Source: a virus (taxonomy: Duplodnaviria; Caudoviricetes). Taken from it: 64,000 bases of DNA. Positions 1-64,000 of this stretch are shown piece after piece; position 1 is the stretch's first letter, and each line of letters opens with the position of its first letter. The notes under the pieces were generated by a model. That model had not been told where the DNA came from, made no database searches, and saw only the letters and a list, made by a program, of their open reading frames with translations. A program made the translations under genes and the position numbers. The stretch lies in IMG/VR virus record IMGVR_UViG_3300031414_000005. One strand, given 5' to 3'.

Positions 1-2
1 TA

Positions 3-872
3 CAGTTCTTCATGAAGGCCTATGAACACCTGGAAGAGTTGCCGTACAACGTCGACGACATGTGGCGGATCTTTGACTGTGGTTTGCGTATTCAGGACGA
101 AGGGCACGAAGCCATTCATGCGATCTATAAGACGCTGATGTACGGTAACGTGGCCAAGACCTTGATACTCTCTGCCACACTGGAAGGGGACACGCAGTTC
201 ATTAACCGTATCTATGAACTGACCTACCCGATGAAAGACCGGTTCTCCGGTACGGGCTACGACAAGTACATTGAGGCGATCGCCTATCTGTACGGCATGG
301 ACTGTCAAGCCAACCAGGTGAAGTGGAAAGGACGCATGGGGTATTCGCACATCAAGCTGGAGCAATCCATCCTGAAGCGTAAGGATACCTTGGAACGTTA
401 CCTGGAGTTAATCGATAGCGCATTGAAGTATTACTACCTGAAAGTCAGAGAACCCGGCATGAAATGCCTGATCTTTTGCTCCACGGTGGAGATGTGTTTG
501 GTGTTAACGATGTACCTGAAAAACCGGTATCCACAGCTGCACATCGATAAGTACACTTCGATTGATCCGCCCGAGAACTACATGGATCCGGACATCGTAT
601 GTTCTACGCCGAAATCTTGCGGTACCGGGGTGGATATCCCGGGGTTACGGACCACGTTGACGCCGGTCGCGGTGGGTGCCAGCCAGTTGAATAATCAGAT
701 GTTGGGTCGTCTGCGCAAAATGTCCGGTCCCTGGGCAGGCGTGACACCGACCTTTGTTTACTTCGTCTGCGAAGACATCAAACCGCACGTCCAGTATCAT
801 CGGAAACGTATGGAGATTTTCGAGAACAAAACAGTCTCAATGAAAACGGTGCGTAGCGGTGTGTCCTTTTGA
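3..872 (+). CDS. SF2 helicase, C-terminal part (5'-partial; phiKZ gp75-like)
   Basis: Frame is open from the window edge. Helicase C-domain motifs: CLIFCSTVE (IV), STPKSCGTGVDIPGL (V), QMLGRLR (VI). Lies upstream of the gp80-like RNAP gene, as in phiKZ-like phages. Confidence 0.8.
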   Translation, partial: QFFMKAYEHLEELPYNVDDMWRIFDCGLRIQDEGHEAIHAIYKTLMYGNVAKTLILSATLEGDTQFINRIYELTYPMKDRFSGTGYDKYIEAIAYLYGMDCQANQVKWKGRMGYSHIKLEQSILKRKDTLERYLELIDSALKYYYLKVREPGMKCLIFCSTVEMCLVLTMYLKNRYPQLHIDKYTSIDPPENYMDPDIVCSTPKSCGTGVDIPGLRTTLTPVAVGASQLNNQMLGRLRKMSGPWAGVTPTFVYFVCEDIKPHVQYHRKRMEIFENKTVSMKTVRSGVSF

Positions 873-906
873 GTAAAAGGTAAGACACCTGATTACCCCA
901 GTATCC

Positions 907-924
907 GGGGGCGGCAACGCCCCC
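907..924 (+). other. GC-rich hairpin with GCAA (GNRA) loop, no U-tract
   Basis: GGGGGCG-GCAA-CGCCCCC between the helicase stop and the next gene; possible mRNA stabiliser or weak terminator. Confidence 0.45.
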
Positions 925-954
925 AACTCGCTGACTCTTGTCTAAAGGACAATT

Positions 955-1638
955 ATGAAAAACCATGTGATGACCGCGTTGTTAATTGCCGGTCTGTTCT
1001 TTGCTAACCTCGCTTTTGGTGGTGAGCAATTTGTTACTCCCCCTTCGCTTACTCAGGAAGATGTGGCGGCCCTTAATCCCCAACCTTCGGCGGAAGCCAC
1101 GGAACTGGTCCAGCGTCTGCGTGACCGTGATGTGGAATTCGTGACGGCCGATAACCGACTCCCTACCAGTGAGATCATCCCTGCGGAAGAGGTGGTCAGG
1201 CTGTCTCAGGCGAACCCTAACCAACCGGTCCAACGGGGCCAGGCGGTGAACAATAACAAGGAACAAAAGGTCGGTAACTGGACGGTGACCCACACCAATG
1301 AATCCAGTCTCTACACCATCAGAAACAGTAACGGCGATTCGCTGGCTTTGATCTGTAAGGACGGAGTGCTACTCTCCACCGCCCGATTGGGACGGAAGAC
1401 TTATCAGTCAGGTAATCCGCAACAACAAATCGTGGTCCAGTTTAACAACGACCCTGACCGGGTATTGTTGCAATCGGATTGGGAGCAGTCACCCAAGATT
1501 CTGTGGATCGCGTTTCGTATCAACACTGTCTTTAGCATTTCCAGCCTGGATGACCCGGCACAATACAAGTTTGACAACGTTGGTGGCCGTCGTGTTGCCA
1601 GCCTGGCGCAAGCCGACCCCGAATGTATTCAGCAATAA
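955..1638 (+). CDS. Secreted/periplasmic hypothetical protein
   Basis: AGGA RBS; Sec-type signal peptide MKNHVMTALLIAGLFFANLAFG; 227 aa; followed by a terminator. Confidence 0.7.
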   Translation: MKNHVMTALLIAGLFFANLAFGGEQFVTPPSLTQEDVAALNPQPSAEATELVQRLRDRDVEFVTADNRLPTSEIIPAEEVVRLSQANPNQPVQRGQAVNNNKEQKVGNWTVTHTNESSLYTIRNSNGDSLALICKDGVLLSTARLGRKTYQSGNPQQQIVVQFNNDPDRVLLQSDWEQSPKILWIAFRINTVFSISSLDDPAQYKFDNVGGRRVASLAQADPECIQQ

Positions 1639-1640
1639 AC

Positions 1641-1664
1641 AGAGGCCTCCTTGCGGGGGCCTCT
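1641..1664 (+). terminator. Intrinsic terminator-like hairpin
   Basis: AGAGGCCTCC-TTGC-GGGGGCCTCT directly after the stop codon. Confidence 0.6.
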
Positions 1665-1694
1665 TCAAGCGACTCGACAGGGTGATGTAAAAAC

Positions 1695-1826
1695 GTGCGA
1701 ATTAAAGTAATCCTAGTAGATTCCAAAGGTACTGCTACGGTGCAGCAGGAAACCCCGAAGCGCGTCAGTGAAATGTCTGATGCGGAATTTATTAAACTGT
1801 TAAATAAAGAAAAGGCCTTGGCGTAA
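1695..1826 (+). CDS. Small hypothetical protein (43 aa, absent from ORF track)
   Basis: GTG start after AGGGTG; translates to MRIKVILVDSKGTATVQQETPKRVSEMSDAEFIKLLNKEKALA; stop is 2 nt before the next ATG. Confidence 0.55.
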   Translation: MRIKVILVDSKGTATVQQETPKRVSEMSDAEFIKLLNKEKALA

Positions 1827-1828
1827 TT

Positions 1829-2164
1829 ATGTCAATGATCCTCGATACCGAAAACGTGATATGGCCACGTAACCTGCAAGAGTACTACAACGACCAGTTC
1901 AGTTTCTTGGCAGCGTTCGTGGAATGGTACCCCCAATCCACTGTGGATCACGTTTACGAACACATTGAAATTTTGGGTATCGATCCAGAATCATGCGACA
2001 ACGCATACAGCAGCATCATGCAGCTGTTTGATGACTTCATGGAAATGAATCCGACCTTCGTCGGCATTCTTGTGCCCTCTTTCAAGATTCTCAACCTTGA
2101 TAGTGAAAACTATCGGGAAAGTCAACGGGGTGACCTCGAATGGGTGTTACTCGATTACCAATAA
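1829..2164 (+). CDS. Acidic hypothetical protein
   Basis: 111-aa ORF packed tightly in an operon. Confidence 0.7.
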   Translation: MSMILDTENVIWPRNLQEYYNDQFSFLAAFVEWYPQSTVDHVYEHIEILGIDPESCDNAYSSIMQLFDDFMEMNPTFVGILVPSFKILNLDSENYRESQRGDLEWVLLDYQ

Positions 2165-2173
2165 GGTGTCATT

Positions 2174-2902
2174 ATGCAAGACTTCGTAAAACCTGCCGAC
2201 TTACCGCCCGTGCTGACGGCCTCGCCCGAGTTCCTGAGCAAGGTGATCAACCTGGTGGCCAACCTCCGCCCGGCTGATCGTCTGTCGCGTTACAAAATCA
2301 TCATCGACTGTGAAACCCTGTCACTGGCGAACAACGCGGCGATCCTGCAAGTCGGCGCGGTGCTGATCGACCTGTATGCGGACGAGTTTGCGATCATCGA
2401 CCGTTTCGTCATGAACGTCGACCCGAAAGAACAGATCGAGTCTGGCAAGTTCAATGTGAACCAACAGACCGAAATCTGGTGGGAAGCGCGACCGGATGAT
2501 GTCAAAGCCTCGGTGTTCTCCAATCAGGTCAGCATCAAAGTGGTGATGGCGGCCCTGATTGATAAAGTCAATGAGTGGATGGCGCGTGACACCGAAGCCC
2601 AGGTGAAGATCTATCACCGTGGCTACGACTTTGACGGTCCGATTCTGCGCAATGCCTGCCGCTACATTGGTGCTATGCCGCTGATGAAGTTTAACCGCCT
2701 GGGCTGTGTGCGCAACTTTATCAACGAACGCATGGGGTTAAGCTGCGGCTTTATTCCGGGGGTGGGTCCGATTGATGAACGCCGTCACAACGCGCTGGCG
2801 GATTGCACCAATGACGCCTACCAGATGTGGCTGGCGGAAAAGATTCAGGCCCGCACCATGGGCGCTAAAATCACCCACGACCTGAACATCCAGGATTTCT
2901 AA
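2174..2902 (+). CDS. DEDDh 3'-5' exonuclease/exoribonuclease (DUF5051 / RNase AS-like)
   Basis: ExoI IIDCETLSL..NAAILQVGAV, ExoII HRGYDFDGPIL, ExoIII HNALADC; AAGGTG RBS. Confidence 0.8.
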   Translation: MQDFVKPADLPPVLTASPEFLSKVINLVANLRPADRLSRYKIIIDCETLSLANNAAILQVGAVLIDLYADEFAIIDRFVMNVDPKEQIESGKFNVNQQTEIWWEARPDDVKASVFSNQVSIKVVMAALIDKVNEWMARDTEAQVKIYHRGYDFDGPILRNACRYIGAMPLMKFNRLGCVRNFINERMGLSCGFIPGVGPIDERRHNALADCTNDAYQMWLAEKIQARTMGAKITHDLNIQDF

Positions 2903-2908
2903 CCCACA

Positions 2909-2937
2909 GGGGAGTTGCTGCGGCAGCTCTCCTTTTT
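2909..2937 (+). terminator. Intrinsic terminator
   Basis: GGGGAGTTGC-TGCG-GCAGCTCTCC followed by T5. Confidence 0.75.
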
Positions 2938-2951
2938 AAGGAGAAACACCA

Positions 2952-3614
2952 ATGAGTAAATCCATGGCCGTCAATGATTTGGCCGCATGGCTACGGCAGG
3001 TTGCGAACAACGAAGGAGAGAGCCGTCAACAGCTCTGGGAGCTCACGGAAGCAATCCCTGTGCTCAATGGGTTGGACCTGCATGTCAACTCGTTACAGCG
3101 CTTCCAGCGTAAGTTGGCTGAACACCCCGAGAAAGCGTTTATTCGCTACGATCTACCGGACTACCACGAACTGTTCCGTAAACAACACGATGCCCCGGAT
3201 GGGATGGACTACAGCAACGATACCACCGCGGCATTGATCCGCATGACGTTAGCCACGGTGTTTACCCGGGCGACCATCGGACAGGCTGCCAGTGCGCCAG
3301 TGCAGATTGTGGCCTCGATGCCGGACTACTTTAATTACGACCAGTTGGCCAACGTCCGGAACAGTTACTACATGTATCACTGGCATGTCATGCGCGGTGC
3401 GGTGAAAGATTGGCACCGTTATGAAGGGGTGTTCTTAAAGGACATCAAACGGTTGATCCAGGTGCGCAACGGCGAACGCACCCCAAGGACGATGGATGAG
3501 CAGGTGATGTGGGATGTGGACTTGTTCTACTGTCATTACCTGCGCCGCAATCCCGCCTGGGATGGCCGGGCCCCCTTTACCGCATTGGGTAAAGCGATCT
3601 TGCAATTAGAGTAG
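2952..3614 (+). CDS. Hypothetical protein
   Basis: 220-aa ORF with GGAGA RBS. Confidence 0.75.
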   Translation: MSKSMAVNDLAAWLRQVANNEGESRQQLWELTEAIPVLNGLDLHVNSLQRFQRKLAEHPEKAFIRYDLPDYHELFRKQHDAPDGMDYSNDTTAALIRMTLATVFTRATIGQAASAPVQIVASMPDYFNYDQLANVRNSYYMYHWHVMRGAVKDWHRYEGVFLKDIKRLIQVRNGERTPRTMDEQVMWDVDLFYCHYLRRNPAWDGRAPFTALGKAILQLE

Positions 3615-3626
3615 AGGTATCTCGCC

Positions 3627-4220
3627 ATGTCGAGAAACAGCTTGATTCCAAAGGAGTTATCGACAGGGTTGTTGCGGTTGTACCGGAAACCCACCGGGAA
3701 TAATGATTTACGGGATGCGTTGGAATACCGGGTCAACATGAACGTGTACTCCAAATCCGAGAAACGGTTTGTGGTACCGATGCCACGTATCCACAATCAT
3801 AAACATTACTTGCACACTATCCGGGCGACGCGTCAAGAGGCGGTCGCCTGGTTAGAGCAGTTTTACATTGATGTCTTGCGGCAACAGGCAGAAATCCCGG
3901 AAGCAGCTTTGGCTTATTTACGGGAGCAACTCAAACTCTCTTCCAATGATCACATTATCACCCATTGCCTGGTTTACCGTGGGTACGTCCAGGTCACTTA
4001 CATTGATGTTCGCAAAGCCAAGCGTAAAAAGGCCAAGGTCTTTAAAACCCGGCTGCCTGGCGAGATCAATTTGATCACCCGAAAGATGGCGATGTTTAAT
4101 GCCAAATGTTTTGGGTATGAATTAATGCTGGAAGACTTTATCCCGTTGAGTGGCGATACCACTTTCATTTTGGATGAGGCTCATCTGGTTTATTACAGTG
4201 ATTGTTTCTTCGTCATGTAA
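3627..4220 (+). CDS. Basic hypothetical protein, possibly DNA-binding (AP2/Arm-like)
   Basis: GAGG RBS; 197 aa; K/R-rich; ATRQEAVAWLE resembles an Arm/AP2 helix (weak). Confidence 0.6.
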   Translation: MSRNSLIPKELSTGLLRLYRKPTGNNDLRDALEYRVNMNVYSKSEKRFVVPMPRIHNHKHYLHTIRATRQEAVAWLEQFYIDVLRQQAEIPEAALAYLREQLKLSSNDHIITHCLVYRGYVQVTYIDVRKAKRKKAKVFKTRLPGEINLITRKMAMFNAKCFGYELMLEDFIPLSGDTTFILDEAHLVYYSDCFFVM

Positions 4221-4263
4221 ACTTGTAGATACGGTAGCATGGTATAGAGTGAACCCTCTCCCT

Positions 4264-4272
4264 CTATATAAC
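4264..4272 (+). promoter_or_regulatory. Candidate early phage promoter (CTATATAAC)
   Basis: Variant of the TATATTAC early-promoter core of phiKZ-like phages; intergenic and upstream of an accessory operon. Confidence 0.45.
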
Positions 4273-4359
4273 TCTGTTTACTAAGCGAGCTAACGCTAAC
4301 GTGAACAAAGACCGTAGGTCTATGATGCTTATATGAAATTAAACATTATAGAGGTCATT

Positions 4360-4683
4360 ATGATACAAGGTGAATTAATCATTGATCTGAGTCATTTAAC
4401 CAGTCGTTATGGTGATCGTTTAATGACCCGTGATGGCCACAACTATTTCTCCCGTTTCCAGTGCTCTATCAGTATTCAAGAAAACCAGTTGGCTAAAGAA
4501 CTCGACAAGTTAGCCAATCTGATCTATTCCATTAAATACACCGGTGTACGTGCGGTACGTTTAGGTAAAGAGATCCAGGAGATTGTGGAGTCCCTCCGCT
4601 GCACCTCTTCCCCTGAGTCGTTAATTGGGTGTGCTCGCGCACTCAACCGCACCAGCACCTACTTCAAAATTGATATTAAGTGA
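4360..4683 (+). CDS. Hypothetical protein
   Basis: ORF 4333-4683; start moved to ATG 4360, which follows a GAGG RBS. Confidence 0.65.
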   Translation: MIQGELIIDLSHLTSRYGDRLMTRDGHNYFSRFQCSISIQENQLAKELDKLANLIYSIKYTGVRAVRLGKEIQEIVESLRCTSSPESLIGCARALNRTSTYFKIDIK

Positions 4684-4690
4684 GATTCCA

Positions 4691-5128
4691 ATGCCCAATA
4701 ACAATTCCCACGATTTCGGCTTCAGCTATTTAAAACCTGTGTATTACGGTACGCAAACTGGTGTGCTGGAAGGTAACCCGGTGGGTATCCAGGTCACCTT
4801 GCACGGCATGGCACTGATCGCAGCCAACAGCCCGTATGGCAGCAATGAGCTGACCGTGCGCTTTGAAGAGAGTCAGCGGCCGTTGAGTAAGGTCCTGTCG
4901 GTACTGGAGAACATCATCACCAGTGTGGAAAGTATCTACGACAACAACGAGCCGGACTGTAAAGATCTGAGCGGGTTTACCTATCGTCTGATCAAGCAGC
5001 TGGGGATCAATGTCAATGAGTTCATCAATGACAACAAAACCTACAGCCTCCACGATGTCGAACAGATCATTGAAAGCTTCCCGGTCAACCTGATCAAGGT
5101 CACAGTGATTGCACCTGTTGCACATTAA
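4691..5128 (+). CDS. Hypothetical protein
   Basis: ORF 4625-5128; ATG 4691 follows the upstream stop; ends at a terminator. Confidence 0.65.
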   Translation: MPNNNSHDFGFSYLKPVYYGTQTGVLEGNPVGIQVTLHGMALIAANSPYGSNELTVRFEESQRPLSKVLSVLENIITSVESIYDNNEPDCKDLSGFTYRLIKQLGINVNEFINDNKTYSLHDVEQIIESFPVNLIKVTVIAPVAH

Positions 5129-5136
5129 TATCCCTC

Positions 5137-5157
5137 AGGAGGCTTCGGCCTCCTTTT
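5137..5157 (+). terminator. Intrinsic terminator
   Basis: AGGAGGC-TTCG-GCCTCCT + TTT (UUCG loop). Confidence 0.8.
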
Positions 5158-5182
5158 CCAGTGTTTTATTTTTTGGTGACGT

Positions 5183-5560
5183 ATGACAAAGACAATTACC
5201 CGTGACGAGTTCTCCGTGTTGTACACGCCGGATTTCGGCCCAGAACAAACCCGCTTCTTCGAACGCCTGCAACCCAACGAACTCAACGTGGGTATGAAAG
5301 TGGTTATCCTGTTCTATGAGCAGCCGGATGGGTCATCGAAGTATGAGTTCTGGCGGGCCAAGCGAGTGGCCACATTCAGTAAACGCAGCACTGATAACTT
5401 CGAGACGTTCCTCCCGGCTTTCCTCGGTACTCATCACCCTCGTGGGGCCAGTCATGGTTTGTATGCCATGATTGTTGCGGTGGCGAAGGATACCCAACAA
5501 ATCCACATCACCGGCGTCAAAGACAGCTGGCAGTTTAATTTCCCAGTGACAGGTTTGTAG
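5183..5560 (+). CDS. Hypothetical protein
   Basis: 125-aa ORF, GGTG RBS. Confidence 0.65.
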   Translation: MTKTITRDEFSVLYTPDFGPEQTRFFERLQPNELNVGMKVVILFYEQPDGSSKYEFWRAKRVATFSKRSTDNFETFLPAFLGTHHPRGASHGLYAMIVAVAKDTQQIHITGVKDSWQFNFPVTGL

Positions 5561-5614
5561 TACCAAACATAACTCCATAATCTCATGTTATTCACAAATG
5601 AGGCGAACAGGCAA

Positions 5615-5929
5615 ATGAAAGCATTAAAACTGAAGTTTGATGGGAAAGGTGAAGTGTCGATGAACCTGGGGGGTTGCTGGGTGAACCAATTTGAAACCGA
5701 CGTGGCCATCATGAGCGGAGACAAAGTCGCGGCACAGAGCATCCATAACCTGCTGAACAAGCACGTGGAGTTTGTCCCCTACGAGAACATGGGGTCACGC
5801 GAAGCGGATTATTACCAGGCCACTCAACAACTTAACGCGGCACTGATGACCACTAACAAACACGACTTAACGGCGGTACAAGCCATGGTCAATAACTGCC
5901 CGTATCTGGAACTGGTGGTCGTGAATTAA
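5615..5929 (+). CDS. Hypothetical protein
   Basis: ORF 5585-5929; likely start is ATG 5615 after GAGGCGAACAGG. Confidence 0.6.
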   Translation: MKALKLKFDGKGEVSMNLGGCWVNQFETDVAIMSGDKVAAQSIHNLLNKHVEFVPYENMGSREADYYQATQQLNAALMTTNKHDLTAVQAMVNNCPYLELVVVN

Positions 5930-6007
5930 TGTAAGCGCCGGTGGGTTGACTCTATCTGATTGTATGAATTAACCCACCACTTTTCTAACTGAATAGGACG
6001 TAATGTA

Positions 6008-6181
6008 ATGAGCAACAAACCTGCTGATAATCTGGACGGTGAAATGAATTTCGATTCACTGGACGAACTGAACTTCGAAGCGGCTGCCGAGCGCAACGAC
6101 GCAAAGATTGATGAACTGGATGCAGAAGCTGCGGCTATCCCGGTCGACAACGGTTGTGGAGCCGGCGGTTGCATTATCTAA
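6008..6181 (+). CDS. 57-aa acidic peptide ending in an NrdA-like C-terminal CxxxxC motif (absent from ORF track)
   Basis: AGGA RBS; MSNKPADNLDGEMNFDSLDELNFEAAAERNDAKIDELDAEAAAIPVDNGCGAGGCII; preferred-codon usage; fills the gap before the RyR gene. Confidence 0.7.
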   Translation: MSNKPADNLDGEMNFDSLDELNFEAAAERNDAKIDELDAEAAAIPVDNGCGAGGCII

Positions 6182-6198
6182 TTTCCAAAGGGTAGAAC

Positions 6199-6591
6199 AT
6201 GACCGAGCTCACAACTGACGAGCATTTCACACAGTTATACACCGATGCAGAAGTGTTGTTAGCCGCTAAAGCTGCGCACTGTGCGGTGCAGGCCATCAAC
6301 GAAGCATTTGGGTTATACAAGCTCCCCCAGTGGATGCTGTGTAACGATTGGTATAAGGCCTCGTTTACCCGCAATGTGGAAGCTTACCTGTACCACGCGT
6401 ATCCGGTACGTAAAGTGCATGCGCATTGGGTCAGGCGGATGGAAAGTCAGGGATGGGTAGTTGGTGAAACTCGTTGCCGTGAGCAGAAGACCCACCCGAT
6501 GTTAGTTTCTTTTAATGATTTACCGATAGAAGAAAAACTTAAACTGAAACAGATGCGGGCGGTGGTCATGGCGTTCCGTAAAACGAACTGA
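6199..6591 (+). CDS. RyR-domain (ryanodine receptor repeat-like) protein
   Basis: VHAHWVRRMESQGWVVGETRCREQKTHPMLVSFNDLPIEEK matches the RyR motif HxxW...GWxxG...KTHPxLVP(F/Y)xxLxxxEK. Confidence 0.75.
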   Translation: MTELTTDEHFTQLYTDAEVLLAAKAAHCAVQAINEAFGLYKLPQWMLCNDWYKASFTRNVEAYLYHAYPVRKVHAHWVRRMESQGWVVGETRCREQKTHPMLVSFNDLPIEEKLKLKQMRAVVMAFRKTN

Positions 6592-6632
6592 CCCAAGCGG
6601 GGGTTGTGCCCCCGCCTACCGAGGACTTTGCC

Positions 6633-7151
6633 ATGTTAAAAGTATTTGCAGGTGCACGTCAGAGTGGGCGCACAACCCAGTTGATTGACCACACCATAAA
6701 GTATCTGCGAGACAGTCGCAAAGTGTCACTGATGTTTAGCAGTGAAGCCGAAGCGCACGATTTCTGTCGCATGTTGTTGATCACCTTGCTGGGTAAGCCG
6801 GTAGGGCACGATGTCCAAACTCAACATGTGGTAAAATTGCTGGAAAGCCTGGGTTATCAGGTTAATGTATTTTTGTTGTACAGCTTGCGTAATGTGTTAC
6901 GGAACAGTGCTCGCGACGAATTGGTCGTTTATGACGGCTGGCGTTGTTTGGGTGACGGGGAATTCAGAGAGATCGATCAATTGGCGAAAAGCCGGCGTGT
7001 GCTGACCGCGATTGATTTACCCTCCTACCGCAGCCTTAGCACCACCTATCGGACCCACAGCGCAGTGACGCTGCTTGCCCTAGAGGGGAAATATGATGAT
7101 TCAAGTAATGGCCCTGTACCGGCCGTGGATATCCCCCACGCTCATCAATAA
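6633..7151 (+). CDS. Degenerate P-loop NTPase (thymidine-kinase-like N-terminus)
   Basis: GAGGA RBS before ATG 6633; FAGARQSGRTTQLI (Walker A-like), LVVYDG (Walker B-like). Confidence 0.5.
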   Translation: MLKVFAGARQSGRTTQLIDHTIKYLRDSRKVSLMFSSEAEAHDFCRMLLITLLGKPVGHDVQTQHVVKLLESLGYQVNVFLLYSLRNVLRNSARDELVVYDGWRCLGDGEFREIDQLAKSRRVLTAIDLPSYRSLSTTYRTHSAVTLLALEGKYDDSSNGPVPAVDIPHAHQ

Positions 7152-7500
7152 ACTGCGTGCGGCATACGGGTCGAAATTCTATGATCTGACTGAGGTTGAG
7201 AACCCTGAACAATTCCGTGTGTGTTTGCGTTCAGCCTCGATCTCAGCAAAGGCGATCTTGACGGTGAACACCGCGTTGACTCGCCGGATCATGAAAGAAG
7301 AGGGGTTCGAGTACTTACTGGTGTACCCTTTCATAAACACCGAGTTTGAGAAAGTGCCGTCCAAAGACAGCTACATGACCCGTCAGGTTTATGACTGTCG
7401 TAATGAAGCGGGGGCATACCACCAGGAGATTCGCAACCGTAACCATATGGTCATCGAGTATGATCACCATCAAGGTTGGGTTGTGGAGGAGGTTGCATGA
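7093..7500 (+). CDS. Hypothetical protein
   Basis: 135 aa; AGAGGGG RBS; overlaps the previous gene; ATGA-coupled to the next. Confidence 0.65.
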   Translation: MMIQVMALYRPWISPTLINKLRAAYGSKFYDLTEVENPEQFRVCLRSASISAKAILTVNTALTRRIMKEEGFEYLLVYPFINTEFEKVPSKDSYMTRQVYDCRNEAGAYHQEIRNRNHMVIEYDHHQGWVVEEVA

Positions 7501-7991
7501 CTAACTGGGAAATACTCAGTGTGATTTGCACACTGTCGATTATAGTGAATGGGGTGTTTCTACGACGTTTATGGCGTCGGCGCAGGGCTCAGGGGAATCA
7601 GGCGCAGACGGTCTATAAACTGAAACAAACCATTTCCTATAACGAGCGTCGCATAGCAGACACCACTGCGAAACTGCTGACCCTGGAGGGTGAGATCCAC
7701 CAACTCCGTGATCAGCTGCTGCGAACAAGTATCCTCACCATCGGACTAGAAACAGCCAGGAACCATGAATTGGTCCATGGCTGCCCGATCGAGGAGATCG
7801 AACTGTATCACCAGATAGTTACATGCATAATGGGAAGCCGTCAGCCATCGCTACAAAAAGAGATGCTGGCAATGTTGGACATGGACGCCACCGACCGTAT
7901 TTTCATTAGCGGTTATGGTCATTTGCTTACGACCAAAGAAGAATGTGAACAGACAGAACTGTGCTGTCAACCCACTTCTGCAAAAATGTAA
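7497..7991 (+). CDS. Single-pass membrane protein with coiled coil
   Basis: GGAGG RBS; ATGA overlap; N-terminal TM WEILSVICTLSIIVNGVFL followed by RRLWRRRR and heptad-rich sequence. Confidence 0.65.
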   Translation: MTNWEILSVICTLSIIVNGVFLRRLWRRRRAQGNQAQTVYKLKQTISYNERRIADTTAKLLTLEGEIHQLRDQLLRTSILTIGLETARNHELVHGCPIEEIELYHQIVTCIMGSRQPSLQKEMLAMLDMDATDRIFISGYGHLLTTKEECEQTELCCQPTSAKM

Positions 7992-8012
7992 CTTTCTAAT
8001 TAAAGGCTTACC

Positions 8013-8510
8013 ATGAGAAACATTTTACAGCGATTCAAACTTTGCAAACTTAATGGGGTTAAAGTTGTGAACAAGTCTTCTATGTTTACAACCATTGACG
8101 TAAAACTTAATATCCCTCATCGTCGCAGTCAACGTGTGGCGGTGAAAGTCAACATGGAAATTGAAGAGTGCCGTAACTGGTGGAACCCCCATGCGTTCTA
8201 CCGGGTGAATGTTAACACCACGCTCAACAATACCAGCAAGAAAATCCTGGCGCGTTACCCGTCGCTGCGAACCTTCCGTTCGTTCGACATCCAGGAACAA
8301 CATGTGCTGGGTCAGCGGATGAATGAGCATGAGATCCATGTTCTTGCCGATAAAATGGCAGCACGCTTTGTTTCCCATCTGGAGCGTCTGATGTTCAACA
8401 AAGCGGCACTTCCTTACGGTGACGGTACCGGACGGATTGATGGCTGTACGGCGGCGGGTGAACTACCACTGCCAAAACGTGTTACAGTCGCTGCGGCTCA
8501 CGCGGCATAA
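8013..8510 (+). CDS. Basic hypothetical protein
   Basis: 165 aa; AAGG RBS; ends at a terminator. Confidence 0.65.
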   Translation: MRNILQRFKLCKLNGVKVVNKSSMFTTIDVKLNIPHRRSQRVAVKVNMEIEECRNWWNPHAFYRVNVNTTLNNTSKKILARYPSLRTFRSFDIQEQHVLGQRMNEHEIHVLADKMAARFVSHLERLMFNKAALPYGDGTGRIDGCTAAGELPLPKRVTVAAAHAA

Positions 8511-8514
8511 TCCT

Positions 8515-8557
8515 GAGGCTCCCGCAAGGGGGCCTCTTTGAGGCAGTGTTTTTTTTT
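8515..8557 (+). terminator. Intrinsic terminator (+ strand)
   Basis: GAGGCTCCC-GCAA-GGGGGCCTC, then TTT and a distal T9. Confidence 0.75.
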
Positions 8558-8561
8558 GCTT

Positions 8562-8587
8562 AAAAGAGGAGGCCCAAAGGCCCCCTC
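8562..8587 (-). terminator. Intrinsic terminator (- strand) of the RNAP operon
   Basis: On the - strand GAGGGGGCC-TTTG-GGCCTCCTC + TTTT, directly after the 8592 stop. Confidence 0.75.
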
Positions 8588-8591
8588 AGGA

Positions 8592-9890
8592 TTAATAGAA
8601 CACGCTGTCCAGTTTGTACTCCCGCACCTTCAGGGATGACACGTGCATTTTCTTCATGCGCAGCAGCATCCACTTGGTTCCCATTTTCACTACCCCGGCT
8701 GACATCCCCACCTTGTTCTGGGCGTTGTGCGCACCGGCACAATACTGACAGATATCGGTGAAACCGTGGTTGCAAAAGTCAGGACTGCGAATCATTACCC
8801 GCTGCCCAATCAAGCTGGCTTTGTTGTCAGACGTGATGAGGTGAGTCTGTTTCTTGGCGTCGAAGTAATAGCTGCTGATGAACCGGTCGATGTTGTCGTC
8901 GGTCAGGGTTTCCCAGAAGCCTACTTCGGTACCGCAGTCTTCGTCCAGGATCTGTACGTTCTGGGTGATACGGATCAACTCTTTTACAGCAGCCCCGCCT
9001 TCCGCTGTTGACTTACCACGGTCATAAGAACCATCGATCGCGGAGTTGGCCAGCGGTGGCAAGTCTTTGGGGTCCCACCCTTCCAGCAGGGAGTTCTTGA
9101 CCACCCGGCCTTCACCGGCACTGTTGAAGTCGGGTTCCAGGCCAAAGGAGATAAACATCTTCTTACGGGCAGTTGAGAAGAATTTCTCAGAGATAAAGAA
9201 GTCTTCGGCCACATCCCCTTTGAAGTCGGCTTTGTCCATCGCCACCAATTCATCCTGGATCTTGGCCATGGTCACCGGGTCGTTGAGCTGCTCTTTGTGT
9301 TCCTCAAACAACTCGTCGCGGCGTTTGATGATCGCCGGGTTGATCGTCAACGCTTTACGTGATGTCGTGGGTACACAGAGCGCCGTTAAGCCACCCAGGA
9401 AGTACCCGTTCTTCACTGACTGCAACATCTCAGTGGGTGTAAAGAAACCTTTCTCCGTGCGTCTGGCGTCGTCATCCGTGGGCAGACATCCTTTCTTGTA
9501 TACTCCTTTCAGTAACCCACCGCTGAAGGTCTGGTTGTAAAACCCAATCCGACCTTTAAACGGATCAATGAAGGACAGGTAGTTCCAGATCACAATCCCG
9601 ACATGGGTGTCAATCGGGCTGAGTACCGTGATAACGTCATCCGGGGTAACATGGATCGGGTCTTTGAATCGGAGTAATGGCTGGTCGGTGGACGTACCCT
9701 CAGCCACACGTACCGCCAACCCGTCTTCCAGGTAAAAGAACCCGTCCTTATCTTTGCGCAACAGATAGGGAATGTCCTCAGTGACGCCGGTGCTTTCAGA
9801 GATCGAGAACACCGAGATAAACCACTCTTTGCGGGTGTATGCTTCCGCTTTCATGGCTTTCAGGAAATACTGCTGTGCTGTTAACATCAC
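8592..9890 (-). CDS. rpoC: Virion RNA polymerase beta-prime subunit, C-terminal part (phiKZ gp80-like)
   Basis: Bridge-helix-like SYDRGKSTAEGG; beta-prime Zn-site motifs DCGT, RSPDFC and CQYCAG; size and position match the split vRNAP subunit. Confidence 0.85.
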   Translation of the reverse strand: MMLTAQQYFLKAMKAEAYTRKEWFISVFSISESTGVTEDIPYLLRKDKDGFFYLEDGLAVRVAEGTSTDQPLLRFKDPIHVTPDDVITVLSPIDTHVGIVIWNYLSFIDPFKGRIGFYNQTFSGGLLKGVYKKGCLPTDDDARRTEKGFFTPTEMLQSVKNGYFLGGLTALCVPTTSRKALTINPAIIKRRDELFEEHKEQLNDPVTMAKIQDELVAMDKADFKGDVAEDFFISEKFFSTARKKMFISFGLEPDFNSAGEGRVVKNSLLEGWDPKDLPPLANSAIDGSYDRGKSTAEGGAAVKELIRITQNVQILDEDCGTEVGFWETLTDDNIDRFISSYYFDAKKQTHLITSDNKASLIGQRVMIRSPDFCNHGFTDICQYCAGAHNAQNKVGMSAGVVKMGTKWMLLRMKKMHVSSLKVREYKLDSVFY

Positions 9891-10726
9891 ACGACCTCGA
9901 ATTTAATGTGCTCAACATGGCCGAGCAGATGACGTTGATCGGCCAGCTCCTGATACTGCTCATCGATCAGACCGATCAGGGTGGGGGTCACTTTGTCATT
10001 GGGGATATTGGAAATCAACACCAATCCTTTCATGCTCTCGTACCACAGGTTTTGGTCCTCCTCAGCCTGTTTACGCAGTTCTACCTGGTTGACCTTTAAC
10101 AGCGATTCCAGATCCACCCCGAGTTCACCCTGGGCCATCAGGTAACGCATCCCAAGCGATGTTTCCATGTTGGGTTCCAGGTTTAGCCGTAACCGACTCA
10201 CGATATACTGGTTCAGCGCCGCCGGCTCTTCCGGGGTAAACAAACCCTGCTGAATACCGGACAGGAACAACGGATTCACCCAGTTGATTTTATCAATCAG
10301 GTCATCGTGTTGTTTGCAGGTAATGACATCGACCAACGCCACCACTTTCTCAGCATCCGTGAGTTCGTCATCACTGAAGATCGCGGCTAAGTCACCCGGG
10401 TCTTCCACCCCGACTGTCATGAGCATGGTGTTCAGGACATCGTTCAGTGTTGACAGATCAGCAATGGTCACTTCGTTCTTGTCTAGGATCACGCCGGCTT
10501 GGGTGATGTAACTACACAGGTATTCCAGGTACAAGTTATTCAGGTCATTGAGGAACGCCTGGGTGTTTCCTTCTTCTGTCATTGACACCAGGGCGTTGAT
10601 ATCGGAAACGAAATTACTGTCGGGATCAACCAGTAAAATGTTGTCGCCAATCTCCATGTAAAGCTGTCTCAGCTCTTCCTGGATAAAACCCTGTAGGTAG
10701 GTATATAAAAATGATAACGTCTCCAT
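9887..10726 (-). CDS. Conserved acidic protein, probable virion protein (gp79-like position)
   Basis: 279 aa; GAGG RBS; 4-nt overlap with the RNAP gene. Confidence 0.65.
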   Translation of the reverse strand: METLSFLYTYLQGFIQEELRQLYMEIGDNILLVDPDSNFVSDINALVSMTEEGNTQAFLNDLNNLYLEYLCSYITQAGVILDKNEVTIADLSTLNDVLNTMLMTVGVEDPGDLAAIFSDDELTDAEKVVALVDVITCKQHDDLIDKINWVNPLFLSGIQQGLFTPEEPAALNQYIVSRLRLNLEPNMETSLGMRYLMAQGELGVDLESLLKVNQVELRKQAEEDQNLWYESMKGLVLISNIPNDKVTPTLIGLIDEQYQELADQRHLLGHVEHIKFEVV

Positions 10727-10816
10727 AGAGGCCTCTGTTCCTGTTTTTTACGACATATGTGTATTAACTATATGAGATGATAATTAGTTACGATTTATAT
10801 TTGAAGGATTCCCACC

Positions 10817-11242
10817 ATGCCTGCCAATGCCAAAACCCGAAAGAAAAAACCGGCGACGCCTGTGCGCCATGAAATCCCGCGCACTGAATGTTGGGAATAC
10901 CTCGACGACCAGCGTGACACCCTTTTACAAACCGTGGTCAGCTACCGTGAACTGTTGCGGACCGCGATCAGTAAGCAAGTGCAAGAGCACCTGCCGGAAG
11001 CAGACCGCGCTGAAAGCATGCGTTTGATCGGCGAAGCAGTGCCGCGACTGGAGGCGGTTGTCAACACGACAAATCATCTCTACTCACAACATCAGGGTAA
11101 AACCGGTGATGCGCTGCGCACCAGCCAGATCGAATTCCTTCAGTTCAGCGAAAACTACATGGTGGTGAACCATGAAGTGATCGACATCAACATCGAACTT
11201 ATTGGTCCATTAAAAGAGATCATGGATCGCAGTTTCCAATAG
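10817..11242 (+). CDS. Hypothetical protein with basic N-terminus
   Basis: AAGGA RBS; 141 aa; divergent from 10726 across an AT-rich spacer. Confidence 0.7.
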   Translation: MPANAKTRKKKPATPVRHEIPRTECWEYLDDQRDTLLQTVVSYRELLRTAISKQVQEHLPEADRAESMRLIGEAVPRLEAVVNTTNHLYSQHQGKTGDALRTSQIEFLQFSENYMVVNHEVIDINIELIGPLKEIMDRSFQ

Positions 11243-11252
11243 GAGTCCAGTA

Positions 11253-12962
11253 ATGGATAAGAAGCAAGACTTACCTTCCAATGACCTGACCCAAGGTTTA
11301 GATGTTCCGCAGACGGCCGACGACGATTCCAACTGGGGGGCAGAACCCATTGAGAGTCAGACCCCGACCGTCACCGAACCTATCCCCGCTGAAGTCGCGA
11401 AACCACCGGCAGCGAAAACACCCGACGCTGACGAAGGGGACGGTGAGGACGATCAACCCAGCATCGAGATCACTCTGCTGGAAAACCTCAGCGATGAATC
11501 AAAGAATGTCCAAGTTTTCCTGGACACAAAATTTGATAAAAGCTGGCAGGATTTTGTCTGGATGCTGGCCCCGTATAAGCAGGATGACATTGTCGCCTTG
11601 CTGGGTCGCCTGAATCCTGAGGTGGAAACCTACGACGAAGCTTTCTTCAACAAGATCTTCGCGAACCGCACCCAGGAAGAGATCACCAACTTCTTCTTGA
11701 ACATGGCGCAGGCAATCAATTTCGTGTATCCGGGTAAAGGCCTGGAGGGCCTGGTTGCTGATCCTGAGGCGGCCTTCGCCAACGGGGTGGTATATAAAGG
11801 CAAGATAAAAGAACCGTCTGCTGCCGGTACCCTGTTTGACGAAACGAAAGACGAGAACAAACCGGGGGCGTATCTGTCTGCCCTGGCGGCGGTGGCGCGT
11901 TATCGTCAGCTGACCGAGAAAGGTGAGTTTCAGGATATCTGGCTTCCCCTGACCGGTTGTCAAATCCGTATGTCCATTGCAGGTGATGACGAACACATCA
12001 CGCTGAACGAAACGATCTCCAAAGAGATTGCCACGATCGGCCGTCGTACCACCGGTGCGGTGTTCTCGAACACCAATATCCTGGTTGAACGTGCGTGTGT
12101 GGATTTCATCCTGAGCCGGGTTACCCGTACGTCGCTGTCGTGCGGGCCGAATAAAGATAAGCTCAAAGAGCTGATCGCGGCACCGGACATTGACTTCTTG
12201 CTGACCAAGTACGCGGCTGGCCGGTTCTCGCGCGGTTACCCACTGCGGGTGATCTGTAACGCCAGTGATGCTTGCCATCATGAAGAAGAGCACGCGGTTG
12301 ACCTGAACAAGTTCATCTGGGTGGCTAACGGTCGCTTAACGGAAACACAGCGTGCCATGGCGTTCCGTAAACCGTCAGAGATCAAAGATGGCGATGTGAC
12401 GTACTACCAGAAAGAACACCGCTGGCACCAGTACAAACAAGTCACACTGTCCACGGGCTTGATCATCCACCTCAAAGTTCCAACCTATACCGAGAAAGAA
12501 AAAGGCGGTATCGAGTGGATCGAGAAGCTGGAGAACATGGCCCAGATGGCGCTGGACAACAGCTACAATGCCAAACAGCGTGAAGACTTCATCAAACGCC
12601 AGGCCGCTGCCACGTCACTGTATCAGTACCTGCCGTGGATCGAGAAGCTGGAAATCCCATCCGGTGCCGAAGGTTCAGAAGGCTATTACGTGGAAGGCGA
12701 TGCGATGCGTCAGACCCTGGTGGAGCTTAACCAGGAACCCGTGGAACGTAATGAACTGTTTGACAAAATCAACGAGTTCATCAACAACGCCCTGGTGGGG
12801 GTCATCGGTTATCCACGTTGGGCCTGTGGCGAGTGCAAAGGTTTGCAGCCTGAGCGCAGTGAAGTGATCCCGGCGATTTGGCCGATCAATGCGCTTCACA
12901 CTTTTTTTACCCTGATTACCAATGGGATCCGAAGGAATCTGCGGGACGCCGACATCTACTGA
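11253..12962 (+). CDS. Putative baseplate hub/tail assembly protein (T4 gp26-like), Zn-binding
   Basis: AGGAG RBS; 569 aa; acidic disordered N-terminus; Cys clusters CNASDAC and CGEC; the functional call is inference. Confidence 0.55.
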   Translation: MDKKQDLPSNDLTQGLDVPQTADDDSNWGAEPIESQTPTVTEPIPAEVAKPPAAKTPDADEGDGEDDQPSIEITLLENLSDESKNVQVFLDTKFDKSWQDFVWMLAPYKQDDIVALLGRLNPEVETYDEAFFNKIFANRTQEEITNFFLNMAQAINFVYPGKGLEGLVADPEAAFANGVVYKGKIKEPSAAGTLFDETKDENKPGAYLSALAAVARYRQLTEKGEFQDIWLPLTGCQIRMSIAGDDEHITLNETISKEIATIGRRTTGAVFSNTNILVERACVDFILSRVTRTSLSCGPNKDKLKELIAAPDIDFLLTKYAAGRFSRGYPLRVICNASDACHHEEEHAVDLNKFIWVANGRLTETQRAMAFRKPSEIKDGDVTYYQKEHRWHQYKQVTLSTGLIIHLKVPTYTEKEKGGIEWIEKLENMAQMALDNSYNAKQREDFIKRQAAATSLYQYLPWIEKLEIPSGAEGSEGYYVEGDAMRQTLVELNQEPVERNELFDKINEFINNALVGVIGYPRWACGECKGLQPERSEVIPAIWPINALHTFFTLITNGIRRNLRDADIY

Positions 12963-13405
12963 CCCCGGGCTTCGGGACGGTAGCAGAAGACGTTAACCGC
13001 AATGCGTGGGACCGCACGCTGAACAAACGGCGTGTGTTCCATGATCCACGGGATGCGGGTGTGATCATGAGCGAGTTGTACGACGAGCTGTATCGGTTCG
13101 TCGACTATGACAGTGAAGATGCCCACATTCTGTCGTCTGTTGGTTACAACCCCGCAGAGCACACACCCAATGGATTGGGGTACAGTGACCTGGCTGCGCT
13201 TTGGGCAGAAAAGGGGATTCACAACTATGGTATCCAGTGGGAAACCTGGATCGCCATGACACCGGGTCGTCGTGCAGAGTTCATGGACGGCATCAACCGC
13301 GGGGTGCGTAACTCAGCAGCGTCACAGGCTGCTGCTAAAGCTGCCGAGGATTTACGTCGTCAGGAAGAAGCGTTACGTCGCGCCGCAGAGCAAGGTGGTA
13401 AGTGA
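12878..13405 (+). CDS. Putative tail/baseplate chaperone second ORF (T4 gp51-like); reached by -1 frameshift or from ATG 13067
   Basis: The -1 frame opens at 12863, shortly before the T7 run at 12902-12908; motif YGIQWETWIAMTPGRRAEF; C-terminal coiled coil; no strong RBS at TTG 12878. Confidence 0.55.
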   Translation: MADQCASHFFYPDYQWDPKESAGRRHLLTPGFGTVAEDVNRNAWDRTLNKRRVFHDPRDAGVIMSELYDELYRFVDYDSEDAHILSSVGYNPAEHTPNGLGYSDLAALWAEKGIHNYGIQWETWIAMTPGRRAEFMDGINRGVRNSAASQAAAKAAEDLRRQEEALRRAAEQGGK

Positions 13406-13413
13406 TCAGATTG

Positions 13414-13431
13414 GGAGGGTTTCGGCCCTCC
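13414..13431 (+). terminator. Hairpin/weak terminator
   Basis: GGAGGGT-TTCG-GCCCTCC followed by TAATTTT. Confidence 0.55.
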
Positions 13432-13473
13432 TAATTTTATGCTCTCTTACACATCTTCTAATGGATACCTCTC

Positions 13474-13677
13474 ATGTCAGATAAACAACCCACTGTAATT
13501 TATGGCGGGAAACTGCCTCACTATTTGGCCCGTCCCGTTGAAGTGAACGGGGTGCGTTATGACGACGTCGTGGGAGCGTCGATTGCCATGGGGTCGACGA
13601 TTAAGCAGACCCTTAGCGATTTGTATTCCCATGCTATACCAGGCGTGCATTTTATTCAGAGTACGTCACCGCAGTAA
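13474..13677 (+). CDS. Small protein with NUMOD1-like DNA-binding motif
   Basis: 67 aa; PVEVNGVRYDDVVGASIAMG resembles the V.G..Y.S...A...LG motif; GGAT RBS. Confidence 0.45.
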   Translation: MSDKQPTVIYGGKLPHYLARPVEVNGVRYDDVVGASIAMGSTIKQTLSDLYSHAIPGVHFIQSTSPQ

Positions 13678-13681
13678 CTTT

Positions 13682-13797
13682 GGCTGTGTTTGCAGCCGGA
13701 TAACTCTTCAGGCCACACACAGGAACCAGTTTGATGCATCCGCATCAAAAGAGGTGATCAATACCACCTCGCACCCATAACCTGTAAGAGGATATCC
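13682..13797 (+). ncRNA. Candidate structured cis-regulatory RNA leader
   Basis: Closing stem 13698-13712/13781-13797 encloses hairpins 13730-13749 and 13751-13770; an extra hairpin at 13682-13697; the stem pairs the AAGAG part of the RBS. Confidence 0.5.
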
Positions 13798-13799
13798 TT

Positions 13800-14360
13800 A
13801 TGAGTCAGAAGAACGTGTTGAACGAAAACAAAGAGCCAGCTTCAGCTGATCCGGAAAAAACTCAGAACGAAACACCGCCTGAGTTCCGTGGTAAATCCGA
13901 AGCAGACCGCCGTGAGAGCGATCTGCATTCTGATTCCATCAGCGAAGAGCAAGCTCGTCAGCTGAATGCTTCTGCTACTGGCGCCGCAGCTCCAGCTGCT
14001 TCAGGTGCCGGCCGTCCAGACATCACCAACGTGACCCCGGATACCTCCGGTTCGATCGACCGTGGTGCCCTGAACGCCGATGCCGCAGGTGTGCCGTGTG
14101 ACGCCTCTCAGGACAACCGTACTGATGAGGAAAAACGCCGTGACATCAATCAGGAAAACTACGAAGGCCGCAATGCCGACGTCCACCCTGATTCGCCCGT
14201 GCAGCCCGGTAGCCGTGACCGCATCGACGAAGCCCAGCGTGACGCTGAACACCCGGATCACTCCGATGAACAGCAACGTGCTGCGCAGACCCAGCAGACT
14301 GACGAACCGGCTCAGTCCGAAAACGCTCAGAACCATAACGAGCAGAACAAAGACCAATAA
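13800..14360 (+). CDS. Highly hydrophilic, intrinsically disordered protein
   Basis: 186 aa rich in D/E/Q/N/A/P, very few hydrophobic residues; high-expression codon bias. Confidence 0.75.
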   Translation: MSQKNVLNENKEPASADPEKTQNETPPEFRGKSEADRRESDLHSDSISEEQARQLNASATGAAAPAASGAGRPDITNVTPDTSGSIDRGALNADAAGVPCDASQDNRTDEEKRRDINQENYEGRNADVHPDSPVQPGSRDRIDEAQRDAEHPDHSDEQQRAAQTQQTDEPAQSENAQNHNEQNKDQ

Positions 14361-14405
14361 TAGTGGTTTGGGCTAGGAGTGTCTGAACCCGTAACCCAAT
14401 GAGGA

Positions 14406-15260
14406 ATGATCATGGCTGATAAAGACGCATCCAAACAGTCTAACGACAATGGTGACGTAACTAAGCAGGAAAACGCGAGCGCTGGCGACGTACAGAAGTC
14501 AGTGAGCGATGGCAAAGAAACGTCATCAATCAACGTGGACCCGAACGCTGCGCTGGAAACGTCCAAGGACAATAAAACGGCTCAGTCTGCTTCCACGGCA
14601 GACCAGACGTCACCGGCTAAAGGTGGTAACACCAACGCCGGTACCGGGCAGGACTACGTCGCACCGGACTCCGATGACAAATCCAAAACCGCAGACGAGA
14701 AAAAGCGTGCTGCGTCTGGAGATGACACTCCGAATGCCGCTCCAGCGGATTCGGAAGAAGGTGGTGATGAAGAGCCCCCGACAGTGATTGAGCTGACCAA
14801 ACTGGTTGCGGATTCCTCTTCGGTTTCAGACACCCTGGTGAAAAGTTTCGAAGAGCGTCTGGATAAGTACATCACCGAGATGGCGCCGCGTAAACCGATT
14901 TCAATGGAAGATGCAGCGCGTAACCAGGTTTACCTGTGGGACACGTTGTCACTGATGTTGGATCTGTCACCGCAGGCGTTTGGCAAAGTGATGGACATGA
15001 CGTTGGCGAAAATCAAAGAGAACGCTAAGGGTGCCTTTGGCGCGACGTACATTCGTCGTGGCTTTGAGCGTATGGATGCTGCCTTAACCGGTAAACGTCG
15101 TCTGGCGTTTGATCTGTACCTCAACCTGCTGACTCAGTATGCCACGTTGGAAAACAAATCCCGTCTGAACAAGTTTGTTGACTTGCCTCGCACGGCAGAA
15201 GCGTTTTCTGATCCCAAGCATCAACAGCGTGTCCTGACGTACTTCGGTTCATTCCGCTAA
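14406..15260 (+). CDS. Protein with disordered acidic N-terminus and helical C-domain (probable virion-associated)
   Basis: GAGGA RBS; 284 aa; low-complexity first ~125 aa. Confidence 0.75.
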   Translation: MIMADKDASKQSNDNGDVTKQENASAGDVQKSVSDGKETSSINVDPNAALETSKDNKTAQSASTADQTSPAKGGNTNAGTGQDYVAPDSDDKSKTADEKKRAASGDDTPNAAPADSEEGGDEEPPTVIELTKLVADSSSVSDTLVKSFEERLDKYITEMAPRKPISMEDAARNQVYLWDTLSLMLDLSPQAFGKVMDMTLAKIKENAKGAFGATYIRRGFERMDAALTGKRRLAFDLYLNLLTQYATLENKSRLNKFVDLPRTAEAFSDPKHQQRVLTYFGSFR

Positions 15261-15263
15261 GCC

Positions 15264-15292
15264 AAAAAAAGGGAGAGGCGCAAGCCTCTCCC
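15264..15292. terminator. Bidirectional terminator, copy 1 of an identical 22-bp hairpin
   Basis: A7-GGGAGAGGC-GCAA-GCCTCTCCC between convergent genes. Confidence 0.85.
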
Positions 15293-15295
15293 TAT

Positions 15296-16513
15296 TCAGG
15301 CATTTATGTTGACTTGACGAGCATACTCCTCCAGACAACCGGCATCCTGCGCCAGTAGCTTGGCCACCCCATCGGTCAGTTGCCCAAAGATGTAGAGCAC
15401 ATTGCTCAACGCCTGGAACTTGACATTGATAATCGCCAGCTCGTCGTTGAACACCCGGAACGCCGCATCGTTAATTCGCCCAGTGTTGGCATCGGCACGG
15501 ATTTGGTTGTTCAGTGTGATGAACTTGCTTTGCAGCTTGTCAAAGCTCTTGCGCATCTCGGTCATGTCCTGCACCGCTGGGAACACGGCGGTGATGTCGG
15601 TCGTCAGCACCGTAGAGCGCCGCAACGCCCCCAGGAACTCACCGTCCGGCAAATGGGTTGGTGTACTGATCAATCCACTCACACCATCCTTTAATGCCCG
15701 CAAGACGTCGTTGGGGTCCTTCAGGAATTCAGCTTGGGTAAAGGTGACGTTTCGCCCGGCGGTGTTGATCCCCCGTGGCAAACTCTTCACCAGATCCCAG
15801 AACGCCGCAGAATCCTGAAGCGGATAAATCCGCAGGTTCCCGACCAACGCATTGTCCGTGTACGCCTGGAACAACGTGGTGTACTCGTAATGCAATTCGG
15901 CAATCACCCGTGGGAACGCCATTTTCACCGCGTTGCTGTCAAGGTTGTATTCCTTGGCATTGCCGGTCAGCAGGGCCAGGAAGAAATCCCCACCCCGTCG
16001 TGCTGCTTGAAACCGGGGAGATTTAAAGAACACGTCATTAATCCGCTGTTGTTTCTCCGCACTCATGGTTTCCGTGAGATTGGCGATTTGCCGTTCCAGG
16101 TTAACGACTTGCGTGCTCAGCGTGCGTTTGGACTGACGCAGTTCATTGATACGGTTGTCATAACCTTTGAACTTGGCCAGGATCCAACTCACCAGTTTAT
16201 AGAGAATACCAAGCACCCCTGTGATGATGGTGACCAACACCCCTGCCCGGGTTTTATCAATGGCTTCCAGTGCGTAGTTCACCCCCATTTGTGACGGGGC
16301 CGAAGGGAACATCGCCGGTTGCCAACTGAGGTCATTGAGGGTGGCCTCAATTGACTCCATGGTGCCGCGACTGACCCCATTCTTTTTGATAGCGTCAATA
16401 GACTCTAACGCAAACGTGTACTTGTCCCACAAGGCGGGTTCTGCCCTGGCCAGGAGTTCGTGTTCACGCAGGATAGACTCTAAAGACGCCACCGGTGTTA
16501 CCGTGGCGTCCAT
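15296..16513 (-). CDS. Head (inner body/ejection) protein with protease-processed N-terminus
   Basis: 405 aa; repeated SLE/ALE/TME/ALE sites followed by an amphipathic helix. Confidence 0.7.
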   Translation of the reverse strand: MDATVTPVASLESILREHELLARAEPALWDKYTFALESIDAIKKNGVSRGTMESIEATLNDLSWQPAMFPSAPSQMGVNYALEAIDKTRAGVLVTIITGVLGILYKLVSWILAKFKGYDNRINELRQSKRTLSTQVVNLERQIANLTETMSAEKQQRINDVFFKSPRFQAARRGGDFFLALLTGNAKEYNLDSNAVKMAFPRVIAELHYEYTTLFQAYTDNALVGNLRIYPLQDSAAFWDLVKSLPRGINTAGRNVTFTQAEFLKDPNDVLRALKDGVSGLISTPTHLPDGEFLGALRRSTVLTTDITAVFPAVQDMTEMRKSFDKLQSKFITLNNQIRADANTGRINDAAFRVFNDELAIINVKFQALSNVLYIFGQLTDGVAKLLAQDAGCLEEYARQVNINA

Positions 16514-16522
16514 AGGGGTTCC

Positions 16523-18073
16523 TTAGATTGTGCGCAGGCTGAGGCTGCGCAACAGGTTGTTGGTTCGGGTTTTGATTTTACCCACATCCGCATTCAGCAG
16601 TGCCTGCACACCCATGCCAGTGACGGTGTCCCATTTGAAATCGTCCAGGGACTCGTTGTACTTCGTGAGTTCCCAGTCCGGCTTCCCGTCGTCACCCCGT
16701 GTGATCGCGATGCTACCATCGGCCACGGCCGGGTGATTACTGATGAACGTCTGGTACTGGTCCAGGTTGCTCACCATGTTGGCGGTGATGATCGCACTCA
16801 CCCGCTGATGCCACAGACCCAGCGTCGAGATGTTGGTGCGTACCGCTTTGACCAGGTTGTTCAGGGCCATCACAAATGCCGTGATGTTCTGGACACTGGA
16901 GACATAACGGACGTAGACATTGGCAAAGGCCGGGCTGTTCAGCGACTGTGCGAGCTTGGCATCGTCAGTTGACAAGTTGTCGTTTTTCAACAGCTCGTTT
17001 AACACCGACACATCAATGCTGGCCATGTTAGTCACACTGCCTTTCATGAAGGTGGCCAGGCGGGTGTTTAACGCCACCAGGTTCTCATCACTTTTCAACA
17101 TGTCTTTGAACTCGGTTTTCACCGCACGGGCGATACTCCCCAGTTCATTGAACTGCTCAGACATGCTGGTCAGTTCATTGCCTTTGTCACTTCCCAGCAA
17201 CACCAACAGACGGTTCAGTTCCGTGCCCAGACGACCGGTGTTCTCCGTGAAGTTACTGGCCAGTTCAATTCGGGTGGCGTAATCGTTCAGCTCGGACTTG
17301 CTCAGCATCGGATTGCGGGAGACACTGCGACGCAGGTCATTCATTACCCGTTTCACTTCGCTGCGAGAGCGAGTCACTTGTGCGGTCAGTTTCGGGATCT
17401 CTTTGCTGATGCTTTGCAGCACCGGCGTCATTTCTTCCGCCTGATCCACTAAGGACTTCAAACTCCCTACCCGTTCCCCCACGTAGGCCAACTGTACCGC
17501 ATTGTTAGCGTCTTTCGGGATTTGGCTGAAGTAGTTAGCCAGTTCCACGTTAGAAGCCACACCAACCGCTTTGGTGACGCGTGCGAGGTCATCCTGAATG
17601 GCGGTGGCCACGTATTCACGACGGGTCAGCATATCAGCCGTGGATTTAAAGCCCGTCCACTCCAGCACCTTCCCTTTCAGGAACTGCCAGGCCTGCTTGA
17701 TATACTCAATGACTTTCTTAACGAAAGCCACGATGGTGTCTTTGATTGCACCGAACACCGATTCCATGGAACTGCGGAAGTTCACACGGGAAGGCACATC
17801 CGTGAAATGCTCCAACCCCATGCCGGGCTTGGCCAGGTGCGGGCACTTACGGTACAGTGCAGCCATGACCGGACGGGAGATCCCTTCATCAATCGTCAAG
17901 GCTTCCAGCGCAGCAACCATGGCAGAGATCTGGTCTTCGGTCCCCGCAGCGGTTTTGTACGTTTCGGTCAGGGTGATCTGTCCTTCGTTGGTCAGCGGGT
18001 GTGCAACGTGGTACGCCACATCCGGGGCAAACCCATCGAGTTGCAACCCACTATCAATGATTGCGTCTGTCAT
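16523..18073 (-). CDS. Head (inner body/ejection) protein
   Basis: 516 aa; ALE, GLE and SME sites, then VKKVIEYIKQAWQFLK amphipathic helix; SPN3US gp47-like position. Confidence 0.7.
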   Translation of the reverse strand: MTDAIIDSGLQLDGFAPDVAYHVAHPLTNEGQITLTETYKTAAGTEDQISAMVAALEALTIDEGISRPVMAALYRKCPHLAKPGMGLEHFTDVPSRVNFRSSMESVFGAIKDTIVAFVKKVIEYIKQAWQFLKGKVLEWTGFKSTADMLTRREYVATAIQDDLARVTKAVGVASNVELANYFSQIPKDANNAVQLAYVGERVGSLKSLVDQAEEMTPVLQSISKEIPKLTAQVTRSRSEVKRVMNDLRRSVSRNPMLSKSELNDYATRIELASNFTENTGRLGTELNRLLVLLGSDKGNELTSMSEQFNELGSIARAVKTEFKDMLKSDENLVALNTRLATFMKGSVTNMASIDVSVLNELLKNDNLSTDDAKLAQSLNSPAFANVYVRYVSSVQNITAFVMALNNLVKAVRTNISTLGLWHQRVSAIITANMVSNLDQYQTFISNHPAVADGSIAITRGDDGKPDWELTKYNESLDDFKWDTVTGMGVQALLNADVGKIKTRTNNLLRSLSLRTI

Positions 18074-18561
18074 ACCACACCATCCTCACGTGCCGCCACT
18101 ACCAGGTTGCCAGTGAAGCAATGACCCACACGGGTGATGCCCCGCATGATCTCACCGTTAGCCGGGTCTTCTTCACCCACCACCAGGGATTCAAACGCCG
18201 GGTTCATCTGCTTGCCGACACTGATCATGGCACGGGTCAGCACATCTGACTCAATGCTGTTTGGCATGTGCACCATGTTAAAGCGGGCGCTCCACAGCTC
18301 ATAAGTCAGTGCATAGACACGTTGCACGTCATACGACGCCGCTTCGTTCACGGTACTCAGGGCTTCTTTAACGATCGGGGCCAGTTCATTGTTGAAGTAA
18401 CCGGTTGGAATGATGTTACCGTCTGCCGGGACCGGTAGGTTGTATGCGACACCGCGTGCGATCGCCAGTTCCGCTGCTGCGGTGCGTTGACTCACGGTCA
18501 GTGAAGCATTGTTACGAATGGCCGCCAGTGCACTCACCAGAGCATCAATTTTAATAGACAT
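18070..18561 (-). CDS. Small virion protein
   Basis: 163 aa; coupled within the head-gene operon. Confidence 0.65.
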   Translation of the reverse strand: MSIKIDALVSALAAIRNNASLTVSQRTAAAELAIARGVAYNLPVPADGNIIPTGYFNNELAPIVKEALSTVNEAASYDVQRVYALTYELWSARFNMVHMPNSIESDVLTRAMISVGKQMNPAFESLVVGEEDPANGEIMRGITRVGHCFTGNLVVAAREDGVV

Positions 18562-18563
18562 TA

Positions 18564-20009
18564 TCAGGTATCCTCACGCAGTAATTCAAATCTGTTAGCT
18601 TGTGAATAGAGACTGTTGTTAACCAACGACTCTAAGGTGACTTGCATCTGTTTGATGTTGAGCTCATTACGGGCCGCGGCATTAAACAGCTGCACAAAAC
18701 TTTTGGCCAAGGCGTTATCTTTACCGATGTTCGCCAGGGCTTTCTTACCGTTATCAATATCAAGCTGCAACAGCTGACGTTCATCGCGGGTCAGACCCGG
18801 GTTCTTCAACTGCGCATACATCTCACGCAACGCACGTTCTGCTCGACCGCGATAGTCGTCGTACATCTTACCGACATAGTTGTCGTTCAGTGACGAGGTG
18901 GAAATCAGATTGACCACTGCAATAACTGACCCCATCATCCCGCCCACGGTGGCACCCAGTAACAGACCGAGGCCTGCACTGCCGAACCACAGCGCGGTCG
19001 CGGTCAACGCAAACCCAGCACCGGCTAGATTACGGGCGAGGCGTTCTGCACTGCGCTGCTTTTGGAATGTAGCGTATTCATCCCCAAACATGCTGATGAC
19101 TTCAATCCCGGCACGTCCGGCACCAAAACGGGTGGCAAAGATATCCGCACCATTTTCGTTATTGATATCATCGTAACCGTAGGCCTGGTAAATGCTAATA
19201 CGTTGCTGTTGGGCGCGCCCCTGGAGTGAGACATAGTAAAGCGGGCCGTCATTCTTCTTCGCCAGTTCGTTCTTATCCGGCAGTGGCGTGTTGATTTCAT
19301 TTTCCAAGTCCACCAAAATCTGACGACGCTTACTTTCATCAGGCTCGGCGACCAGACAGCAAATCGCCGCGTTGATGACCAGGTTGGTGCGCACACCGTA
19401 CACCATGTACTCAAAGACGTCCCAGACATGTCCCAGTTCGTGCAGGAACGTAAACACAATGTGTTCCCCTTTCAGGGTCTTATTGCTTTTCTGTGACTGC
19501 TGCTTGGCTTTCAGGATGAAGTCATCCGAGATCCCCACTTCAAAAGGAATCCGGGTGAAGTCACCGGTCAGCTGTGCGGTCTTTAAGTCCACCCCGCCTT
19601 TTAACACCCCTTTGCTCTGGGTGTAGAGTTTCCCCAGTACCGCTTTATCAAAGTTGCGCCCTGTGTACGCTTTCCAGTTCTCAAAGATCTGGTGATTCAG
19701 GATATGGCCGGAACCGGGATCCGCCATGTTGGTGTACATGTTGAAACTCAACTCGGGTCGGAGTTTGGTATCCACCACGATCATCTCTTTTAAGAACATG
19801 CCGCGTTGTGCTCGCACCAGTTTTACCAGAGATGTCCCATCGATCATTTTCTGGGTGATCAAACCGTCGGCGGTGGTTGCTGTTTGGTCAATGATTGACT
19901 GGAAGATATTGCACAGCAGTTTGTAAAACCCCGGCGGTTGAAAATCAATGGCCTCTAAACCAAATCCGGTGACCGGGAGATCGGGTTCAAGCCGAGTGAG
20001 CGAAAGCAT
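18564..20009 (-). CDS. Head protein with zincin HExxH motif and hydrophobic segment
   Basis: 481 aa; GFGLEAI cleavage site; LHELGH; ENGADIFATRFGAG; Gly/Ala-rich TM-like region. Confidence 0.7.
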   Translation of the reverse strand: MLSLTRLEPDLPVTGFGLEAIDFQPPGFYKLLCNIFQSIIDQTATTADGLITQKMIDGTSLVKLVRAQRGMFLKEMIVVDTKLRPELSFNMYTNMADPGSGHILNHQIFENWKAYTGRNFDKAVLGKLYTQSKGVLKGGVDLKTAQLTGDFTRIPFEVGISDDFILKAKQQSQKSNKTLKGEHIVFTFLHELGHVWDVFEYMVYGVRTNLVINAAICCLVAEPDESKRRQILVDLENEINTPLPDKNELAKKNDGPLYYVSLQGRAQQQRISIYQAYGYDDINNENGADIFATRFGAGRAGIEVISMFGDEYATFQKQRSAERLARNLAGAGFALTATALWFGSAGLGLLLGATVGGMMGSVIAVVNLISTSSLNDNYVGKMYDDYRGRAERALREMYAQLKNPGLTRDERQLLQLDIDNGKKALANIGKDNALAKSFVQLFNAAARNELNIKQMQVTLESLVNNSLYSQANRFELLREDT

Positions 20010-20081
20010 GCATGTTCCTTATTTACAGACATGAGAAGGCCGATGTTATAGTCGAGCATAAAATGAACGAGTCTGAGCCTT

Positions 20082-21791
20082 ATGACAACTGCCAATACTG
20101 ATATTCAATATGATTGCAAGCATGTTTTTTACACCGAATCATCTCGCAGTCGTTCCGACCTTCTATTGATTAAAGAACACGAAGTCCATCCGGACGGCAC
20201 CCGTAAACCAACACTGCGCCGGATCAAAGATTACAAACGTCCTTTTTACATCGTGCGGGAAGGGTTCCGCAATTTTAACGATAAGAAGGATTACATCCCG
20301 AAGAAAATGGTGCAGGAGTTCAAGTCCACCCATTGTGACCTGGTGAACGCCATCAGCCGTGCGTTGTATGGTCGTAATAGCACCAACGGTAACTTGCGAC
20401 AGATGTGTCGTAGCCCGTATGTCTATGGTTGTGACTTAGAACCACCAGTGTACATCAAGAACCGCTACCGCATGCGTTACCCGGATGCCCAGTCTGTCTC
20501 CACGGTGTCGGTGTTCGATATCGAAACCAACGTGGTTGATGGTTCAGGTGATATCCTGATGGCCACCCTGTCATTCAAAGAACGGATCTTTACGTTCGTG
20601 GTACGCAGCTTCTTAGGTCGGATGCCTGACGAAGTGATGCTGGAGAAACTGCGGGAAGTCGAACAAAAGTATCTGCGGGAACACCTCGATCCCCGTAATG
20701 CCACGGTTGAGTACCTGTTGGTTGATACCCCACTGGAAGGGATTCAGGCCTTGTTCGCCAAAGCACACGAATGGAAACCCGATTTCATCACGGGCTGGAA
20801 CTTGTTTGACTTTGATATCCCCAAAGTACTGGATCTGATTCAGCGTGCCGGTTTGCACCCCGAAGACATTTTCTGTGCCCCGGAAGTCCCGGAAGAATAC
20901 CGCAGCATGGTGTTCAACAAAGGCAAGACTCACAAGTTCAAAGAGGACGGTACGAAGACCCCACTCAAGAACTATGAGAAGTGGCCCTACATCCTGGCCC
21001 CAGCCTCGTTCCAGTGGGCAGACAGCATGTGTATCTATCATGGCCTGCGCATCGCGAAGGGTAAGGAACTGAAATACACCCTGGACTACATCGCTGAGAA
21101 AAACATCAAAATCGGTAAGATGAAGTTTGAGGAAGCAGACGGCTTTGTTTCCAGCAGTCTGGAATGGCACGATTACATGCAGGCTAACTACCCGTTTGAA
21201 TACGTGGCATACAACATCTTCGACTGCGTGGTTGTCGAACTGCTGGACGAGAAAATCATGGACCTGTGCATGACCGTTCCGTTCTTCTGTAAAGACTCAC
21301 AGTACAAAGACTTTAACTCACAACCGCGTCGTATTTCTGAGGCCATGGAGTTTGAAGCCCAGGACCGTGGGTTTGTCTGGGGGACCACCTCAGATAAAAT
21401 GAAACATGAACTGGATGAGCATTTACCGTCCTTGTCGAAATGGATTGCGATCTTGCACACGGAGATGGTGGCCTTGAATGGGCGACCGATGTACAGCGAG
21501 TTCCCGAACCTCTGTTCCAACATCCATGAAGAAACCAACGACATCGATGTGGAGGGGGCATATCCCACCGGTACGTTAGCCATGAACGTGGGTAAAACCA
21601 CCACATGGATTGAAACCTGTGAGATCGACGGGTTGGACTTCTGGCAGTTCCGTGAAGTGGCAGTGAACCTGGCAGCCAGTCATATCAGCAACGCGTCTGA
21701 GATCGTCCAGATGGTGCACAAGGCCCCAGGCTTTGATACCTTACTGTCTGATTTCATGACCGAGTCTGAATCTGTTGAACAAGCGGCATAA
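20082..21791 (+). CDS. polB: Family B DNA polymerase, N-terminal/exonuclease + motif A part of the split enzyme (phiKZ gp82-like)
   Basis: ExoI VFDIET, ExoII TGWNLFDFDIP, ExoIII YNIFDC, Pol motif A DVEGAYPT; no motif C (DTDS) in this ORF. Confidence 0.88.
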   Translation: MTTANTDIQYDCKHVFYTESSRSRSDLLLIKEHEVHPDGTRKPTLRRIKDYKRPFYIVREGFRNFNDKKDYIPKKMVQEFKSTHCDLVNAISRALYGRNSTNGNLRQMCRSPYVYGCDLEPPVYIKNRYRMRYPDAQSVSTVSVFDIETNVVDGSGDILMATLSFKERIFTFVVRSFLGRMPDEVMLEKLREVEQKYLREHLDPRNATVEYLLVDTPLEGIQALFAKAHEWKPDFITGWNLFDFDIPKVLDLIQRAGLHPEDIFCAPEVPEEYRSMVFNKGKTHKFKEDGTKTPLKNYEKWPYILAPASFQWADSMCIYHGLRIAKGKELKYTLDYIAEKNIKIGKMKFEEADGFVSSSLEWHDYMQANYPFEYVAYNIFDCVVVELLDEKIMDLCMTVPFFCKDSQYKDFNSQPRRISEAMEFEAQDRGFVWGTTSDKMKHELDEHLPSLSKWIAILHTEMVALNGRPMYSEFPNLCSNIHEETNDIDVEGAYPTGTLAMNVGKTTTWIETCEIDGLDFWQFREVAVNLAASHISNASEIVQMVHKAPGFDTLLSDFMTESESVEQAA

Positions 21792-21797
21792 TCCATC

Positions 21798-21830
21798 AAA
21801 GGGGAGAGGCGCAAGCCTCTCCCTCTTTTT
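21798..21830. terminator. Bidirectional terminator, copy 2 of the identical 22-bp hairpin
   Basis: AAAG-GGGAGAGGC-GCAA-GCCTCTCCC-TCTTTTT between convergent genes. Confidence 0.85.
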
Positions 21831-21840
21831 AGGTTTTTTT

Positions 21841-24786
21841 TTATTCGCTGCGGTGACGCAGGAAGTTAACCGTGACGTCTTCCTGAACTGTCAGGTCTTT
21901 GTTCGCTGCAATGATCAGCTTCTTCTTCAGTGCAAAGCGCAGGGTTTCGTCATCCACGGTCGCCACGTCGATGTTTTGTGCATCGCCGAAGCCTTCCACT
22001 TTGATGTCCACCACGTCATCCGTAACAATCTCACGCAATGCGCCAATGATGTCGCTGACCGCCACCCGTTGAGACTTCAGGCAAGCATTGAGCACCGTTG
22101 GGGTGCTGGTGCGCAGCGAGGCTTTCAGGTTGTCGTTAGCGTAACCCACTTTCGTGAGGTAGTAACTCACCGTGAAACTCAGTGCTGCATCCATCCGGTC
22201 AACCAGATCTGCATTGACCGTGACTTCCAGTTCACCCAATGTGCGTTTCGGCTGGTAGTTGATCCAGGTGCGTTCCAGCAACAGCGATTGCAGATAAGCG
22301 ATGTCAGACACCACCCAATTAATCAACTGTTGTTTTACCGCCGCCATGTAATCTTTATCCAGCGAGGCGGTGGCAAAGTAGTAGATGCCGTCCAGGGTCA
22401 CGATATCGAACTGGCGCAGGATATCCCGATCGTCCAGGGGAATCGGTTGTCCGTTGTTGTCCAACATCACAGTGCCTTTGGCGTACTTGATCAACGGGGT
22501 CGTGCCGTCACTGTCGTACTCAACATCCCCTTTGGCGTGCTCAAGGATAGCCTTACCATCGTCACCCAACACCAGCCGGCCATCACCATCCCGTTTGAAG
22601 ACATCCGCGGGGTACGTCACATAGACATCCTGCGGGTGTTTCTTGTACTCCACCACCGAGGCTACTGAACGGGATTTACGCCACAGGCCAGACAGGTTGG
22701 TTTTGTCCGCAGTGGTTCCGTTTAACGACGTGCCAAACTGGATACGGAAACCTTCCTCAATAATTGCCACCATGGGAACCGGCAGGTAATCATTGTTGAT
22801 ACGCTGGTCTGTTTCGCTCGTCACCGCATTCGGTCGCAGGCTCTTGTCGATGCACGTGATAAACCGGAAGTCCTGCTTCAGCAATGCTTTGGTTGCCGCA
22901 GGGGCGTTACCGTACATGCCGAACGAGTCAAAGATGAGGTTGTCGTTGTCATCGATGTCCAGGTTGCTGGTGATGTCGAATTGGTAGATCCGTTCACGGT
23001 TCTCATCCCGTCCGGCCAACACCCCGGTCATGTAGGCATAGTTGAACTCACCTTGTGGGGTGAACAACATCTGCATTGCCACTGCGTCGTCTTCCAGCGC
23101 TTTGTACTCGTCGCTGCTTTTGGTGGTGACCATCACCCGATAGCCAGTTGCGGTTTTGGCAATCCCGTAACTGCCGATGTTAACCGCCAGGCTCACAGAG
23201 TTGTTCTCGTAATAGAACACCCGGTCAGTGATCTCGGGTTCGTTCATGTCATAGATCCGCACGTTCAACTGATCGTCGCTGGTATCGATAACGTAATAGA
23301 ACGGACTGAAGAGATACTGTTGGTTAGCGATGGCATCGCACAGGTCTTCTGCCGACATACCGAACAAGGCTTGACGGGTTGCTTCAGGCACAATGCTGAA
23401 CACACCGTCCAACACCATGTACAACGTTTCAGGGGTGATCGTCACCCGCTCGCCGTTGTTTTTCACCGTGGGCATAGCCGCCAACGATTTCATGGTGGTT
23501 AACATCGATCCGGTAAAAGTCCCGACACTGGAACCAAACCCTTTGTTGTCCTGCACCGGCATATCAGAGGTAGCGCAGTACAGTCGTGCCGTGGGGACAT
23601 CGATGGTCTTCAGGACGTCGAAGCCACGGTCCCGGACTTTCTGACTGATCTGGGCGGGAGTGATTGGAATCTCGGTTTTCCGTGAGTCGTAGATCACCCC
23701 TTGCTTCAGTGACGCAAACGACCGTGCCGCCGTACCCCCGTTGATGAGCGTGGTGGCCGCCCAACCCTGGTTATGGATCAACCGGATAGGTTCGCTGTAA
23801 ATACTCAACGCTTCGCCGGTGTAATCAAAGTCACGGTAGGTGGCAAGGAAGTTATCCCCCTTTAACGAACCGTAGTCTTTGTTGTACACGCCTTTGGTGT
23901 AGTAAATGAAGATTTGCAACTTACCCACACCCAACCCGTTGCTGACGTAGATCTCCGGCATGCTGAGATCAATGCTCCCCGTGTCGAGTGACGCAGACAG
24001 GGTCAGTGTGGCCGGGTCAAAGGTTTGTTTAGAGAACGACACCGTGACTTCATTCCAGCTGGTTGCATTGTTCGGACGGAAGAATGCTCGCACCGCATAA
24101 AACGAATCACTGAAGCTGTAGCTCTCATTGAAGCCTGACGAGGTGGTCACACTCGCCGTGTACTGGGCAATGTCATACTGACGCACCGGCACCTGGATGA
24201 TCAGGATTTCATCGTTGTTGATGTAACGGCTTTCCCACTCCAGGTAATTGGTGGTGAGGTTGGTTAAGGTGTTGGTTACGTTGGCATCATAAACAATCTG
24301 GAAACCCCCGTGTTGCATGATGCGGATTTCAAAGGCGTAATCCACACAGAACGGCACATCCAGGATATTGATGACGGTGTCTTTGGGAATCACCAGTTTT
24401 TTATAACTGTTCCCCAACCCGTCATCTGACTCGGTAAAGGTCACGGCACGGTTACGGACTTCCGCTGCACTGATTGCATAAGCTAACACAGTACTGGCTG
24501 GAGTTGCACCAATACCGACGCGGTCTTCATCCGACATCCAGCGCCCGAGGTCGGCCATGCTGCGGGCGTGCACCGGGTAATACTCGCTGATCAGGTCTTG
24601 GTGTTGTGCCATGATCATTGCCGCATTGACCGCCGAGACTTCCAGGCCGTAAATAAACGGACTGTTGGCATCCACAATCTGGAAACCCACCCCCATGGCT
24701 TGCTGGAGTTTGTCCAATGCAATGTCCTGGATGGCAGCTGGGTTAGTACGCACCGCGTACAGATCACTAACTGTAAGAGAGGTCAT
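21841..24786 (-). CDS. Large baseplate wedge protein (phiKZ gp87 / SPN3US gp48-like)
   Basis: About 980 aa, beta-rich; start moved to ATG 24786 (AGGTGG RBS); size and position in the conserved block. Confidence 0.7.
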   Translation of the reverse strand: MTSLTVSDLYAVRTNPAAIQDIALDKLQQAMGVGFQIVDANSPFIYGLEVSAVNAAMIMAQHQDLISEYYPVHARSMADLGRWMSDEDRVGIGATPASTVLAYAISAAEVRNRAVTFTESDDGLGNSYKKLVIPKDTVINILDVPFCVDYAFEIRIMQHGGFQIVYDANVTNTLTNLTTNYLEWESRYINNDEILIIQVPVRQYDIAQYTASVTTSSGFNESYSFSDSFYAVRAFFRPNNATSWNEVTVSFSKQTFDPATLTLSASLDTGSIDLSMPEIYVSNGLGVGKLQIFIYYTKGVYNKDYGSLKGDNFLATYRDFDYTGEALSIYSEPIRLIHNQGWAATTLINGGTAARSFASLKQGVIYDSRKTEIPITPAQISQKVRDRGFDVLKTIDVPTARLYCATSDMPVQDNKGFGSSVGTFTGSMLTTMKSLAAMPTVKNNGERVTITPETLYMVLDGVFSIVPEATRQALFGMSAEDLCDAIANQQYLFSPFYYVIDTSDDQLNVRIYDMNEPEITDRVFYYENNSVSLAVNIGSYGIAKTATGYRVMVTTKSSDEYKALEDDAVAMQMLFTPQGEFNYAYMTGVLAGRDENRERIYQFDITSNLDIDDNDNLIFDSFGMYGNAPAATKALLKQDFRFITCIDKSLRPNAVTSETDQRINNDYLPVPMVAIIEEGFRIQFGTSLNGTTADKTNLSGLWRKSRSVASVVEYKKHPQDVYVTYPADVFKRDGDGRLVLGDDGKAILEHAKGDVEYDSDGTTPLIKYAKGTVMLDNNGQPIPLDDRDILRQFDIVTLDGIYYFATASLDKDYMAAVKQQLINWVVSDIAYLQSLLLERTWINYQPKRTLGELEVTVNADLVDRMDAALSFTVSYYLTKVGYANDNLKASLRTSTPTVLNACLKSQRVAVSDIIGALREIVTDDVVDIKVEGFGDAQNIDVATVDDETLRFALKKKLIIAANKDLTVQEDVTVNFLRHRSE

Positions 24787-24800
24787 AATTCCACCTGTGA

Positions 24801-25811
24801 TTAACGCTCGATGTACCATTCCAGTTCATGGCTGGCTTCATCTATATACGGATAGCCAAAGAAGTTGAACTCCACCAGTTTACCCCGGGGAATTTTCACG
24901 TAGTGTGATTTGCGGACTTTGGGATCCATTAATTTATTGAACATGATAACCGTTCTATTGAAATCGCGCACCAGAACACTTTCATTGTAACGGAAGCCGG
25001 TGAAGTCAAACTGGACGTCGATGGTTTGGTTGTCCGCGTTTAAGCGACTGTTCTCCACCCGCTTATAGTTGAACATGTTGCCAGACGGGAACGAGGTCGG
25101 GTAACCGGCAATGCACGACGAGATCTTGTTCACCTTACGGTACTGATCGTCCAGCACCAAACGGTAAACCCGCGTCTCGTAATCTTTGTAGTCGTCAAGC
25201 ATCGCTGCCATACGGGCCTGAATACCCCGATCCCCCACCGAGACTTCAGCCTGGTAAGTCAGCCAGATATCAAACAGTAAGGACACCGGGTCACCAATGA
25301 TGTTGTCAAAGGTGGCACTCACCGGGTAGTTCCCGTTGATCTCGTAGATATCATCCGGCTTTGACCAGGTTTCCTTACGCATGCCTTCTGGCGAGGTGTA
25401 CGACCGGATAGTGGCATCAGGCATACCCCCCAGGGTTTGGATGGTATTGGTCAGAATTGGGATGAACGCCTGGCGATTATCGAACAGCGCAGATTTGAGT
25501 CCCAGGTCGTTTGTACCCTGCGGATCCAACATCATACGGACAGCAGAAGGAATGCTATTGGGTTGTTTATCCAGCAGGACTTCGAACTTCGGATGCCGCG
25601 TGAGATTATTGTATGTTAAATTGAGAAGCGGCCTGGTAAACAGGACGAGTCCCATATCGTCTCGGTTTGCCGGGAGGAGCGTACCCTTAGTTGCGAACTT
25701 GTTCAAGCCCCAGTAGTTAAGTGAAATGGCCGACCGAAGATCACCGTTACCCTGTCGCGCAACGGCACGATTGATAAGGTCGTCCAATGAAACTGAAGAA
25801 TCGTCAGCCAT
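24801..25811 (-). CDS. Tail/baseplate structural protein (gp88-like)
   Basis: 336 aa; GAGGA RBS; co-transcribed with the wedge gene. Confidence 0.65.
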   Translation of the reverse strand: MADDSSVSLDDLINRAVARQGNGDLRSAISLNYWGLNKFATKGTLLPANRDDMGLVLFTRPLLNLTYNNLTRHPKFEVLLDKQPNSIPSAVRMMLDPQGTNDLGLKSALFDNRQAFIPILTNTIQTLGGMPDATIRSYTSPEGMRKETWSKPDDIYEINGNYPVSATFDNIIGDPVSLLFDIWLTYQAEVSVGDRGIQARMAAMLDDYKDYETRVYRLVLDDQYRKVNKISSCIAGYPTSFPSGNMFNYKRVENSRLNADNQTIDVQFDFTGFRYNESVLVRDFNRTVIMFNKLMDPKVRKSHYVKIPRGKLVEFNFFGYPYIDEASHELEWYIER

Positions 25812-25854
25812 CTTTTACATCCTCAAGAATTACCTGAATAGCCAGGAGTAATAC

Positions 25855-27078
25855 ATGTTAATCACAACAGGTGTCTCTTTGCTTTCGTCTTTGTCCACGC
25901 TCGCAGACGTGTTCAACCGAAACAAAGATAAGATCGACAATGTCGTCGGGGCAGGTCGCGATATCGCCGGCCGCACCTCAAGCGTACTAAATTCGCTGTC
26001 CGCCGGATCAGTGGAAGAAATCACCAAAGCCACACGCATCGAACCGATGGTGTTGATTGATGAAGTCATCGTCAATGACCCCATTGTTACTGATGTGCTG
26101 AAAGTCACCACCAGTCGTGAAGCCGCGTATTTTGCGCAAGCCCTCGCACTGCTGGGGAATGTATCGGGTATGTCCGTAATCGGTACCCTGGACCGTCTGA
26201 ACCCCAACCGGACAGGCTATGGCCTGAATGAGCTGGATGGTGCCCCTGAAGCGTCAGAGACATTCGGCCTGGAAGAGTTGTCAGCGGGTCTGATGACCAA
26301 CCGCGATGTGCGTTACACCGGTTATCTGAAAACCTCCTTCCGTGACGCAGAATACCGCGCCGGTCTGGAAGCGCAGCAGCAAGCAACCAAGAGCCCGGAC
26401 GGCATAGTATTCGGTAAGAACCAGATGACCGACATCTATGACGTGCCAAACCTGGCTGTGGGTAAACACTTCGAAGTGACCGTAACCAACAACGGTGACA
26501 GCCGAGTGATTCCAATGACTGTCCGTCTGCTGCCGGTGCAAACCGACAGTGAGTCGATTGTGCGTATCCTGGCCATGAGCCAGAGTCAGCAGACCATCAA
26601 AGAACGTTGGCACCTGTACAAAGCCGGTGAGCTGTCGTTCTCCCAGTTGTGGGATGCCACCGACCTGATTGAAAACCAGACGCGTACGTTGATCCGTGAC
26701 AAATCAGGCTTCTATAAAGAAGCACTGCGCCGCATGGAAAACAACCGCAAGAAAGGTTTTGTAACGGGCACCCCTTCTCTGAACACCATGGCCAACGTGA
26801 TTGTCATTCCTGACACCACTGCTCGCCGTGTTGAGCAGGAGATCGGTGGCACATTTGCCAACGCAGCAACCCGTAAGAAAATCTTTGATTCCTGTGCGGC
26901 TGCTATGATCGTTGTGATTGACAACGACTACGGCACCGTGACGTTCTACACCCGTGGTGATCGTCAGCCAGCCAACTACAGCTTCAATGCCCTGAAAGGT
27001 AAAGCCGGTAAGTCGAACGACGCTGACCTGATGGAAATCTTTAAAGCTCTGGCGGGCAGCCGTAGCAGCGCGTTTTAA
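25855..27078 (+). CDS. Head structural protein (gp89-like)
   Basis: 407 aa; AGGAG RBS; internal GLE sites; first gene of the head cluster. Confidence 0.7.
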   Translation: MLITTGVSLLSSLSTLADVFNRNKDKIDNVVGAGRDIAGRTSSVLNSLSAGSVEEITKATRIEPMVLIDEVIVNDPIVTDVLKVTTSREAAYFAQALALLGNVSGMSVIGTLDRLNPNRTGYGLNELDGAPEASETFGLEELSAGLMTNRDVRYTGYLKTSFRDAEYRAGLEAQQQATKSPDGIVFGKNQMTDIYDVPNLAVGKHFEVTVTNNGDSRVIPMTVRLLPVQTDSESIVRILAMSQSQQTIKERWHLYKAGELSFSQLWDATDLIENQTRTLIRDKSGFYKEALRRMENNRKKGFVTGTPSLNTMANVIVIPDTTARRVEQEIGGTFANAATRKKIFDSCAAAMIVVIDNDYGTVTFYTRGDRQPANYSFNALKGKAGKSNDADLMEIFKALAGSRSSAF

Positions 27079-27093
27079 TAAGGAACACTTCCC

Positions 27094-28011
27094 ATGAGCG
27101 GTATTTTAGATTACCTCAAAGGGTATGTCGGCAATGCGATCGAAAAGAACGCCTTGCTGGAAGACCTGGCGGAACTGGCGAAAGAAAACGCCCTGAACGA
27201 AGCCACCTATAACAACATGATTGCGACGGATGTGGACCTGCCCCGTAACAATTACTTTGTGAAGATGGTGGCAGCCCGTGCGAAGTCTTTTGCGCAACGC
27301 AACACTTACATTGGCATCAACTCTGACGACACCCTGGCAATCATTGTCAACGGCGTGGTGAGTGCGGACACCGTGATTCAGTGGTTACGTGATGAAATCG
27401 GCAAGAGCTTTAAGTCGCTGGATGCCGCAGAAGGCATGAGCTACCGTAAAGCGGTGTTACTGCAATATGTGGACGGCCTGCGCTTCTTTGAGCGTTACGC
27501 TTCGTCCCTGGGTCTGATCCTGACCATGATCGCGTCTGATAAAGACAGTGACCGGGTTAAACTGGAAAGCCTGGTGACCCAGGCAGAAGCCCGGTTCCTT
27601 GTGGACACCATGGATTTCTTCTTCCAGTTGCTGGGTCTGGTATCCCGTCCGCTGAGCAAGTTCCAGTCGATTGTGCGCGATGTACCGGATGTGGTCGTCG
27701 ATGACACGAATGACGCGGTGTTCTCAGCATCCGCCGCTGGCTTCACCCGTATTGATCCGTTGCAGATGAACTTTGCCCTGCATAACCTCAACCCGGGTTA
27801 TTACCACAAAATGCGCAAAGCCCGTAAATTGGTCGAGGCGTATGAAGCAGCGAAAGAAGCGGCAGTGGGTGTGGAGCTCCACCTGGAACGTCTGCGCAAC
27901 AAACGTTCAGGTACCGGTGATGCGTCTATCGACAAAGCCATCGATTACCATGAAGATCGCCTGATCACCCTGCGTAAGAAAATCGCAGACGTGGAGGAAC
28001 GGTATGCCTGA
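27094..28011 (+). CDS. Head/inner body protein (gp90-like)
   Basis: 305 aa, helical with a C-terminal coiled coil; AAGGA RBS; synteny. Confidence 0.7.
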   Translation: MSGILDYLKGYVGNAIEKNALLEDLAELAKENALNEATYNNMIATDVDLPRNNYFVKMVAARAKSFAQRNTYIGINSDDTLAIIVNGVVSADTVIQWLRDEIGKSFKSLDAAEGMSYRKAVLLQYVDGLRFFERYASSLGLILTMIASDKDSDRVKLESLVTQAEARFLVDTMDFFFQLLGLVSRPLSKFQSIVRDVPDVVVDDTNDAVFSASAAGFTRIDPLQMNFALHNLNPGYYHKMRKARKLVEAYEAAKEAAVGVELHLERLRNKRSGTGDASIDKAIDYHEDRLITLRKKIADVEERYA

Positions 28012-28549
28012 TAAGAAAGTCGCTGTCTTTGGCAGTGGCTTCCTGGGTTTTGTCAGTGAACACGAAGCAAACCGGATCCCGAGTGATCCGGCTGTGTCAC
28101 AGATTGTCCAGAAGCTGCACACCAAACCCGCTGCCCAGATGTTGTGGCCCAACCACCGCACGGTGCTGAAATCGGCCCTGCGTCTGATGTCCCCGATTAG
28201 CAACTGGGTGGAGATCAATGCCCATAACCAGATGCTGAATCGTCAGGCGTTGATGTTCATTCGTGACGTCCTGCTGGCGATGAACGGGAAAGACCGCTCG
28301 ATGTCGCTGTTCACCCGTGCTGAAATGTTCACTCCGGGGTTTAACGACCGCAACTCGTTCTTTGTCTCTGAAGAAGCGCGTGCGGCAATCTTTGAACCCG
28401 ACCTGCTCAAATCTATCCAGTTGACCGACGACGCAGAACTGTTGCGCACCTGGGTAGAGAAAGAAGGCATCGTCAAAGTGGCCGAAACATTATATGTTTT
28501 GTTTGGCCGCAGCGAAGACGTCAAACGTTTAAGTCCAATTATCGAATAG
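28004..28549 (+). CDS. Head-cluster protein
   Basis: 181 aa; GGAGG RBS; 8-nt overlap with the upstream gene. Confidence 0.7.
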   Translation: MPDKKVAVFGSGFLGFVSEHEANRIPSDPAVSQIVQKLHTKPAAQMLWPNHRTVLKSALRLMSPISNWVEINAHNQMLNRQALMFIRDVLLAMNGKDRSMSLFTRAEMFTPGFNDRNSFFVSEEARAAIFEPDLLKSIQLTDDAELLRTWVEKEGIVKVAETLYVLFGRSEDVKRLSPIIE

Positions 28550-28567
28550 TCTCACTCGGAGTGAATT

Positions 28568-30028
28568 ATGAGTTATCTAAATATTTGGGGTTCTGGCCTG
28601 GAAGACCTCGAACCGGTTGTTGATGACAACCCGGCTGAAGTCGTTGACCTGCCCGAAGCAGAAACCGACGTGCTGGTTGCAGCAGCAGAAGCGGACGATG
28701 CCGTGGCCGACCTGATCGACGCAGAGATTGTCTCTGACACTGCTGATGAAGCTGCGGCAACCAACTTCAGCGTCCTGTCTGCGAGTAATGACGTGGCAGC
28801 GGCCCTGGAAGAACTGCGTGACGTACCAATGACCCGTGCGGTGGCTCGTCATGCGGTGTACAACGCTGTGCGCCAGGCAACCCGTGGCATGTACGACGTC
28901 TCCGGTAAAATGGGTTCCATGGAATCGTTTGGTGACGAAGCCCCGTCTTCTGTCCTGATCGGTCATGGCCTGGAAGGTCTGGATGGTTTCATTAAGAAAC
29001 TGAAAGAGCGTCTGCAAGTCAATCTGAAGCAGAGCACCCTGAGCCTGTCCGAATTCCTGGAAGCATTCACTGTCTCCACGAAGTCGGTAAGCAAGCGTGC
29101 GCAAGCGGTACTGGATCTGGCGAAGACCGTGAGCCGTGAGCCGTCGACCTCGTCTATCCAACTGGAATTCAAACACGCAGTGAAAATGTCACTGGGTGGT
29201 CGTCTGGCAACCGGTATCCCAGGCGAGATCTCCAAGATCTCTAAACTGTCAAAAGTGGTGTTCCAGGATCACACCAAGCGTGTGAACGAATCGATCGATG
29301 ATGTGTCGGCTTACTTCGGTAAGTTCACCGGCATGGATTTCGATCAGGCCAACAAGCATTACGAAAAGTTGACCTCACTGGCACCGGTGCAGTTCATTGA
29401 GTGCAAAACCAAAGAGCAATCGAAGTCTGGCCCGACGGTCAACGTCAGCCGGTCTTACGAACTGCTGGGCGGTAAGTGCTTTGTGTCCGAAACCTACCTG
29501 CCGAAGTCAACCGGTAATGCGTGCCAGGATGCGTTTGATTACGCGACCGTGGCAGTACCGAACTCGCGCAACAGCATCCAGGATCTGTCTAACCGTGTCA
29601 ACACCAACATGGACCTGTCCATGAAGACGTTGAAGCCGGCCGAGATCATCCGTATCGCGGAAGAAGTCGTTTCGCTGATGAAGGAACTGGAAAACAACAC
29701 CATCAAGAAAACCATCTTTGCGGAACTCATGGAACGCCTGGATGTGAACGACGGTGGTTACGGCGTGAGCCAGGTACTGGTTAAAGGCACCGATGGCGGC
29801 GAAGACACCAAAGTGCCTGACGCGGAGTTTGCTCGCTTCCTCGGCAGCATCGAAGACGCCATGTACGGTTTCATCACCATGTACACCAACGCGTTGACCA
29901 GTCTGCCAAAAGACTACATCTCTTATGCCACCAGTGAAGCGAATGCCGCACTGGCTGTCTGTGAGCGTAGCCTGGCGTGTTACCCAGAACTCGTGGGTAG
30001 CAAGATCGGTGAGAACCAACCGGCTTAA
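28568..30028 (+). CDS. Inner-head paralog 1 (phiKZ gp93-97 / SPN3US gp53-54 type)
   Basis: 486 aa; acidic propeptide with GLE, SME and GLE sites. Confidence 0.75.
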   Translation: MSYLNIWGSGLEDLEPVVDDNPAEVVDLPEAETDVLVAAAEADDAVADLIDAEIVSDTADEAAATNFSVLSASNDVAAALEELRDVPMTRAVARHAVYNAVRQATRGMYDVSGKMGSMESFGDEAPSSVLIGHGLEGLDGFIKKLKERLQVNLKQSTLSLSEFLEAFTVSTKSVSKRAQAVLDLAKTVSREPSTSSIQLEFKHAVKMSLGGRLATGIPGEISKISKLSKVVFQDHTKRVNESIDDVSAYFGKFTGMDFDQANKHYEKLTSLAPVQFIECKTKEQSKSGPTVNVSRSYELLGGKCFVSETYLPKSTGNACQDAFDYATVAVPNSRNSIQDLSNRVNTNMDLSMKTLKPAEIIRIAEEVVSLMKELENNTIKKTIFAELMERLDVNDGGYGVSQVLVKGTDGGEDTKVPDAEFARFLGSIEDAMYGFITMYTNALTSLPKDYISYATSEANAALAVCERSLACYPELVGSKIGENQPA

Positions 30029-30036
30029 CACCCTCT

Positions 30037-30068
30037 GGGGAGTCCGCTGCGGCGGGCTCTCCTATTTT
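30037..30068 (+). terminator. Intrinsic terminator
   Basis: GGGGAGTCCGC-TGCG-GCGGGCTCTCC + TATTTT. Confidence 0.7.
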
Positions 30069-30101
30069 ATGCCCTTCTGCTAACCCTGTTGAGATAACCC
30101 C

Positions 30102-31352
30102 ATGCGGTCAATGAAAATGGACATGGTGGCGCTGGGGCTGGAAACCATAGACTTCGACCAACCGATCGACCTCGCCCAGTTACAACTGAATACGGCGCTG
30201 GCTACCGGCAATGAAGAACTCGGAGACACCCAGCTTCAGCTCCACAGCTTGCAACACCTGGCAAACCAACAAGCCAGTCAAATCCGTGATAACATCGAAG
30301 TGCTGCTTGTCATGGCAAAAGAGAACTACAGCTTTGGTCTGGAAGCACTGGATATCCCGCAAGACACGGTCAGCGGGGTGGAGTCTGCCCGGGCGATGGT
30401 GTTTGAGAAAGTCAAAGCCCTGTTCAAAAGTTTCAGAGCAACCCTGGTTAAGTTACGTGAAGCCCTGCGCAGTTTCTACATCGGCTTTCGTAATGTGTTC
30501 CGCACCCATCAGCGGATCTATGACAACGTGATGCGTAAGTACAACCGTAACACGTTCTGCCGTACCCTGGACCTCCCACACACCGTAGGTTCCATTTTCT
30601 CGCAAGATGACAGTGACTATGTCACGAATCTCGCCAGCCAGTCTATGGAGCGTTTAGAGGCCTATACGGTCACGTTGTTAAAAGCAGCAGACCAAACCCG
30701 TGACGACCTCTACAGTACCTTTGACAGTTTTGCCCGAGCAACCCGTTATGAACAACTCGCCCCGATCTACAAAAAGGTGGGTGAAATCCGCTTGCCGGTG
30801 ATTTCGGGTATGAAGGTGGTGGGTGATTACCGGGGTGGGAAACGGTATAAGGATGCCGCGGGGGTGGGTAACATGTTCGGGCTGGACATCACCCAGTACC
30901 TGAAACAGTTTACCACTGTGAAAGACCCTGAAGCGCAATTGGTCAGTGCGATCTTTGCATTGGAAGACAGCCGTATTGTGGTTGAGCAAGGTAACTGGAA
31001 CAACATCGCTGAACTCAACAATGCTAACTGTGCTGCCTGGTTGGGTGTTGCCACCAAACTCATGGCCTGGCATGACCGCTTCAATCCTGTCTATGAAGAG
31101 ATGGTTAAACAGGGCGTAGATGAGGAAGGGTTTGATTACTACATCAGTTACACCGACCAGACGTTGGAACGTATCTGGAACTCCCCGGTGAACATGTCTA
31201 ATCAGCAACTCACCCTCATTATGGATTACGTGAAGCAGTCCTCCTGGTACCTGGACAATGTCTACAGCAATGTCCTGTCACGCTGCGGTTGGGCCGCACA
31301 ACGCTTCCTGGGTCATCTCCTGACTTCCCTGGATAAAGGCCTGAAAGGTTGA
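30102..31352 (+). CDS. Inner-head paralog 2
   Basis: 416 aa; GLE x2 and GVE sites, then an amphipathic helix. Confidence 0.72.
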   Translation: MRSMKMDMVALGLETIDFDQPIDLAQLQLNTALATGNEELGDTQLQLHSLQHLANQQASQIRDNIEVLLVMAKENYSFGLEALDIPQDTVSGVESARAMVFEKVKALFKSFRATLVKLREALRSFYIGFRNVFRTHQRIYDNVMRKYNRNTFCRTLDLPHTVGSIFSQDDSDYVTNLASQSMERLEAYTVTLLKAADQTRDDLYSTFDSFARATRYEQLAPIYKKVGEIRLPVISGMKVVGDYRGGKRYKDAAGVGNMFGLDITQYLKQFTTVKDPEAQLVSAIFALEDSRIVVEQGNWNNIAELNNANCAAWLGVATKLMAWHDRFNPVYEEMVKQGVDEEGFDYYISYTDQTLERIWNSPVNMSNQQLTLIMDYVKQSSWYLDNVYSNVLSRCGWAAQRFLGHLLTSLDKGLKG

Positions 31353-31370
31353 TCCTGTATTCTATGTCCG

Positions 31371-31398
31371 AGCGGTGGGGGCAACCTCGCCGCTTTTT
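31371..31398 (+). terminator. Intrinsic terminator
   Basis: AGCGGTGGGG-GCAA-CCTCGCCGCT + TTTT. Confidence 0.7.
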
Positions 31399-31423
31399 CT
31401 GCTTTCTTGTGTAGGTATAAACC

Positions 31424-32830
31424 ATGAGTCAACAAGAACCTGAAGTCGCACCCGGACATGGCCTTGAGGGGATCATGTTTGAAATCCCTGTCGAGCTGCC
31501 CGATCCCACGGTGCTGACCGACGAGGAGAAAGCAGCGCTGTCCATCGCTTTACAGAAATCAGCAGAAACCATGGGGGTGCGTCAAACCTCTGATATCCTG
31601 CTGATGGCCAGCCACACCCCGAATGAAGCTATCCGTGAACTCAAACGGTTGGCCCAGGATAAAGTGTACGATGCCAAAGCGTTAACCCGCTATGAAGCCG
31701 GTGTGGAAGCCTTGGGGGAGATCTCCGAGCAACAACGCGCATTGGACTACCTGAGCGAAGTGGAATTCAAAGTGGTCCGGTTACGGGACAGCGTTGATCT
31801 GAATGCTCCGCCTACCGACGATGTATTAAAGGTGGTGCGGTTGGTTGTCCCTGACGGGGATGTGGAGTGTTATGCCACGTCACTTGAAGCCTTAGAGGGC
31901 GTCACGAACACCATCAAAGTGCTGGCTAAAACCTCGATTGAGAACATCGCCAAGTACAGCAGCAATTTGTACGACACTCTGCTGGATGCGTTGGGGGCAA
32001 ACGAAACCCGCCTGAAACGGTTGCAGGACCAGATCCGCAAAGCCACCTGGCCGGAAGATGATAAAGAGATCAGCTTCTCTGCCAAACAGCTGTCGACGTT
32101 AACCGTGGACGGTGACCCGGGTGGGATTGAATCAGACCTGAAATCGCTGCTTCAGACATTGCGCGGTGGGTTGGTCAAACACCAGGCCGATGTTCAGCGC
32201 TATGACGGCATTGCGTATAACTTCGTGCGTCAGGTGACCAATGCGACCACGGAAGATTCCTTTGCCCGCAGTCTGGCGAACATTGTACGAGTGCAATATC
32301 CTCATCCGCCAGGTTTTGCAACCAAACGTGAAGAAAGCCTGACGTATTACACCTCGCCGCAGTTGCCGGGTGGTCGGTCGATCTTGATGCAGCAAAAGAC
32401 CTGGAACGATCATGACCCGGATACCGTCAGTAATGCGGTCCGGTATTTCGAAACCGTGCACGATTCGGTGGATTACCGGATGGTGAACAAAACGTTGGAT
32501 GTTAGCGCGGCATCCGCCAAGTATTCCAAAAACGGGTTACTGGCACTCTGTGATGTGGCGTTGCAGTTGAATGCGTGTTACCGCGATCTGTCCAGCGGGT
32601 TACAGGCCTTCGGCAATGTTATGAAACGGTGGCAATCGCTGACCGACAGCGGATTGAAAAATCTGCAAAAACGTGAATGGCTGTCTGCGGGTGAGTTTAA
32701 CCGTGCGGATAAGTTGTTCGACCTGTACAGTCCCGAGGTGGCATTCTACACCCGGCTCGTTCCCCGTGTGACGGTGTATGTTGATAAGATTATAACGGAC
32801 GTCATTGCAGTGTGCAGTAAAGCCGTTTAA
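31424..32830 (+). CDS. Inner-head paralog 3
   Basis: 468 aa; GLE, GVE and SLE/ALE sites. Confidence 0.72.
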   Translation: MSQQEPEVAPGHGLEGIMFEIPVELPDPTVLTDEEKAALSIALQKSAETMGVRQTSDILLMASHTPNEAIRELKRLAQDKVYDAKALTRYEAGVEALGEISEQQRALDYLSEVEFKVVRLRDSVDLNAPPTDDVLKVVRLVVPDGDVECYATSLEALEGVTNTIKVLAKTSIENIAKYSSNLYDTLLDALGANETRLKRLQDQIRKATWPEDDKEISFSAKQLSTLTVDGDPGGIESDLKSLLQTLRGGLVKHQADVQRYDGIAYNFVRQVTNATTEDSFARSLANIVRVQYPHPPGFATKREESLTYYTSPQLPGGRSILMQQKTWNDHDPDTVSNAVRYFETVHDSVDYRMVNKTLDVSAASAKYSKNGLLALCDVALQLNACYRDLSSGLQAFGNVMKRWQSLTDSGLKNLQKREWLSAGEFNRADKLFDLYSPEVAFYTRLVPRVTVYVDKIITDVIAVCSKAV

Positions 32831-32833
32831 TTA

Positions 32834-32895
32834 TATGTACTTTTCCGTACACGAGTTTCTATAGACACTTGTAAAAGATCTTTTACATTCTGGAG
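32834..32895 (+). promoter_or_regulatory. Candidate late promoter (TATG) plus 18-bp palindrome before the RBS
   Basis: TATGTA at 32834; TGTAAAAGATCTTTTACA at 32870-32887; GGAG RBS. Confidence 0.45.
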
Positions 32896-32901
32896 TTAAC
32901 A

Positions 32902-34284
32902 ATGAATTTACAAACTGAACTGGCGATTGGTGCATTCGGCCTGGAAGACCTGGACGATGCTGTACCAGTAGTTGAAGCTGGTGCTGTCTCTGTTGCGGAA
33001 GTGCAAGACGTTGTTGCTTCTGCCCAGGTAGCTGAAGCCGCTTCCGAGCTGAAAGAAGTCGAGCAGGAAATCGCTACACAGACGCAGAGCCTGGATATCC
33101 TCGAAGATCGTCGCGAAGATCTGGAAGAGCAGGTTGCGGGTCTGGAAGATCTGCTGTCCAACGAAAAGTTCGATCGTCATGCTGTGCGCTTCGCCACACA
33201 GAACCTGGTGCGTACTCTGGGTCGTTACGGCGTGGACACTCAGCTGGGTCAGGGCGCGGGTACTGAAGACATCGCTGATGTTGAAACAGCCAAAATCGTG
33301 CTGGGCTCTGGCCTGGAAGCGGTTGGCGAAACCCTGAAGAAATGGGGCCAGCAGGCGTGGGAACTCGTGAAGAAAATCTTCGCAAGTATCGTGCAGTTCT
33401 TCACCTCACTGCGCAACACCACCAAAGGCATCCGTGCGAAAGCGGCGTCTGTGAAAGCGAAAGTTGAAGCGGGCGAGCTGAAAGACAAAATCAAGGTTGG
33501 CGGCTGGGGTAGCAAAATCACTGTTGGTGGTTCGATCCCTGCTGACGTGGCTAAAGCGTTCTCTGACAGCAAAGATCGCGTAATCAAAGCGATCGACAGC
33601 TTCCAGACTGAAGCGGCGAAGAACTTCTCTAACCTGTCTGCTGCGCTGAAAGCCCCTGTGTCTTCTGACACGGCTGCTGACGTTATCCTGGGTCACCTGC
33701 GTACACTGGAATACCCAGTACCACAGGGCGCAACTCAGGTCACCAAAGGCGCGAAAGCTGGCTTCAAACGCTATGCGATCACTGGCCTGCTGGGTGGCGT
33801 TGCCGTTGTTGTTGATGTTAAAGATGCACCGGCTGGTGCGGGCATGGACGCGATCAAAGGTCGTATCTCTGCATTCAACCAGTCTGGCGCTGGCGTGGTT
33901 AAGCTGAACGCGGCGAGCAACGTTCCAGCTGAAATCAACACACCAACCAAACAGCAGCTGCAAAACCTGATCACTTCGGTTGACAGTGCGATGACTGCGG
34001 TTGACAACATCACCGCTAAACTGAAACTCAACAACATCGAGTCTCAGCTGAAAGCGTCTCTGACCGGTACCGGTGCAGGCGAACCATCTGCGGATGCTAA
34101 AGCAGCATTCAACGCGATGAAGTCTCTGCCAGGTTCGATCGCTCGTTCCTTCTCTGTCCTGCCAGTGAAACTGTCTTCTGCTCTGATCGCGAACGCGCGT
34201 TCTGTGCTGGAGTATGCGAACGCTGCGGTAGGCGGTAAAGAAGCGGCTGAAGAAAAACCTGCTGGCGCTGCGGCGACTGCATAA
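32902..34284 (+). CDS. Inner-head paralog 4 (high-copy, strongly biased codons)
   Basis: 460 aa; GLE x3; KKWGQQAWELVKKIFASIVQFF helix; MCP-like codon usage. Confidence 0.78.
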   Translation: MNLQTELAIGAFGLEDLDDAVPVVEAGAVSVAEVQDVVASAQVAEAASELKEVEQEIATQTQSLDILEDRREDLEEQVAGLEDLLSNEKFDRHAVRFATQNLVRTLGRYGVDTQLGQGAGTEDIADVETAKIVLGSGLEAVGETLKKWGQQAWELVKKIFASIVQFFTSLRNTTKGIRAKAASVKAKVEAGELKDKIKVGGWGSKITVGGSIPADVAKAFSDSKDRVIKAIDSFQTEAAKNFSNLSAALKAPVSSDTAADVILGHLRTLEYPVPQGATQVTKGAKAGFKRYAITGLLGGVAVVVDVKDAPAGAGMDAIKGRISAFNQSGAGVVKLNAASNVPAEINTPTKQQLQNLITSVDSAMTAVDNITAKLKLNNIESQLKASLTGTGAGEPSADAKAAFNAMKSLPGSIARSFSVLPVKLSSALIANARSVLEYANAAVGGKEAAEEKPAGAAATA

Positions 34285-34299
34285 TCTTCCTGACCTTGG

Positions 34300-34323
34300 G
34301 GGTGGGCTCACGCCCACCCTTTT
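34300..34323 (+). terminator. Intrinsic terminator
   Basis: GGGTGGGC-TCAC-GCCCACCC + TTTT, followed by CAGGCA. Confidence 0.75.
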
Positions 34324-34349
34324 CAGGCATCGGAGTTTAAGGAGCCATT

Positions 34350-35546
34350 ATGGCCATTGATAATACCGTGGTTGGCGACGAGGCCGACCTGTGGCCCACC
34401 GAGGAAAAGGAAGATGAAGAGTTAAACAAGTTGGATGACCAGGCGTTCGTGGAACAGGAAGAAGAAACCAACCTGGCCACCTCAATGGAAGACCGCTTGT
34501 CCAAACTCATCACCATGCCTTGGCGCATGACTGCCCTCGAAGACCTGACCATGGACTTTGATGTTGCAGCCAAAGCTGAAGAAGACCGCAATCGCTCTGA
34601 AGAGTTCCGTCAATTAATGGAAGCTACCGCCGCGATCGTCCTGCCTGACAACAGCGTCAATATTGTTACCGACGTTGACCAGGGTACCGGGATGGAAGCC
34701 GTGGATGGATTGCGGGCAACCATTGCACAGAAAATGAAAGAGCTATGGCAGTGGTTGGTGAAAGTCCTCAAAAGCGTGAAAGAGTTCCTGTTCAACCGTA
34801 TCTCACGCACCCGCAAGCGTCTGGCGTATGTCAAGCTACTGTTGAAAGCCAATCGCGTGGGTGGGAAGACCGGGGTGATCACTTATCCTGCGTCTATCCT
34901 GCAACTGGCGAAGTCAACGAACCTGGCGACTAATCCTGCGTGGGTGGTGACCAACCTGAAAGACGGCCTGGCGTTCTTCAAAAGCGTGAAACTGGGTTAT
35001 GCCGAAATGGGTACCCAGCTTGCTGCGATTGGGACCACGGCTACCCGTGAGGGGATGTTGTCGTTGGTGGCAACCAGCACGGATAAGTTCCGTCAATTGG
35101 TGAGTGCCGATACCACCATTGTGAAGAACCGTTACCAGTCTCCATTGTTGCCGGGTAACAAGATCGTCGTGATTACCACCGGGAAAACCTTTGATGATTA
35201 CGACTTCCTGATTACCCATGCAGCGGTGCGGGTGCCAGCATCGATTACCCAGCGTCAGGTGAAAGTGGACCGGTCGTTGATTGACCAGGTGATCTCGGTG
35301 AGCGAAACCGTCATGAGTGACATTGAGAAAGACTTCCAGAACATGGAAAGCTTGACCAACGAATTCAAGAAGGCCATCGACACCCAGAAAAACAACCTGG
35401 ATGATCGCTCTCGCACCAACATGGATACCATGGCGTGCTTCTCCTGGTATGCCCGTATTCAGAAACGCACGGTCAACTCTTCTCTGCAATACCTGCTGCG
35501 CCTGACAGATGCCGGCCTGGACTTTGCAGCTGCTGCATTACGTTAA
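34350..35546 (+). CDS. Inner-head paralog 5
   Basis: 398 aa; acidic propeptide; SME, ALE and GME sites; ELWQWLVKVLKSVKEFLF helix. Confidence 0.75.
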   Translation: MAIDNTVVGDEADLWPTEEKEDEELNKLDDQAFVEQEEETNLATSMEDRLSKLITMPWRMTALEDLTMDFDVAAKAEEDRNRSEEFRQLMEATAAIVLPDNSVNIVTDVDQGTGMEAVDGLRATIAQKMKELWQWLVKVLKSVKEFLFNRISRTRKRLAYVKLLLKANRVGGKTGVITYPASILQLAKSTNLATNPAWVVTNLKDGLAFFKSVKLGYAEMGTQLAAIGTTATREGMLSLVATSTDKFRQLVSADTTIVKNRYQSPLLPGNKIVVITTGKTFDDYDFLITHAAVRVPASITQRQVKVDRSLIDQVISVSETVMSDIEKDFQNMESLTNEFKKAIDTQKNNLDDRSRTNMDTMACFSWYARIQKRTVNSSLQYLLRLTDAGLDFAAAALR

Positions 35547-35558
35547 GGTAGGTTAATT

Positions 35559-36713
35559 ATGTCTCGCATTGTCAGTGAAGTGGAAAAGAGCGGGTTTGGC
35601 ATGGAAGCCATTCAGGCGTTGTTCAATGACCTCGATCAGCGGTTACGGGTGGCGGATGGCTTGCGGGCCCTGGGGAACTACCAGGCACGGTTTGGTGAAG
35701 ACAGCAAGACCACAGGCTGGTATCGCAACCATGCGGGGCTGGAAGAGCTGGGTGAGGGATTGGAAGGGATTCAGTCTGCCTTGGCAGCCACCTGGGAATG
35801 GATCAAGAAAGCCCTGCGTGCACTGATCGCGTTAATGAAAGGGGTGTTTAAATCCCGCGGTGAACGCATTGACGAACTGGGTGCAAAAATCACCAAGATC
35901 GGCAAAGCCATTAAAAGTGGCACCGGGATGGAAGACGTGGCCACCATGTCACGTTCCCAACCGCGCCAGATTACGGTGGAACCCTGGATGGTCAACCTGA
36001 CCGCCGGTGAGACACGGGTTACCCCGGCATCCTTTGGTCGTGAGCTCAATGCATTGGTCACCACCATGAACGGTGTACTGGGTGCCTGGTTAAAAGGACT
36101 GAACGCGGTTACCAAGGTTAACTTTGATATTCAGGGGACGATCTTCGAAGCGGAGAAAAACCAGGGGAAAGCAAACCTGGCTGAAATCGAAGCAACCGTC
36201 ACACGGGGACTCAGCGCAGGGTTGGCAGAGGCATCCGTGGAGTTAGGCTTCCGACCGAAACTCATGGGAACATACGAGTTCGTGATTCCTGATGACAAGA
36301 CCAAAGGTGCGTACCTGTCTAAGAGCGGGGAAACCCGGTTGCGGGAAGTCTCGGTCGAAGACATGGCCAGTAGCATGAGCGCTATCAATAACGGCATCAT
36401 GGGTCTGGTCAATATCTTTGGCAGTCACGGTACCTCGTCGGGCTTCATGAAGAAACTCGAAACGGATATCGCGAACACGGAAATGAACATGAAACACCAT
36501 GAAAGTGGTGGCAGTGCGTTGCAGGCCAAGTACCATCGTCAGACCCTTCAGATCTACCGTTATTTCACTGAACAGTATGAAGCGTTGCAGAAATACGTTT
36601 ACAGCGTATTGGAAGCCGGCAAACGTTACATGATGCTCAGCTTTAAAAGCGGCACGGAAGAGTTGACTAACGACGACGTGCTGGACTACACGAACTGGGG
36701 TAGCTTGTTCTAA
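35559..36713 (+). CDS. Inner-head paralog 6
   Basis: 384 aa; GME and GLE x2; TWEWIKKALRALIALMK helix. Confidence 0.75.
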   Translation: MSRIVSEVEKSGFGMEAIQALFNDLDQRLRVADGLRALGNYQARFGEDSKTTGWYRNHAGLEELGEGLEGIQSALAATWEWIKKALRALIALMKGVFKSRGERIDELGAKITKIGKAIKSGTGMEDVATMSRSQPRQITVEPWMVNLTAGETRVTPASFGRELNALVTTMNGVLGAWLKGLNAVTKVNFDIQGTIFEAEKNQGKANLAEIEATVTRGLSAGLAEASVELGFRPKLMGTYEFVIPDDKTKGAYLSKSGETRLREVSVEDMASSMSAINNGIMGLVNIFGSHGTSSGFMKKLETDIANTEMNMKHHESGGSALQAKYHRQTLQIYRYFTEQYEALQKYVYSVLEAGKRYMMLSFKSGTEELTNDDVLDYTNWGSLF

Positions 36714-36717
36714 ATCA

Positions 36718-36744
36718 AGGGGCTCCGCAAGGGGCCTCTTTTTT
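36718..36744 (+). terminator. Intrinsic terminator
   Basis: AGGGGCTCC-GCAA-GGGGCCTCT + T5. Confidence 0.75.
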
Positions 36745-36792
36745 AACGGATGAGTGAATCGTATGTCCGTTTGAATCAGAGGAGTTAGGCCG

Positions 36793-38334
36793 ATGCCTAG
36801 ATACATTGTGGATATTCCAGAGGTCTATCGGTCGGTGACTCGCCCGGTGAATCTGGAGGTATCCCGCCAGCTAATGAAATGGTTGGGGTTGACCGGAAAT
36901 GAAATGATTGTCTACAACGGTGACAATGATTCGTTCCCCCTCCCCAATGCCAGCATAGATGACCAAGGCAGCGCCGAAGTCAACCGCCTGTCGTCGAACA
37001 ATAAACTGTTTATTACCACCGAGGAAATCGAATCCCCCCAAACCGGCTTTGAAGTTAACTACCGGAATAAAGCATACCCCGCTGTTTTTCTCGACGAGAG
37101 AACCCAAGTGTATGTCGCCCCAATTTACGCGCACGTCTTTGTGACGGTGAGTATGACCAAGCGTTTTCATTCTCGTAGCGAAGCCCTTCGCTGGCGTAAC
37201 CGGGTGGAATCGATCTTAAACCGGAATTTCATCAACCCGAACCACACGGTGCAATACCACTATCCGTTGCCGATGAATCTGCTCTACTTGCTGGACGAGG
37301 TGTGGAAACGGCGTGAGCGTGTGGCACCGTACGGCGAAGACATCAACACCTACTTTAAAAATCATTTCACGGATGAGATGACGGTGATTGCGAACATGGC
37401 CGGTACGGAACCGTTCTTTGCCATTCGTGAAACCCAGGCCAACATCATTGGTAACCTGGAGTTCACCCGCACCCCGTATCCGGTGAAAGCGTCAGCTTAC
37501 GGCAGTTACGAGTATTCCTTTACGTACCGGTTTGAGTACGACCGCATCAGCAACCTGTCGGTGGAATACCCGTTAATGGTGCACAACCAGTTCTTACCTC
37601 GTGAGTTGTTACCGGTGGAAGCCAAGACCAACTTCGAGATTGAACCAGGGTATGACATCCAGATGCAATACCTGCGTAAGCACTTGCACCCTAAAGCGGG
37701 TCCATTAGCGTCAGTGCCACCGGGCTTTTACGTGGAGCCGTATTTTGACAGTTGGTTAATCCCGCGTGAAGACCCGATGTTGGTGCCGCAGTATCAGACG
37801 TTGCTGGCCGTGGAAGAAACGAATCAGAAAACCATCCTGACCCTGACCGACCTCGGGGATTACCAGTTGTTCCCAGAGTTTCTGGATTATGTTCGACACT
37901 GTGGTAACCGGGTGTTTGTGCGACACAGCTCCCTTGTACACATCCAGGTGTTCTCGAACACGATTCCGATTGACAATGAGAAGCTCACCCTGGACCCAGT
38001 CACGACCAACGTGGACTGTTTGTTTGACATGAACCTGCGACATGAGTACCGCCTGGTGTTGAACCTTGACACTAACCTTGCGGGCCTCACCGCTGACGCC
38101 ATCGATGACCTGTTGGAACACGGGTGGTGGTTGCAGCTGATTATTGGAACGTTGTATCCCGGTGCAGAGAAAACCGATTGGTGGCCGATCCCGGATTCCA
38201 ATGGACATGTGAGTCAGGATCAGTGGGTCGAGATCATCAACCATTTCCCGGACTACACCACGGCTGGCGGTTACGAATTGAACTTCGTGTTGTCGCGGAT
38301 GTTGTTTAGCATTATTGCAAAGAGATCTAACTAA
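36793..38334 (+). CDS. Virion structural protein (neck/tail-completion candidate, gp98-like position)
   Basis: 513 aa; GAGGAG RBS; synteny after the inner-head array. Confidence 0.6.
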   Translation: MPRYIVDIPEVYRSVTRPVNLEVSRQLMKWLGLTGNEMIVYNGDNDSFPLPNASIDDQGSAEVNRLSSNNKLFITTEEIESPQTGFEVNYRNKAYPAVFLDERTQVYVAPIYAHVFVTVSMTKRFHSRSEALRWRNRVESILNRNFINPNHTVQYHYPLPMNLLYLLDEVWKRRERVAPYGEDINTYFKNHFTDEMTVIANMAGTEPFFAIRETQANIIGNLEFTRTPYPVKASAYGSYEYSFTYRFEYDRISNLSVEYPLMVHNQFLPRELLPVEAKTNFEIEPGYDIQMQYLRKHLHPKAGPLASVPPGFYVEPYFDSWLIPREDPMLVPQYQTLLAVEETNQKTILTLTDLGDYQLFPEFLDYVRHCGNRVFVRHSSLVHIQVFSNTIPIDNEKLTLDPVTTNVDCLFDMNLRHEYRLVLNLDTNLAGLTADAIDDLLEHGWWLQLIIGTLYPGAEKTDWWPIPDSNGHVSQDQWVEIINHFPDYTTAGGYELNFVLSRMLFSIIAKRSN

Positions 38335-39998
38335 TGGCAATCGCAAAGTTTCCCAGTGATGACGAACATCGTCACACGAACAAAGTTGAGCAACCTGCTA
38401 TTGAACCACCCAGCTACAGTTCCACGTTAACCGATGCACGGTACAAACCGCTGCGCACCCTGGTTGCGAACATGGCGGGTCGGTCCTGGTTGGTGGAGTA
38501 TTACCGGCAACTGTTAGGTAAAGACGAAGAACCGATTGCGCAGCAGGTCGGTGACCTCGCCCCCTATCAGCAGTACCAGCGTATTCGTAACTTTGAGTTG
38601 CGCGTCCAAACACCACTGACCCGTAACCTGATACCGAACCAGGGGGAAACCGAAATCAGCGGCGAAGCGTACATGCTGCCATGCGGATTTGCCCCGAATG
38701 TCGGTGACATGTTTATCACCGATGTCGGTGACGGGAACCTGGGGGTGTTTGTGATTCGGGGTACGCCGGAACCGATGTCGATGTTCAAAGACACCGCGTA
38801 CCGTATCGAATACATGATGACCAGCTACCTCAGCCGGTCATTGCGTGATGATTTGATCAAGAAGACCATCGTAGACAGCGTGTATGACCTCCAGAGCCTG
38901 CAATACGGTCGTAACCCGATCATTGGCAAGGATGAATACAATCGCCGCGAGTCGCTGTCTGAAGCGCGAGAATCGATGGTGTTCCATTACATGGATAATT
39001 TCTATTATTATCCAGAGCAAACCCTGGCTGTCCCGAATCAGGCGTTCCCGACGTATGACCCGTTCCTGGTGAGCTTTGTTTACCAGGCAATCGATTACTC
39101 GATCAAGACCCACGGTCGTCCTATCAGTCAGCTGAATACCGGGGATTACCGGAACTTCGGCCGAAACAATGATGCGACCCTGTGGGATGCGGTGATGCGC
39201 CGTGATGCCCGTGTGTTGCGTTATGCGTTGCGCTCGATGGGGATTGCTGGTCGGAAGTCATACCAGAGCAGTGGGTTGTTTAACTCCATTGCCAATTCGA
39301 AGTTTGAAAACGTGGTACGCCAGGCCAGTCGGGATTATGTCTTTGTGTTTGCAGACATCCTGACCGGGGTGAATGAACTGCACACCGATGTCGGGACCCC
39401 GTATTCACTCAGTCCGGGTGATGTGCTGTCCACCATGGTGCCGCGGGGATATGCCCCACAAGCCATTCCGGGTTACCGCATTCGTTACTACGAGAAAGTG
39501 GTTCACAATGACAAGGTGAAAATGAAGGTGGTGTATGAAGCCATCGACCCGACCGCCTTGGACCCGGAAATCGAAAGTTTCGATGACCTGTTGCAACCCA
39601 TCAAACTTAACCCCGCCCCAACCGCGGTGATTCCTGGGGTAAACCCCCCTCCTGTTGTTACCACCCCGGTGGACGGCAACCTGTATGACGACTTGTACCA
39701 ACCCATGTACATGATCGTGGACGGGGGCGACACTCGTCTGCTGTTCCCTGCCACGTTGTCGGTGAAAGACTACTACGTCCTGACCGCTGCGTTTTATAAC
39801 GGCCAGTTGTCAGAGATGTCGATTCTGGAAGCGCAGGTGTGGGACTTGATTCACAACCGACCACTGGACCATGACAAGGTGCAGATGTTGCTGGCCCGTT
39901 ACTATGACCTGACTGCCACGGCACAGTTCTACTACGGTCCGTTACTGATCACCCTGGCAGAAGCCGCCAGTTACCAGAACAATGCGGTCATGCCGTAA
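38334..39998 (+). CDS. Virion structural protein (neck/head-closure candidate, gp99-like position)
   Basis: 554 aa; PNVGDMFITDVGDG..GVF beta-barrel-like motif typical of head-closure proteins; 1-nt overlap. Confidence 0.6.
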   Translation: MAIAKFPSDDEHRHTNKVEQPAIEPPSYSSTLTDARYKPLRTLVANMAGRSWLVEYYRQLLGKDEEPIAQQVGDLAPYQQYQRIRNFELRVQTPLTRNLIPNQGETEISGEAYMLPCGFAPNVGDMFITDVGDGNLGVFVIRGTPEPMSMFKDTAYRIEYMMTSYLSRSLRDDLIKKTIVDSVYDLQSLQYGRNPIIGKDEYNRRESLSEARESMVFHYMDNFYYYPEQTLAVPNQAFPTYDPFLVSFVYQAIDYSIKTHGRPISQLNTGDYRNFGRNNDATLWDAVMRRDARVLRYALRSMGIAGRKSYQSSGLFNSIANSKFENVVRQASRDYVFVFADILTGVNELHTDVGTPYSLSPGDVLSTMVPRGYAPQAIPGYRIRYYEKVVHNDKVKMKVVYEAIDPTALDPEIESFDDLLQPIKLNPAPTAVIPGVNPPPVVTTPVDGNLYDDLYQPMYMIVDGGDTRLLFPATLSVKDYYVLTAAFYNGQLSEMSILEAQVWDLIHNRPLDHDKVQMLLARYYDLTATAQFYYGPLLITLAEAASYQNNAVMP

Positions 39999-40007
39999 GG
40001 ACAACCC

Positions 40008-40625
40008 ATGGATCAAAAGAAAATTGATCGGTTACAGGTGTTGTACAACATTGTGGAGAGCCGCACGTACCTGTGCGGCGTTGCCCCGATGTACCTGTAT
40101 ACTGAAGATGACATCCGCCTCACCGGGATGTATGGCAGCGGCAATGTGGAGCTGGACAGTCTTATTGACCAGACCAAAGTCCGTAAGGGACTGACCATCA
40201 TGCAAATGGTGGCGATCATCGACCGCATCAGTGAAGCCCGCGACCTGGAACTGTGTGACCTGTATAAGGACGCCATTCCGTTGTATGACGTGGTGCGTGA
40301 GTATATCAGTCTGTGGGCTGACATCATTCAGAATCACCCCAACGCCCGTACACCGCCGCTGGAGTTCTTTGAGCAGCTTGATAAGCTGGCCGAGTGGGCC
40401 TTTGCTAATGCCCGTTTGGTAAAAGCCATGCGACCCGATACCGCGCTGGATGAAAACGATGAGCAGTTCGTGCGTGCTCGCCGCCGTGTACGTCGTATCA
40501 ACATTGCGCGGGAAACACCGGTGGCACAAACAGCCACCCCGACCAAACGCAAAGTGGAACAGTACCAACCCATGACGGACTTGTTCTCTAACCGCATTCG
40601 CCGGGTGCAGCGGGAGGACGATTAA
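40008..40625 (+). CDS. Conserved hypothetical protein (gp100-like position)
   Basis: 205 aa; AAGGA RBS; coupled to the next gene. Confidence 0.65.
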   Translation: MDQKKIDRLQVLYNIVESRTYLCGVAPMYLYTEDDIRLTGMYGSGNVELDSLIDQTKVRKGLTIMQMVAIIDRISEARDLELCDLYKDAIPLYDVVREYISLWADIIQNHPNARTPPLEFFEQLDKLAEWAFANARLVKAMRPDTALDENDEQFVRARRRVRRINIARETPVAQTATPTKRKVEQYQPMTDLFSNRIRRVQREDD

Positions 40626-41950
40626 TGGTTGCGATCAGTTCCATTATGAAAGATGCGGTACGTATTGGGAAAACTGTCACCCCCAAGTTGGTGAAGGAGC
40701 GGGTTGAGTTGGTGTTGGGAAGCGGTGACACAATCCCGGTGTTGAGCGTAACAGCCCGGTATTCCTTAGAGGACTACCAGAACAAAATGACCTCGGTGGA
40801 GAACATCCGGCTATTGATGCCGGGTGGGACTTACCAGTCAAAGCTGTTACCTAACAAGGATGACGTGATGGTGTATCAGTACACCACACGGCGGGGGAAA
40901 GTGAAACTCAAGAAATGGCGGGCAGTGATCCAGGGATACGGGGACAAGCACGTGGAGGGGAACGACCTCAGCGAGGGAAACGAAACCGCATTGAACACCC
41001 AACGGCTGGAGGAAATCAATATCCAGCTGATGGAGCCGGCGGTGGAGAAAATGCGGGTCGTGGAAATCAGTGGGAACTACCAGGCCACCACACCGGAGAA
41101 CCTGGTCAACACCCTGATGGGGAGTAAGATGTTGGAGCTTGGGTTGAACGGAGCCGATAGCTTCCAGGGCATGGAGATCTACCCGTTTGATAATCAGACC
41201 CTGTACAACCAGTATGTGATCCAGCCGATCAAGTTGTACGACCTGCCAGGCTACTTGCAGCACCATGAACGTAATGGGGTGGGATTGTACTACACCGGGG
41301 TCGGGTCGTTCTTCCGGGACAACAAGTGGTTTATCTGGCCGCTGTTACACACTCGCCGGTTCAACAAGGTCAGTGACGGGATTACCATTGTGCGTGTGCC
41401 TCCGAAGCTGCTCCCGACGCTGGAAACCACGTATGAACTCAACGACGGCCAGTTGACGATTCTGGTGACGGGTGAAGGGAAGTACATCGACACCTCCAAC
41501 AACACCCACTACAACCGAGGGAACGGGGCCAGGGTTATTACCTCAGATTCTGTGGCCGGTGATACCGGGGTTATTCAGGACCGGGGGAAAACGTTAAAGG
41601 TGCGCAGTGAGTCGGTGCGTGAGTTTAAAACGGTAGACCGCCAGACCGGGGTAGACTATGCCCCTGTAGAGGAAACCGTCACCAACAACATCTATCGCAT
41701 CATGCAACGCAATGCATTAGCCGACGGGGCGTTCCTGCAAGCCAACTGGCAGAACTCCGACCCAAGTCTGGTGAAGCCAGGAACCCCGGTGCGCTACATT
41801 TATTCCAAAGGTGACACCATTGCGATGCGGTATGGCGTTGTGATTCGAATGGAAACCCACGAACAAATCGATAACGGCTCCAAGGTCGACAGTGTCTTTC
41901 ATATAGACACGGGCCTTACCTTGTTTTTGGAAAACGAGGACGCCACGTAA
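40625..41950 (+). CDS. Putative baseplate hub protein (gp101-like)
   Basis: 441 aa; GGAGG RBS; C-terminal PGTPVRY..GVV OB-like motif of tail hub proteins; synteny. Confidence 0.6.
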   Translation: MVAISSIMKDAVRIGKTVTPKLVKERVELVLGSGDTIPVLSVTARYSLEDYQNKMTSVENIRLLMPGGTYQSKLLPNKDDVMVYQYTTRRGKVKLKKWRAVIQGYGDKHVEGNDLSEGNETALNTQRLEEINIQLMEPAVEKMRVVEISGNYQATTPENLVNTLMGSKMLELGLNGADSFQGMEIYPFDNQTLYNQYVIQPIKLYDLPGYLQHHERNGVGLYYTGVGSFFRDNKWFIWPLLHTRRFNKVSDGITIVRVPPKLLPTLETTYELNDGQLTILVTGEGKYIDTSNNTHYNRGNGARVITSDSVAGDTGVIQDRGKTLKVRSESVREFKTVDRQTGVDYAPVEETVTNNIYRIMQRNALADGAFLQANWQNSDPSLVKPGTPVRYIYSKGDTIAMRYGVVIRMETHEQIDNGSKVDSVFHIDTGLTLFLENEDAT

Positions 41951-41999
41951 TCGGGTTAACTGGGGGCAGAGGGAATTTAACCTCCAGTTTCCATTACAC

Positions 42000-42015
42000 C
42001 TATATTACCGTGGTG
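42000..42015 (+). promoter_or_regulatory. Early phage promoter CTATATTAC-N4-GTG
   Basis: Exact TATATTAC core (phiKZ early consensus), heading an accessory cluster; TTTAA 20 nt upstream. Confidence 0.7.
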
Positions 42016-42067
42016 TAAGCAGTTAAACCTTTTCCAATGTTATCGACATATTTCTAATGAGGGTTTC

Positions 42068-42460
42068 ATGAACAAATTATATTTTGATCAGGTGGTCGGT
42101 AATATCAACCATCTGCAAAAGGCCCTCCTTGAGGTGGGTAATCTTGACGAACTCGACGAACGTGTACGCGATAAGTACACGTTGTTAATACTCAATGATT
42201 TAGTGTGTTCCAAAGAAGCATTCCAGATTGGGCCGGCATGGATTGTCATTTTGCTCAAAGCGTGCATTTCGGAAGGCATTATTAAGGATAAGCTTTCGCA
42301 TGTGCGTGCCTTCGTTCGCGAAGCAAAATATTTACTTCAGGATCACGACGGGGTGGATTATTCCCTCCGCGTTGAATACCTGCTCACAAGTGGTTTAACA
42401 ATGTTTGAAGAGGATTGGTATGAAAGGCAATATTATCGCGCTCGCGGTGTCGATTGTTAG
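42068..42460 (+). CDS. Early hypothetical protein
   Basis: 130 aa; GAGGG RBS. Confidence 0.7.
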   Translation: MNKLYFDQVVGNINHLQKALLEVGNLDELDERVRDKYTLLILNDLVCSKEAFQIGPAWIVILLKACISEGIIKDKLSHVRAFVREAKYLLQDHDGVDYSLRVEYLLTSGLTMFEEDWYERQYYRARGVDC

Positions 42461-42580
42461 TTTGTTATGCACCGAAGCACATGCCAGTTATGATGCACCA
42501 CGTGACGAAGGGTTCTGTATTAGCGACACACAGTGTGTTGCACTGGACGGTCGTCCTCTTGCGGTTCAGGGAGAGTCAAA

Positions 42581-42913
42581 GTGATTAACATTAAAATGCA
42601 GTGCGTGCCCGACCCGCGGTTGCTGGAGATCGTCGAGCAACGCTACGGGGATGAAGAAGGCCGGTTACCTACCAAGGAAATCCGCCAGATCACCCAGGTC
42701 GACGGCACGGTGTCGCGTGAGCTGTTCCGGGTGGGTAAAAAGATCCTGGTGGTCTTTGCGCCAAGCAAACACCTGGACCTCACCAACCACGATCCGGTGG
42801 CCAAACACTACCGTGACAACCGTGAGATCATGGAAGGTTCTCAGAACATCCCGTGGCAGGCACACTACGTTGCTGGTAAGTGTCTGATGGATATTTACGA
42901 ATACAACAAATAG
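42581..42913 (+). CDS. Early hypothetical protein
   Basis: ORF 42533-42913; GTG 42581 follows GGGAGAG RBS. Confidence 0.65.
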   Translation: MINIKMQCVPDPRLLEIVEQRYGDEEGRLPTKEIRQITQVDGTVSRELFRVGKKILVVFAPSKHLDLTNHDPVAKHYRDNREIMEGSQNIPWQAHYVAGKCLMDIYEYNK

Positions 42914-42926
42914 TCAGGTGTCGATC

Positions 42927-43334
42927 ATGAGCATGTTAAACTTCGCTGTTGTCAAAAATGTGGAAACCGGGGATTTCACTATCCTCACCGCGCCTCGCGG
43001 TTACAACTCGCATAACCACCAGATTGGTATGTACCTTGAACTCGCCGCCAAACTCGCCATGGAAGGTTTGTACCAACCCTCTGCATTGATGTTCGGGGAT
43101 ATCACCTGCAACTTCAACATGGCGGAGCGGGAAGGTGTTATTAAAGTGGGCCACACACCCGTGGCCATGATTTACACACGCCCAACCCCGGAGAGCGTGT
43201 CGATTGGTCAGGTGGGTAACTGGCCGATGTTCCTTGCCCCGTACCCGACATTGAGTGTTCCTCTGCGCAACCTGAAGCAACTTCGGGATCTCATCAAAGA
43301 CGCCGAACAAGAGATCATTTGGCGTTTCGTCTAA
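42927..43334 (+). CDS. Early hypothetical protein
   Basis: ATG 42927 after AGGTG RBS. Confidence 0.7.
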   Translation: MSMLNFAVVKNVETGDFTILTAPRGYNSHNHQIGMYLELAAKLAMEGLYQPSALMFGDITCNFNMAEREGVIKVGHTPVAMIYTRPTPESVSIGQVGNWPMFLAPYPTLSVPLRNLKQLRDLIKDAEQEIIWRFV

Positions 43335-43447
43335 TTATATAGACGATGATACATTGATCACGTTCTGGCTGGAGGTGTCGCTTAGCGATGCTTCCACCAA
43401 CACAGCATAATTCTAATATTAACATTCCGAAATAAAGGATACCTTGT

Positions 43448-43855
43448 ATGAAAAACGTAAACGAGCATAAAGCCCGTATCAAACAGGATCTGCTGGCAGC
43501 TATCCAGTGGATGACCACGGACCCCATGATCAACATGCGGGATCAGATGGTATTGTTTGGCGGCGAAGCATCACGTATGCAACCCACTGCGCCTGTCTCC
43601 ACGGTTCGTGGCAATATCTACATCAATGCCACCGAAGTCAAACTGTTCTTAAACGCCAACAGCCACGGCGACTGGGAACTGATGATGGATGTCATCCGGG
43701 AGTCACAAAGCGACTTGTTCGCGGCGTACAACCACAGCCCGCTGCGTGACATGACGTATATGTCCCACGGCCAAACCTGGACGGAATATCACTTTGCCTA
43801 TAAAGACAGCAATGTCGAAGACCGTAACGCCGCGCCCGTACCAACCTATTTCTAA
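43448..43855 (+). CDS. Hypothetical protein
   Basis: 135 aa; AAGGA RBS. Confidence 0.7.
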   Translation: MKNVNEHKARIKQDLLAAIQWMTTDPMINMRDQMVLFGGEASRMQPTAPVSTVRGNIYINATEVKLFLNANSHGDWELMMDVIRESQSDLFAAYNHSPLRDMTYMSHGQTWTEYHFAYKDSNVEDRNAAPVPTYF

Positions 43856-43870
43856 GTCCATGCTTAGACG

Positions 43871-43901
43871 GAGCCTGCTGCTGACGCGGTAGGCTCTTTT
43901 T
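43871..43901 (+). terminator. Intrinsic terminator
   Basis: GAGCCTGCTGC-TGAC-GCGGTAGGCTC + T5, followed by CAGGCAATT. Confidence 0.7.
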
Positions 43902-43929
43902 CAGGCAATTGTAAAAAGAGGGTAGCAAC

Positions 43930-44352
43930 GTGAAAGAGAAAGAGATGAAGGAGTGGGTGGCTGAACTCGAAGCAGGGGTGGAAGTACCCAAGCTCAGTCG
44001 TTCTGAAGTCAGTGCCTTCCATTTCAACCGTAATTCCCCGTTCGCCTGGGACATGGCGTGGTCGTATGTAGTTAACCGTGTGCGGGGCTTGAAGCCAATG
44101 CAGACGCGTAAGTACATGGATGCGCAGTTCAGTCCACGGCGCACCGGAGAAGACTTTCTGGAGTTTGGGTTGCTGTTCAACAACCCACAGATTATCCAGT
44201 CAGCAATGCATTCTGATGAGTTCCATCGTCAGTTGCAGCAGTACTTTGAACAGGTGACGATTACCGTTACCAGCTTTGAAGATAACAGCAAAACCAATGA
44301 CCCCGCCAAGCCGTACAAGTATTACATGGCGGTGTTGTTAACATTCGAATAA
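43930..44352 (+). CDS. Hypothetical protein (paralog of 44373-44762)
   Basis: GTG start with GAGGG RBS; 140 aa. Confidence 0.7.
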   Translation: MKEKEMKEWVAELEAGVEVPKLSRSEVSAFHFNRNSPFAWDMAWSYVVNRVRGLKPMQTRKYMDAQFSPRRTGEDFLEFGLLFNNPQIIQSAMHSDEFHRQLQQYFEQVTITVTSFEDNSKTNDPAKPYKYYMAVLLTFE

Positions 44353-44372
44353 TTCTAATAAGAGAGGTAGTA

Positions 44373-44762
44373 ATGAGTAAAGTAATTAATAAAGCATTGT
44401 TGGATGCATACCACGCTAAGTGCAAAGAAGAAGGTTCTTTTAAATGGCAACAGGTCTGGGACCATCTCCATGATTACCTGACCATGAAAGACTCAAACTT
44501 AATTAAAGGTTTGGGTAATGGTCAAGTTCAGGTGGTGATCAATAACGTAGCAACCAGTTATGTGACGTTAGAAGTTCGCCACAACGATCCCGAGTTCCCG
44601 GACTATACCACCGATGGCTTTGAAAATGCTCGGGTAGTGAAGTGTTATACAAGCAAGTCTGATAATCCTGAGTCAACGTACAAGTATGCCATTCATTTTA
44701 ATGTCATGCTGTTTGCCGAAGGCGAAGACCCGTACGAACGTGATGAACACGCAGTCGATTAA
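44373..44762 (+). CDS. Hypothetical protein (paralog of 43930-44352)
   Basis: GAGGT RBS; 129 aa. Confidence 0.7.
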   Translation: MSKVINKALLDAYHAKCKEEGSFKWQQVWDHLHDYLTMKDSNLIKGLGNGQVQVVINNVATSYVTLEVRHNDPEFPDYTTDGFENARVVKCYTSKSDNPESTYKYAIHFNVMLFAEGEDPYERDEHAVD

Positions 44763-44845
44763 CTTCCAGTGATAGAAACCCCTTAATACACCAGAGTCTC
44801 CGGACTCTGGTTTTTAACTGAATTTGAAAAGTAGGAACACAGAAC

Positions 44846-45205
44846 ATGAAAGTGTACAACAGAAAAGAATTCCTGAAACTCCCGGTCGGTACGTTCTTTG
44901 CTCGTCACGATGAAGAGAGTGTCGGTGTCATCACCAACCTGGAGCGTAAAGGAGAAACTACCCCCAACGGCAATGACTTCTACTACGGTGAAGTATTGGA
45001 TCTGGATTCGGACGACGACCACTATCATGGCTACCGTTTAGAGCAGGCCGCTTTGCAAGCGCGGCAAGAAGGGATCTCTGCGGAGGTACCGTTAGACATT
45101 GGTTGTGGTGGTCGTGACGGTGTGTTTGATGAAGATGAGTTGTATCTGGTCTTGAACAAAGATGAGATCCAGGAAATCATCGACATGCTGCAAACCGGTT
45201 TATAA
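44846..45205 (+). CDS. Acidic hypothetical phage protein
   Basis: AGGA RBS; 119 aa. Confidence 0.7.
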   Translation: MKVYNRKEFLKLPVGTFFARHDEESVGVITNLERKGETTPNGNDFYYGEVLDLDSDDDHYHGYRLEQAALQARQEGISAEVPLDIGCGGRDGVFDEDELYLVLNKDEIQEIIDMLQTGL

Positions 45206-45213
45206 GTTGCCTG

Positions 45214-45261
45214 AAAGAGGAGAGCCATTAGGCTCTCCTCTGATCAGTGTTATTTTTTTTT
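45214..45261. terminator. Bidirectional terminator
   Basis: AAA-GAGGAGAGCC-ATTA-GGCTCTCCTC, with a distal T9 on the + side. Confidence 0.85.
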
Positions 45262-45269
45262 GTTTCCGA

Positions 45270-46817
45270 TTAGATATCTTCGTCGAAACCGTTCCAGTCT
45301 GCTGCGCCACCTTCACCCATCGGTTTGTGCTTGTAGCTACGACGGGACATATCCTGACCGTGGATGTCATCAAGGATACCAATCCCACGTTCAAACTTGT
45401 ACACACAGAACTTGTCTTTCTGTGGCGTCACAGAAATGGTACGGTGTTTACCACCCTGGATGCACAGGTAAGATTCATCACCGACACGGAGTACTTGGAT
45501 GAGGATTTCAACGTCAACCTCATGGTCGACCTTAGAAGACGCATCCCAATAGCCTTTACCCACGCACTCTTTGAGCAGGTCCTCCTCTTGCCCTTGACGC
45601 AACATCTGCTTAGCTTGCGGCGACAGCTGATGCGGGGTCATGAACGTGATGCCACGCGCAGAACAGAAGTTACGACTACGGCGGAACAGGTCAACGGTTT
45701 CCTGACCCATTACCCCACGCTCACAACCTTCTTTGGTGAACATGTTGAGGTAGTCAATACAGAGCATGTGGATTTCATAACCCAATGACTCATAATACTT
45801 GATACGCTCAAACAGGTTACGGTAACCAAAGATCGACGGGTTAACACGGCAGAAGTTGAACTCGTAACCCATCTTCGAGAACTCTTCACGGACCACACGT
45901 GCTGCTTCTTCTTCATCTACCTCGGCATGGTTGAAATCCTGACCGGTGGCATTGGCCATGATCTGTTTCCACCACAGCACAATGTTATCGGTGGGGTTGT
46001 TCTCAGCTGAGATGTGCATGATCATCGGCTTCTTAGTCGGATCACGCATGTACGGCACGTTCAGGGTACAGATCTGCCGTGTCAGGTTCATGGTGAACCC
46101 GGATTTGTTGTGGTGTTGTAATGCCCCTACCACAATACATTCACCCCGACGGAAACCCCCGACTTCACCTAACAGCCGGTTAACACCTTGCCAACCTGTT
46201 TTGAGGACACCTTTGTCTGACGATTCTTCTTTGGCTTGTTTGAAAAGATCCTGTACTTTATCTGTTTGTGAAACGGACATCTCGGCGACGACCGCCGGGT
46301 CACTGTAATCTTTGACGTTACCGGTGTTGAGTGATTCTATTTCGGTGAGCAGGGAGGCAATCGCACTGTCCATGTCCACGTCTTCGGACTGATAGATAAT
46401 CGGTGCCGATAAACGCTTGATGGCTTCACGCAGCTTACGGTGACCATCCCACTTGCGCAGCTCACGCATTAAGCCTAAGGTCTGACGTTTGGTTTGCACG
46501 GCATCGGAGTTGATCACGGTGCCCAGTTCTAAGGAGTCGTACAGTTTACCGTTCTCGCCACAATCGGTGGCCAGACGTTGTAACAAGTTGGTGCGTTCGA
46601 TCGGTTCATCAACTTTGGCTTCACACATCCAGCGAATGGTACGTCGCAATGCTATGTGAACAGAATTCATATTCTCGTTGCCTATCGAATCGTTAGGCAG
46701 TGGCAATGTCTCGATTAAATCCAGTACATAATCTCGGTTACCGTTGTTCCCTTCTCCGATCTGGGATTCTTGGTATAACAGCGTGATAATCTTAATGAGG
46801 ACTAATGTACTATCCAT
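45270..46817 (-). CDS. dnaB: DnaB-like replicative helicase (phiKZ gp118-like)
   Basis: LKTGWQGVNRLLG..GGFRRGE, variant Walker A GALQHHNKSG, Walker B LCIDYL, HQL motif, GGKHR arginine finger; GGAG RBS; adjacent to MCP. Confidence 0.9.
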   Translation of the reverse strand: MDSTLVLIKIITLLYQESQIGEGNNGNRDYVLDLIETLPLPNDSIGNENMNSVHIALRRTIRWMCEAKVDEPIERTNLLQRLATDCGENGKLYDSLELGTVINSDAVQTKRQTLGLMRELRKWDGHRKLREAIKRLSAPIIYQSEDVDMDSAIASLLTEIESLNTGNVKDYSDPAVVAEMSVSQTDKVQDLFKQAKEESSDKGVLKTGWQGVNRLLGEVGGFRRGECIVVGALQHHNKSGFTMNLTRQICTLNVPYMRDPTKKPMIMHISAENNPTDNIVLWWKQIMANATGQDFNHAEVDEEEAARVVREEFSKMGYEFNFCRVNPSIFGYRNLFERIKYYESLGYEIHMLCIDYLNMFTKEGCERGVMGQETVDLFRRSRNFCSARGITFMTPHQLSPQAKQMLRQGQEEDLLKECVGKGYWDASSKVDHEVDVEILIQVLRVGDESYLCIQGGKHRTISVTPQKDKFCVYKFERGIGILDDIHGQDMSRRSYKHKPMGEGGAADWNGFDEDI

Positions 46818-46844
46818 TTCTACTCCCGGCGAGGATCTATTTTT

Positions 46845-47426
46845 ATGAAGTTAAAACTGGCAGTCGTACCGTACAAGCTGTCACTGTGGTTAAAATCAGT
46901 GAATAACTTGTCGGTGTTGGAAGACCCGTATGAGTTGTTGACTGTATTATCACTGAACGATGTTTTTTCTTATTACCTTGCTAATATGCCGGGGTCCACA
47001 ATCCCTGATGGTAATAATGTGACAGGAGCACTTTCGCATGTACTGCAAGTGTCTGGCACAGACGTCGTGTTCCCCGCCGTGGTAAACAGCTTTGCCACCC
47101 CGAACTGGGCCAAATTCCTGGAAGAGCACAAACAGTCGATTGCGGACTTCCGCACCGCCTATGGCCGTGACTATAATCAGCTGGTGCTGGGCGAAAGCGT
47201 TGTATCTGCATTCTATAGTTACAATGTGAAAAACGTCTCCGACGGTTTCATTGTAATCTTCATTGATGAAGCTGTGAAACCGCAACCTGAAAACTTTCTT
47301 TACCAATTATCTGACGAAGTACTTGCGGGGATGTATCGTGCCATCCCGTACCCTTTCTCAGATTCCAGCGACCGTAATGCCGTGAGTGATATGCTAGAGA
47401 CGTGGCTGCGTACAGCTCAGCAATAG
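46845..47426 (+). CDS. Conserved protein upstream of MCP (gp119-like head protein)
   Basis: 193 aa; GAGGA RBS; synteny DnaB/gp119/MCP. Confidence 0.65.
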   Translation: MKLKLAVVPYKLSLWLKSVNNLSVLEDPYELLTVLSLNDVFSYYLANMPGSTIPDGNNVTGALSHVLQVSGTDVVFPAVVNSFATPNWAKFLEEHKQSIADFRTAYGRDYNQLVLGESVVSAFYSYNVKNVSDGFIVIFIDEAVKPQPENFLYQLSDEVLAGMYRAIPYPFSDSSDRNAVSDMLETWLRTAQQ

Positions 47427-47499
47427 TATGTAACTTTAAACGTACGTTACGAAACTTGTATATATACAGTTTTAAACTTTATTCATAAGGGATACACCC
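47427..47499 (+). promoter_or_regulatory. MCP leader: candidate late promoter TATG plus palindromes
   Basis: TATGTA at 47427; AACGTACGTT at 47439-47448; TGTATATATACA at 47457-47468; AAGGGA RBS. Confidence 0.45.
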
Positions 47500-49764
47500 A
47501 TGCCATTAATCAACTCCGGTTCCAAAGCTTGGGACAGCATGCTCGGTAAAGTTCAGGCCGAGATTTCTAACAAACGTTTCGGTGCTCTCCCGGATGCGGT
47601 CAAGCATTTCGGCCTGGAGTCGCTGGATGATCAACAGACTCAAGCGTTGAGTGGCGTACGTGATAACGCTGGTAAAATGCTGGTTGCTTTCGGTAAATCA
47701 ACTGGTGTGATCGCGAAAGACGACGTAAGCTTCGACGAAAACCACCCAGGTGTTCGCGCTGCTGCAACTATTGCTGCGGCTTGCGAAGATATCGGCGGTT
47801 ATGCCAAAGCGCTGATGAAACACTCAGAAGCCGCTTCTGGTACGAAAGACGCAGTGACCCTGGTTGGTCGTCTGTCTGGTCGTCCGGTAACTGGCGTGCA
47901 GTATGCCGCAGGTCTGGAAGCGTTTGATGAAGCTCAGCAGCTGCGACCAAACACCGAGTACTCCATTGCGTACAACCTGCGTGCAACTAAACAGGATGCG
48001 GCTGCGGAACTGCTGTTCCCAACTACCACCCTGGAAGCATCTGACGTTGGCGTGAAGTTCAACATTCCGATCCCTGTGCTGGAAGATTACATCGAGCACA
48101 CTGGCGGTACCCCAGTGAACTGGAAACGTCGTCGCCTGATCGACGCTGGTCGTAACGGCAAGCTGCTGATCACTGACGCTACCACACTGGTACCGTGGAA
48201 AAAACCTGATGGCTCTACCGACGATTACTTCGTTGATACCGCCCTGGTTCCAGCTGTTAACCGTCCAATCCGTGACGAGTCTATCCCGACTGCACCTCTG
48301 CGTGCTGGCGAGTGGATCGACATCATCGGCCTGAGCGCAACTCCGGGTCTGGTTGGTAAAGGTATCGTTGACGGCACTTACGTCATCGACGCTGACATCA
48401 AAGTCGTGAACGCGTACTTCAAAGTTACCAAAGGTAACGAGAGCGACGTCATCAAGTTCAAAACTTCTGCCATCCAGCTGAACGCATTCCAGCAGGCGGT
48501 TGAAGGCGATCATCGTCGTATGACGCTGAACATGACCATCGGCGCACTGCCAATGGATCAGGCTAAGCAGCCAGACGGTACTAACGTCACTGTGCTGAAC
48601 GACCTGACTGCCAACGGCAACATCCCTTACCTGCGTTTCAGCCTGAACGGCGAAGTGAACGTAGAAGGCGCGATGTACGGTCTGACTGTTAACGGTTCTT
48701 CTGCGAAAGTGGCGCGTGTGCGTGACTCGAACGGTAACGACCTTGACACCACTACCGGTTCTGTGAACGATGCGATCAAAGCGCTGAAGTTCGAATTCAT
48801 CGGTTACGATCTGGACCTGCGTGTGCGTAACAGCAACCTGGCCCAACGTGGTAAGCGCGTAGACATCAAAAACGTGTCTCGTATGTACCTGACCCGTATC
48901 GGTGAGCCGATCTCTGCGATCAAACCTGGTGTTGACAGCTTCGGTCCGGTTTCCGGCATCGCGGTTGAAACCCTGGCGAACGCAACCTACCTGCGTAACT
49001 CTGCGCTGGCCCTGTATCGTGCTCTGGATTACTTCGAGCAGATCAAGTCCTTCCAGAACTACGCTGCTCGTGATTTCGAAGATAACGCACTGGAAGGTGT
49101 GGGTACTTACTTCGTCGATCCAACTGCGATCGAGATCGAAGTGAACTTCGCCGACATCACCAGCTCTGTCAGCTCGTCTGACCGTGGCGCGGACATCACC
49201 GCATCTATCACCAACACCATTCGCGAACTGGCTTACAAGCTGAACGCACTGTCTGGTTACGGTGTTGCGATGAACTTCCTGCACCCGGGCGAGAAGATCA
49301 AAGTGTGTGCTGTTGCCGATAACTATATCGCACAGTTCATCCAGGTCTTCGGCGATCTGCGCACCATGGGCATGACCTTCGATTTCGAACTGGCCGTGTC
49401 TAACCTGAACGAAATGCGTGGTACCATTCTGGTGACCCTGAGCCGTGGCTCGTCTAACCAGGTTGACCCACTGACCTTCGGCATGCACGCTTGGATTCCG
49501 GAAGTTGTTTCCGAAGCCAAGATGAACCGTGGTGGTCCATACGTTCATGACCTGATCGTACAGCCGCGTAACATCCACATTCCAATCTGCCCAGTTATGG
49601 GTAAGATCAAATTCGTGGGTATGCCGGATCTGTACACCGGTCGCATCAACCTCAATGTCAACGTTGAAGAGCGTGACACTGCTGTTGGTACCAACACCGT
49701 TGTCCAGAAGCAGAACCTTGATGGTCTGAACGCTTCTGACGCAGCTGTGTCTGATCAGGCGTAA
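47500..49764 (+). CDS. Major capsid protein (phiKZ gp120-like)
   Basis: 754 aa; extreme codon bias; propeptide with GLE sites ending AGLE/AFDE; position between DnaB and the nvRNAP gene. Confidence 0.9.
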   Translation: MPLINSGSKAWDSMLGKVQAEISNKRFGALPDAVKHFGLESLDDQQTQALSGVRDNAGKMLVAFGKSTGVIAKDDVSFDENHPGVRAAATIAAACEDIGGYAKALMKHSEAASGTKDAVTLVGRLSGRPVTGVQYAAGLEAFDEAQQLRPNTEYSIAYNLRATKQDAAAELLFPTTTLEASDVGVKFNIPIPVLEDYIEHTGGTPVNWKRRRLIDAGRNGKLLITDATTLVPWKKPDGSTDDYFVDTALVPAVNRPIRDESIPTAPLRAGEWIDIIGLSATPGLVGKGIVDGTYVIDADIKVVNAYFKVTKGNESDVIKFKTSAIQLNAFQQAVEGDHRRMTLNMTIGALPMDQAKQPDGTNVTVLNDLTANGNIPYLRFSLNGEVNVEGAMYGLTVNGSSAKVARVRDSNGNDLDTTTGSVNDAIKALKFEFIGYDLDLRVRNSNLAQRGKRVDIKNVSRMYLTRIGEPISAIKPGVDSFGPVSGIAVETLANATYLRNSALALYRALDYFEQIKSFQNYAARDFEDNALEGVGTYFVDPTAIEIEVNFADITSSVSSSDRGADITASITNTIRELAYKLNALSGYGVAMNFLHPGEKIKVCAVADNYIAQFIQVFGDLRTMGMTFDFELAVSNLNEMRGTILVTLSRGSSNQVDPLTFGMHAWIPEVVSEAKMNRGGPYVHDLIVQPRNIHIPICPVMGKIKFVGMPDLYTGRINLNVNVEERDTAVGTNTVVQKQNLDGLNASDAAVSDQA

Positions 49765-49802
49765 GCCCGATTGTCATTGAACTGATACCAATGACTGATT
49801 AT

Positions 49803-49828
49803 GAGAGAGCCTTCGGGCTCTCTCTTTT
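49803..49828 (+). terminator. Intrinsic terminator
   Basis: GAGAGAGCC-TTCG-GGCTCTCTC + TTTT, followed by CAGGCAATT. Confidence 0.85.
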
Positions 49829-49865
49829 CAGGCAATTTGTTTTGGCCTCTTAAATATTCACAGAC

Positions 49866-49881
49866 CTATATTACCTACGTG
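49866..49881 (+). promoter_or_regulatory. Early phage promoter CTATATTAC-N4-GTG
   Basis: Exact TATATTAC core upstream of the operon containing the nvRNAP subunit. Confidence 0.7.
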
Positions 49882-49922
49882 TTATGTAATGACGATGTCT
49901 TTAGTTAAGAGAGTGGCCACTC

Positions 49923-51086
49923 ATGAATTTAAATAACAATGTGCGTCGTCGGTCAATCAGTGTCGGAGAAGCCAGTCTGGGATTCAGTTACCGTATCGAT
50001 TCCAAGATGAATACCCCTGTGGTGGTGAAAACCCGTGCAGGCGTAAACTACCGACTGCCCACGCCGGTGAATCACACCTCGCGCAAGGAATACGTGCGGG
50101 TGGTGTATGAAGTGGTGATGAGTAATGACGTGTTGTTCTACCTGACTTCGGAACTCGGTTCCTCAGAAGTCAACAAGAACCTGATTCGGTTGATCCTGGA
50201 TGCCTGTGACGGTGTAAAGCCAGGCGGTTGGTTGGGAACCGGTAAAGAGATCCACGTCGAACTGAAAATAGACCGGGAGATGTTGAACAATGCAGGTGGG
50301 AGTTTGTACATTGATTTTCTGGACATGGAGATCTGTATTGACCCCAGTAAGTTTGACAGTCCACACCGTGAGTCTATCGGTGCTATAAAGGAAAGAGTGT
50401 TAGCGGAGATTATCGAGGAGCAGGCGCAGTTAAGTGTATGTAAAGGTGTGGTTTTGGTGGATTCCCAGCGACGGCTGGACCGAAGATTCATCTCGCTGAA
50501 TAACGAGGTGGTTGAGCTAACCCCGGCCGGTGTTAGCACGGCGTATCCAACTGATGGCTGTTATTTCATTAACATAAAGCCAGGCGTAACTAAAACTGAA
50601 CAAATCACGTTCATTAATATGGATGAACTGTTGGCGGACGACACTGGCGATGTTCATGGTTTGTATCGTAGTCGCGAGGCTGCGATCGCCAAGGGCAATA
50701 CCCGTGAATTACGTGACCAGCGCAAGAAGATCGGCGTACTGGAAACCCAGAACGCTGAACTTACTCAAACCATCAATGATGAAAGGAGGACACATGCCAG
50801 AAAAGTCGATGACCTTACTGATCGCCATCGGAAAGACATCAACCAACGGGATGACAAAATCAGTGAGTTGACCCTGAAGCTGTCCGGTGAGCAAGTCGCA
50901 CGTAAAACCCAAAAGGATGTGGAGCTACTCAAACAAGAGAGCGAGCGCCACAAAGACCTGCTCAACGAATTGTCCTCCGTGCGTGCAAACTGTGATAAGG
51001 AACACGGGAAAGTGATGCGCTCTCTTTTGGGTGGCCCTGGCGGGTTCCTGAAACAGTGTGTTGGGTTATTACATACCTTATTGTGA
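49923..51086 (+). CDS. Conserved protein with C-terminal coiled coil (gp122-like position)
   Basis: 387 aa; long heptad-rich C-terminus; directly upstream of the nvRNAP subunit. Confidence 0.7.
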   Translation: MNLNNNVRRRSISVGEASLGFSYRIDSKMNTPVVVKTRAGVNYRLPTPVNHTSRKEYVRVVYEVVMSNDVLFYLTSELGSSEVNKNLIRLILDACDGVKPGGWLGTGKEIHVELKIDREMLNNAGGSLYIDFLDMEICIDPSKFDSPHRESIGAIKERVLAEIIEEQAQLSVCKGVVLVDSQRRLDRRFISLNNEVVELTPAGVSTAYPTDGCYFINIKPGVTKTEQITFINMDELLADDTGDVHGLYRSREAAIAKGNTRELRDQRKKIGVLETQNAELTQTINDERRTHARKVDDLTDRHRKDINQRDDKISELTLKLSGEQVARKTQKDVELLKQESERHKDLLNELSSVRANCDKEHGKVMRSLLGGPGGFLKQCVGLLHTLL

Positions 51087-51092
51087 GTAACA

Positions 51093-52748
51093 ATGAACAA
51101 ATACACGTCCAACAAAGTTAAAGCACGGCTACCCACTTTCAACAAACGGTTAACCGACGGGTTTGTTCACCGTGAGTTGCAGTATGTGGAGCGTGAGGTG
51201 GTGGATATGTTCCGTACCGCAGTGAGTTCGATCTCGGCGAACGAGGACTTGAAATACATCCGCCATCAGATTTGTGGACCTGAGGAAATGTACCGGGTTA
51301 TCACCCAGAAGACAAAGGCGTACGAGACAGCCCGGAGCGACTTGTTCCTGGTGAAGTTCTTCTTTGAATTCCGTGGCGAGCCTTTACCGGAGATCTATCT
51401 GTTTTTACCGTACTGCGATATTCACGGGCTGATTTATTTGCGCGGCAGCCTGAACCAAATCACACCGGTATTGATAGACTCCGGTTTATCGGTCACCCGC
51501 AAGAATGGCATATTCTGCCAGCTCAGCGGCGTGAAGTTCACCATTAACCATGAGAACTTCTATTTCCGTCAGGTGACCCTGGACCAATTCGGGCAACCGT
51601 ATTACCACCCGATGAACATGAACATCCCGGCCACCGAGTTGTATAAACCCACCTCGGCCCGTAAAGAGATGTCAAGCCTGGTAACCAAAGCAACGCTTGG
51701 AAGCTATATCTTTGGCGTGATGGGTGTGGAGAAAGCGTTTGACCACTACACCAAGTGTGAAGTTGCCTTCGGTGAAGTTGACAACATCCTCAGTCAATAC
51801 AGTAAAGATGACCGCTGGGCTGTCTATACCGTATCGGGGATGATGAACAAGAAGTGCCGTATTCCAAAAGGACAATGGAGTTCGCCGGACATCGCGATTG
51901 CGGTGCGTAGTAAAGATCCAGAAACCACCACGCCTCCACAACTTGCGGTTCACCTGGCGGGTGCGTTCCTGTTTGCTGCGGATACCCAGCCGGAGAACTT
52001 TGATGTGGAAACCATTGCCTCGCCGTATTCCTGGCGTGTGATCGTGGGGCGTTGCTATCTGAAACGTTCTATTCCCCGCAACAAAGTCCTGAACGATATG
52101 GAACCCCACTTCTATTCGGTTATGCGTTATATGGACGAGCGCAGCAAGCGCCGGTTAAAACGGGAAAACATCCCGTGTGAAAACCTGCTGGACCTGTTTG
52201 CTCACCTGATGATTCACATGAGTACGATTGTCGCGGAAACCAACAAGGCGTCGATCTATGACAAAGAAATCAATATCCTGCGTTATATCCTGAGCAGCAT
52301 ATCTGAGAGTATTTTCTATTTCTCGTTTAATCTTCAGAACAACTCCACCCTGACCATGAACAAGGTGCTTGAACAATTCAAAAACATCGGTATCGATTCG
52401 TTCCACAAAGTAAAGAAAGATTTTGCTGGTCTTAACCCGATTACTTACGCGGGTGACAATGTGCTTACCAAGATCTCCGGTAACGTATTGCTTCAGACCG
52501 CTGCTGTTCGTCGTAATACCGCAGGGCATGACAACATATTCACCGACCCGACTAAGATCGCGGATGCGAGTATTGTTGAAGCAGGCAGTTTCTTATTCCT
52601 ACCCAAGCCTGATCCAACTGGTCGTTCACGGTTGAATTTCATGTTGCGGTTAAATGAAGATAATCAGATCGTCCGCAAACCTCATCTGGTGAAATTTATG
52701 GGCTGGGTTCAACATAACCTGCGCAACCGTAAATCACCCAACACTTAA
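51093..52748 (+). CDS. rpoB: Non-virion RNA polymerase beta subunit, N-terminal part (phiKZ gp123-like)
   Basis: 551 aa; N-terminal beta features (LFLPYCDIHGLIYLRGS..ITPVL); HPS-like DASIVEAGS..P..DPTGRSRLN region; conserved position after MCP. Confidence 0.8.
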   Translation: MNKYTSNKVKARLPTFNKRLTDGFVHRELQYVEREVVDMFRTAVSSISANEDLKYIRHQICGPEEMYRVITQKTKAYETARSDLFLVKFFFEFRGEPLPEIYLFLPYCDIHGLIYLRGSLNQITPVLIDSGLSVTRKNGIFCQLSGVKFTINHENFYFRQVTLDQFGQPYYHPMNMNIPATELYKPTSARKEMSSLVTKATLGSYIFGVMGVEKAFDHYTKCEVAFGEVDNILSQYSKDDRWAVYTVSGMMNKKCRIPKGQWSSPDIAIAVRSKDPETTTPPQLAVHLAGAFLFAADTQPENFDVETIASPYSWRVIVGRCYLKRSIPRNKVLNDMEPHFYSVMRYMDERSKRRLKRENIPCENLLDLFAHLMIHMSTIVAETNKASIYDKEINILRYILSSISESIFYFSFNLQNNSTLTMNKVLEQFKNIGIDSFHKVKKDFAGLNPITYAGDNVLTKISGNVLLQTAAVRRNTAGHDNIFTDPTKIADASIVEAGSFLFLPKPDPTGRSRLNFMLRLNEDNQIVRKPHLVKFMGWVQHNLRNRKSPNT

Positions 52749-52780
52749 GCATTCTTCCAACTTCCATTGAGTTTACTCTT

Positions 52781-55087
52781 ATGACTAATAACTATAGCGC
52801 TGGTAGCATCTGGTCCCAACCGAACACCCCAACCCGTTTGTTGGATGACAAAGCGTTTCAGGATAATGCCTTCAAAGTCGTTACTGCCCGCCTTAACGAA
52901 TTGGCTAACGTCAATGCGCTGGGCGCGCTGGTGTACAACAAAGCCCGTAATAACGAAGCCTACATCCGTAACATCCTGACGTTCACCGGCTTGTTTGTCG
53001 AGTTCGGTCTGTCAATGGAACCGGGTATTGACCGTGCTCGTCTGCTGGCCATGTGTGTCACAGATGTGCTGGATATCCATGCGATTCAGGAATTGAAACA
53101 ACCCAACCAGTCTAACCTGCAATTCCAGATCTCTGGTGATGCATACCGTTACTTCGTCAACCGTGCAGCCAAACTGCAACAAAAGATGGATGCGGTGGTG
53201 CAACGCAATAACCTCGGGATCACCATGAACCTTCAGCTGCAAGGCGGAAGCGGTAACGGCCATGCTGGCGTCGCGATGAACAACCAGCGTTCGTCCAGCG
53301 ACCTGATGTGGGGTGTTGGCGGTAACGGTAACAGCGACAACGGCTGGGGTGGTGTTGAACCCGCTACGCAGCGTACACGCAGTGTGAGCGAACTTTACTT
53401 TGATAATGTGGCGCTGGGTGCAGGTATGGACTCGCCGTCACGGGGATTGAACGTGAAGACAAGTGTAATTGACAGTCTGTTTCAGGATTCGGAAAAAGCG
53501 CTGGGTAACCGCCGCCCATCCGACACCACCATTCAAGCCAATGACAACGGCGCCGCACCGGATCTGTTTGACTGGGGTGAAAAGAAAACCTCCAGCCATA
53601 AAGACCACGGGGTGTATGACGAGTTTAACTCCGACAACCTGATTCAGGATATGGAAGCCAAACCGTATCAGGAGGAAACCGCGTCTGACCTGTGGGATTG
53701 GACCCTGGGCATGGATGAGAACGATGCGGATGCCTTTGATTACAGCGGGCGTGATCTGCAACCGGCACCTGATCATGTTGTGCAGAGCGCCAGCAAAATG
53801 CAAGCGGCTCATACCCCGGCGGCAAAACCCCAACAGGAGGTGGAGACAGAGCAGGGTGATCGTCATATCAAGGATGGTTGGTATCTGTCGAACCCGGACA
53901 ACTGGCAGGAGGTGTTTGCCAAAGCACCGCGTAATGCAGCACAACCGTTTAACCTCACCCTCCCGCTGAAAGGCACCCGTTTGTACCGTCGTAACACTGA
54001 CGGCACGCTCACCCAACGTTTGGTGGATATTCCGATGGAACGTTTTAACCACAACCCGGCTGAACTGCTGGGAACCACACAGACCGCTGAAGAGTTTGAC
54101 GAACCCCTGCGTTTGACCCAGCCGATTTTCCTGTCGGATGCGATCATCAAAGCAGAAGGCGACAAGCCAAAGCGGGTGAACAGTGAATACCTGAAAGAAA
54201 CCGCCGACACGAATAAAATCCAGTCGCTGGTTGATGAGCAGTTAATCACTGGGTTCAGCGATGCTGAACTGACTGTGCGGGCGTTGGCACGCAGCCACAA
54301 AGCCGTGAAGGAAATCAAAGCCCAGGGTACCGCAGGTGTTAACGTGGAGTACACCCTGGAGAAAGCGGACCTGCTGCACATCGCCGGTGACGCTGACGAC
54401 TTCCTGCACAAAGTATCGTTCCTGACTCAAGGTAGCGAGGACCAATTCAAAAACTATCTTGACTTTGCTCTGCGCTTCATTGAACTGGAAGGAGCGATTC
54501 ATCATGATGTCTACAGCAAACTGGATAAACACCTGCTGCGCGTGGTCAACGACTTCCTGACGTATGACCTGGCCTACGAAGGTAAACTGGCACTGGAGTA
54601 TTCCTTTGCTGGCGAATTCGTTGAACTGTGTGAATACCTGAACCGCAAAGACCCTGATGCGCTTAAGCTGCTGCAAACCCACTGTGATGAGTTGCTGTCC
54701 CGTAGTCGGATTGTGGCGAGTGCAGCTCAGACAGAACGTCTGCGCAAGATCTTCCTGAGCCGTATTGCGAAAGCAGAATACGATTCAGCCCTGGAGATCA
54801 TGGCGAACGCCGTGTTCTCTGTGGAACACCACCTGATTATCCGCAGCGGTTTGAAAGCGGATGCCTTTGGTGTTGATGTGGATTCTGCGCCGGGTGACCA
54901 GATTGTGATGAAGCAGTCTGCGTATCCAAACACCCTGAAGATGTTGTATTCATCAATGGCCCGCACCACCAAGCAGCTGGCTGATGGTGTGTTCTTCAAT
55001 ATCCGTTTCATCACTGCTGATGGCTTTAGCTTCACAGGACACGAAACGGTGATGGCTGATGATGTACTGATTCTGGCACGTCGTTAA
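52781..55087 (+). CDS. Large conserved protein (gp124-like position) with disordered aromatic/acidic linker
   Basis: 768 aa; helical N-domain, low-complexity middle, folded C-domain. Confidence 0.75.
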   Translation: MTNNYSAGSIWSQPNTPTRLLDDKAFQDNAFKVVTARLNELANVNALGALVYNKARNNEAYIRNILTFTGLFVEFGLSMEPGIDRARLLAMCVTDVLDIHAIQELKQPNQSNLQFQISGDAYRYFVNRAAKLQQKMDAVVQRNNLGITMNLQLQGGSGNGHAGVAMNNQRSSSDLMWGVGGNGNSDNGWGGVEPATQRTRSVSELYFDNVALGAGMDSPSRGLNVKTSVIDSLFQDSEKALGNRRPSDTTIQANDNGAAPDLFDWGEKKTSSHKDHGVYDEFNSDNLIQDMEAKPYQEETASDLWDWTLGMDENDADAFDYSGRDLQPAPDHVVQSASKMQAAHTPAAKPQQEVETEQGDRHIKDGWYLSNPDNWQEVFAKAPRNAAQPFNLTLPLKGTRLYRRNTDGTLTQRLVDIPMERFNHNPAELLGTTQTAEEFDEPLRLTQPIFLSDAIIKAEGDKPKRVNSEYLKETADTNKIQSLVDEQLITGFSDAELTVRALARSHKAVKEIKAQGTAGVNVEYTLEKADLLHIAGDADDFLHKVSFLTQGSEDQFKNYLDFALRFIELEGAIHHDVYSKLDKHLLRVVNDFLTYDLAYEGKLALEYSFAGEFVELCEYLNRKDPDALKLLQTHCDELLSRSRIVASAAQTERLRKIFLSRIAKAEYDSALEIMANAVFSVEHHLIIRSGLKADAFGVDVDSAPGDQIVMKQSAYPNTLKMLYSSMARTTKQLADGVFFNIRFITADGFSFTGHETVMADDVLILARR

Positions 55088-55097
55088 TCCCCCAATT

Positions 55098-55124
55098 GAG
55101 GAGAGCTTCGGCTCTCCTCTTTTT
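55098..55124 (+). terminator. Intrinsic terminator
   Basis: GAGGAGAGC-TTCG-GCTCTCCTC + T5. Confidence 0.85.
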
Positions 55125-55163
55125 AACGCACTTTTAATTTTTAGATTACAGGCGGTTTCAAGT

Positions 55164-55179
55164 CTATATAACCATTGTG
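55164..55179 (+). promoter_or_regulatory. Candidate early promoter CTATATAAC-N4-GTG
   Basis: One mismatch to the copies at 42000 and 49866, with the same N4-GTG spacing. Confidence 0.6.
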
Positions 55180-55226
55180 ACATAGAGCAATAGTGCTCTT
55201 TCCTTTAAAACTAATGAGGTATCATC

Positions 55227-55691
55227 ATGGCTGGTAACGTAAACTTTGACGCAAACAACAACGTAGCAACTGGTTCTAAAGCTGTCCGTAACAACGGTCT
55301 GGGTCTGATCGCCGGTACTGTGGTCGGTGGTGCACTGGGTTATGCTCTGGGTAACACCATTGAGAACAAAGTCGGTCGCTACGCATCACACACTTTCACC
55401 ACCCTGAACATCATCGCCGGTGGTTCTATGGCGGGTATGATGTTGCGTTTCAAAGGTGAAGTCGGCGCACTGGTTGACATGATCGCTGCCGGTACCGATG
55501 AGAAAGATCTGCCTGCTTCTCTGAAATCCTCACCTGTAACGAACTTTGCTTATGGCTTTGGTCTGGGTGTCGGTGCAGGTGCGGGTTGTGCTGCGGTCGC
55601 TGCGGTGATCCGCCATGCTACCAAAGACGGTGTGGTTGTAGAAGCGGACAACGTCACCATCATCGAAACCAACAACGTGGATGAGATCTAA
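55227..55691 (+). CDS. Gly-rich membrane protein, paralog 1 (MAGNVNFD)
   Basis: GAGG RBS; glycine-zipper-like hydrophobic segments. Confidence 0.75.
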   Translation: MAGNVNFDANNNVATGSKAVRNNGLGLIAGTVVGGALGYALGNTIENKVGRYASHTFTTLNIIAGGSMAGMMLRFKGEVGALVDMIAAGTDEKDLPASLKSSPVTNFAYGFGLGVGAGAGCAAVAAVIRHATKDGVVVEADNVTIIETNNVDEI

Positions 55692-56074
55692 TGGCCGGGA
55701 ACGTACAGTTTGATAAAGATAACCAACCCAGCGTGCAACAGCAACATCGCCGCCTGGGTAACGTTGTAAAGATCGGTGGCATGCTGACGGTGGGGTTGGG
55801 TGCTTACAGTGCTGCGAAGTGCCCTAGCCCGGTTACACGCGGCCTGATGCTGGCAAGCTGTGTTGTGGGTGGGTACTTCGTCAACCACATGGGGAATGTC
55901 ATCCAACACATCGGCGACCAACCGGATGCCGAAGCGTTTGACCCTGCGCTGTATTGGCAACTTGGCTTTGCCAGCACTCTACCAATCTGGGGTGTGGGGA
56001 TGGCTAAAGCCTATCTGATGCTGTCAGGTAAACCCGACTTAGCGGAAGTCCTGGGAGTGGAGGAAGAAATATGA
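55691..56074 (+). CDS. Membrane protein, paralog 2 (MAGNVQFD)
   Basis: TAATG coupling; hydrophobic hairpin. Confidence 0.75.
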   Translation: MAGNVQFDKDNQPSVQQQHRRLGNVVKIGGMLTVGLGAYSAAKCPSPVTRGLMLASCVVGGYFVNHMGNVIQHIGDQPDAEAFDPALYWQLGFASTLPIWGVGMAKAYLMLSGKPDLAEVLGVEEEI

Positions 56075-56454
56075 GTGGACAGCTACAGTTCGATAAGCAC
56101 AACGTCCCAAAAGCGGTTAAGGAACAAGCCAAAAAGAATGCAGGGAATGCAAGAAACATTGGATATCTGACAGTGACTGCCGCTGGGACGTCCAATGCGA
56201 TTGTGATTGAACAAACAACCAGCGGTCATTGGCGGGCCGCCGCACACGTCGTCAATGTCGCAACCAGCGCATTCATGGCAAATCAAATCAACAAACGCAG
56301 TGAAACAGAACTCACCCGACTGGTGCTGGAAGACCAGGTCATGTTGGATAAATACCAACACGTTAATGCTGAAGTCCTGCTGCAACATGTGCTCCCGGCA
56401 TTGACGGTGGGCGTGGCAGGGCTCGGCTATCTCTTAGGCAAACGAGGAACATAA
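56071..56454 (+). CDS. Membrane-associated protein, paralog 3 (MSGQLQFD)
   Basis: GGAGG RBS; ATGA coupling; C-terminal hydrophobic segment. Confidence 0.7.
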   Translation: MSGQLQFDKHNVPKAVKEQAKKNAGNARNIGYLTVTAAGTSNAIVIEQTTSGHWRAAAHVVNVATSAFMANQINKRSETELTRLVLEDQVMLDKYQHVNAEVLLQHVLPALTVGVAGLGYLLGKRGT

Positions 56455-56456
56455 TC

Positions 56457-56663
56457 ATGGCAGGTAGCGTAAACTTCGATCTGGGTAACAAACCAAAATT
56501 CCTGAAAGAGGAATCGGACACTAAAAAGATGTGCAGCGCGGCGGTAACTATCGCCGTGAGTGCAGGTCTGGCAACGTCAAGCAGTTCACTGATCCGGGCG
56601 ATCGGTTTCGGTGGCATTGTAGTTGGTGGTGTTGATCTTTATAACGGATATCACGGAAAATAA
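56457..56663 (+). CDS. Small membrane protein, paralog 4 (MAGSVNFD)
   Basis: GAGGA RBS; 68 aa; two short hydrophobic segments. Confidence 0.7.
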   Translation: MAGSVNFDLGNKPKFLKEESDTKKMCSAAVTIAVSAGLATSSSSLIRAIGFGGIVVGGVDLYNGYHGK

Positions 56664-56673
56664 GCCACGCATT

Positions 56674-56720
56674 AAAGAGGAGGAGCCATTGGCTCCTCCT
56701 CAGCGATGGTTATTTTTTTT
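56674..56720. terminator. Bidirectional terminator
   Basis: AAA-GAGGAGGAGCC-ATT-GGCTCCTCCTC, with a distal T-run. Confidence 0.85.
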
Positions 56721-56729
56721 TGCTTTCAA

Positions 56730-59612
56730 CTACACGATGGTGCCGCCTCCTGGCGCTTTGTTTTCATCATCCTCTTCATTCTCCCCGTCGGTGTTCTCGT
56801 CATCCACGTCATCGGCTGGCGGAGTATCGTCCGGATTGTTCTCATCGGCGTTGTCACCCTCATTCAATGCACCCTCATCGAAGTTGAGGTCACCTTCATT
56901 GTTGTCATCTGCCGGTAGTGCGGCGTCATCCGCGTTTTCATCCGGCACTGGCTCCGTTGGGGTGAGCTTGTCCACCTTCGGCTTAAACTTCTTCGCGATG
57001 GTGTTCTTGTTGGAAACGTAATCCAACATCGCGGTGGCCATGGTTTCATCGAAATCGTTGATCGCCTGGAAGAACTCCTCCATCCGCGTTTCATCATCCG
57101 CACTGATAAACGGCAGGATGTCATCAGCCATGTTGTGTTTGATCATCCAATCACGCAACAGCTTACGGCGAATATCCTCACGGAAGGAATCATACCCTTC
57201 CTGATCCAGGGTAGGCAGAATCATGCGAATCGCATTATCCGGGAAGAATGCATCCACTTTCTGTTGGATTTCGGTTACCTGGTTCTCGACCATGGTCCGG
57301 CGTTTCTCAGAAGCTTTATCCACTTCTGGGCGTGGCAGGCTCACGTCGATAGAGGCAATGAACTCCGTCAGGATCACCGACACCTGATCCCGGTCTTCCT
57401 GGTTGAGTTCCCCATTCAGTTCGGAATCACTCGTCTTAACAGCCGCGACAGCTTTTCCTTTTCTGGCTTTGTCCTTTTTCTGAGCTTCCCGACCTTTCTT
57501 ACCGGACGCTTGCCACAGGGTTTTATTCTCCTGGATTTCTTCGACCAGCTTCGCTCGCAGCGCACCTGATTTCAGTGCATACTTGCGCATGAAGTCAGCC
57601 AGGAACACACACAGACGTTTCTGCCAGATAATACACTGCTTCACCATCATCTCGGCGTCTTGCAGCATTTCAGTGGCGAACTGCACGTCGTTGTCTGAAT
57701 CTAACCATTGTGGTTTCAAGTACCAACCTAATGCTTGCTGGTTCTTGAAGAAGCGCTGGATGTCTTCACTCGGGGCCACCACTTGACGCTGGGTTTGGGT
57801 CAGGTTCATATCCGGGCTAGGGATATAGTCGCTGCCTTCCAGTTTCACGGTGGTGCTCGACGCGGCCATCAGGTTCATGATGTCTGCCGGTGACTGCATC
57901 CCCACGACCCGGGATACCGAGGTGTTGGAGTTGAAGTACAGCGTCAGGGCATCTTCGATCGTACCTTCCGGGTCGGTGTCTTCTTCTTCCAGACGGATAC
58001 CAAGCTCCGTGTGGTTGATCGAGTTTTCCAGGTTAGCGTTGACCGACGCCAGCATCAATGCAATACGGGCCGACGTGTACATCTTGGTCTGGTCTAATAA
58101 GGAAGCACCAATCCCCAGACGGTTATAGTCGAACGCCATATAGGTAATGGCTTCAGCTGGCACATACAGCACACGGGTACCTTGTTTACGGCAGGTGCGT
58201 GCCCACATCACCCGAGAGATCTCGTTAGACATGGTGACCGACACCATCTTACCGTATGTACCGTTGGCCACATAGGTAATCAGATCGCGTTCCAACTCCT
58301 GCACATACTTGACGTAGAACTCACGCATGTCGAAGTTGACTTCGGTGCCGCCGCTCTGCACCTGCTGAGCCATGGCAATTACACCCTGCTCTGCCGTCGA
58401 CGCAGTGCCGCCACCTTCCGAGGATGCTTTCTGTTGCAAGTCCATCAGGTCTTGATAGTAGTCAGCATCTTTGGTGGTCTTCAGGAAGTTCCCTTCCTCA
58501 TCCAGCAACAGGTAGTACCCGACGTGCACCGTGTTGTCGCCGGGCACATGTACTGGGATCACCGCTTCCGAAGGAACATGGTGTACCAGCGGATGGCTGT
58601 ACGGGTCGTTGTTGTACTGCGCGTCACGCGGCAGGGTCAACACCCCGTCTTCGGTCTTGCGGTACTCACGGTTCTTATAGAGGCTGTCATACACCTCCGC
58701 GATTTGGTCTTCGGTCAGGGACAACGTTTTGGCTTTCTTGTCCTCATTAGCCTCCATCCCTGGCGTGTGAATGGCAGCACGACGTTGATGGGATTGGGTG
58801 GCTTTCACCGTCCGGCGGGTGGCCATGTGACGGTTAAAGTTATGCAGCGACAATACGGCTGTGTTATCGGTGACCCGGATAAACGATTGATCTTCACCAA
58901 ACACCCGGCTGTCATCAATCTTTACACCGCTGTCGTTAAACAGGTCTTCCAGACCAAAACTGGTTTTCGTCTTGGTGCGCGGCCCTAAAATCCCTGTAGG
59001 GCGGAAGTCTTTCACCTGCATGTCCAGATCGGCATCGGTGTACTGCTTGATCGACTCCAACCCACCGGTGACGTAACCGTTGATTACGTTGTCGAGCGAA
59101 CTCTGTGACAGCACCAGATACACCCATGAACCCTTACGGAACAGGATGTCATCGACCATCTGTGGCAGCTTCTCTTCTATTTTATAGTCCGATTGGAAGT
59201 GGGCTTTTACCACCTCAATCAGTTTCTTTGAGAGCTCAATGTTTTTCGTTGGGTAGTTGGTTGTGTCGTAGGCCAACCCACTATTGCCAAAATCGTTGGG
59301 AGAGATCAGTACACTCTGCCAGATGTTGGAAGCCAGCTTAGCGTCCGGCAGTAACTCCATGACGTTGGTGTTGGAATCGATGTTGTTTGAGACGATACGT
59401 GACAGACGTTCCAGCTTGGCACGGCTGATACTCTGCTTAGACAGTTTGCGCCACGCATCACGCCCGCTACTGCGACCACCTCGACTTCCCTGGCCATCAT
59501 CACGCACGAGCTGACTGATGATACGGGCAGCCGCTGGATCCTTTTTCATCATCTCGACTTTCGGGATTCTTGCGTGTTCCGTGCCGGGACGATTTAACAG
59601 TTGGTTACCCAT
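56730..59612 (-). CDS. Portal protein (phiKZ gp129 / SPN3US gp81-like)
   Basis: 960 aa; GGAG RBS; GLE/GME sites in the N-terminal third; portal-like VHHVPSEAVIPVH..GYYLLLD region; acidic disordered C-tail; synteny. Confidence 0.75.
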   Translation of the reverse strand: MGNQLLNRPGTEHARIPKVEMMKKDPAAARIISQLVRDDGQGSRGGRSSGRDAWRKLSKQSISRAKLERLSRIVSNNIDSNTNVMELLPDAKLASNIWQSVLISPNDFGNSGLAYDTTNYPTKNIELSKKLIEVVKAHFQSDYKIEEKLPQMVDDILFRKGSWVYLVLSQSSLDNVINGYVTGGLESIKQYTDADLDMQVKDFRPTGILGPRTKTKTSFGLEDLFNDSGVKIDDSRVFGEDQSFIRVTDNTAVLSLHNFNRHMATRRTVKATQSHQRRAAIHTPGMEANEDKKAKTLSLTEDQIAEVYDSLYKNREYRKTEDGVLTLPRDAQYNNDPYSHPLVHHVPSEAVIPVHVPGDNTVHVGYYLLLDEEGNFLKTTKDADYYQDLMDLQQKASSEGGGTASTAEQGVIAMAQQVQSGGTEVNFDMREFYVKYVQELERDLITYVANGTYGKMVSVTMSNEISRVMWARTCRKQGTRVLYVPAEAITYMAFDYNRLGIGASLLDQTKMYTSARIALMLASVNANLENSINHTELGIRLEEEDTDPEGTIEDALTLYFNSNTSVSRVVGMQSPADIMNLMAASSTTVKLEGSDYIPSPDMNLTQTQRQVVAPSEDIQRFFKNQQALGWYLKPQWLDSDNDVQFATEMLQDAEMMVKQCIIWQKRLCVFLADFMRKYALKSGALRAKLVEEIQENKTLWQASGKKGREAQKKDKARKGKAVAAVKTSDSELNGELNQEDRDQVSVILTEFIASIDVSLPRPEVDKASEKRRTMVENQVTEIQQKVDAFFPDNAIRMILPTLDQEGYDSFREDIRRKLLRDWMIKHNMADDILPFISADDETRMEEFFQAINDFDETMATAMLDYVSNKNTIAKKFKPKVDKLTPTEPVPDENADDAALPADDNNEGDLNFDEGALNEGDNADENNPDDTPPADDVDDENTDGENEEDDENKAPGGGTIV

Positions 59613-59644
59613 TGCTACACTCCAAATCTGAATGGAAATTGATC

Positions 59645-61849
59645 ATGAATTCGATTGACTATAACATTTATATCCAGGACACACTGAGCTTGGCCCGCAC
59701 CATGGTGGTCAAGAGCGCGGCGTTCGCGGACGTGGTCAACCAGGCGGTGGCTGGGGCTAACTACAGTTACGATCCACTGGATCCCACCACCTGGAAGTAT
59801 TACATGCACATCGCCGGGATTTACCACCCGACCGATAAACCCATGACCGTGAAATCGTCCGACACCGGTGAGGTCATTCCCTTTACCGTGGACGCATTGA
59901 AAGATCACCTGGCCACGAAACGTGACTACCGCCATGGCACGGAAGAGTACCAAACGTTGGTGGCGAAATACCCGAACCAGGTTGACCTGATCAAAGGGGT
60001 GTTGAACCCGGTGCCGATTCAGACCGCCATCGATGCCCCTGACCACACCATCCTGTATTACAACCCAGACCTGGTGTTGTGGAACGAGGAACCGTTGATC
60101 CCGAAACTGCAAAAGTGGATTATGGGTTACTGGTACGAGTGGGACCACAACAACTACAACCAGACCGATAACCTGATGGTACATTACTTGTTTGGGGTGA
60201 TGATGGAGTTTATTCCGGGTGTGGTGTTGGGGATCCGTATTGAGCACATTGGTACCCGGTTTGCCCATGATTTCCATATCTGGTCAAAGCTGTCGTCCTA
60301 CGGTGATCTGGAGAAATACAAACCGTACATGAGCCGGGCATTAACCATGTGGTGTTACCGCAACATCGTTTGGGTCCAGCACAACAACGGTAAACAGTAT
60401 ACCATGGATGTGTTAATTGAAAAAATACTCTCCGACCGGGTGATTCCGATTGGTGGGTACAACATCAATACTAATACTGCGACCTTACCAGACAGCGATA
60501 CCGTGGATGTATTGTTCCAACGTCGCCAGCTGAACCTGCCGGCACAATACGGTGACCTGCGAGCCACCCGTACCACAGACACCATTTTGCGGGACGAGTT
60601 CACATTAGCGCGGGACAACGAAGACAACTATCTGGAGCACCTGGCCAACACCAATGAAGCGGTGCAAACCAGCCTGGCCACCAACATGCCGACCAAAATC
60701 CTGGAGTCGGAAATGGTGGACAAGACCAACAGCGGGCCGTACAGCCGGATGTCGGTGTTGGTGAACGAGTGGGCTTATCTCTCGACGAAAAAGCTCTATC
60801 GTGCGATAGTGAAAATTGACAATCCCAAGAACGGCATCAAGATGACGATGTCGGTGGCGGATGCTTTCCGACTGTTTATCTACGCGGTGTTCCAGACCGA
60901 ACGGGTTGAATTGGCTCAGATGCCGGACTTTTGGTATTTCGATGTCCGCCGGTTGACCCAACCATCACGGGCCACGTTGCGGGCTGCGGGCAGTGTGAAA
61001 TACATCCAGGACATTTACCTGGATGAAGCCCTGGCCAACCCGATCGTGTTCCCTTCTATTATTTCCACGGAAGCCTTTTACAACAAATGCGATGAAGTCT
61101 TCAGAGGGCTGTGGCAACACCGTCGCCTGTACAGCGCACATTCCCATTACGAAGCCCGTGCCCACCTCAAGAACATGACCCGCCGGTTCTATACCAGCGG
61201 TAGCTTGACCTTGACCAATGGCATGAGCTACGCGGAGTGGTTTGAAAAGCAAGGTTGGTCGTTGAGCGATATCACCCCGGAAGACTGGGCGGACTTTGCC
61301 TATAACCTGTTCAGTGAAGCCACCGGGTGGGTGACCGAAAACAACCTCACCATGCAACAGATCCAACGCAACATGATTGACATGATGATGGACCTGTCGA
61401 GTTACACGGTACAGACCATCGTGAAAATCAATGATGGGGACGTCACTGATATCGACGGTAACAAAATCTCAATTGGTGATGTGGACTATGTGCCGGCGTA
61501 CCAGCGCAATATCTACGACCTGCCGATCAAGGTGTTGAATGCCGACACGGCGTTACGGCTGGAAGCCGATACCGGGGCAATCCCGCCGTCGATTGACGAG
61601 GTTAACCTGCATTCTGATTTCCAGGCCATCACTGTGGAACATATTCACCCGGTGTACAGTCGCCATGAACTCCACCGCACCACCGACATCGCTTTACGGG
61701 TGTGGGTTAAAGACCAGGACGAGGGAGCTGACCTGGGTGTACAGATTTATCCTGATGCTTCCGGGCGTTGGGTTACGCAGTTTGGTGAGGAACGTCAGTC
61801 GTTAACCACGGCCGAGATCAATGCCATTTTGCAATCCACCTATAGCTGA
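59645..61849 (+). CDS. Virion structural protein, baseplate wedge candidate (gp128-like size)
   Basis: About 734 aa from ATG 59645; divergent from the portal gene. Confidence 0.65.
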   Translation: MNSIDYNIYIQDTLSLARTMVVKSAAFADVVNQAVAGANYSYDPLDPTTWKYYMHIAGIYHPTDKPMTVKSSDTGEVIPFTVDALKDHLATKRDYRHGTEEYQTLVAKYPNQVDLIKGVLNPVPIQTAIDAPDHTILYYNPDLVLWNEEPLIPKLQKWIMGYWYEWDHNNYNQTDNLMVHYLFGVMMEFIPGVVLGIRIEHIGTRFAHDFHIWSKLSSYGDLEKYKPYMSRALTMWCYRNIVWVQHNNGKQYTMDVLIEKILSDRVIPIGGYNINTNTATLPDSDTVDVLFQRRQLNLPAQYGDLRATRTTDTILRDEFTLARDNEDNYLEHLANTNEAVQTSLATNMPTKILESEMVDKTNSGPYSRMSVLVNEWAYLSTKKLYRAIVKIDNPKNGIKMTMSVADAFRLFIYAVFQTERVELAQMPDFWYFDVRRLTQPSRATLRAAGSVKYIQDIYLDEALANPIVFPSIISTEAFYNKCDEVFRGLWQHRRLYSAHSHYEARAHLKNMTRRFYTSGSLTLTNGMSYAEWFEKQGWSLSDITPEDWADFAYNLFSEATGWVTENNLTMQQIQRNMIDMMMDLSSYTVQTIVKINDGDVTDIDGNKISIGDVDYVPAYQRNIYDLPIKVLNADTALRLEADTGAIPPSIDEVNLHSDFQAITVEHIHPVYSRHELHRTTDIALRVWVKDQDEGADLGVQIYPDASGRWVTQFGEERQSLTTAEINAILQSTYS

Positions 61850-61909
61850 TGGGTAATTTATGACACGTAAATCCCCACAGGTTTCGCCGTAATTCTAACC
61901 TAATAGAGA

Positions 61910-62800
61910 ATGACCATGGCCAGAGAGTATCTGAAGAAGCGCACGACGCGCACCGTTTACGGCAATGCTGTGCAAACGGCCCTTGCCCTTAACAAACCCC
62001 ACAAGGTGGTGGCTAACTCCACCTTGAACGAAAAACTGACCATTAAAGCGGTCGAGTCGGTTGCTAACTTTGACCGGCCTGAGATCAAGATGTTTGTGAT
62101 CGGGATTGGGGGTCACTCGTTTACCCTGGGTAAGGGTAATGTGCCTCTGCCAACTGCGGTGGAACATGAAACCACGGACGCTGCCCTGTATCAGCAGATT
62201 CCGTTTGTGGTGCGTGCCGTGGGTGATGATTTGACAACGGCTGAACGTGCTCGCTTCCGTCTGCGCAAGCTGATCCAGGTCAGCAACGTAACCTACATTG
62301 CGTACTACGGTCGTTTGTTCGACAGCTCCAACACCGACATCGCCATGACCACTAACGTGCGGGACAACAACACCGGGAACATCTCCACCACCCCGTTTAT
62401 CCCAACGTCGGCGAACCTCAATCCACAACCCCCGGTTACCAGCAACAACGGTGAGATCCCTGCCAGCGACACCTACCAACAGGTGAATGCGGAAGTGGAC
62501 CTGACCATGTCTTCTGCTGACCTGGCTGAGCTGCGCGATGTGGCCCGTATCCTGTTCGGGGACGAAGCGTACGCCATGGTGTCGGAGTGGGGCGTGTGTT
62601 CGTGTTCGGATACCCAGGCAACGGGTGACGACGGTGCGGGTAACAAGTTCCAGTACACCGAGTCGTTGGCGGTGCAGATCAATGACCACATCACCTCCGG
62701 TGAACCGCGTACCGCTGAGAACGTGTCGATTGCGATGACCGTGAACATGGGTGCATCCGATCCACTGCTGGCTCAAGGTACGCGCACGGCGTCAGTGTAA
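61910..62800 (+). CDS. Virion structural protein (baseplate/tail, gp127-like size)
   Basis: 296 aa; co-directional with the previous gene; structural-type codon bias. Confidence 0.6.
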   Translation: MTMAREYLKKRTTRTVYGNAVQTALALNKPHKVVANSTLNEKLTIKAVESVANFDRPEIKMFVIGIGGHSFTLGKGNVPLPTAVEHETTDAALYQQIPFVVRAVGDDLTTAERARFRLRKLIQVSNVTYIAYYGRLFDSSNTDIAMTTNVRDNNTGNISTTPFIPTSANLNPQPPVTSNNGEIPASDTYQQVNAEVDLTMSSADLAELRDVARILFGDEAYAMVSEWGVCSCSDTQATGDDGAGNKFQYTESLAVQINDHITSGEPRTAENVSIAMTVNMGASDPLLAQGTRTASV

Positions 62801-62839
62801 GTTTAATGGGGGCGCTCCGCCCCCTTGTGAAGGCCGCCG

Positions 62840-63436
62840 ATGATGGAAGACAACGAGCATTTACGATTAATCACTGTTGACCCAGGGACAGTTACACTCG
62901 GGTTCGGTGTGATCGACATTGACATGGTAACGCTGAAACCCAAAGTGATTGAAGCGTTCACCCTCGATGGGAGTGTAATGACGCGTGCATGGGTGGATAC
63001 CGCCGCCGGTGAGGAAGCTGCCCGCCAACGCATCATGGGGTTGAATGCCCGCCTCCAGGAACTCTTCTTACATTACCGCCCGGATGTGGTATCGTGTGAG
63101 GACAACTTCCTGGCGCGCTCACCGCATGCATTTAAGATGTTAGCGGAAGCTGTTGCAGCGGTGCGGTATGCATTGATGGCCACTTTGCCCCACAGTCATT
63201 TGTACCTGATCCCCCCGACTGAAGCAAAGAAGACCGTTAATGCGTGTTTTAAAGGAACAGGGAAAGACGATGTCCGTCAGGGCCTCAAATCTTACAGTGA
63301 TTTAGATTGGGGGGATATTTCTATTGATATGCTCGACGAGCACGCTGTGGACGCCATTGTGGTAGGCGTGTGTATGGTCGAGAAAATAAAAGCGGGGTAT
63401 GAGTTACAATCATGGGGAACACACAACAACGGATAG
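62840..63436 (+). CDS. ruvC: RuvC-like Holliday junction resolvase
   Basis: ITVDPGTVTLGFGVI, VVSCEDNF, PTEAKKTV...GKDDV, EHAVDAIVVG: RuvC catalytic D/E/D residues present. Confidence 0.85.
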   Translation: MMEDNEHLRLITVDPGTVTLGFGVIDIDMVTLKPKVIEAFTLDGSVMTRAWVDTAAGEEAARQRIMGLNARLQELFLHYRPDVVSCEDNFLARSPHAFKMLAEAVAAVRYALMATLPHSHLYLIPPTEAKKTVNACFKGTGKDDVRQGLKSYSDLDWGDISIDMLDEHAVDAIVVGVCMVEKIKAGYELQSWGTHNNG

Positions 63437-63873
63437 AGCCAACCCCAACGCCTGCGGCCGAAACAGCCGCGGCAGTGGCGGATAAAGTACTGTCCAATAT
63501 GCAGCGGGTGGCGGCCAACAGTGAGATCAATAACCCCCTGGGGATTAAGTTGCGCACACTGGGTGGGTTCATCGCTTTGATGACCTCCAACGTGATGTCT
63601 CTGTCATTGGGGTTAGCGATCATTTGGGATGTGGTGGGACACCGAAATCCGTGGCCAGATTTTTGGATCTGTGCGTTGATTTTTGTGGGGCCGGTCCTGA
63701 ACGGATGGCAGTTCATGGGGGTGCGTGCCTTACTGAACACCATCATGAAAAACGGCACGGGCATTGTGGATCAGGTGGTGGGACGGTTTGGTTTCAGCCG
63801 TCAACCTACGGTCACGAATGCACCTAGCCAACAAACCCCTCCTCCACCCCCGGCTGGCGGTGGAATGAGTTAA
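63412..63873 (+). CDS. Two-TM membrane protein with Pro-rich tail (holin-like candidate)
   Basis: Hydrophobic segments GGFIALMTSNVMSLSLGLAIIW and FWICALIFVGPVLNGWQFMGV; overlaps the ruvC end. Confidence 0.55.
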   Translation: MGNTQQRIEPTPTPAAETAAAVADKVLSNMQRVAANSEINNPLGIKLRTLGGFIALMTSNVMSLSLGLAIIWDVVGHRNPWPDFWICALIFVGPVLNGWQFMGVRALLNTIMKNGTGIVDQVVGRFGFSRQPTVTNAPSQQTPPPPPAGGGMS

Positions 63874-63878
63874 GCATC

Positions 63879-63908
63879 AAAGGAGAGGGCGCGAGCCCTC
63901 TCCCTTTT
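63879..63908. terminator. Bidirectional terminator
   Basis: AAA-GGAGAGGGC-GCGA-GCCCTCTCC-C-TTTT. Confidence 0.8.
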
Positions 63909-63914
63909 AAGCGA

Positions 63915-64000
63915 TTATTGCTTGTGACTGATTTTATCAAGTTCCGCTTGCTGTTCTAACGCAGTGGTCTTCAATGCACTGATCACACTCAGTAGCGATT
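63915..64000 (-). CDS. 3' end of a convergent gene (partial)
   Basis: Open - frame ...SLLSVISALKTTALEQQAELDKISHKQ* ending next to the terminator. Confidence 0.4.
   Translation of the reverse strand, partial: SLLSVISALKTTALEQQAELDKISHKQ

What the first reader, a model, noticed from the sequence alone, without database searches (positions are those of the whole stretch)
6008..6181. Free-standing mimic of the ribonucleotide reductase C-terminal redox tail
Seen: a 57-aa, highly acidic ORF with an RBS, missed by the ORF track, ending DNGCGAGGCII-stop. Established: class Ia RNR alpha subunits end in a flexible acidic tail with a CxxxxC pair (E. coli NrdA ends DDGCESGACKI, Cys754/Cys759), which shuttles electrons from thioredoxin/glutaredoxin to the active site. 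Here the tail exists without any catalytic domain. Inference: a trans-acting redox shuttle that boosts host or phage RNR, a partner for a tail-less NrdA elsewhere in the genome, or a decoy for Trx/Grx. I know of no description of such a stand-alone peptide.
Basis: partly seen in the sequence, partly recalled or inferred. Interest (0 to 1): 0.72.

Follow-up and report, generated by a model that had tools for sequence, protein, structure and literature searches.

The report
Free-standing ribonucleotide reductase tail microprotein
A giant bacterial virus that has no ribonucleotide reductase of its own makes a 57-residue protein that copies the two-cysteine "recharging" tail of its host's reductase and is predicted to dock on that enzyme; it is a divergent relative of a widespread small-protein family in phages and bacteria for which I found no description.

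Summary
ORF 6008-6181 is a real gene: AGGA 9 nt upstream, dN/dS about 0.06, and a last 16 codons that carry only synonymous changes in two syntenic relatives. Its end (DNGCGAGGCII) matches the E. coli NrdA end (DDGCESGACKI) better than any of 200,000 composition-matched shuffles. A profile of 102 NrdA tails aligns to it end-anchored (hhalign E 7e-5).

The window lies in a complete 233-kb phiKZ-like jumbo phage with no NrdA, NrdB, thioredoxin or glutaredoxin, so any partner is a host protein.

A pattern scan then uncovered a large canonical family of 40-60-aa proteins ending DDGC[A/E]GGACK[I/L]. It occurs in 61 enterobacterial jumbo-phage records (SPN3US, phiEaH2, CR5, Machina and others), in about-60-kb phages, and in Neisseria, Eikenella, Kingella and Moraxella. 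All are annotated hypothetical, with no Pfam or NCBIfam model. Its tail is clearly homologous to NrdA tails (97.6%, E 4e-12). Our peptide is a divergent or convergent member (49%, E 2e-4).

A complex model places peptide residues 13-42 on Erwinia NrdA in the groove that holds the NrdB tail (score 0.74, best control 0.02).

Best reading: a trans-acting NrdA-tail microprotein aimed at host RNR. Whether it boosts or blocks is open. The scan noted a related tail peptide in another phage group before (e1-392497).

The parts
5941..5979 (+). Conserved stem-loop (10-bp stem GGUGGGUUGA / UUAACCCACC) between the upstream 114-aa gene and the microprotein gene, followed by ACUUUUC. It is probably a weak terminator or stabilising hairpin of the upstream transcript.
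   Evidence: RNA fold -20.3 kcal/mol, z -2.5. Both arms and the loop are conserved in L001 and L002. The consensus scan does not call it a terminator.
5995..5998 (+). Shine-Dalgarno AGGA, 9 nt upstream of the ATG
   Evidence: Read directly. It is conserved in L001 and L002.
6008..6181 (+). 57-aa acidic microprotein gene (stop codon included)
   Evidence: ORF list. Homologues P0002 and P0003 are syntenic. dN/dS is about 0.06. A 98%-identical relative in run X3 has three changes in the ORF, all at third codon positions; my reading of the codons gives all three as synonymous.
6044..6133 (+). Residues 13-42 (MNFDSLDELNFE...DAEAA): an acidic, partly helical segment predicted to lie on NrdA in and beside the NrdB-tail groove
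   Evidence: The complex model puts its interface at peptide 13-42 and NrdA 314-328, 344-350, 394-404 and 710-723. The known beta-tail cleft is alpha 341-349 and 711-724 (PMC11067019). In the monomer model residues 23-42 form a helix.
6134..6178 (+). Residues 43-57 (IPVDNGCGAGGCII): the invariant NrdA-type tail, with Cys50 (6155-6157) and Cys55 (6170-6172) spaced CX4C, two residues from the C-terminus
   Evidence: The tail is invariant in all three homologues despite 6-7 synonymous changes per pair. It aligns end-anchored to NrdA tails. It is disordered in the monomer model.

Best explanation
The gene encodes an intrinsically disordered, acidic microprotein whose last ~29 residues derive from, or copy, the flexible C-terminal redox tail of class Ia ribonucleotide reductase alpha (NrdA): an acidic linker followed by Cys-X4-Cys-X-Ile at the C-terminus.

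The phage has no reductase, thioredoxin or glutaredoxin, so the protein must act on host components.

Mechanism I commit to: the N-terminal and middle acidic segment (residues 13-42) docks on host NrdA in the groove that normally holds the C-terminal tail of NrdB. That groove lies next to where NrdA's own tail emerges. Docking tethers a surrogate CX4C dithiol beside the active-site entrance. The dithiol reduces the Cys225-Cys462 disulfide left after each turnover and is itself recharged by host thioredoxin or glutaredoxin. This gives host RNR an extra, or spare, recharging arm while the phage draws on host dNTP synthesis.

Shown: the gene is real and under strong selection; its tail resembles NrdA tails; the phage has no RNR; a canonical family of free tails exists, placed in phage nucleotide-metabolism clusters.

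Predicted by a model only: binding to NrdA at the beta-tail groove.

Inferred: the redox chemistry and the sign of the effect. Occupying the beta-tail groove could equally make it a brake.
For: The gene is real and its tail is the most constrained part.

Its tail is like NrdA tails. The BLASTP best pair is end to end. No shuffle of 200,000 reaches the observed score. hhalign against 102 NrdA tails gives E 7.3e-5.

The complete phage genome (direct terminal repeats, 100% complete) lacks PF02867, PF00268, PF00085 and PF00462.

A canonical free-tail family exists, with 419 small proteins at E<=10. It is in 61 phage records and in Neisseria, Moraxella, Eikenella and Kingella. Its tail is homologous to NrdA tails at 97.6% probability, E 3.6e-12.

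In phages the canonical gene sits among nucleotide-metabolism genes. These are thymidylate synthase and MazG, dCMP deaminase, and ThyX, dNMP kinase and a weak dCMP-deaminase domain.

Both cysteines are invariant in our three homologues and in a 45-sequence alignment of the canonical family. This fits a working dithiol rather than a mere plug.

Our peptide aligns collinearly to the family (hhalign 49%, E 1.7e-4). It is also the top-scoring ORF of the genome against a family HMM built without it.

Complex model of Erwinia pyrifoliae NrdA 1-736 with the peptide: ipSAE 0.74, 0.74 and 0.70 against a best control of 0.02. That mark was reached by 58 of 80 solved complexes and 2 of 110 mismatched pairs. 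The runs share at least 78% of contacts and the partner's pLDDT is at least 61. The counts hold only roughly because my own alignments were used. The interface (344-350, 710-723) coincides with the published beta-tail cleft (341-349, 711-724; PMC11067019).
Against: No experiment was done, and the complex score is a model's confidence. Solved alpha/beta-tail complexes exist, so the pass may reflect likeness learned from them.

I removed NrdA residues 737-761 for the model. That may have vacated space for the homologous part of the peptide.

The controls were unrelated natural proteins, not acidic amphipathic peptides.

At sequence level the N-terminal motif is not significantly like the NrdB tail. 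BLASTP finds nothing and shuffle P values are 0.07-0.9.

The tail of our peptide departs from every NrdA tail seen (CGAGGCII against C[E/A][S/G]GACK[I/L]; Lys is lost). The peptide also lacks the family's VEGG[V/F]D motif.

A family HMM with HMMER's composition correction does not detect it.

It is not in the family's usual genomic slot.

Binding in the beta-tail groove excludes NrdB, which argues for inhibition rather than help.

The host is not identified; Erwinia NrdA is a stand-in.
Confidence: 0.45

Rival explanations
1. It is an inhibitor or brake of host RNR, a bacterial and phage counterpart of yeast Sml1. By occupying the NrdB-tail groove it keeps NrdB off NrdA. Its tail competes with NrdA's own tail for the active site or for the reductants. 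This would shut down host dNTP synthesis, or couple it to stress in bacteria: in Neisseria the canonical gene sits in the IscR-controlled isc operon.
For: The predicted interface is the beta-tail cleft. From my own knowledge, NrdB C-terminal peptides are classical competitive inhibitors of class I RNR.

Sml1 is a small RNR large-subunit inhibitor acting on R1 regeneration (PMC6382339 citing Zhang et al. 2007).

In Neisseria and Eikenella the canonical gene lies between iscS and iscU, behind an Rrf2/IscR gene.
Against: Phages without RNR depend on host dNDP supply. The canonical gene is co-located with dNTP-synthesis genes, which fits help rather than harm.

A pure blocker would not need both cysteines and the exact NrdA tail to be invariant.

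There is no sequence relation to Sml1.
Confidence: 0.25
2. It is a decoy or sponge for host thioredoxin or glutaredoxin. The free tail is simply an abundant substrate that diverts or titrates the host disulfide reductases, and it does not bind NrdA.
For: The tail is the recognised substrate of Trx and Grx in NrdA. From my own knowledge, an NrdA 737-761 peptide forms a defined mixed-disulfide complex with E. coli Grx1.

The tail is the invariant part of the protein.
Against: A decoy would not need the conserved acidic N-terminal and middle segment, which is also under purifying selection (dN/dS 0.06 over the whole ORF). That segment is the part the model places on NrdA.

A catalytic reductase is hard to titrate with a substrate that it turns over.
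Confidence: 0.1
3. It is unrelated to RNR. It could be a metal or Fe-S binding microprotein (two CX4C pairs in a dimer), a RiPP precursor (acidic FxLD-like leader plus a Cys-Gly core), or an acidic DNA-mimic anti-defence protein. Under this reading the tail resemblance is convergent.
For: The canonical gene lies in the isc operon of Neisseriaceae.

An ESM Atlas look-alike cluster is auto-named 'putative FxLD family lantipeptide', at score 0.84, which is lead level only.

Both Cys follow Gly, as in azole-forming peptides.

A chance phmmer hit to SAM-methyltransferase motif I (LDVGCGWGG) shows that the D.GCG.GG core is not unique.
Against: The phage has no YcaO and no radical SAM enzyme. The last 40 residues contain no Ser or Thr, so lanthionine formation is impossible.

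The isc context is confined to Neisseriaceae. Moraxella, Pasteurella and others have unrelated neighbours.

The family tail is homologous to NrdA tails over 20 columns at E 3.6e-12.

The strongest constraint is on the Cys tail, which does not fit a DNA mimic.
Confidence: 0.12
4. It is a decaying remnant of the 3' end of a lost nrdA gene and has no function.
For: The last ~29 residues align to the NrdA tail from the TRDG region onwards. The phage lineage lacks nrdA.
Against: It has its own RBS and start codon. About 28 residues at the N-terminus are unrelated to NrdA, yet conserved.

dN/dS is 0.06, and only in-frame indels occur across three phages whose synonymous sites are near saturation.

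The gene is retained in L002, where the neighbouring RyR-domain gene is absent.
Confidence: 0.03

Closest known systems
C-terminal redox tail of class Ia RNR alpha (E. coli NrdA residues ~737-761, Cys754/Cys759)
   Same: Both are acidic and flexible. Both have Cys-X4-Cys with the second Cys two residues before the C-terminus, a terminal Ile, and D-[D/N]-G before the first Cys. The peptide gives an end-anchored profile match.
   Different: The peptide is not attached to a catalytic barrel, and no PF02867 domain exists anywhere in the phage. The residues between and after the cysteines differ (GAGG and I-I against E[S/G]GA and K-I). About 28 residues at the N-terminus are unrelated.
Canonical free-standing tail family found here (e.g. 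SPN3US ACQ60_gp032, phiEaH2/Stratton STRATTON_255, CR5_113, N. meningitidis NMBH4476_0838 / NMO_1220), all annotated 'hypothetical protein'
   Same: Size is 40-60 aa. Both have an acidic N-terminal [F/L/M]D.D.L-type motif and an NrdA-type CX4C-X-[I/L] end. Both occur in enterobacterial jumbo phages that lack RNR. The hhalign match is collinear.
   Different: Our peptide lacks VEGG[V/F]D and the GGACK[I/L] signature. It has a longer Ala/Glu-rich helix. It is not next to thymidylate synthase and MazG. Homology is only marginal (49%).
C-terminal tail of NrdB (E. coli beta residues ~360-375), which binds the alpha cleft formed by helices 341-349 and 711-724
   Same: The model places peptide residues Leu18, Leu21 and Phe23 against alpha 348-350 and 711-719, which is the same cleft. 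The local motif LDELNFE recalls DDLSNFQL.
   Different: The sequence likeness is not significant against composition-matched shuffles. The motif is internal, not C-terminal. There is no counterpart of the radical-transfer Tyr356.
Sml1 (yeast) and related small disordered RNR regulators
   Same: Both are small, largely disordered proteins that act on the large subunit and interfere with, or take part in, tail-mediated regeneration of the active site (PMC6382339).
   Different: There is no sequence relation. Sml1 has no redox Cys pair that copies the R1 tail, and it is eukaryotic. The sign of the effect here is unknown.
GrcA/YfiD 'spare part' of pyruvate formate-lyase (own knowledge; also raised in earlier scan notes)
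   Same: The concept is the same: a free-standing copy of the functional C-terminal piece of a large radical enzyme, supplied in trans.
   Different: The enzyme and the chemistry differ (a glycyl-radical domain against a dithiol shuttle). GrcA replaces a cleaved domain. Here the host enzyme keeps its own tail.

Membership tests
Class Ia RNR alpha C-terminal redox tail | Two cysteines spaced CX4C, with the second two residues from the C-terminus, preceded by an acidic flexible stretch | tested here: met
   The peptide ends ...VDNGC-GAGG-C-II, against E. coli ...DDGC-ESGA-C-KI. No shuffle of 200,000 reaches the observed score. hhalign E is 7.3e-5. The tail is disordered in the AF2 model.
Class Ia RNR alpha C-terminal redox tail | Covalently continuous with the catalytic alpha/beta barrel (PF02867) | tested here: not met
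   The ORF is 57 aa. There is no PF02867 match anywhere in the complete 232,948-bp phage genome.
Class Ia RNR alpha C-terminal redox tail | Reduces the active-site disulfide (Cys225-Cys462) and is re-reduced by thioredoxin or glutaredoxin | not testable with these tools
   This needs enzymology. Only a docking model on NrdA is available.
Canonical free-standing NrdA-tail microproteins (SPN3US gp032 / STRATTON_255 / NMBH4476_0838 type) | C-terminal signature [D/E]D[G/N/A]C[A/E]GGACK[I/L] | tested here: not met
   Our peptide has DNGCGAGGCII. The spacing, the Gly before the first Cys, the third-position Gly and the terminal Ile are kept. GGACK is not.
Canonical free-standing NrdA-tail microproteins (SPN3US gp032 / STRATTON_255 / NMBH4476_0838 type) | Nearly invariant VEGG[V/F]D motif before the tail | tested here: not met
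   The motif is absent; ERNDAKIDELD stands in its place.
Canonical free-standing NrdA-tail microproteins (SPN3US gp032 / STRATTON_255 / NMBH4476_0838 type) | Detectable profile similarity over the whole length | tested here: inconclusive
   hhalign gives 49% probability, E 1.7e-4, with 38 collinear columns. A family HMM built without our peptide finds nothing with the composition correction. Without the correction, our three sequences are the top 3 of 2,443 targets, E 0.002-0.06.
Canonical free-standing NrdA-tail microproteins (SPN3US gp032 / STRATTON_255 / NMBH4476_0838 type) | In jumbo phages: a position between a ~150-aa gene and the MazG-like gene, downstream of thymidylate synthase | tested here: not met
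   The homologue of the ~150-aa gene is at genome 192181-192654. It is followed directly by a 393-aa ORF, with no small ORF between them. Our gene is about 49 kb away.
RiPP precursor (lanthipeptide or azole peptide) | Cognate modifying enzyme encoded nearby or in the genome, and modifiable residues in the core | tested here: not met
   The phage has no YcaO and no radical SAM enzyme. There is no Ser or Thr in the last 40 residues. Neighbouring genes have no such domains. LanB, LanC and LanM were not searched for.
NrdB C-terminal tail mimic | Sequence likeness to the host NrdB tail beyond composition | tested here: not met
   BLASTP finds no alignment. Shuffle P is 0.07-0.10 for our peptide and 0.09-0.9 for canonical members against their own host's NrdB.
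NrdB C-terminal tail mimic | Occupies the alpha cleft formed by helices 341-349 and 711-724 | tested here: inconclusive
   The model supports it: ipSAE 0.74 against a best control of 0.02, with interface at 344-350 and 710-723. The cleft is defined in PMC11067019. This is a prediction only, and possibly from memory of solved complexes.

The most novel reading that the evidence does not exclude
Phages and some bacteria encode a previously unrecognised class of RNR accessory microproteins. These are bipartite 'two-tail' proteins that dock in the NrdB-tail groove of NrdA and deliver a free copy of NrdA's own CX4C redox tail. A virus with no reductase of its own could thereby directly tune, boost or throttle the turnover of the host's class Ia RNR. 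Neisseria would use the same device under IscR control to couple dNTP synthesis to iron-sulfur or oxidative status.
Probability: 0.4. Interest if true: 0.9.

Novelty: new variant of a known kind. Interest (0 to 1): 0.8.

Why it matters
Re-reduction of the active site by the alpha C-terminal tail is a key and poorly visualised step of class Ia RNR turnover. From my own knowledge it is often rate-limiting. As far as I could find, no bacterial or phage protein factor acting at this step is known.

A natural, soluble, trans-acting tail would be a ready tool for trapping and imaging that step. It would also show how RNR-less jumbo phages (SPN3US, phiEaH2, CR5 and this phage) manage host dNTP supply.

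The same family sits in the isc operon of Neisseria meningitidis and its relatives. That suggests an unstudied link between Fe-S or iron status and DNA-precursor synthesis in these bacteria.

All members are currently annotated 'hypothetical protein', or are not called at all.

Tried and rejected
Searches for relatives of our peptide:
- megablast of 5000-8000 against phages found no match.
- tblastn of the peptide against phages gave only a chance-level hit in Erwinia phage Faunus (E 0.2).
- The search for related loci with A1 in viral contigs found nothing.
- Exhaustive phmmer over 1.8 billion representatives found only P0002.
- Exact-pattern scans for the GCGAGGCII-stop variant gave 0 hits in viral contigs and 0 in metagenome contigs.

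Family and structure libraries: Pfam, PHROGs and NCBIfam have no family for our peptide or for canonical members. The PDB sequence search gave only a chance hit to SAM-methyltransferase motif I.

Repeated upstream motif: the loop sequence is not repeated in the window beyond chance.

Expression: the public RNA-run contigs do not cover the ORF. X1 covers 6405-6671 and X2 covers 6174-6368, so nothing can be said about transcription.

Complementary distribution with phage nrdA: 0 of 10 carrier phages have PF02867. The non-carrier control Ea35-70 also has none, so the pattern does not discriminate.

Co-variation of the last residue (I or L) between the small protein and the NrdA of the same Moraxella genome: 1 of 3 agree, so no signal.

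Sequence-level NrdB-tail mimicry is not significant.

ESM Atlas look-alikes all score below 0.9 and are leads only.

Synteny of our gene with the canonical slot is absent.

Text search for the tail strings in papers gave 0 hits. Zhang et al. 2007 (PMC1892911) is not held, so I cite it second-hand.

Full report
1. THE OBSERVATION

The ORF is exactly as described. ATG is at 6008 and TAA at 6179-6181. It encodes 57 aa that end DNGCGAGGCII, and AGGA lies 9 nt upstream. It has 14 acidic against 3 basic residues and a pI of about 4.05. I read the E. coli K-12 NrdA C-terminus from the genome record.

2. IS IT A GENE?

Two homologues exist, of 54 and 53 aa. Both lie in the same gene order on phage contigs L001 and L002. 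In L002 the RyR-domain gene that follows our ORF is absent, but the small gene is kept.

The DNA alignment shows indels of 9 and 12 nt only. Pairwise dN/dS is 0.06. In the last 16 codons each pair has 6-7 synonymous and 0 non-synonymous differences. A 98%-identical relative in a public run has three changes in the ORF. All are at third codon positions, and my reading of the codons gives all three as synonymous.

The gene is therefore real, and the Cys tail is its most constrained part. Public RNA contigs do not cover it, so transcription remains untested.

3. CONTEXT

The window belongs to a complete 232,948-bp virus record with direct terminal repeats. It is a phiKZ-like jumbo phage. It carries a multisubunit RNA polymerase beta piece at 8592-9890 that is 39% identical to those of Erwinia Ea35-70-like phages.

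The whole genome has no RNR large or small subunit, no thioredoxin and no glutaredoxin. It also has no YcaO or radical SAM enzyme. This removes the 'partner of a tail-less phage NrdA' idea and weakens a RiPP reading.

4. HOW GOOD IS THE RESEMBLANCE TO THE NrdA TAIL?

- BLASTP against the full 761-aa NrdA returns the two C-termini, end to end, as the best pair (E 0.008 for that one comparison).
- 120 Enterobacterales NrdA sequences show a nearly fixed ...DDGCE[S/G]GACKI.
- The end-anchored score of our tail against it was reached by none of 200,000 shuffles of the peptide's own composition.
- Against a profile of 102 distinct NrdA tails, hhalign gives 62.5% probability and E 7.3e-5. The 27 end-anchored columns start at the position of the NrdA TRDG motif.

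Caveats apply. The hypothesis was formed after seeing the match. CxxxxC near an ORF end is not rare in itself (5 of 2,441 ORFs). A chance match to SAM-methyltransferase motif I shows the D.GCG.GG core recurs elsewhere.

5. THE WIDER FAMILY

I scanned viral contigs for D-[D/N]-G-C-x-x-G-x-C-x-I-stop. Besides about 50 NrdA genes, ten hits were short free-standing ORFs of 36-51 aa ending DDGC[A/E]GGACKI.

A profile search then found 419 small proteins at E<=10. The consensus is M..[D/E]FDLDNLD.LL..FDGV.VEGGVD...EDDGC[A/E]GGACKI.

They occur in these places:
- 61 phage records of Enterobacterales jumbo phages, including SPN3US, phiEaH2, Stratton, Asesino, Machina, Huxley, ChrisDB, CR5, Derbicus and Phobos.
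- A group of about-60-kb phages.
- Neisseria, including N. meningitidis, and Eikenella, Kingella, Moraxella and Pasteurella testudinis.

All named members are 'hypothetical protein'. None matches Pfam or NCBIfam.

The family's last 20 columns are homologous to NrdA tails at 97.6% probability, E 3.6e-12. tblastn with the family even retrieves genuine NrdA ends.

In phages the gene sits among nucleotide-metabolism genes. In five jumbo-phage records it lies downstream of thymidylate synthase and shortly upstream of a MazG-annotated gene, or its unannotated counterpart. In pEa_SNUABM_1 it lies near dCMP deaminase. In the 60-kb phages it lies next to ThyX, dNMP kinase, RdgC and a weak dCMP-deaminase domain.

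None of 10 carrier phage genomes has NrdA. This is not discriminating, because the non-carrier Ea35-70 has none either.

In Neisseria and Eikenella the gene lies between iscS and iscU, behind iscR. In other bacteria its neighbours are unrelated.

The five carrier bacteria I checked all have NrdA with its own CX4C tail, and all have NrdB. The small protein is therefore an extra tail, not a detached one.

6. IS OUR PEPTIDE A MEMBER?

This is only marginally supported.
- hhalign of our three sequences against 45 family members gives 49% probability and E 1.7e-4. The alignment is collinear from the N-terminal acidic motif to the last residue.
- A family HMM built without our sequences misses them when HMMER's composition correction is on.
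- Without that correction it ranks them first among all 2,443 targets.
- Our peptide lacks VEGG[V/F]D and GGACK.
- It is not in the canonical slot. In our phage that slot has no small ORF.

I therefore treat it as a divergent relative or an independent copy of the same design. That design is an acidic docking part followed by an NrdA-type tail.

7. MECHANISM

I modelled Erwinia pyrifoliae NrdA (residues 1-736, alignment A5) with the peptide (alignment A6).
- The verdict was 'supports binding; does not show it'.
- ipSAE was 0.74, 0.74 and 0.70 against a best control of 0.02.
- That mark was reached by 58 of 80 solved complexes and 2 of 110 mismatched pairs. These counts hold only roughly, because my own alignments were used.
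- The runs share at least 78% of contacts, and the partner's pLDDT is at least 61.

The interface is peptide 13-42 against NrdA 314-328, 344-350, 394-404 and 710-723. Leu18, Leu21 and Phe23 lie against 348-350 and 711-719.

The published binding cleft for the NrdB C-terminal helix is alpha 341-349 and 711-724 (PMC11067019). NrdA's own tail leaves the fold right after this region. The same paper notes that alpha is resolved to Gln742 and that its tail crosses the beta tail there. Docking would thus put the surrogate CX4C where the native one starts.

On its own the peptide is predicted to be mostly disordered, with a helix at 23-42 (pLDDT 57.5).

Limits of this evidence:
- Solved alpha/beta-tail complexes exist, so the pass may be from memory.
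- I deleted NrdA 737-761.
- The controls were not acidic peptides.
- The host is unknown. A phyllosphere metatranscriptome contig at 99% identity is only a weak hint of a plant-associated enterobacterium.
- At sequence level the N-terminal motif is not significantly NrdB-like.

8. BOOST OR BRAKE?

Both cysteines and the whole tail are invariant, and the canonical gene travels with dNTP-synthesis genes. This favours a working dithiol that helps turnover. I give that reading about 0.45.

Occupancy of the NrdB groove and the IscR-operon setting in Neisseria favour a Sml1-like brake. I give that about 0.25. Sml1 is a small inhibitor acting on R1 regeneration (PMC6382339).

A Trx/Grx decoy gets about 0.1. 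A function unrelated to RNR gets about 0.12. A dead nrdA remnant gets about 0.03 and is contradicted by the selection data.

9. NOVELTY

I found no paper describing a free-standing class Ia tail. Sequence-string and keyword searches, and two RNR-family surveys, gave nothing.

Earlier AI notes of this scan report a related host-tail peptide in another RNR-less phage group (e1-392497). They also report truly detached tails in Saccharibacteria (e1-2742689, e1-3071033). These are leads that agree with this report. They are not independent proof.

Noticed in passing
L069:5001-5210 (N. meningitidis); L080:4001-4147 (Eikenella): In Neisseriaceae the canonical free-tail gene lies inside the isc operon, in the order iscR-iscS-[small gene]-iscU-iscA. 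This suggests control by IscR and a link between Fe-S or iron status and RNR. Gene callers often extend it upstream to 69 aa.
   Followed up: partly
window 5941-5979: A 10-bp stem-loop with a 19-nt loop, conserved in sequence in L001 and L002, lies between the upstream 114-aa gene and the microprotein gene. It is not a canonical terminator and is not repeated elsewhere in the window.
   Followed up: partly
window 6199-6591: A 130-aa RyR-domain protein (PF02026, E 2e-8) directly follows the microprotein gene. It is present in L001 but missing from L002, so it is a dispensable neighbour.
   Followed up: partly
P0198, P0199 (ENA contigs of 586 and 878 bp): Two 89-aa predicted proteins join the first ~45 residues of IscU (PF01592) to a complete free-tail sequence. 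They may be real fusions, recombinants or assembly chimeras of the iscS-X-iscU region.
   Followed up: no
P0178: One family member carries a tandem duplication of the VEGGVDSENDDGCEGG block, giving three cysteines.
   Followed up: no
L018:6354-7333 and the six related ~60-kb phage contigs (L004, L012, L030, L042, L053, L068): In these phages the free-tail gene starts at or within a few bases of the stop of a 277-aa gene of unknown function whose product ends ...DDELEDL. It lies in a block with RdgC, dNMP kinase, ThyX and a weak dCMP-deaminase domain. Jumbo phages have an 834-bp (277-aa) gene two genes upstream of their copy, but I did not compare the two.
   Followed up: no
ESM Atlas look-alike cluster: A 74-member Pseudomonadota cluster of ~50-aa proteins similar to our peptide is auto-named 'putative FxLD family lantipeptide'. 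If it is the canonical free-tail family, whose N-terminus contains FDLD, that name is probably a mis-annotation.
   Followed up: no
genome C1:190996-192654 (outside the window): In our phage a homologue of the ~150-aa gene that precedes the canonical tail gene in SPN3US, CR5 and ChrisDB is followed directly by a 393-aa ORF. The canonical slot is therefore empty here. A thymidylate synthase homologue is at 229395-230534.
   Followed up: partly

Follow-up and report, generated by a model that had tools for sequence, protein, structure and literature searches.

What precedes a gene for a 186-aa protein in a probable nucleus-forming jumbo phage is, judging from how its helices have changed between relatives, a selected plus-strand RNA structure. 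The reading that explains it best is a cis-acting, default-OFF translational attenuator of that gene inside a late operon, to which we give a probability of about 0.5. The folded leader occupies the 122-nt gap between a 67-aa ORF and the 186-aa ORF (Table 1). The window, by which we mean the whole stretch of 64,000 nt that was analysed, lies in a virus record that is complete at 232,948 bp (233 kb). We consider the phage a probable nucleus-forming jumbo phage because it encodes phiKZ-type RNA polymerase genes (39% identity to the nearest isolate) and a homologue of chimallin (E 1.5e-8).

Table 1. Coordinates of the leader elements and neighbouring features (positions of the window unless a locus is named).
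Feature	Position	Strand	Remarks
Intrinsic-terminator-like hairpin ending the upstream 569-aa/112-aa unit	13410-13437	+	folds in window and L004, conserved
Late-promoter-like motif TTTATGCTC	13436-13444	+	invariant in L004-L008; TATG at 13438-13441
67-aa ORF	13474-13677	+	called in all related loci; stop codon 4 nt before the element in all relatives
5' hairpin, 6 bp, 4-nt loop	13682-13697	+	pair probability 0.92-1.0
Anti-Shine-Dalgarno strand, 5' arm of 14-bp closing helix	13698-13712	+	from the MFE structure
A/C-rich junction strand	13713-13729	+	invariant except 1-nt indel; carries a GGA
Inner hairpin, 8 bp, variable 4-nt loop	13730-13749	+	
Inner hairpin, 6 bp, invariant 8-nt loop (13757-13764)	13751-13770	+	invariant in all relatives
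Second A/C-rich junction strand	13771-13780	+	start of ACCCRTAACC (13773-13782)
Closing-helix 3' arm, includes Shine-Dalgarno AAGAGGA (13786-13792)	13781-13797	+	
Gene behind the leader: 186-aa acidic protein, predicted disordered	13800-14360	+	
284-aa protein, acidic N-terminus and C-terminal phiKZ gp81-family domain	14406-15260	+	PHROG hits; last gene of the unit
gp81-family leaders with their own structures	L003 6766-6855; L248 1792-1891; L249 2754-2800; L251 2555-2638		

An earlier note on this DNA had drawn four helices in the gap. All four are present, each segment where it had been placed, and the RNAfold-type check that the note proposed returned a minimum free energy (MFE) structure for 13675-13810 that matches its model exactly. 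This structure has an energy of -44.9 kcal/mol (z -4.80, with none of 200 shuffles equally good) and ranks 6th among the genome's 261 upstream regions; inspection showed a terminator hairpin in four of the five regions that outrank it and a weak start call in the fifth. The note had the Shine-Dalgarno (SD) covered by the closing helix. Five of its seven bases (AAGAG, 13786-13790) are indeed paired, but the GA falls within an internal loop, and the ATG is unpaired. Probabilities of 0.9-1.0 apply to almost every pair in the three hairpins, and those of the closing helix reach only about 0.67 in the window and 0.37 in the diverged relative, L004. The helix encloses two firm arms; a third, of 2 bp at 0.5 probability, is absent in L004. 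Within 0.6 kcal/mol in both phages lies a second fold, in which ACAGG (13719-13723), part of the first junction strand, pairs with 13781-13785. In it, the SD is taken up in a hairpin of 4 bp, the partner of the anti-SD strand is the early coding region, and the start region is again closed; one pair of this fold is broken in L005. The predicted cost of clearing the ribosome footprint at 37 °C is near 11 kcal/mol for either phage; clearing the SD alone would take only 2.7-4.7 kcal/mol.

We compared the leader with those of four near-identical strains (L005-L008) and of L004, whose proteins are 65-80% identical. The leader is 89.3% identical in L004, and four-fold degenerate (synonymous) sites are 50.7% identical. 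Because other intergenic stretches nearby are also 78-91% identical, the conservation of the leader's sequence is not distinctive taken alone. Thirteen substitutions separate the two leaders; seven fall in stems and all seven keep pairing: both partners are altered in two pairs and only one partner in three, with a G-U pair on the plus strand involved in each one-sided change. The 5' hairpin has undergone a C-G to U-A double change and a U-G to C-G change in L004, and the 8-bp inner hairpin an A-U to G-C double change and a G-C to G-U change. In the closing helix, 13 of the 14 pairs are invariant, one A-U pair has become G-U and there is no double change; the anti-SD strand is identical at 14 of 15 positions despite being non-coding. 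When substitutions were placed at random, the probability of no broken pair was 0.016, falling to 0.002-0.003 with the two double changes added, and a column-shuffle control with little power was not significant (58/500). The comparison with L004 is a fair test because L004 played no part in predicting the structure; the covariation test rests on one independent lineage. It is because all stem substitutions preserve pairing, double changes and plus-strand G-U pairs included, that we regard the structure as selected. RNA of the plus strand is favoured since the one-sided changes, G-U there, would be A-C on the minus strand. The loops of the first two hairpins vary (that at 13730-13749 differs in L004 and L005), whereas the junction strands are near-invariant (one indel, one substitution) and the third hairpin and its 8-nt loop fully invariant. 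Two loops free to vary beside fixed junctions and a fixed third loop are as expected of a recognition surface.

The earlier note treated the element as a 5' leader; it probably lies mid-operon instead. Late transcription in phiKZ follows a TATG consensus with G as +1, which is necessary and not sufficient (PMC4666361). The motif TTTATGCYC has four exact genome copies, all inside the window (13436-13444 (+), 20054-20062 (-), 30066-30074 (+) and 43463-43471 (-)) against 0.67 expected there. Three of the four stand 28-45 nt upstream of a gene start, in the structural region, and the motif is likely an extended late-promoter motif. The alignment of the relatives holds no conserved TATG between the copy at 13436-13444 and the start codon at 13800. 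We infer a late transcript start at G13441, which would make the element intercistronic and put the anti-SD strand on the mRNA. The operon would then run from this start through the 67-aa ORF, the element, the 186-aa gene and the gp81-like gene to a terminator hairpin at 15271-15292. As an internal promoter, TTCAGGC at 13707 found no support; it lies 9 nt after a hairpin without a U-tract. The same heptamer directly follows terminator-like hairpins at eight genomic places (15295, 34322, 43900, 45215 (-), 49827 and three outside the window). Separately, a phiKZ-type early promoter core, TATATTAC, occurs in seven copies on one strand (42001-42008, 49867-49874 and five outside the window), and a T-run at 12902-12908 is kept in the diverged relative (L004 1264-1271).

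The genes of the unit are little characterized. The 67-aa ORF has no Pfam match and weak NUMOD1/I-TevI-like DNA-binding features (Atlas leads of 0.85-0.87 only); it is 64% identical to L004 at the nucleotide level, with its first 20 nt and last 10 nt conserved. The 186-aa protein has no PHROG or Pfam match, Atlas values of pTM 0.14 and pLDDT 0.47, and only two known 90% clusters. A chain of homologues ties the 284-aa protein to PA1C and PhiPA3 genes annotated gp081-like; its direct alignment to phiKZ gp81 is weak (E 0.018). Because RAY gp281 and phiKZ gp81 are each a single protein whose N-terminus is long and acidic, the 186-aa and 284-aa pair may be a split or duplicated version of a single gp81-type protein, although alignable similarity is absent. 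The two ORFs (13800-15260) are in the same frame with three stops between them. Fusion by stop-codon read-through was rejected, three stops being present in both the window phage and L004.

According to the attenuator reading, the fold would be the default OFF state, limiting or delaying synthesis of the disordered 186-aa protein. Repression of the SD by the leader is likely on the folding model; the helix at the core of the attenuator shows no double change and is 0.37-0.67 populated. In chimalliviruses, mRNA must be exported from the nucleus for translation, and ChmC binds near start codons, internal ones included (PMC11077065). A co-transcriptional window is unlikely because export has to precede translation; a late mRNA would, in a weaker step of the argument, leave the phage nucleus already folded and with no such window for ribosome loading. 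Opening could be brought about by a protein that reads the invariant junction strands and the 8-nt loop, or the marginal closing helix could open by breathing, the linker rich in A and C serving as a ribosome standby site. Of the three kinds of switch offered in the earlier note, a protein-binding leader is the likeliest.

The same architecture could serve the message rather than the ribosome. If the mRNA were cut near the upstream stop, the 5' hairpin and the fold might protect the downstream message as a processing or stability element, with SD pairing incidental or only slightly dampening. Covariation is seen in the hairpins and not in the SD helix, the 5' hairpin keeps a constant distance of 4 nt from the upstream stop even with an indel of 27 nt immediately ahead of it, and a location in mid-operon and linkers rich in A and C agree with this role. 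A stabiliser would have no need, however, for an anti-SD strand, junctions and an 8-nt loop that do not vary, and the start region is closed in both low-energy folds; we consider this explanation unlikely.

For an attenuator opened by a protein, three features serve as leads to the binding site: the motif ACCCRTAACC, the invariant junctions with the loop, and a candidate pseudoknot. The motif lies 3-4 nt before the SD of both the 186-aa gene and the next gene (13773-13782 and 14387-14396), which are two of its six genomic copies. The pseudoknot would pair the 8-nt loop (13757-13764) over 7 bp with coding-region positions 13815-13821; its seven pairs are invariant, with no covariation, and by a rough estimate about 0.15 such matches are expected by chance, which is not significant. 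The gap before the gp81-like gene (window 14361-14405; L004 2786-2836) is also conserved, with a 9-bp hairpin whose 7-nt loop keeps AGGA as its three other bases change, followed by ACCCGTAACC and an SD, echoing the 3' end of the main leader; its fold is not above chance (z -0.35). A more specific proposal, which we hold to be rather improbable, is a gate tied to the phage nucleus: the mRNA would be exported folded shut, and a phage protein would bind the invariant junction and loop and open or lock it. The gp81-family product, the 67-aa neighbour or a ChmC-like chaperone would be candidate binders, perhaps at the ACCCRUAACC of both downstream leaders. If true, a chimallivirus would have a specific circuit for post-transcriptional control, and we found no description of one.

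The earlier note called the leader a translational switch and named an alternative pairing, CTGTGT in the 5' hairpin with ACACAG. What holds is a selected mRNA-strand structure that occludes the ribosome-binding site (RBS); the named pairing is not supported as its switch. The 6-bp complementarity exists in the window, but two of the six pairs are mismatched and a third weakened in L004. Because the resulting fold lies 7 kcal/mol above the minimum (equilibrium probability about 1.5e-4) and two of the six pairs are lost in L004, the pairing is not a conserved switch; the substitutions indicate that selection retained the 5' hairpin at its expense. We found no conserved SD-open fold in the window and L004: both conserved low-energy folds are closed, and the open fold is strain-specific. 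These results bear on an MS2-like kinetic trap, in which the nascent 5' domain would hide the anti-SD strand for a short translation window. In the window strain the alternative fold is the minimum for a nascent chain of 50-110 nt and the best SD-open state, and the topology matches the MS2 leader (PMC4615214). The advantage over the hairpin is only 2-3 kcal/mol, however; the nascent chain of L004, with those two pairs lost, has a centroid that keeps the 5' hairpin and a different marginal fold in 1-3% of the ensemble, and with transcription in the nucleus there would be no race with the ribosome, so we regard the trap as quite improbable. Unmasking by a ribosome halted at 13675-13677 was also rejected, as the start region stays closed when the first hairpin loses its 5' strand.

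We give similarly little credence to a host CsrA/RsmA target, in which the repressor would bridge the junction ACAGGA and the GGA of the SD. Three GGA are invariant (13698, 13722 and 13790), one of them overlapping the SD, and the AGGA kept in the hairpin loop of the next gene's leader, where three other loop bases change, would fit. This leader has no GGA in a hairpin loop, however, GGA is expected in any SD and in a second partner strand, the phage encodes no CsrA, and the pattern was noticed after the fact. That the transcript releases a small RNA which acts in trans has a low probability: a closed 100-nt domain with invariant loops and the UTR-derived small RNAs reported in phiKZ and 201phi2-1 (PMC10914365, PMC11512511) speak for it, but the element has no plus-strand terminator or U-tract after it and no promoter motif of its own, and its 3' arm is the next gene's SD.

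A thermometer or metabolite riboswitch, both raised in the earlier note, is very unlikely. The SD is sequestered, and a three-way junction with invariant linkers could be a ligand-junction feature, the invariance being that of just two diverged sequences. The anti-SD strand CUCUU pairs by Watson-Crick rules, though, with neither a fourU nor a ROSE U(U/C)GCU opposite the SD, and the predicted opening cost drops smoothly from 11.2 to 8.1 kcal/mol between 37 and 50 °C. Also against these readings stand the lack of an Rfam match and of conserved, mutually exclusive SD-open and SD-closed folds; the downstream genes are neither metabolic nor heat-shock genes. Nearly negligible is an element of the minus strand or of the DNA itself, for example one that terminates antisense read-through: the minus strand folds equally well in the window (z -4.9) and the 13751-13770 hairpin plus T run is called terminator-like on it, but all three one-sided changes are A-C mismatches there, the 5 terminator calls compare with 3.1 expected in shuffles, and one hairpin only would be accounted for.

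We searched for relatives of the element. Rfam 15 gave no match at the gathering score, nor on the element at E 10, in the window or L004, in line with the earlier note's failure to place it in a known family, and ARAGORN called no tRNA. A covariance model detected no second copy in the phage's own genome and no match at the gp81 loci of RAY, AH06, SA002, Proteus phage 10, SNUABM_37, RTH11, RP12, PA1C, PhiPA3 and phiKZ. No further homologue was recovered by blastn in phages or by protein-seeded scans, and P0002 was the sole close match in a profile search. A DNA-pattern search of viral and metagenome contigs yielded no homologue; its hits failed the covariance model, and 14-mer pattern hits were taken as chance. 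In the collections searched, only two phage species, both uncultured, carry the element. It is real, undescribed and narrowly distributed, a cis RNA structure whose general kind is familiar. Its weight is limited in that the gene's protein has no assigned function and RBS-sequestering leaders are familiar. Nucleus-forming phages part transcription from translation, so their late mRNAs should escape the usual bacterial race in which folding competes with ribosome loading, and a compact, selected element that closes an RBS would offer a small unit for studying chimallivirus translation control after export.

Several known systems share parts of this design. T4 gene 32, rpsO/S15 and the CsrA targets are protein-controlled translational operators. 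Like them, the leader combines structure with invariant single strands beside the RBS, and possibly a pseudoknot into the coding region; no motif shared with these operators tested positive. The UTR-derived small RNAs of phiKZ and 201phi2-1, such as sRNA005 and sRNA-gp182, arise from a promoter followed by premature termination (PMC11512511, PMC10914365). They too are structured, conserved non-coding elements before a chimallivirus late gene, but our element lacks a plus-strand terminator and overlaps the SD; sequences were compared via Rfam only. The gp81-family leaders of RAY, AH06, SA002, pEa_SNUABM_37, phiKZ and PhiPA3 share the gene neighbourhood, but they have different folds and no covariance-model match, and they are not homologous as far as testable. 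That of RAY forms a 12-bp hairpin (z -4.9 to -6.1), and those of SA002 and SNUABM_37 a hairpin that covers the SD and includes CCTATG. In several of these leaders TAACC stands before the SD; in phiKZ this does not exceed chance. At a distance of two or three genes on the upstream side of the gp81 homologue (L003 4763-4871, L249 625-775, L250 594-738, L251 411-561), RAY, SA002, Proteus phage 10 and SNUABM_37 carry a near-identical, unannotated 25-nt intergenic motif with a small hairpin and the core GTCTCGTTAGCG...GCTCGCTA.

The 5' UTR of the MS2/Levivirus maturation gene was reportedly described by Groeneveld in 1995 and van Meerten in 2001. It has a 5' hairpin, an anti-SD strand directly 3' of it, enclosed arms and a long-distance SD helix (PMC4615214). 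By prediction our leader has the same order, from 5' hairpin through anti-SD strand and enclosed arms to a long-range SD helix, and in the window strain a nascent alternative fold can form. It differs in having two firm arms rather than the three of a cloverleaf and no sequence kinship, and the transient metastable fold that hides the anti-SD strand is not conserved. The setting is also unlike that of a Levivirus: a dsDNA nucleus-forming phage with RNA polymerase and chimallin genes, in which transcription is expected to be uncoupled from translation, and a position in mid-operon instead of before a maturation gene. By analogy, the best reading is that the leader would work like the final state of the MS2 leader without being a member of its family.
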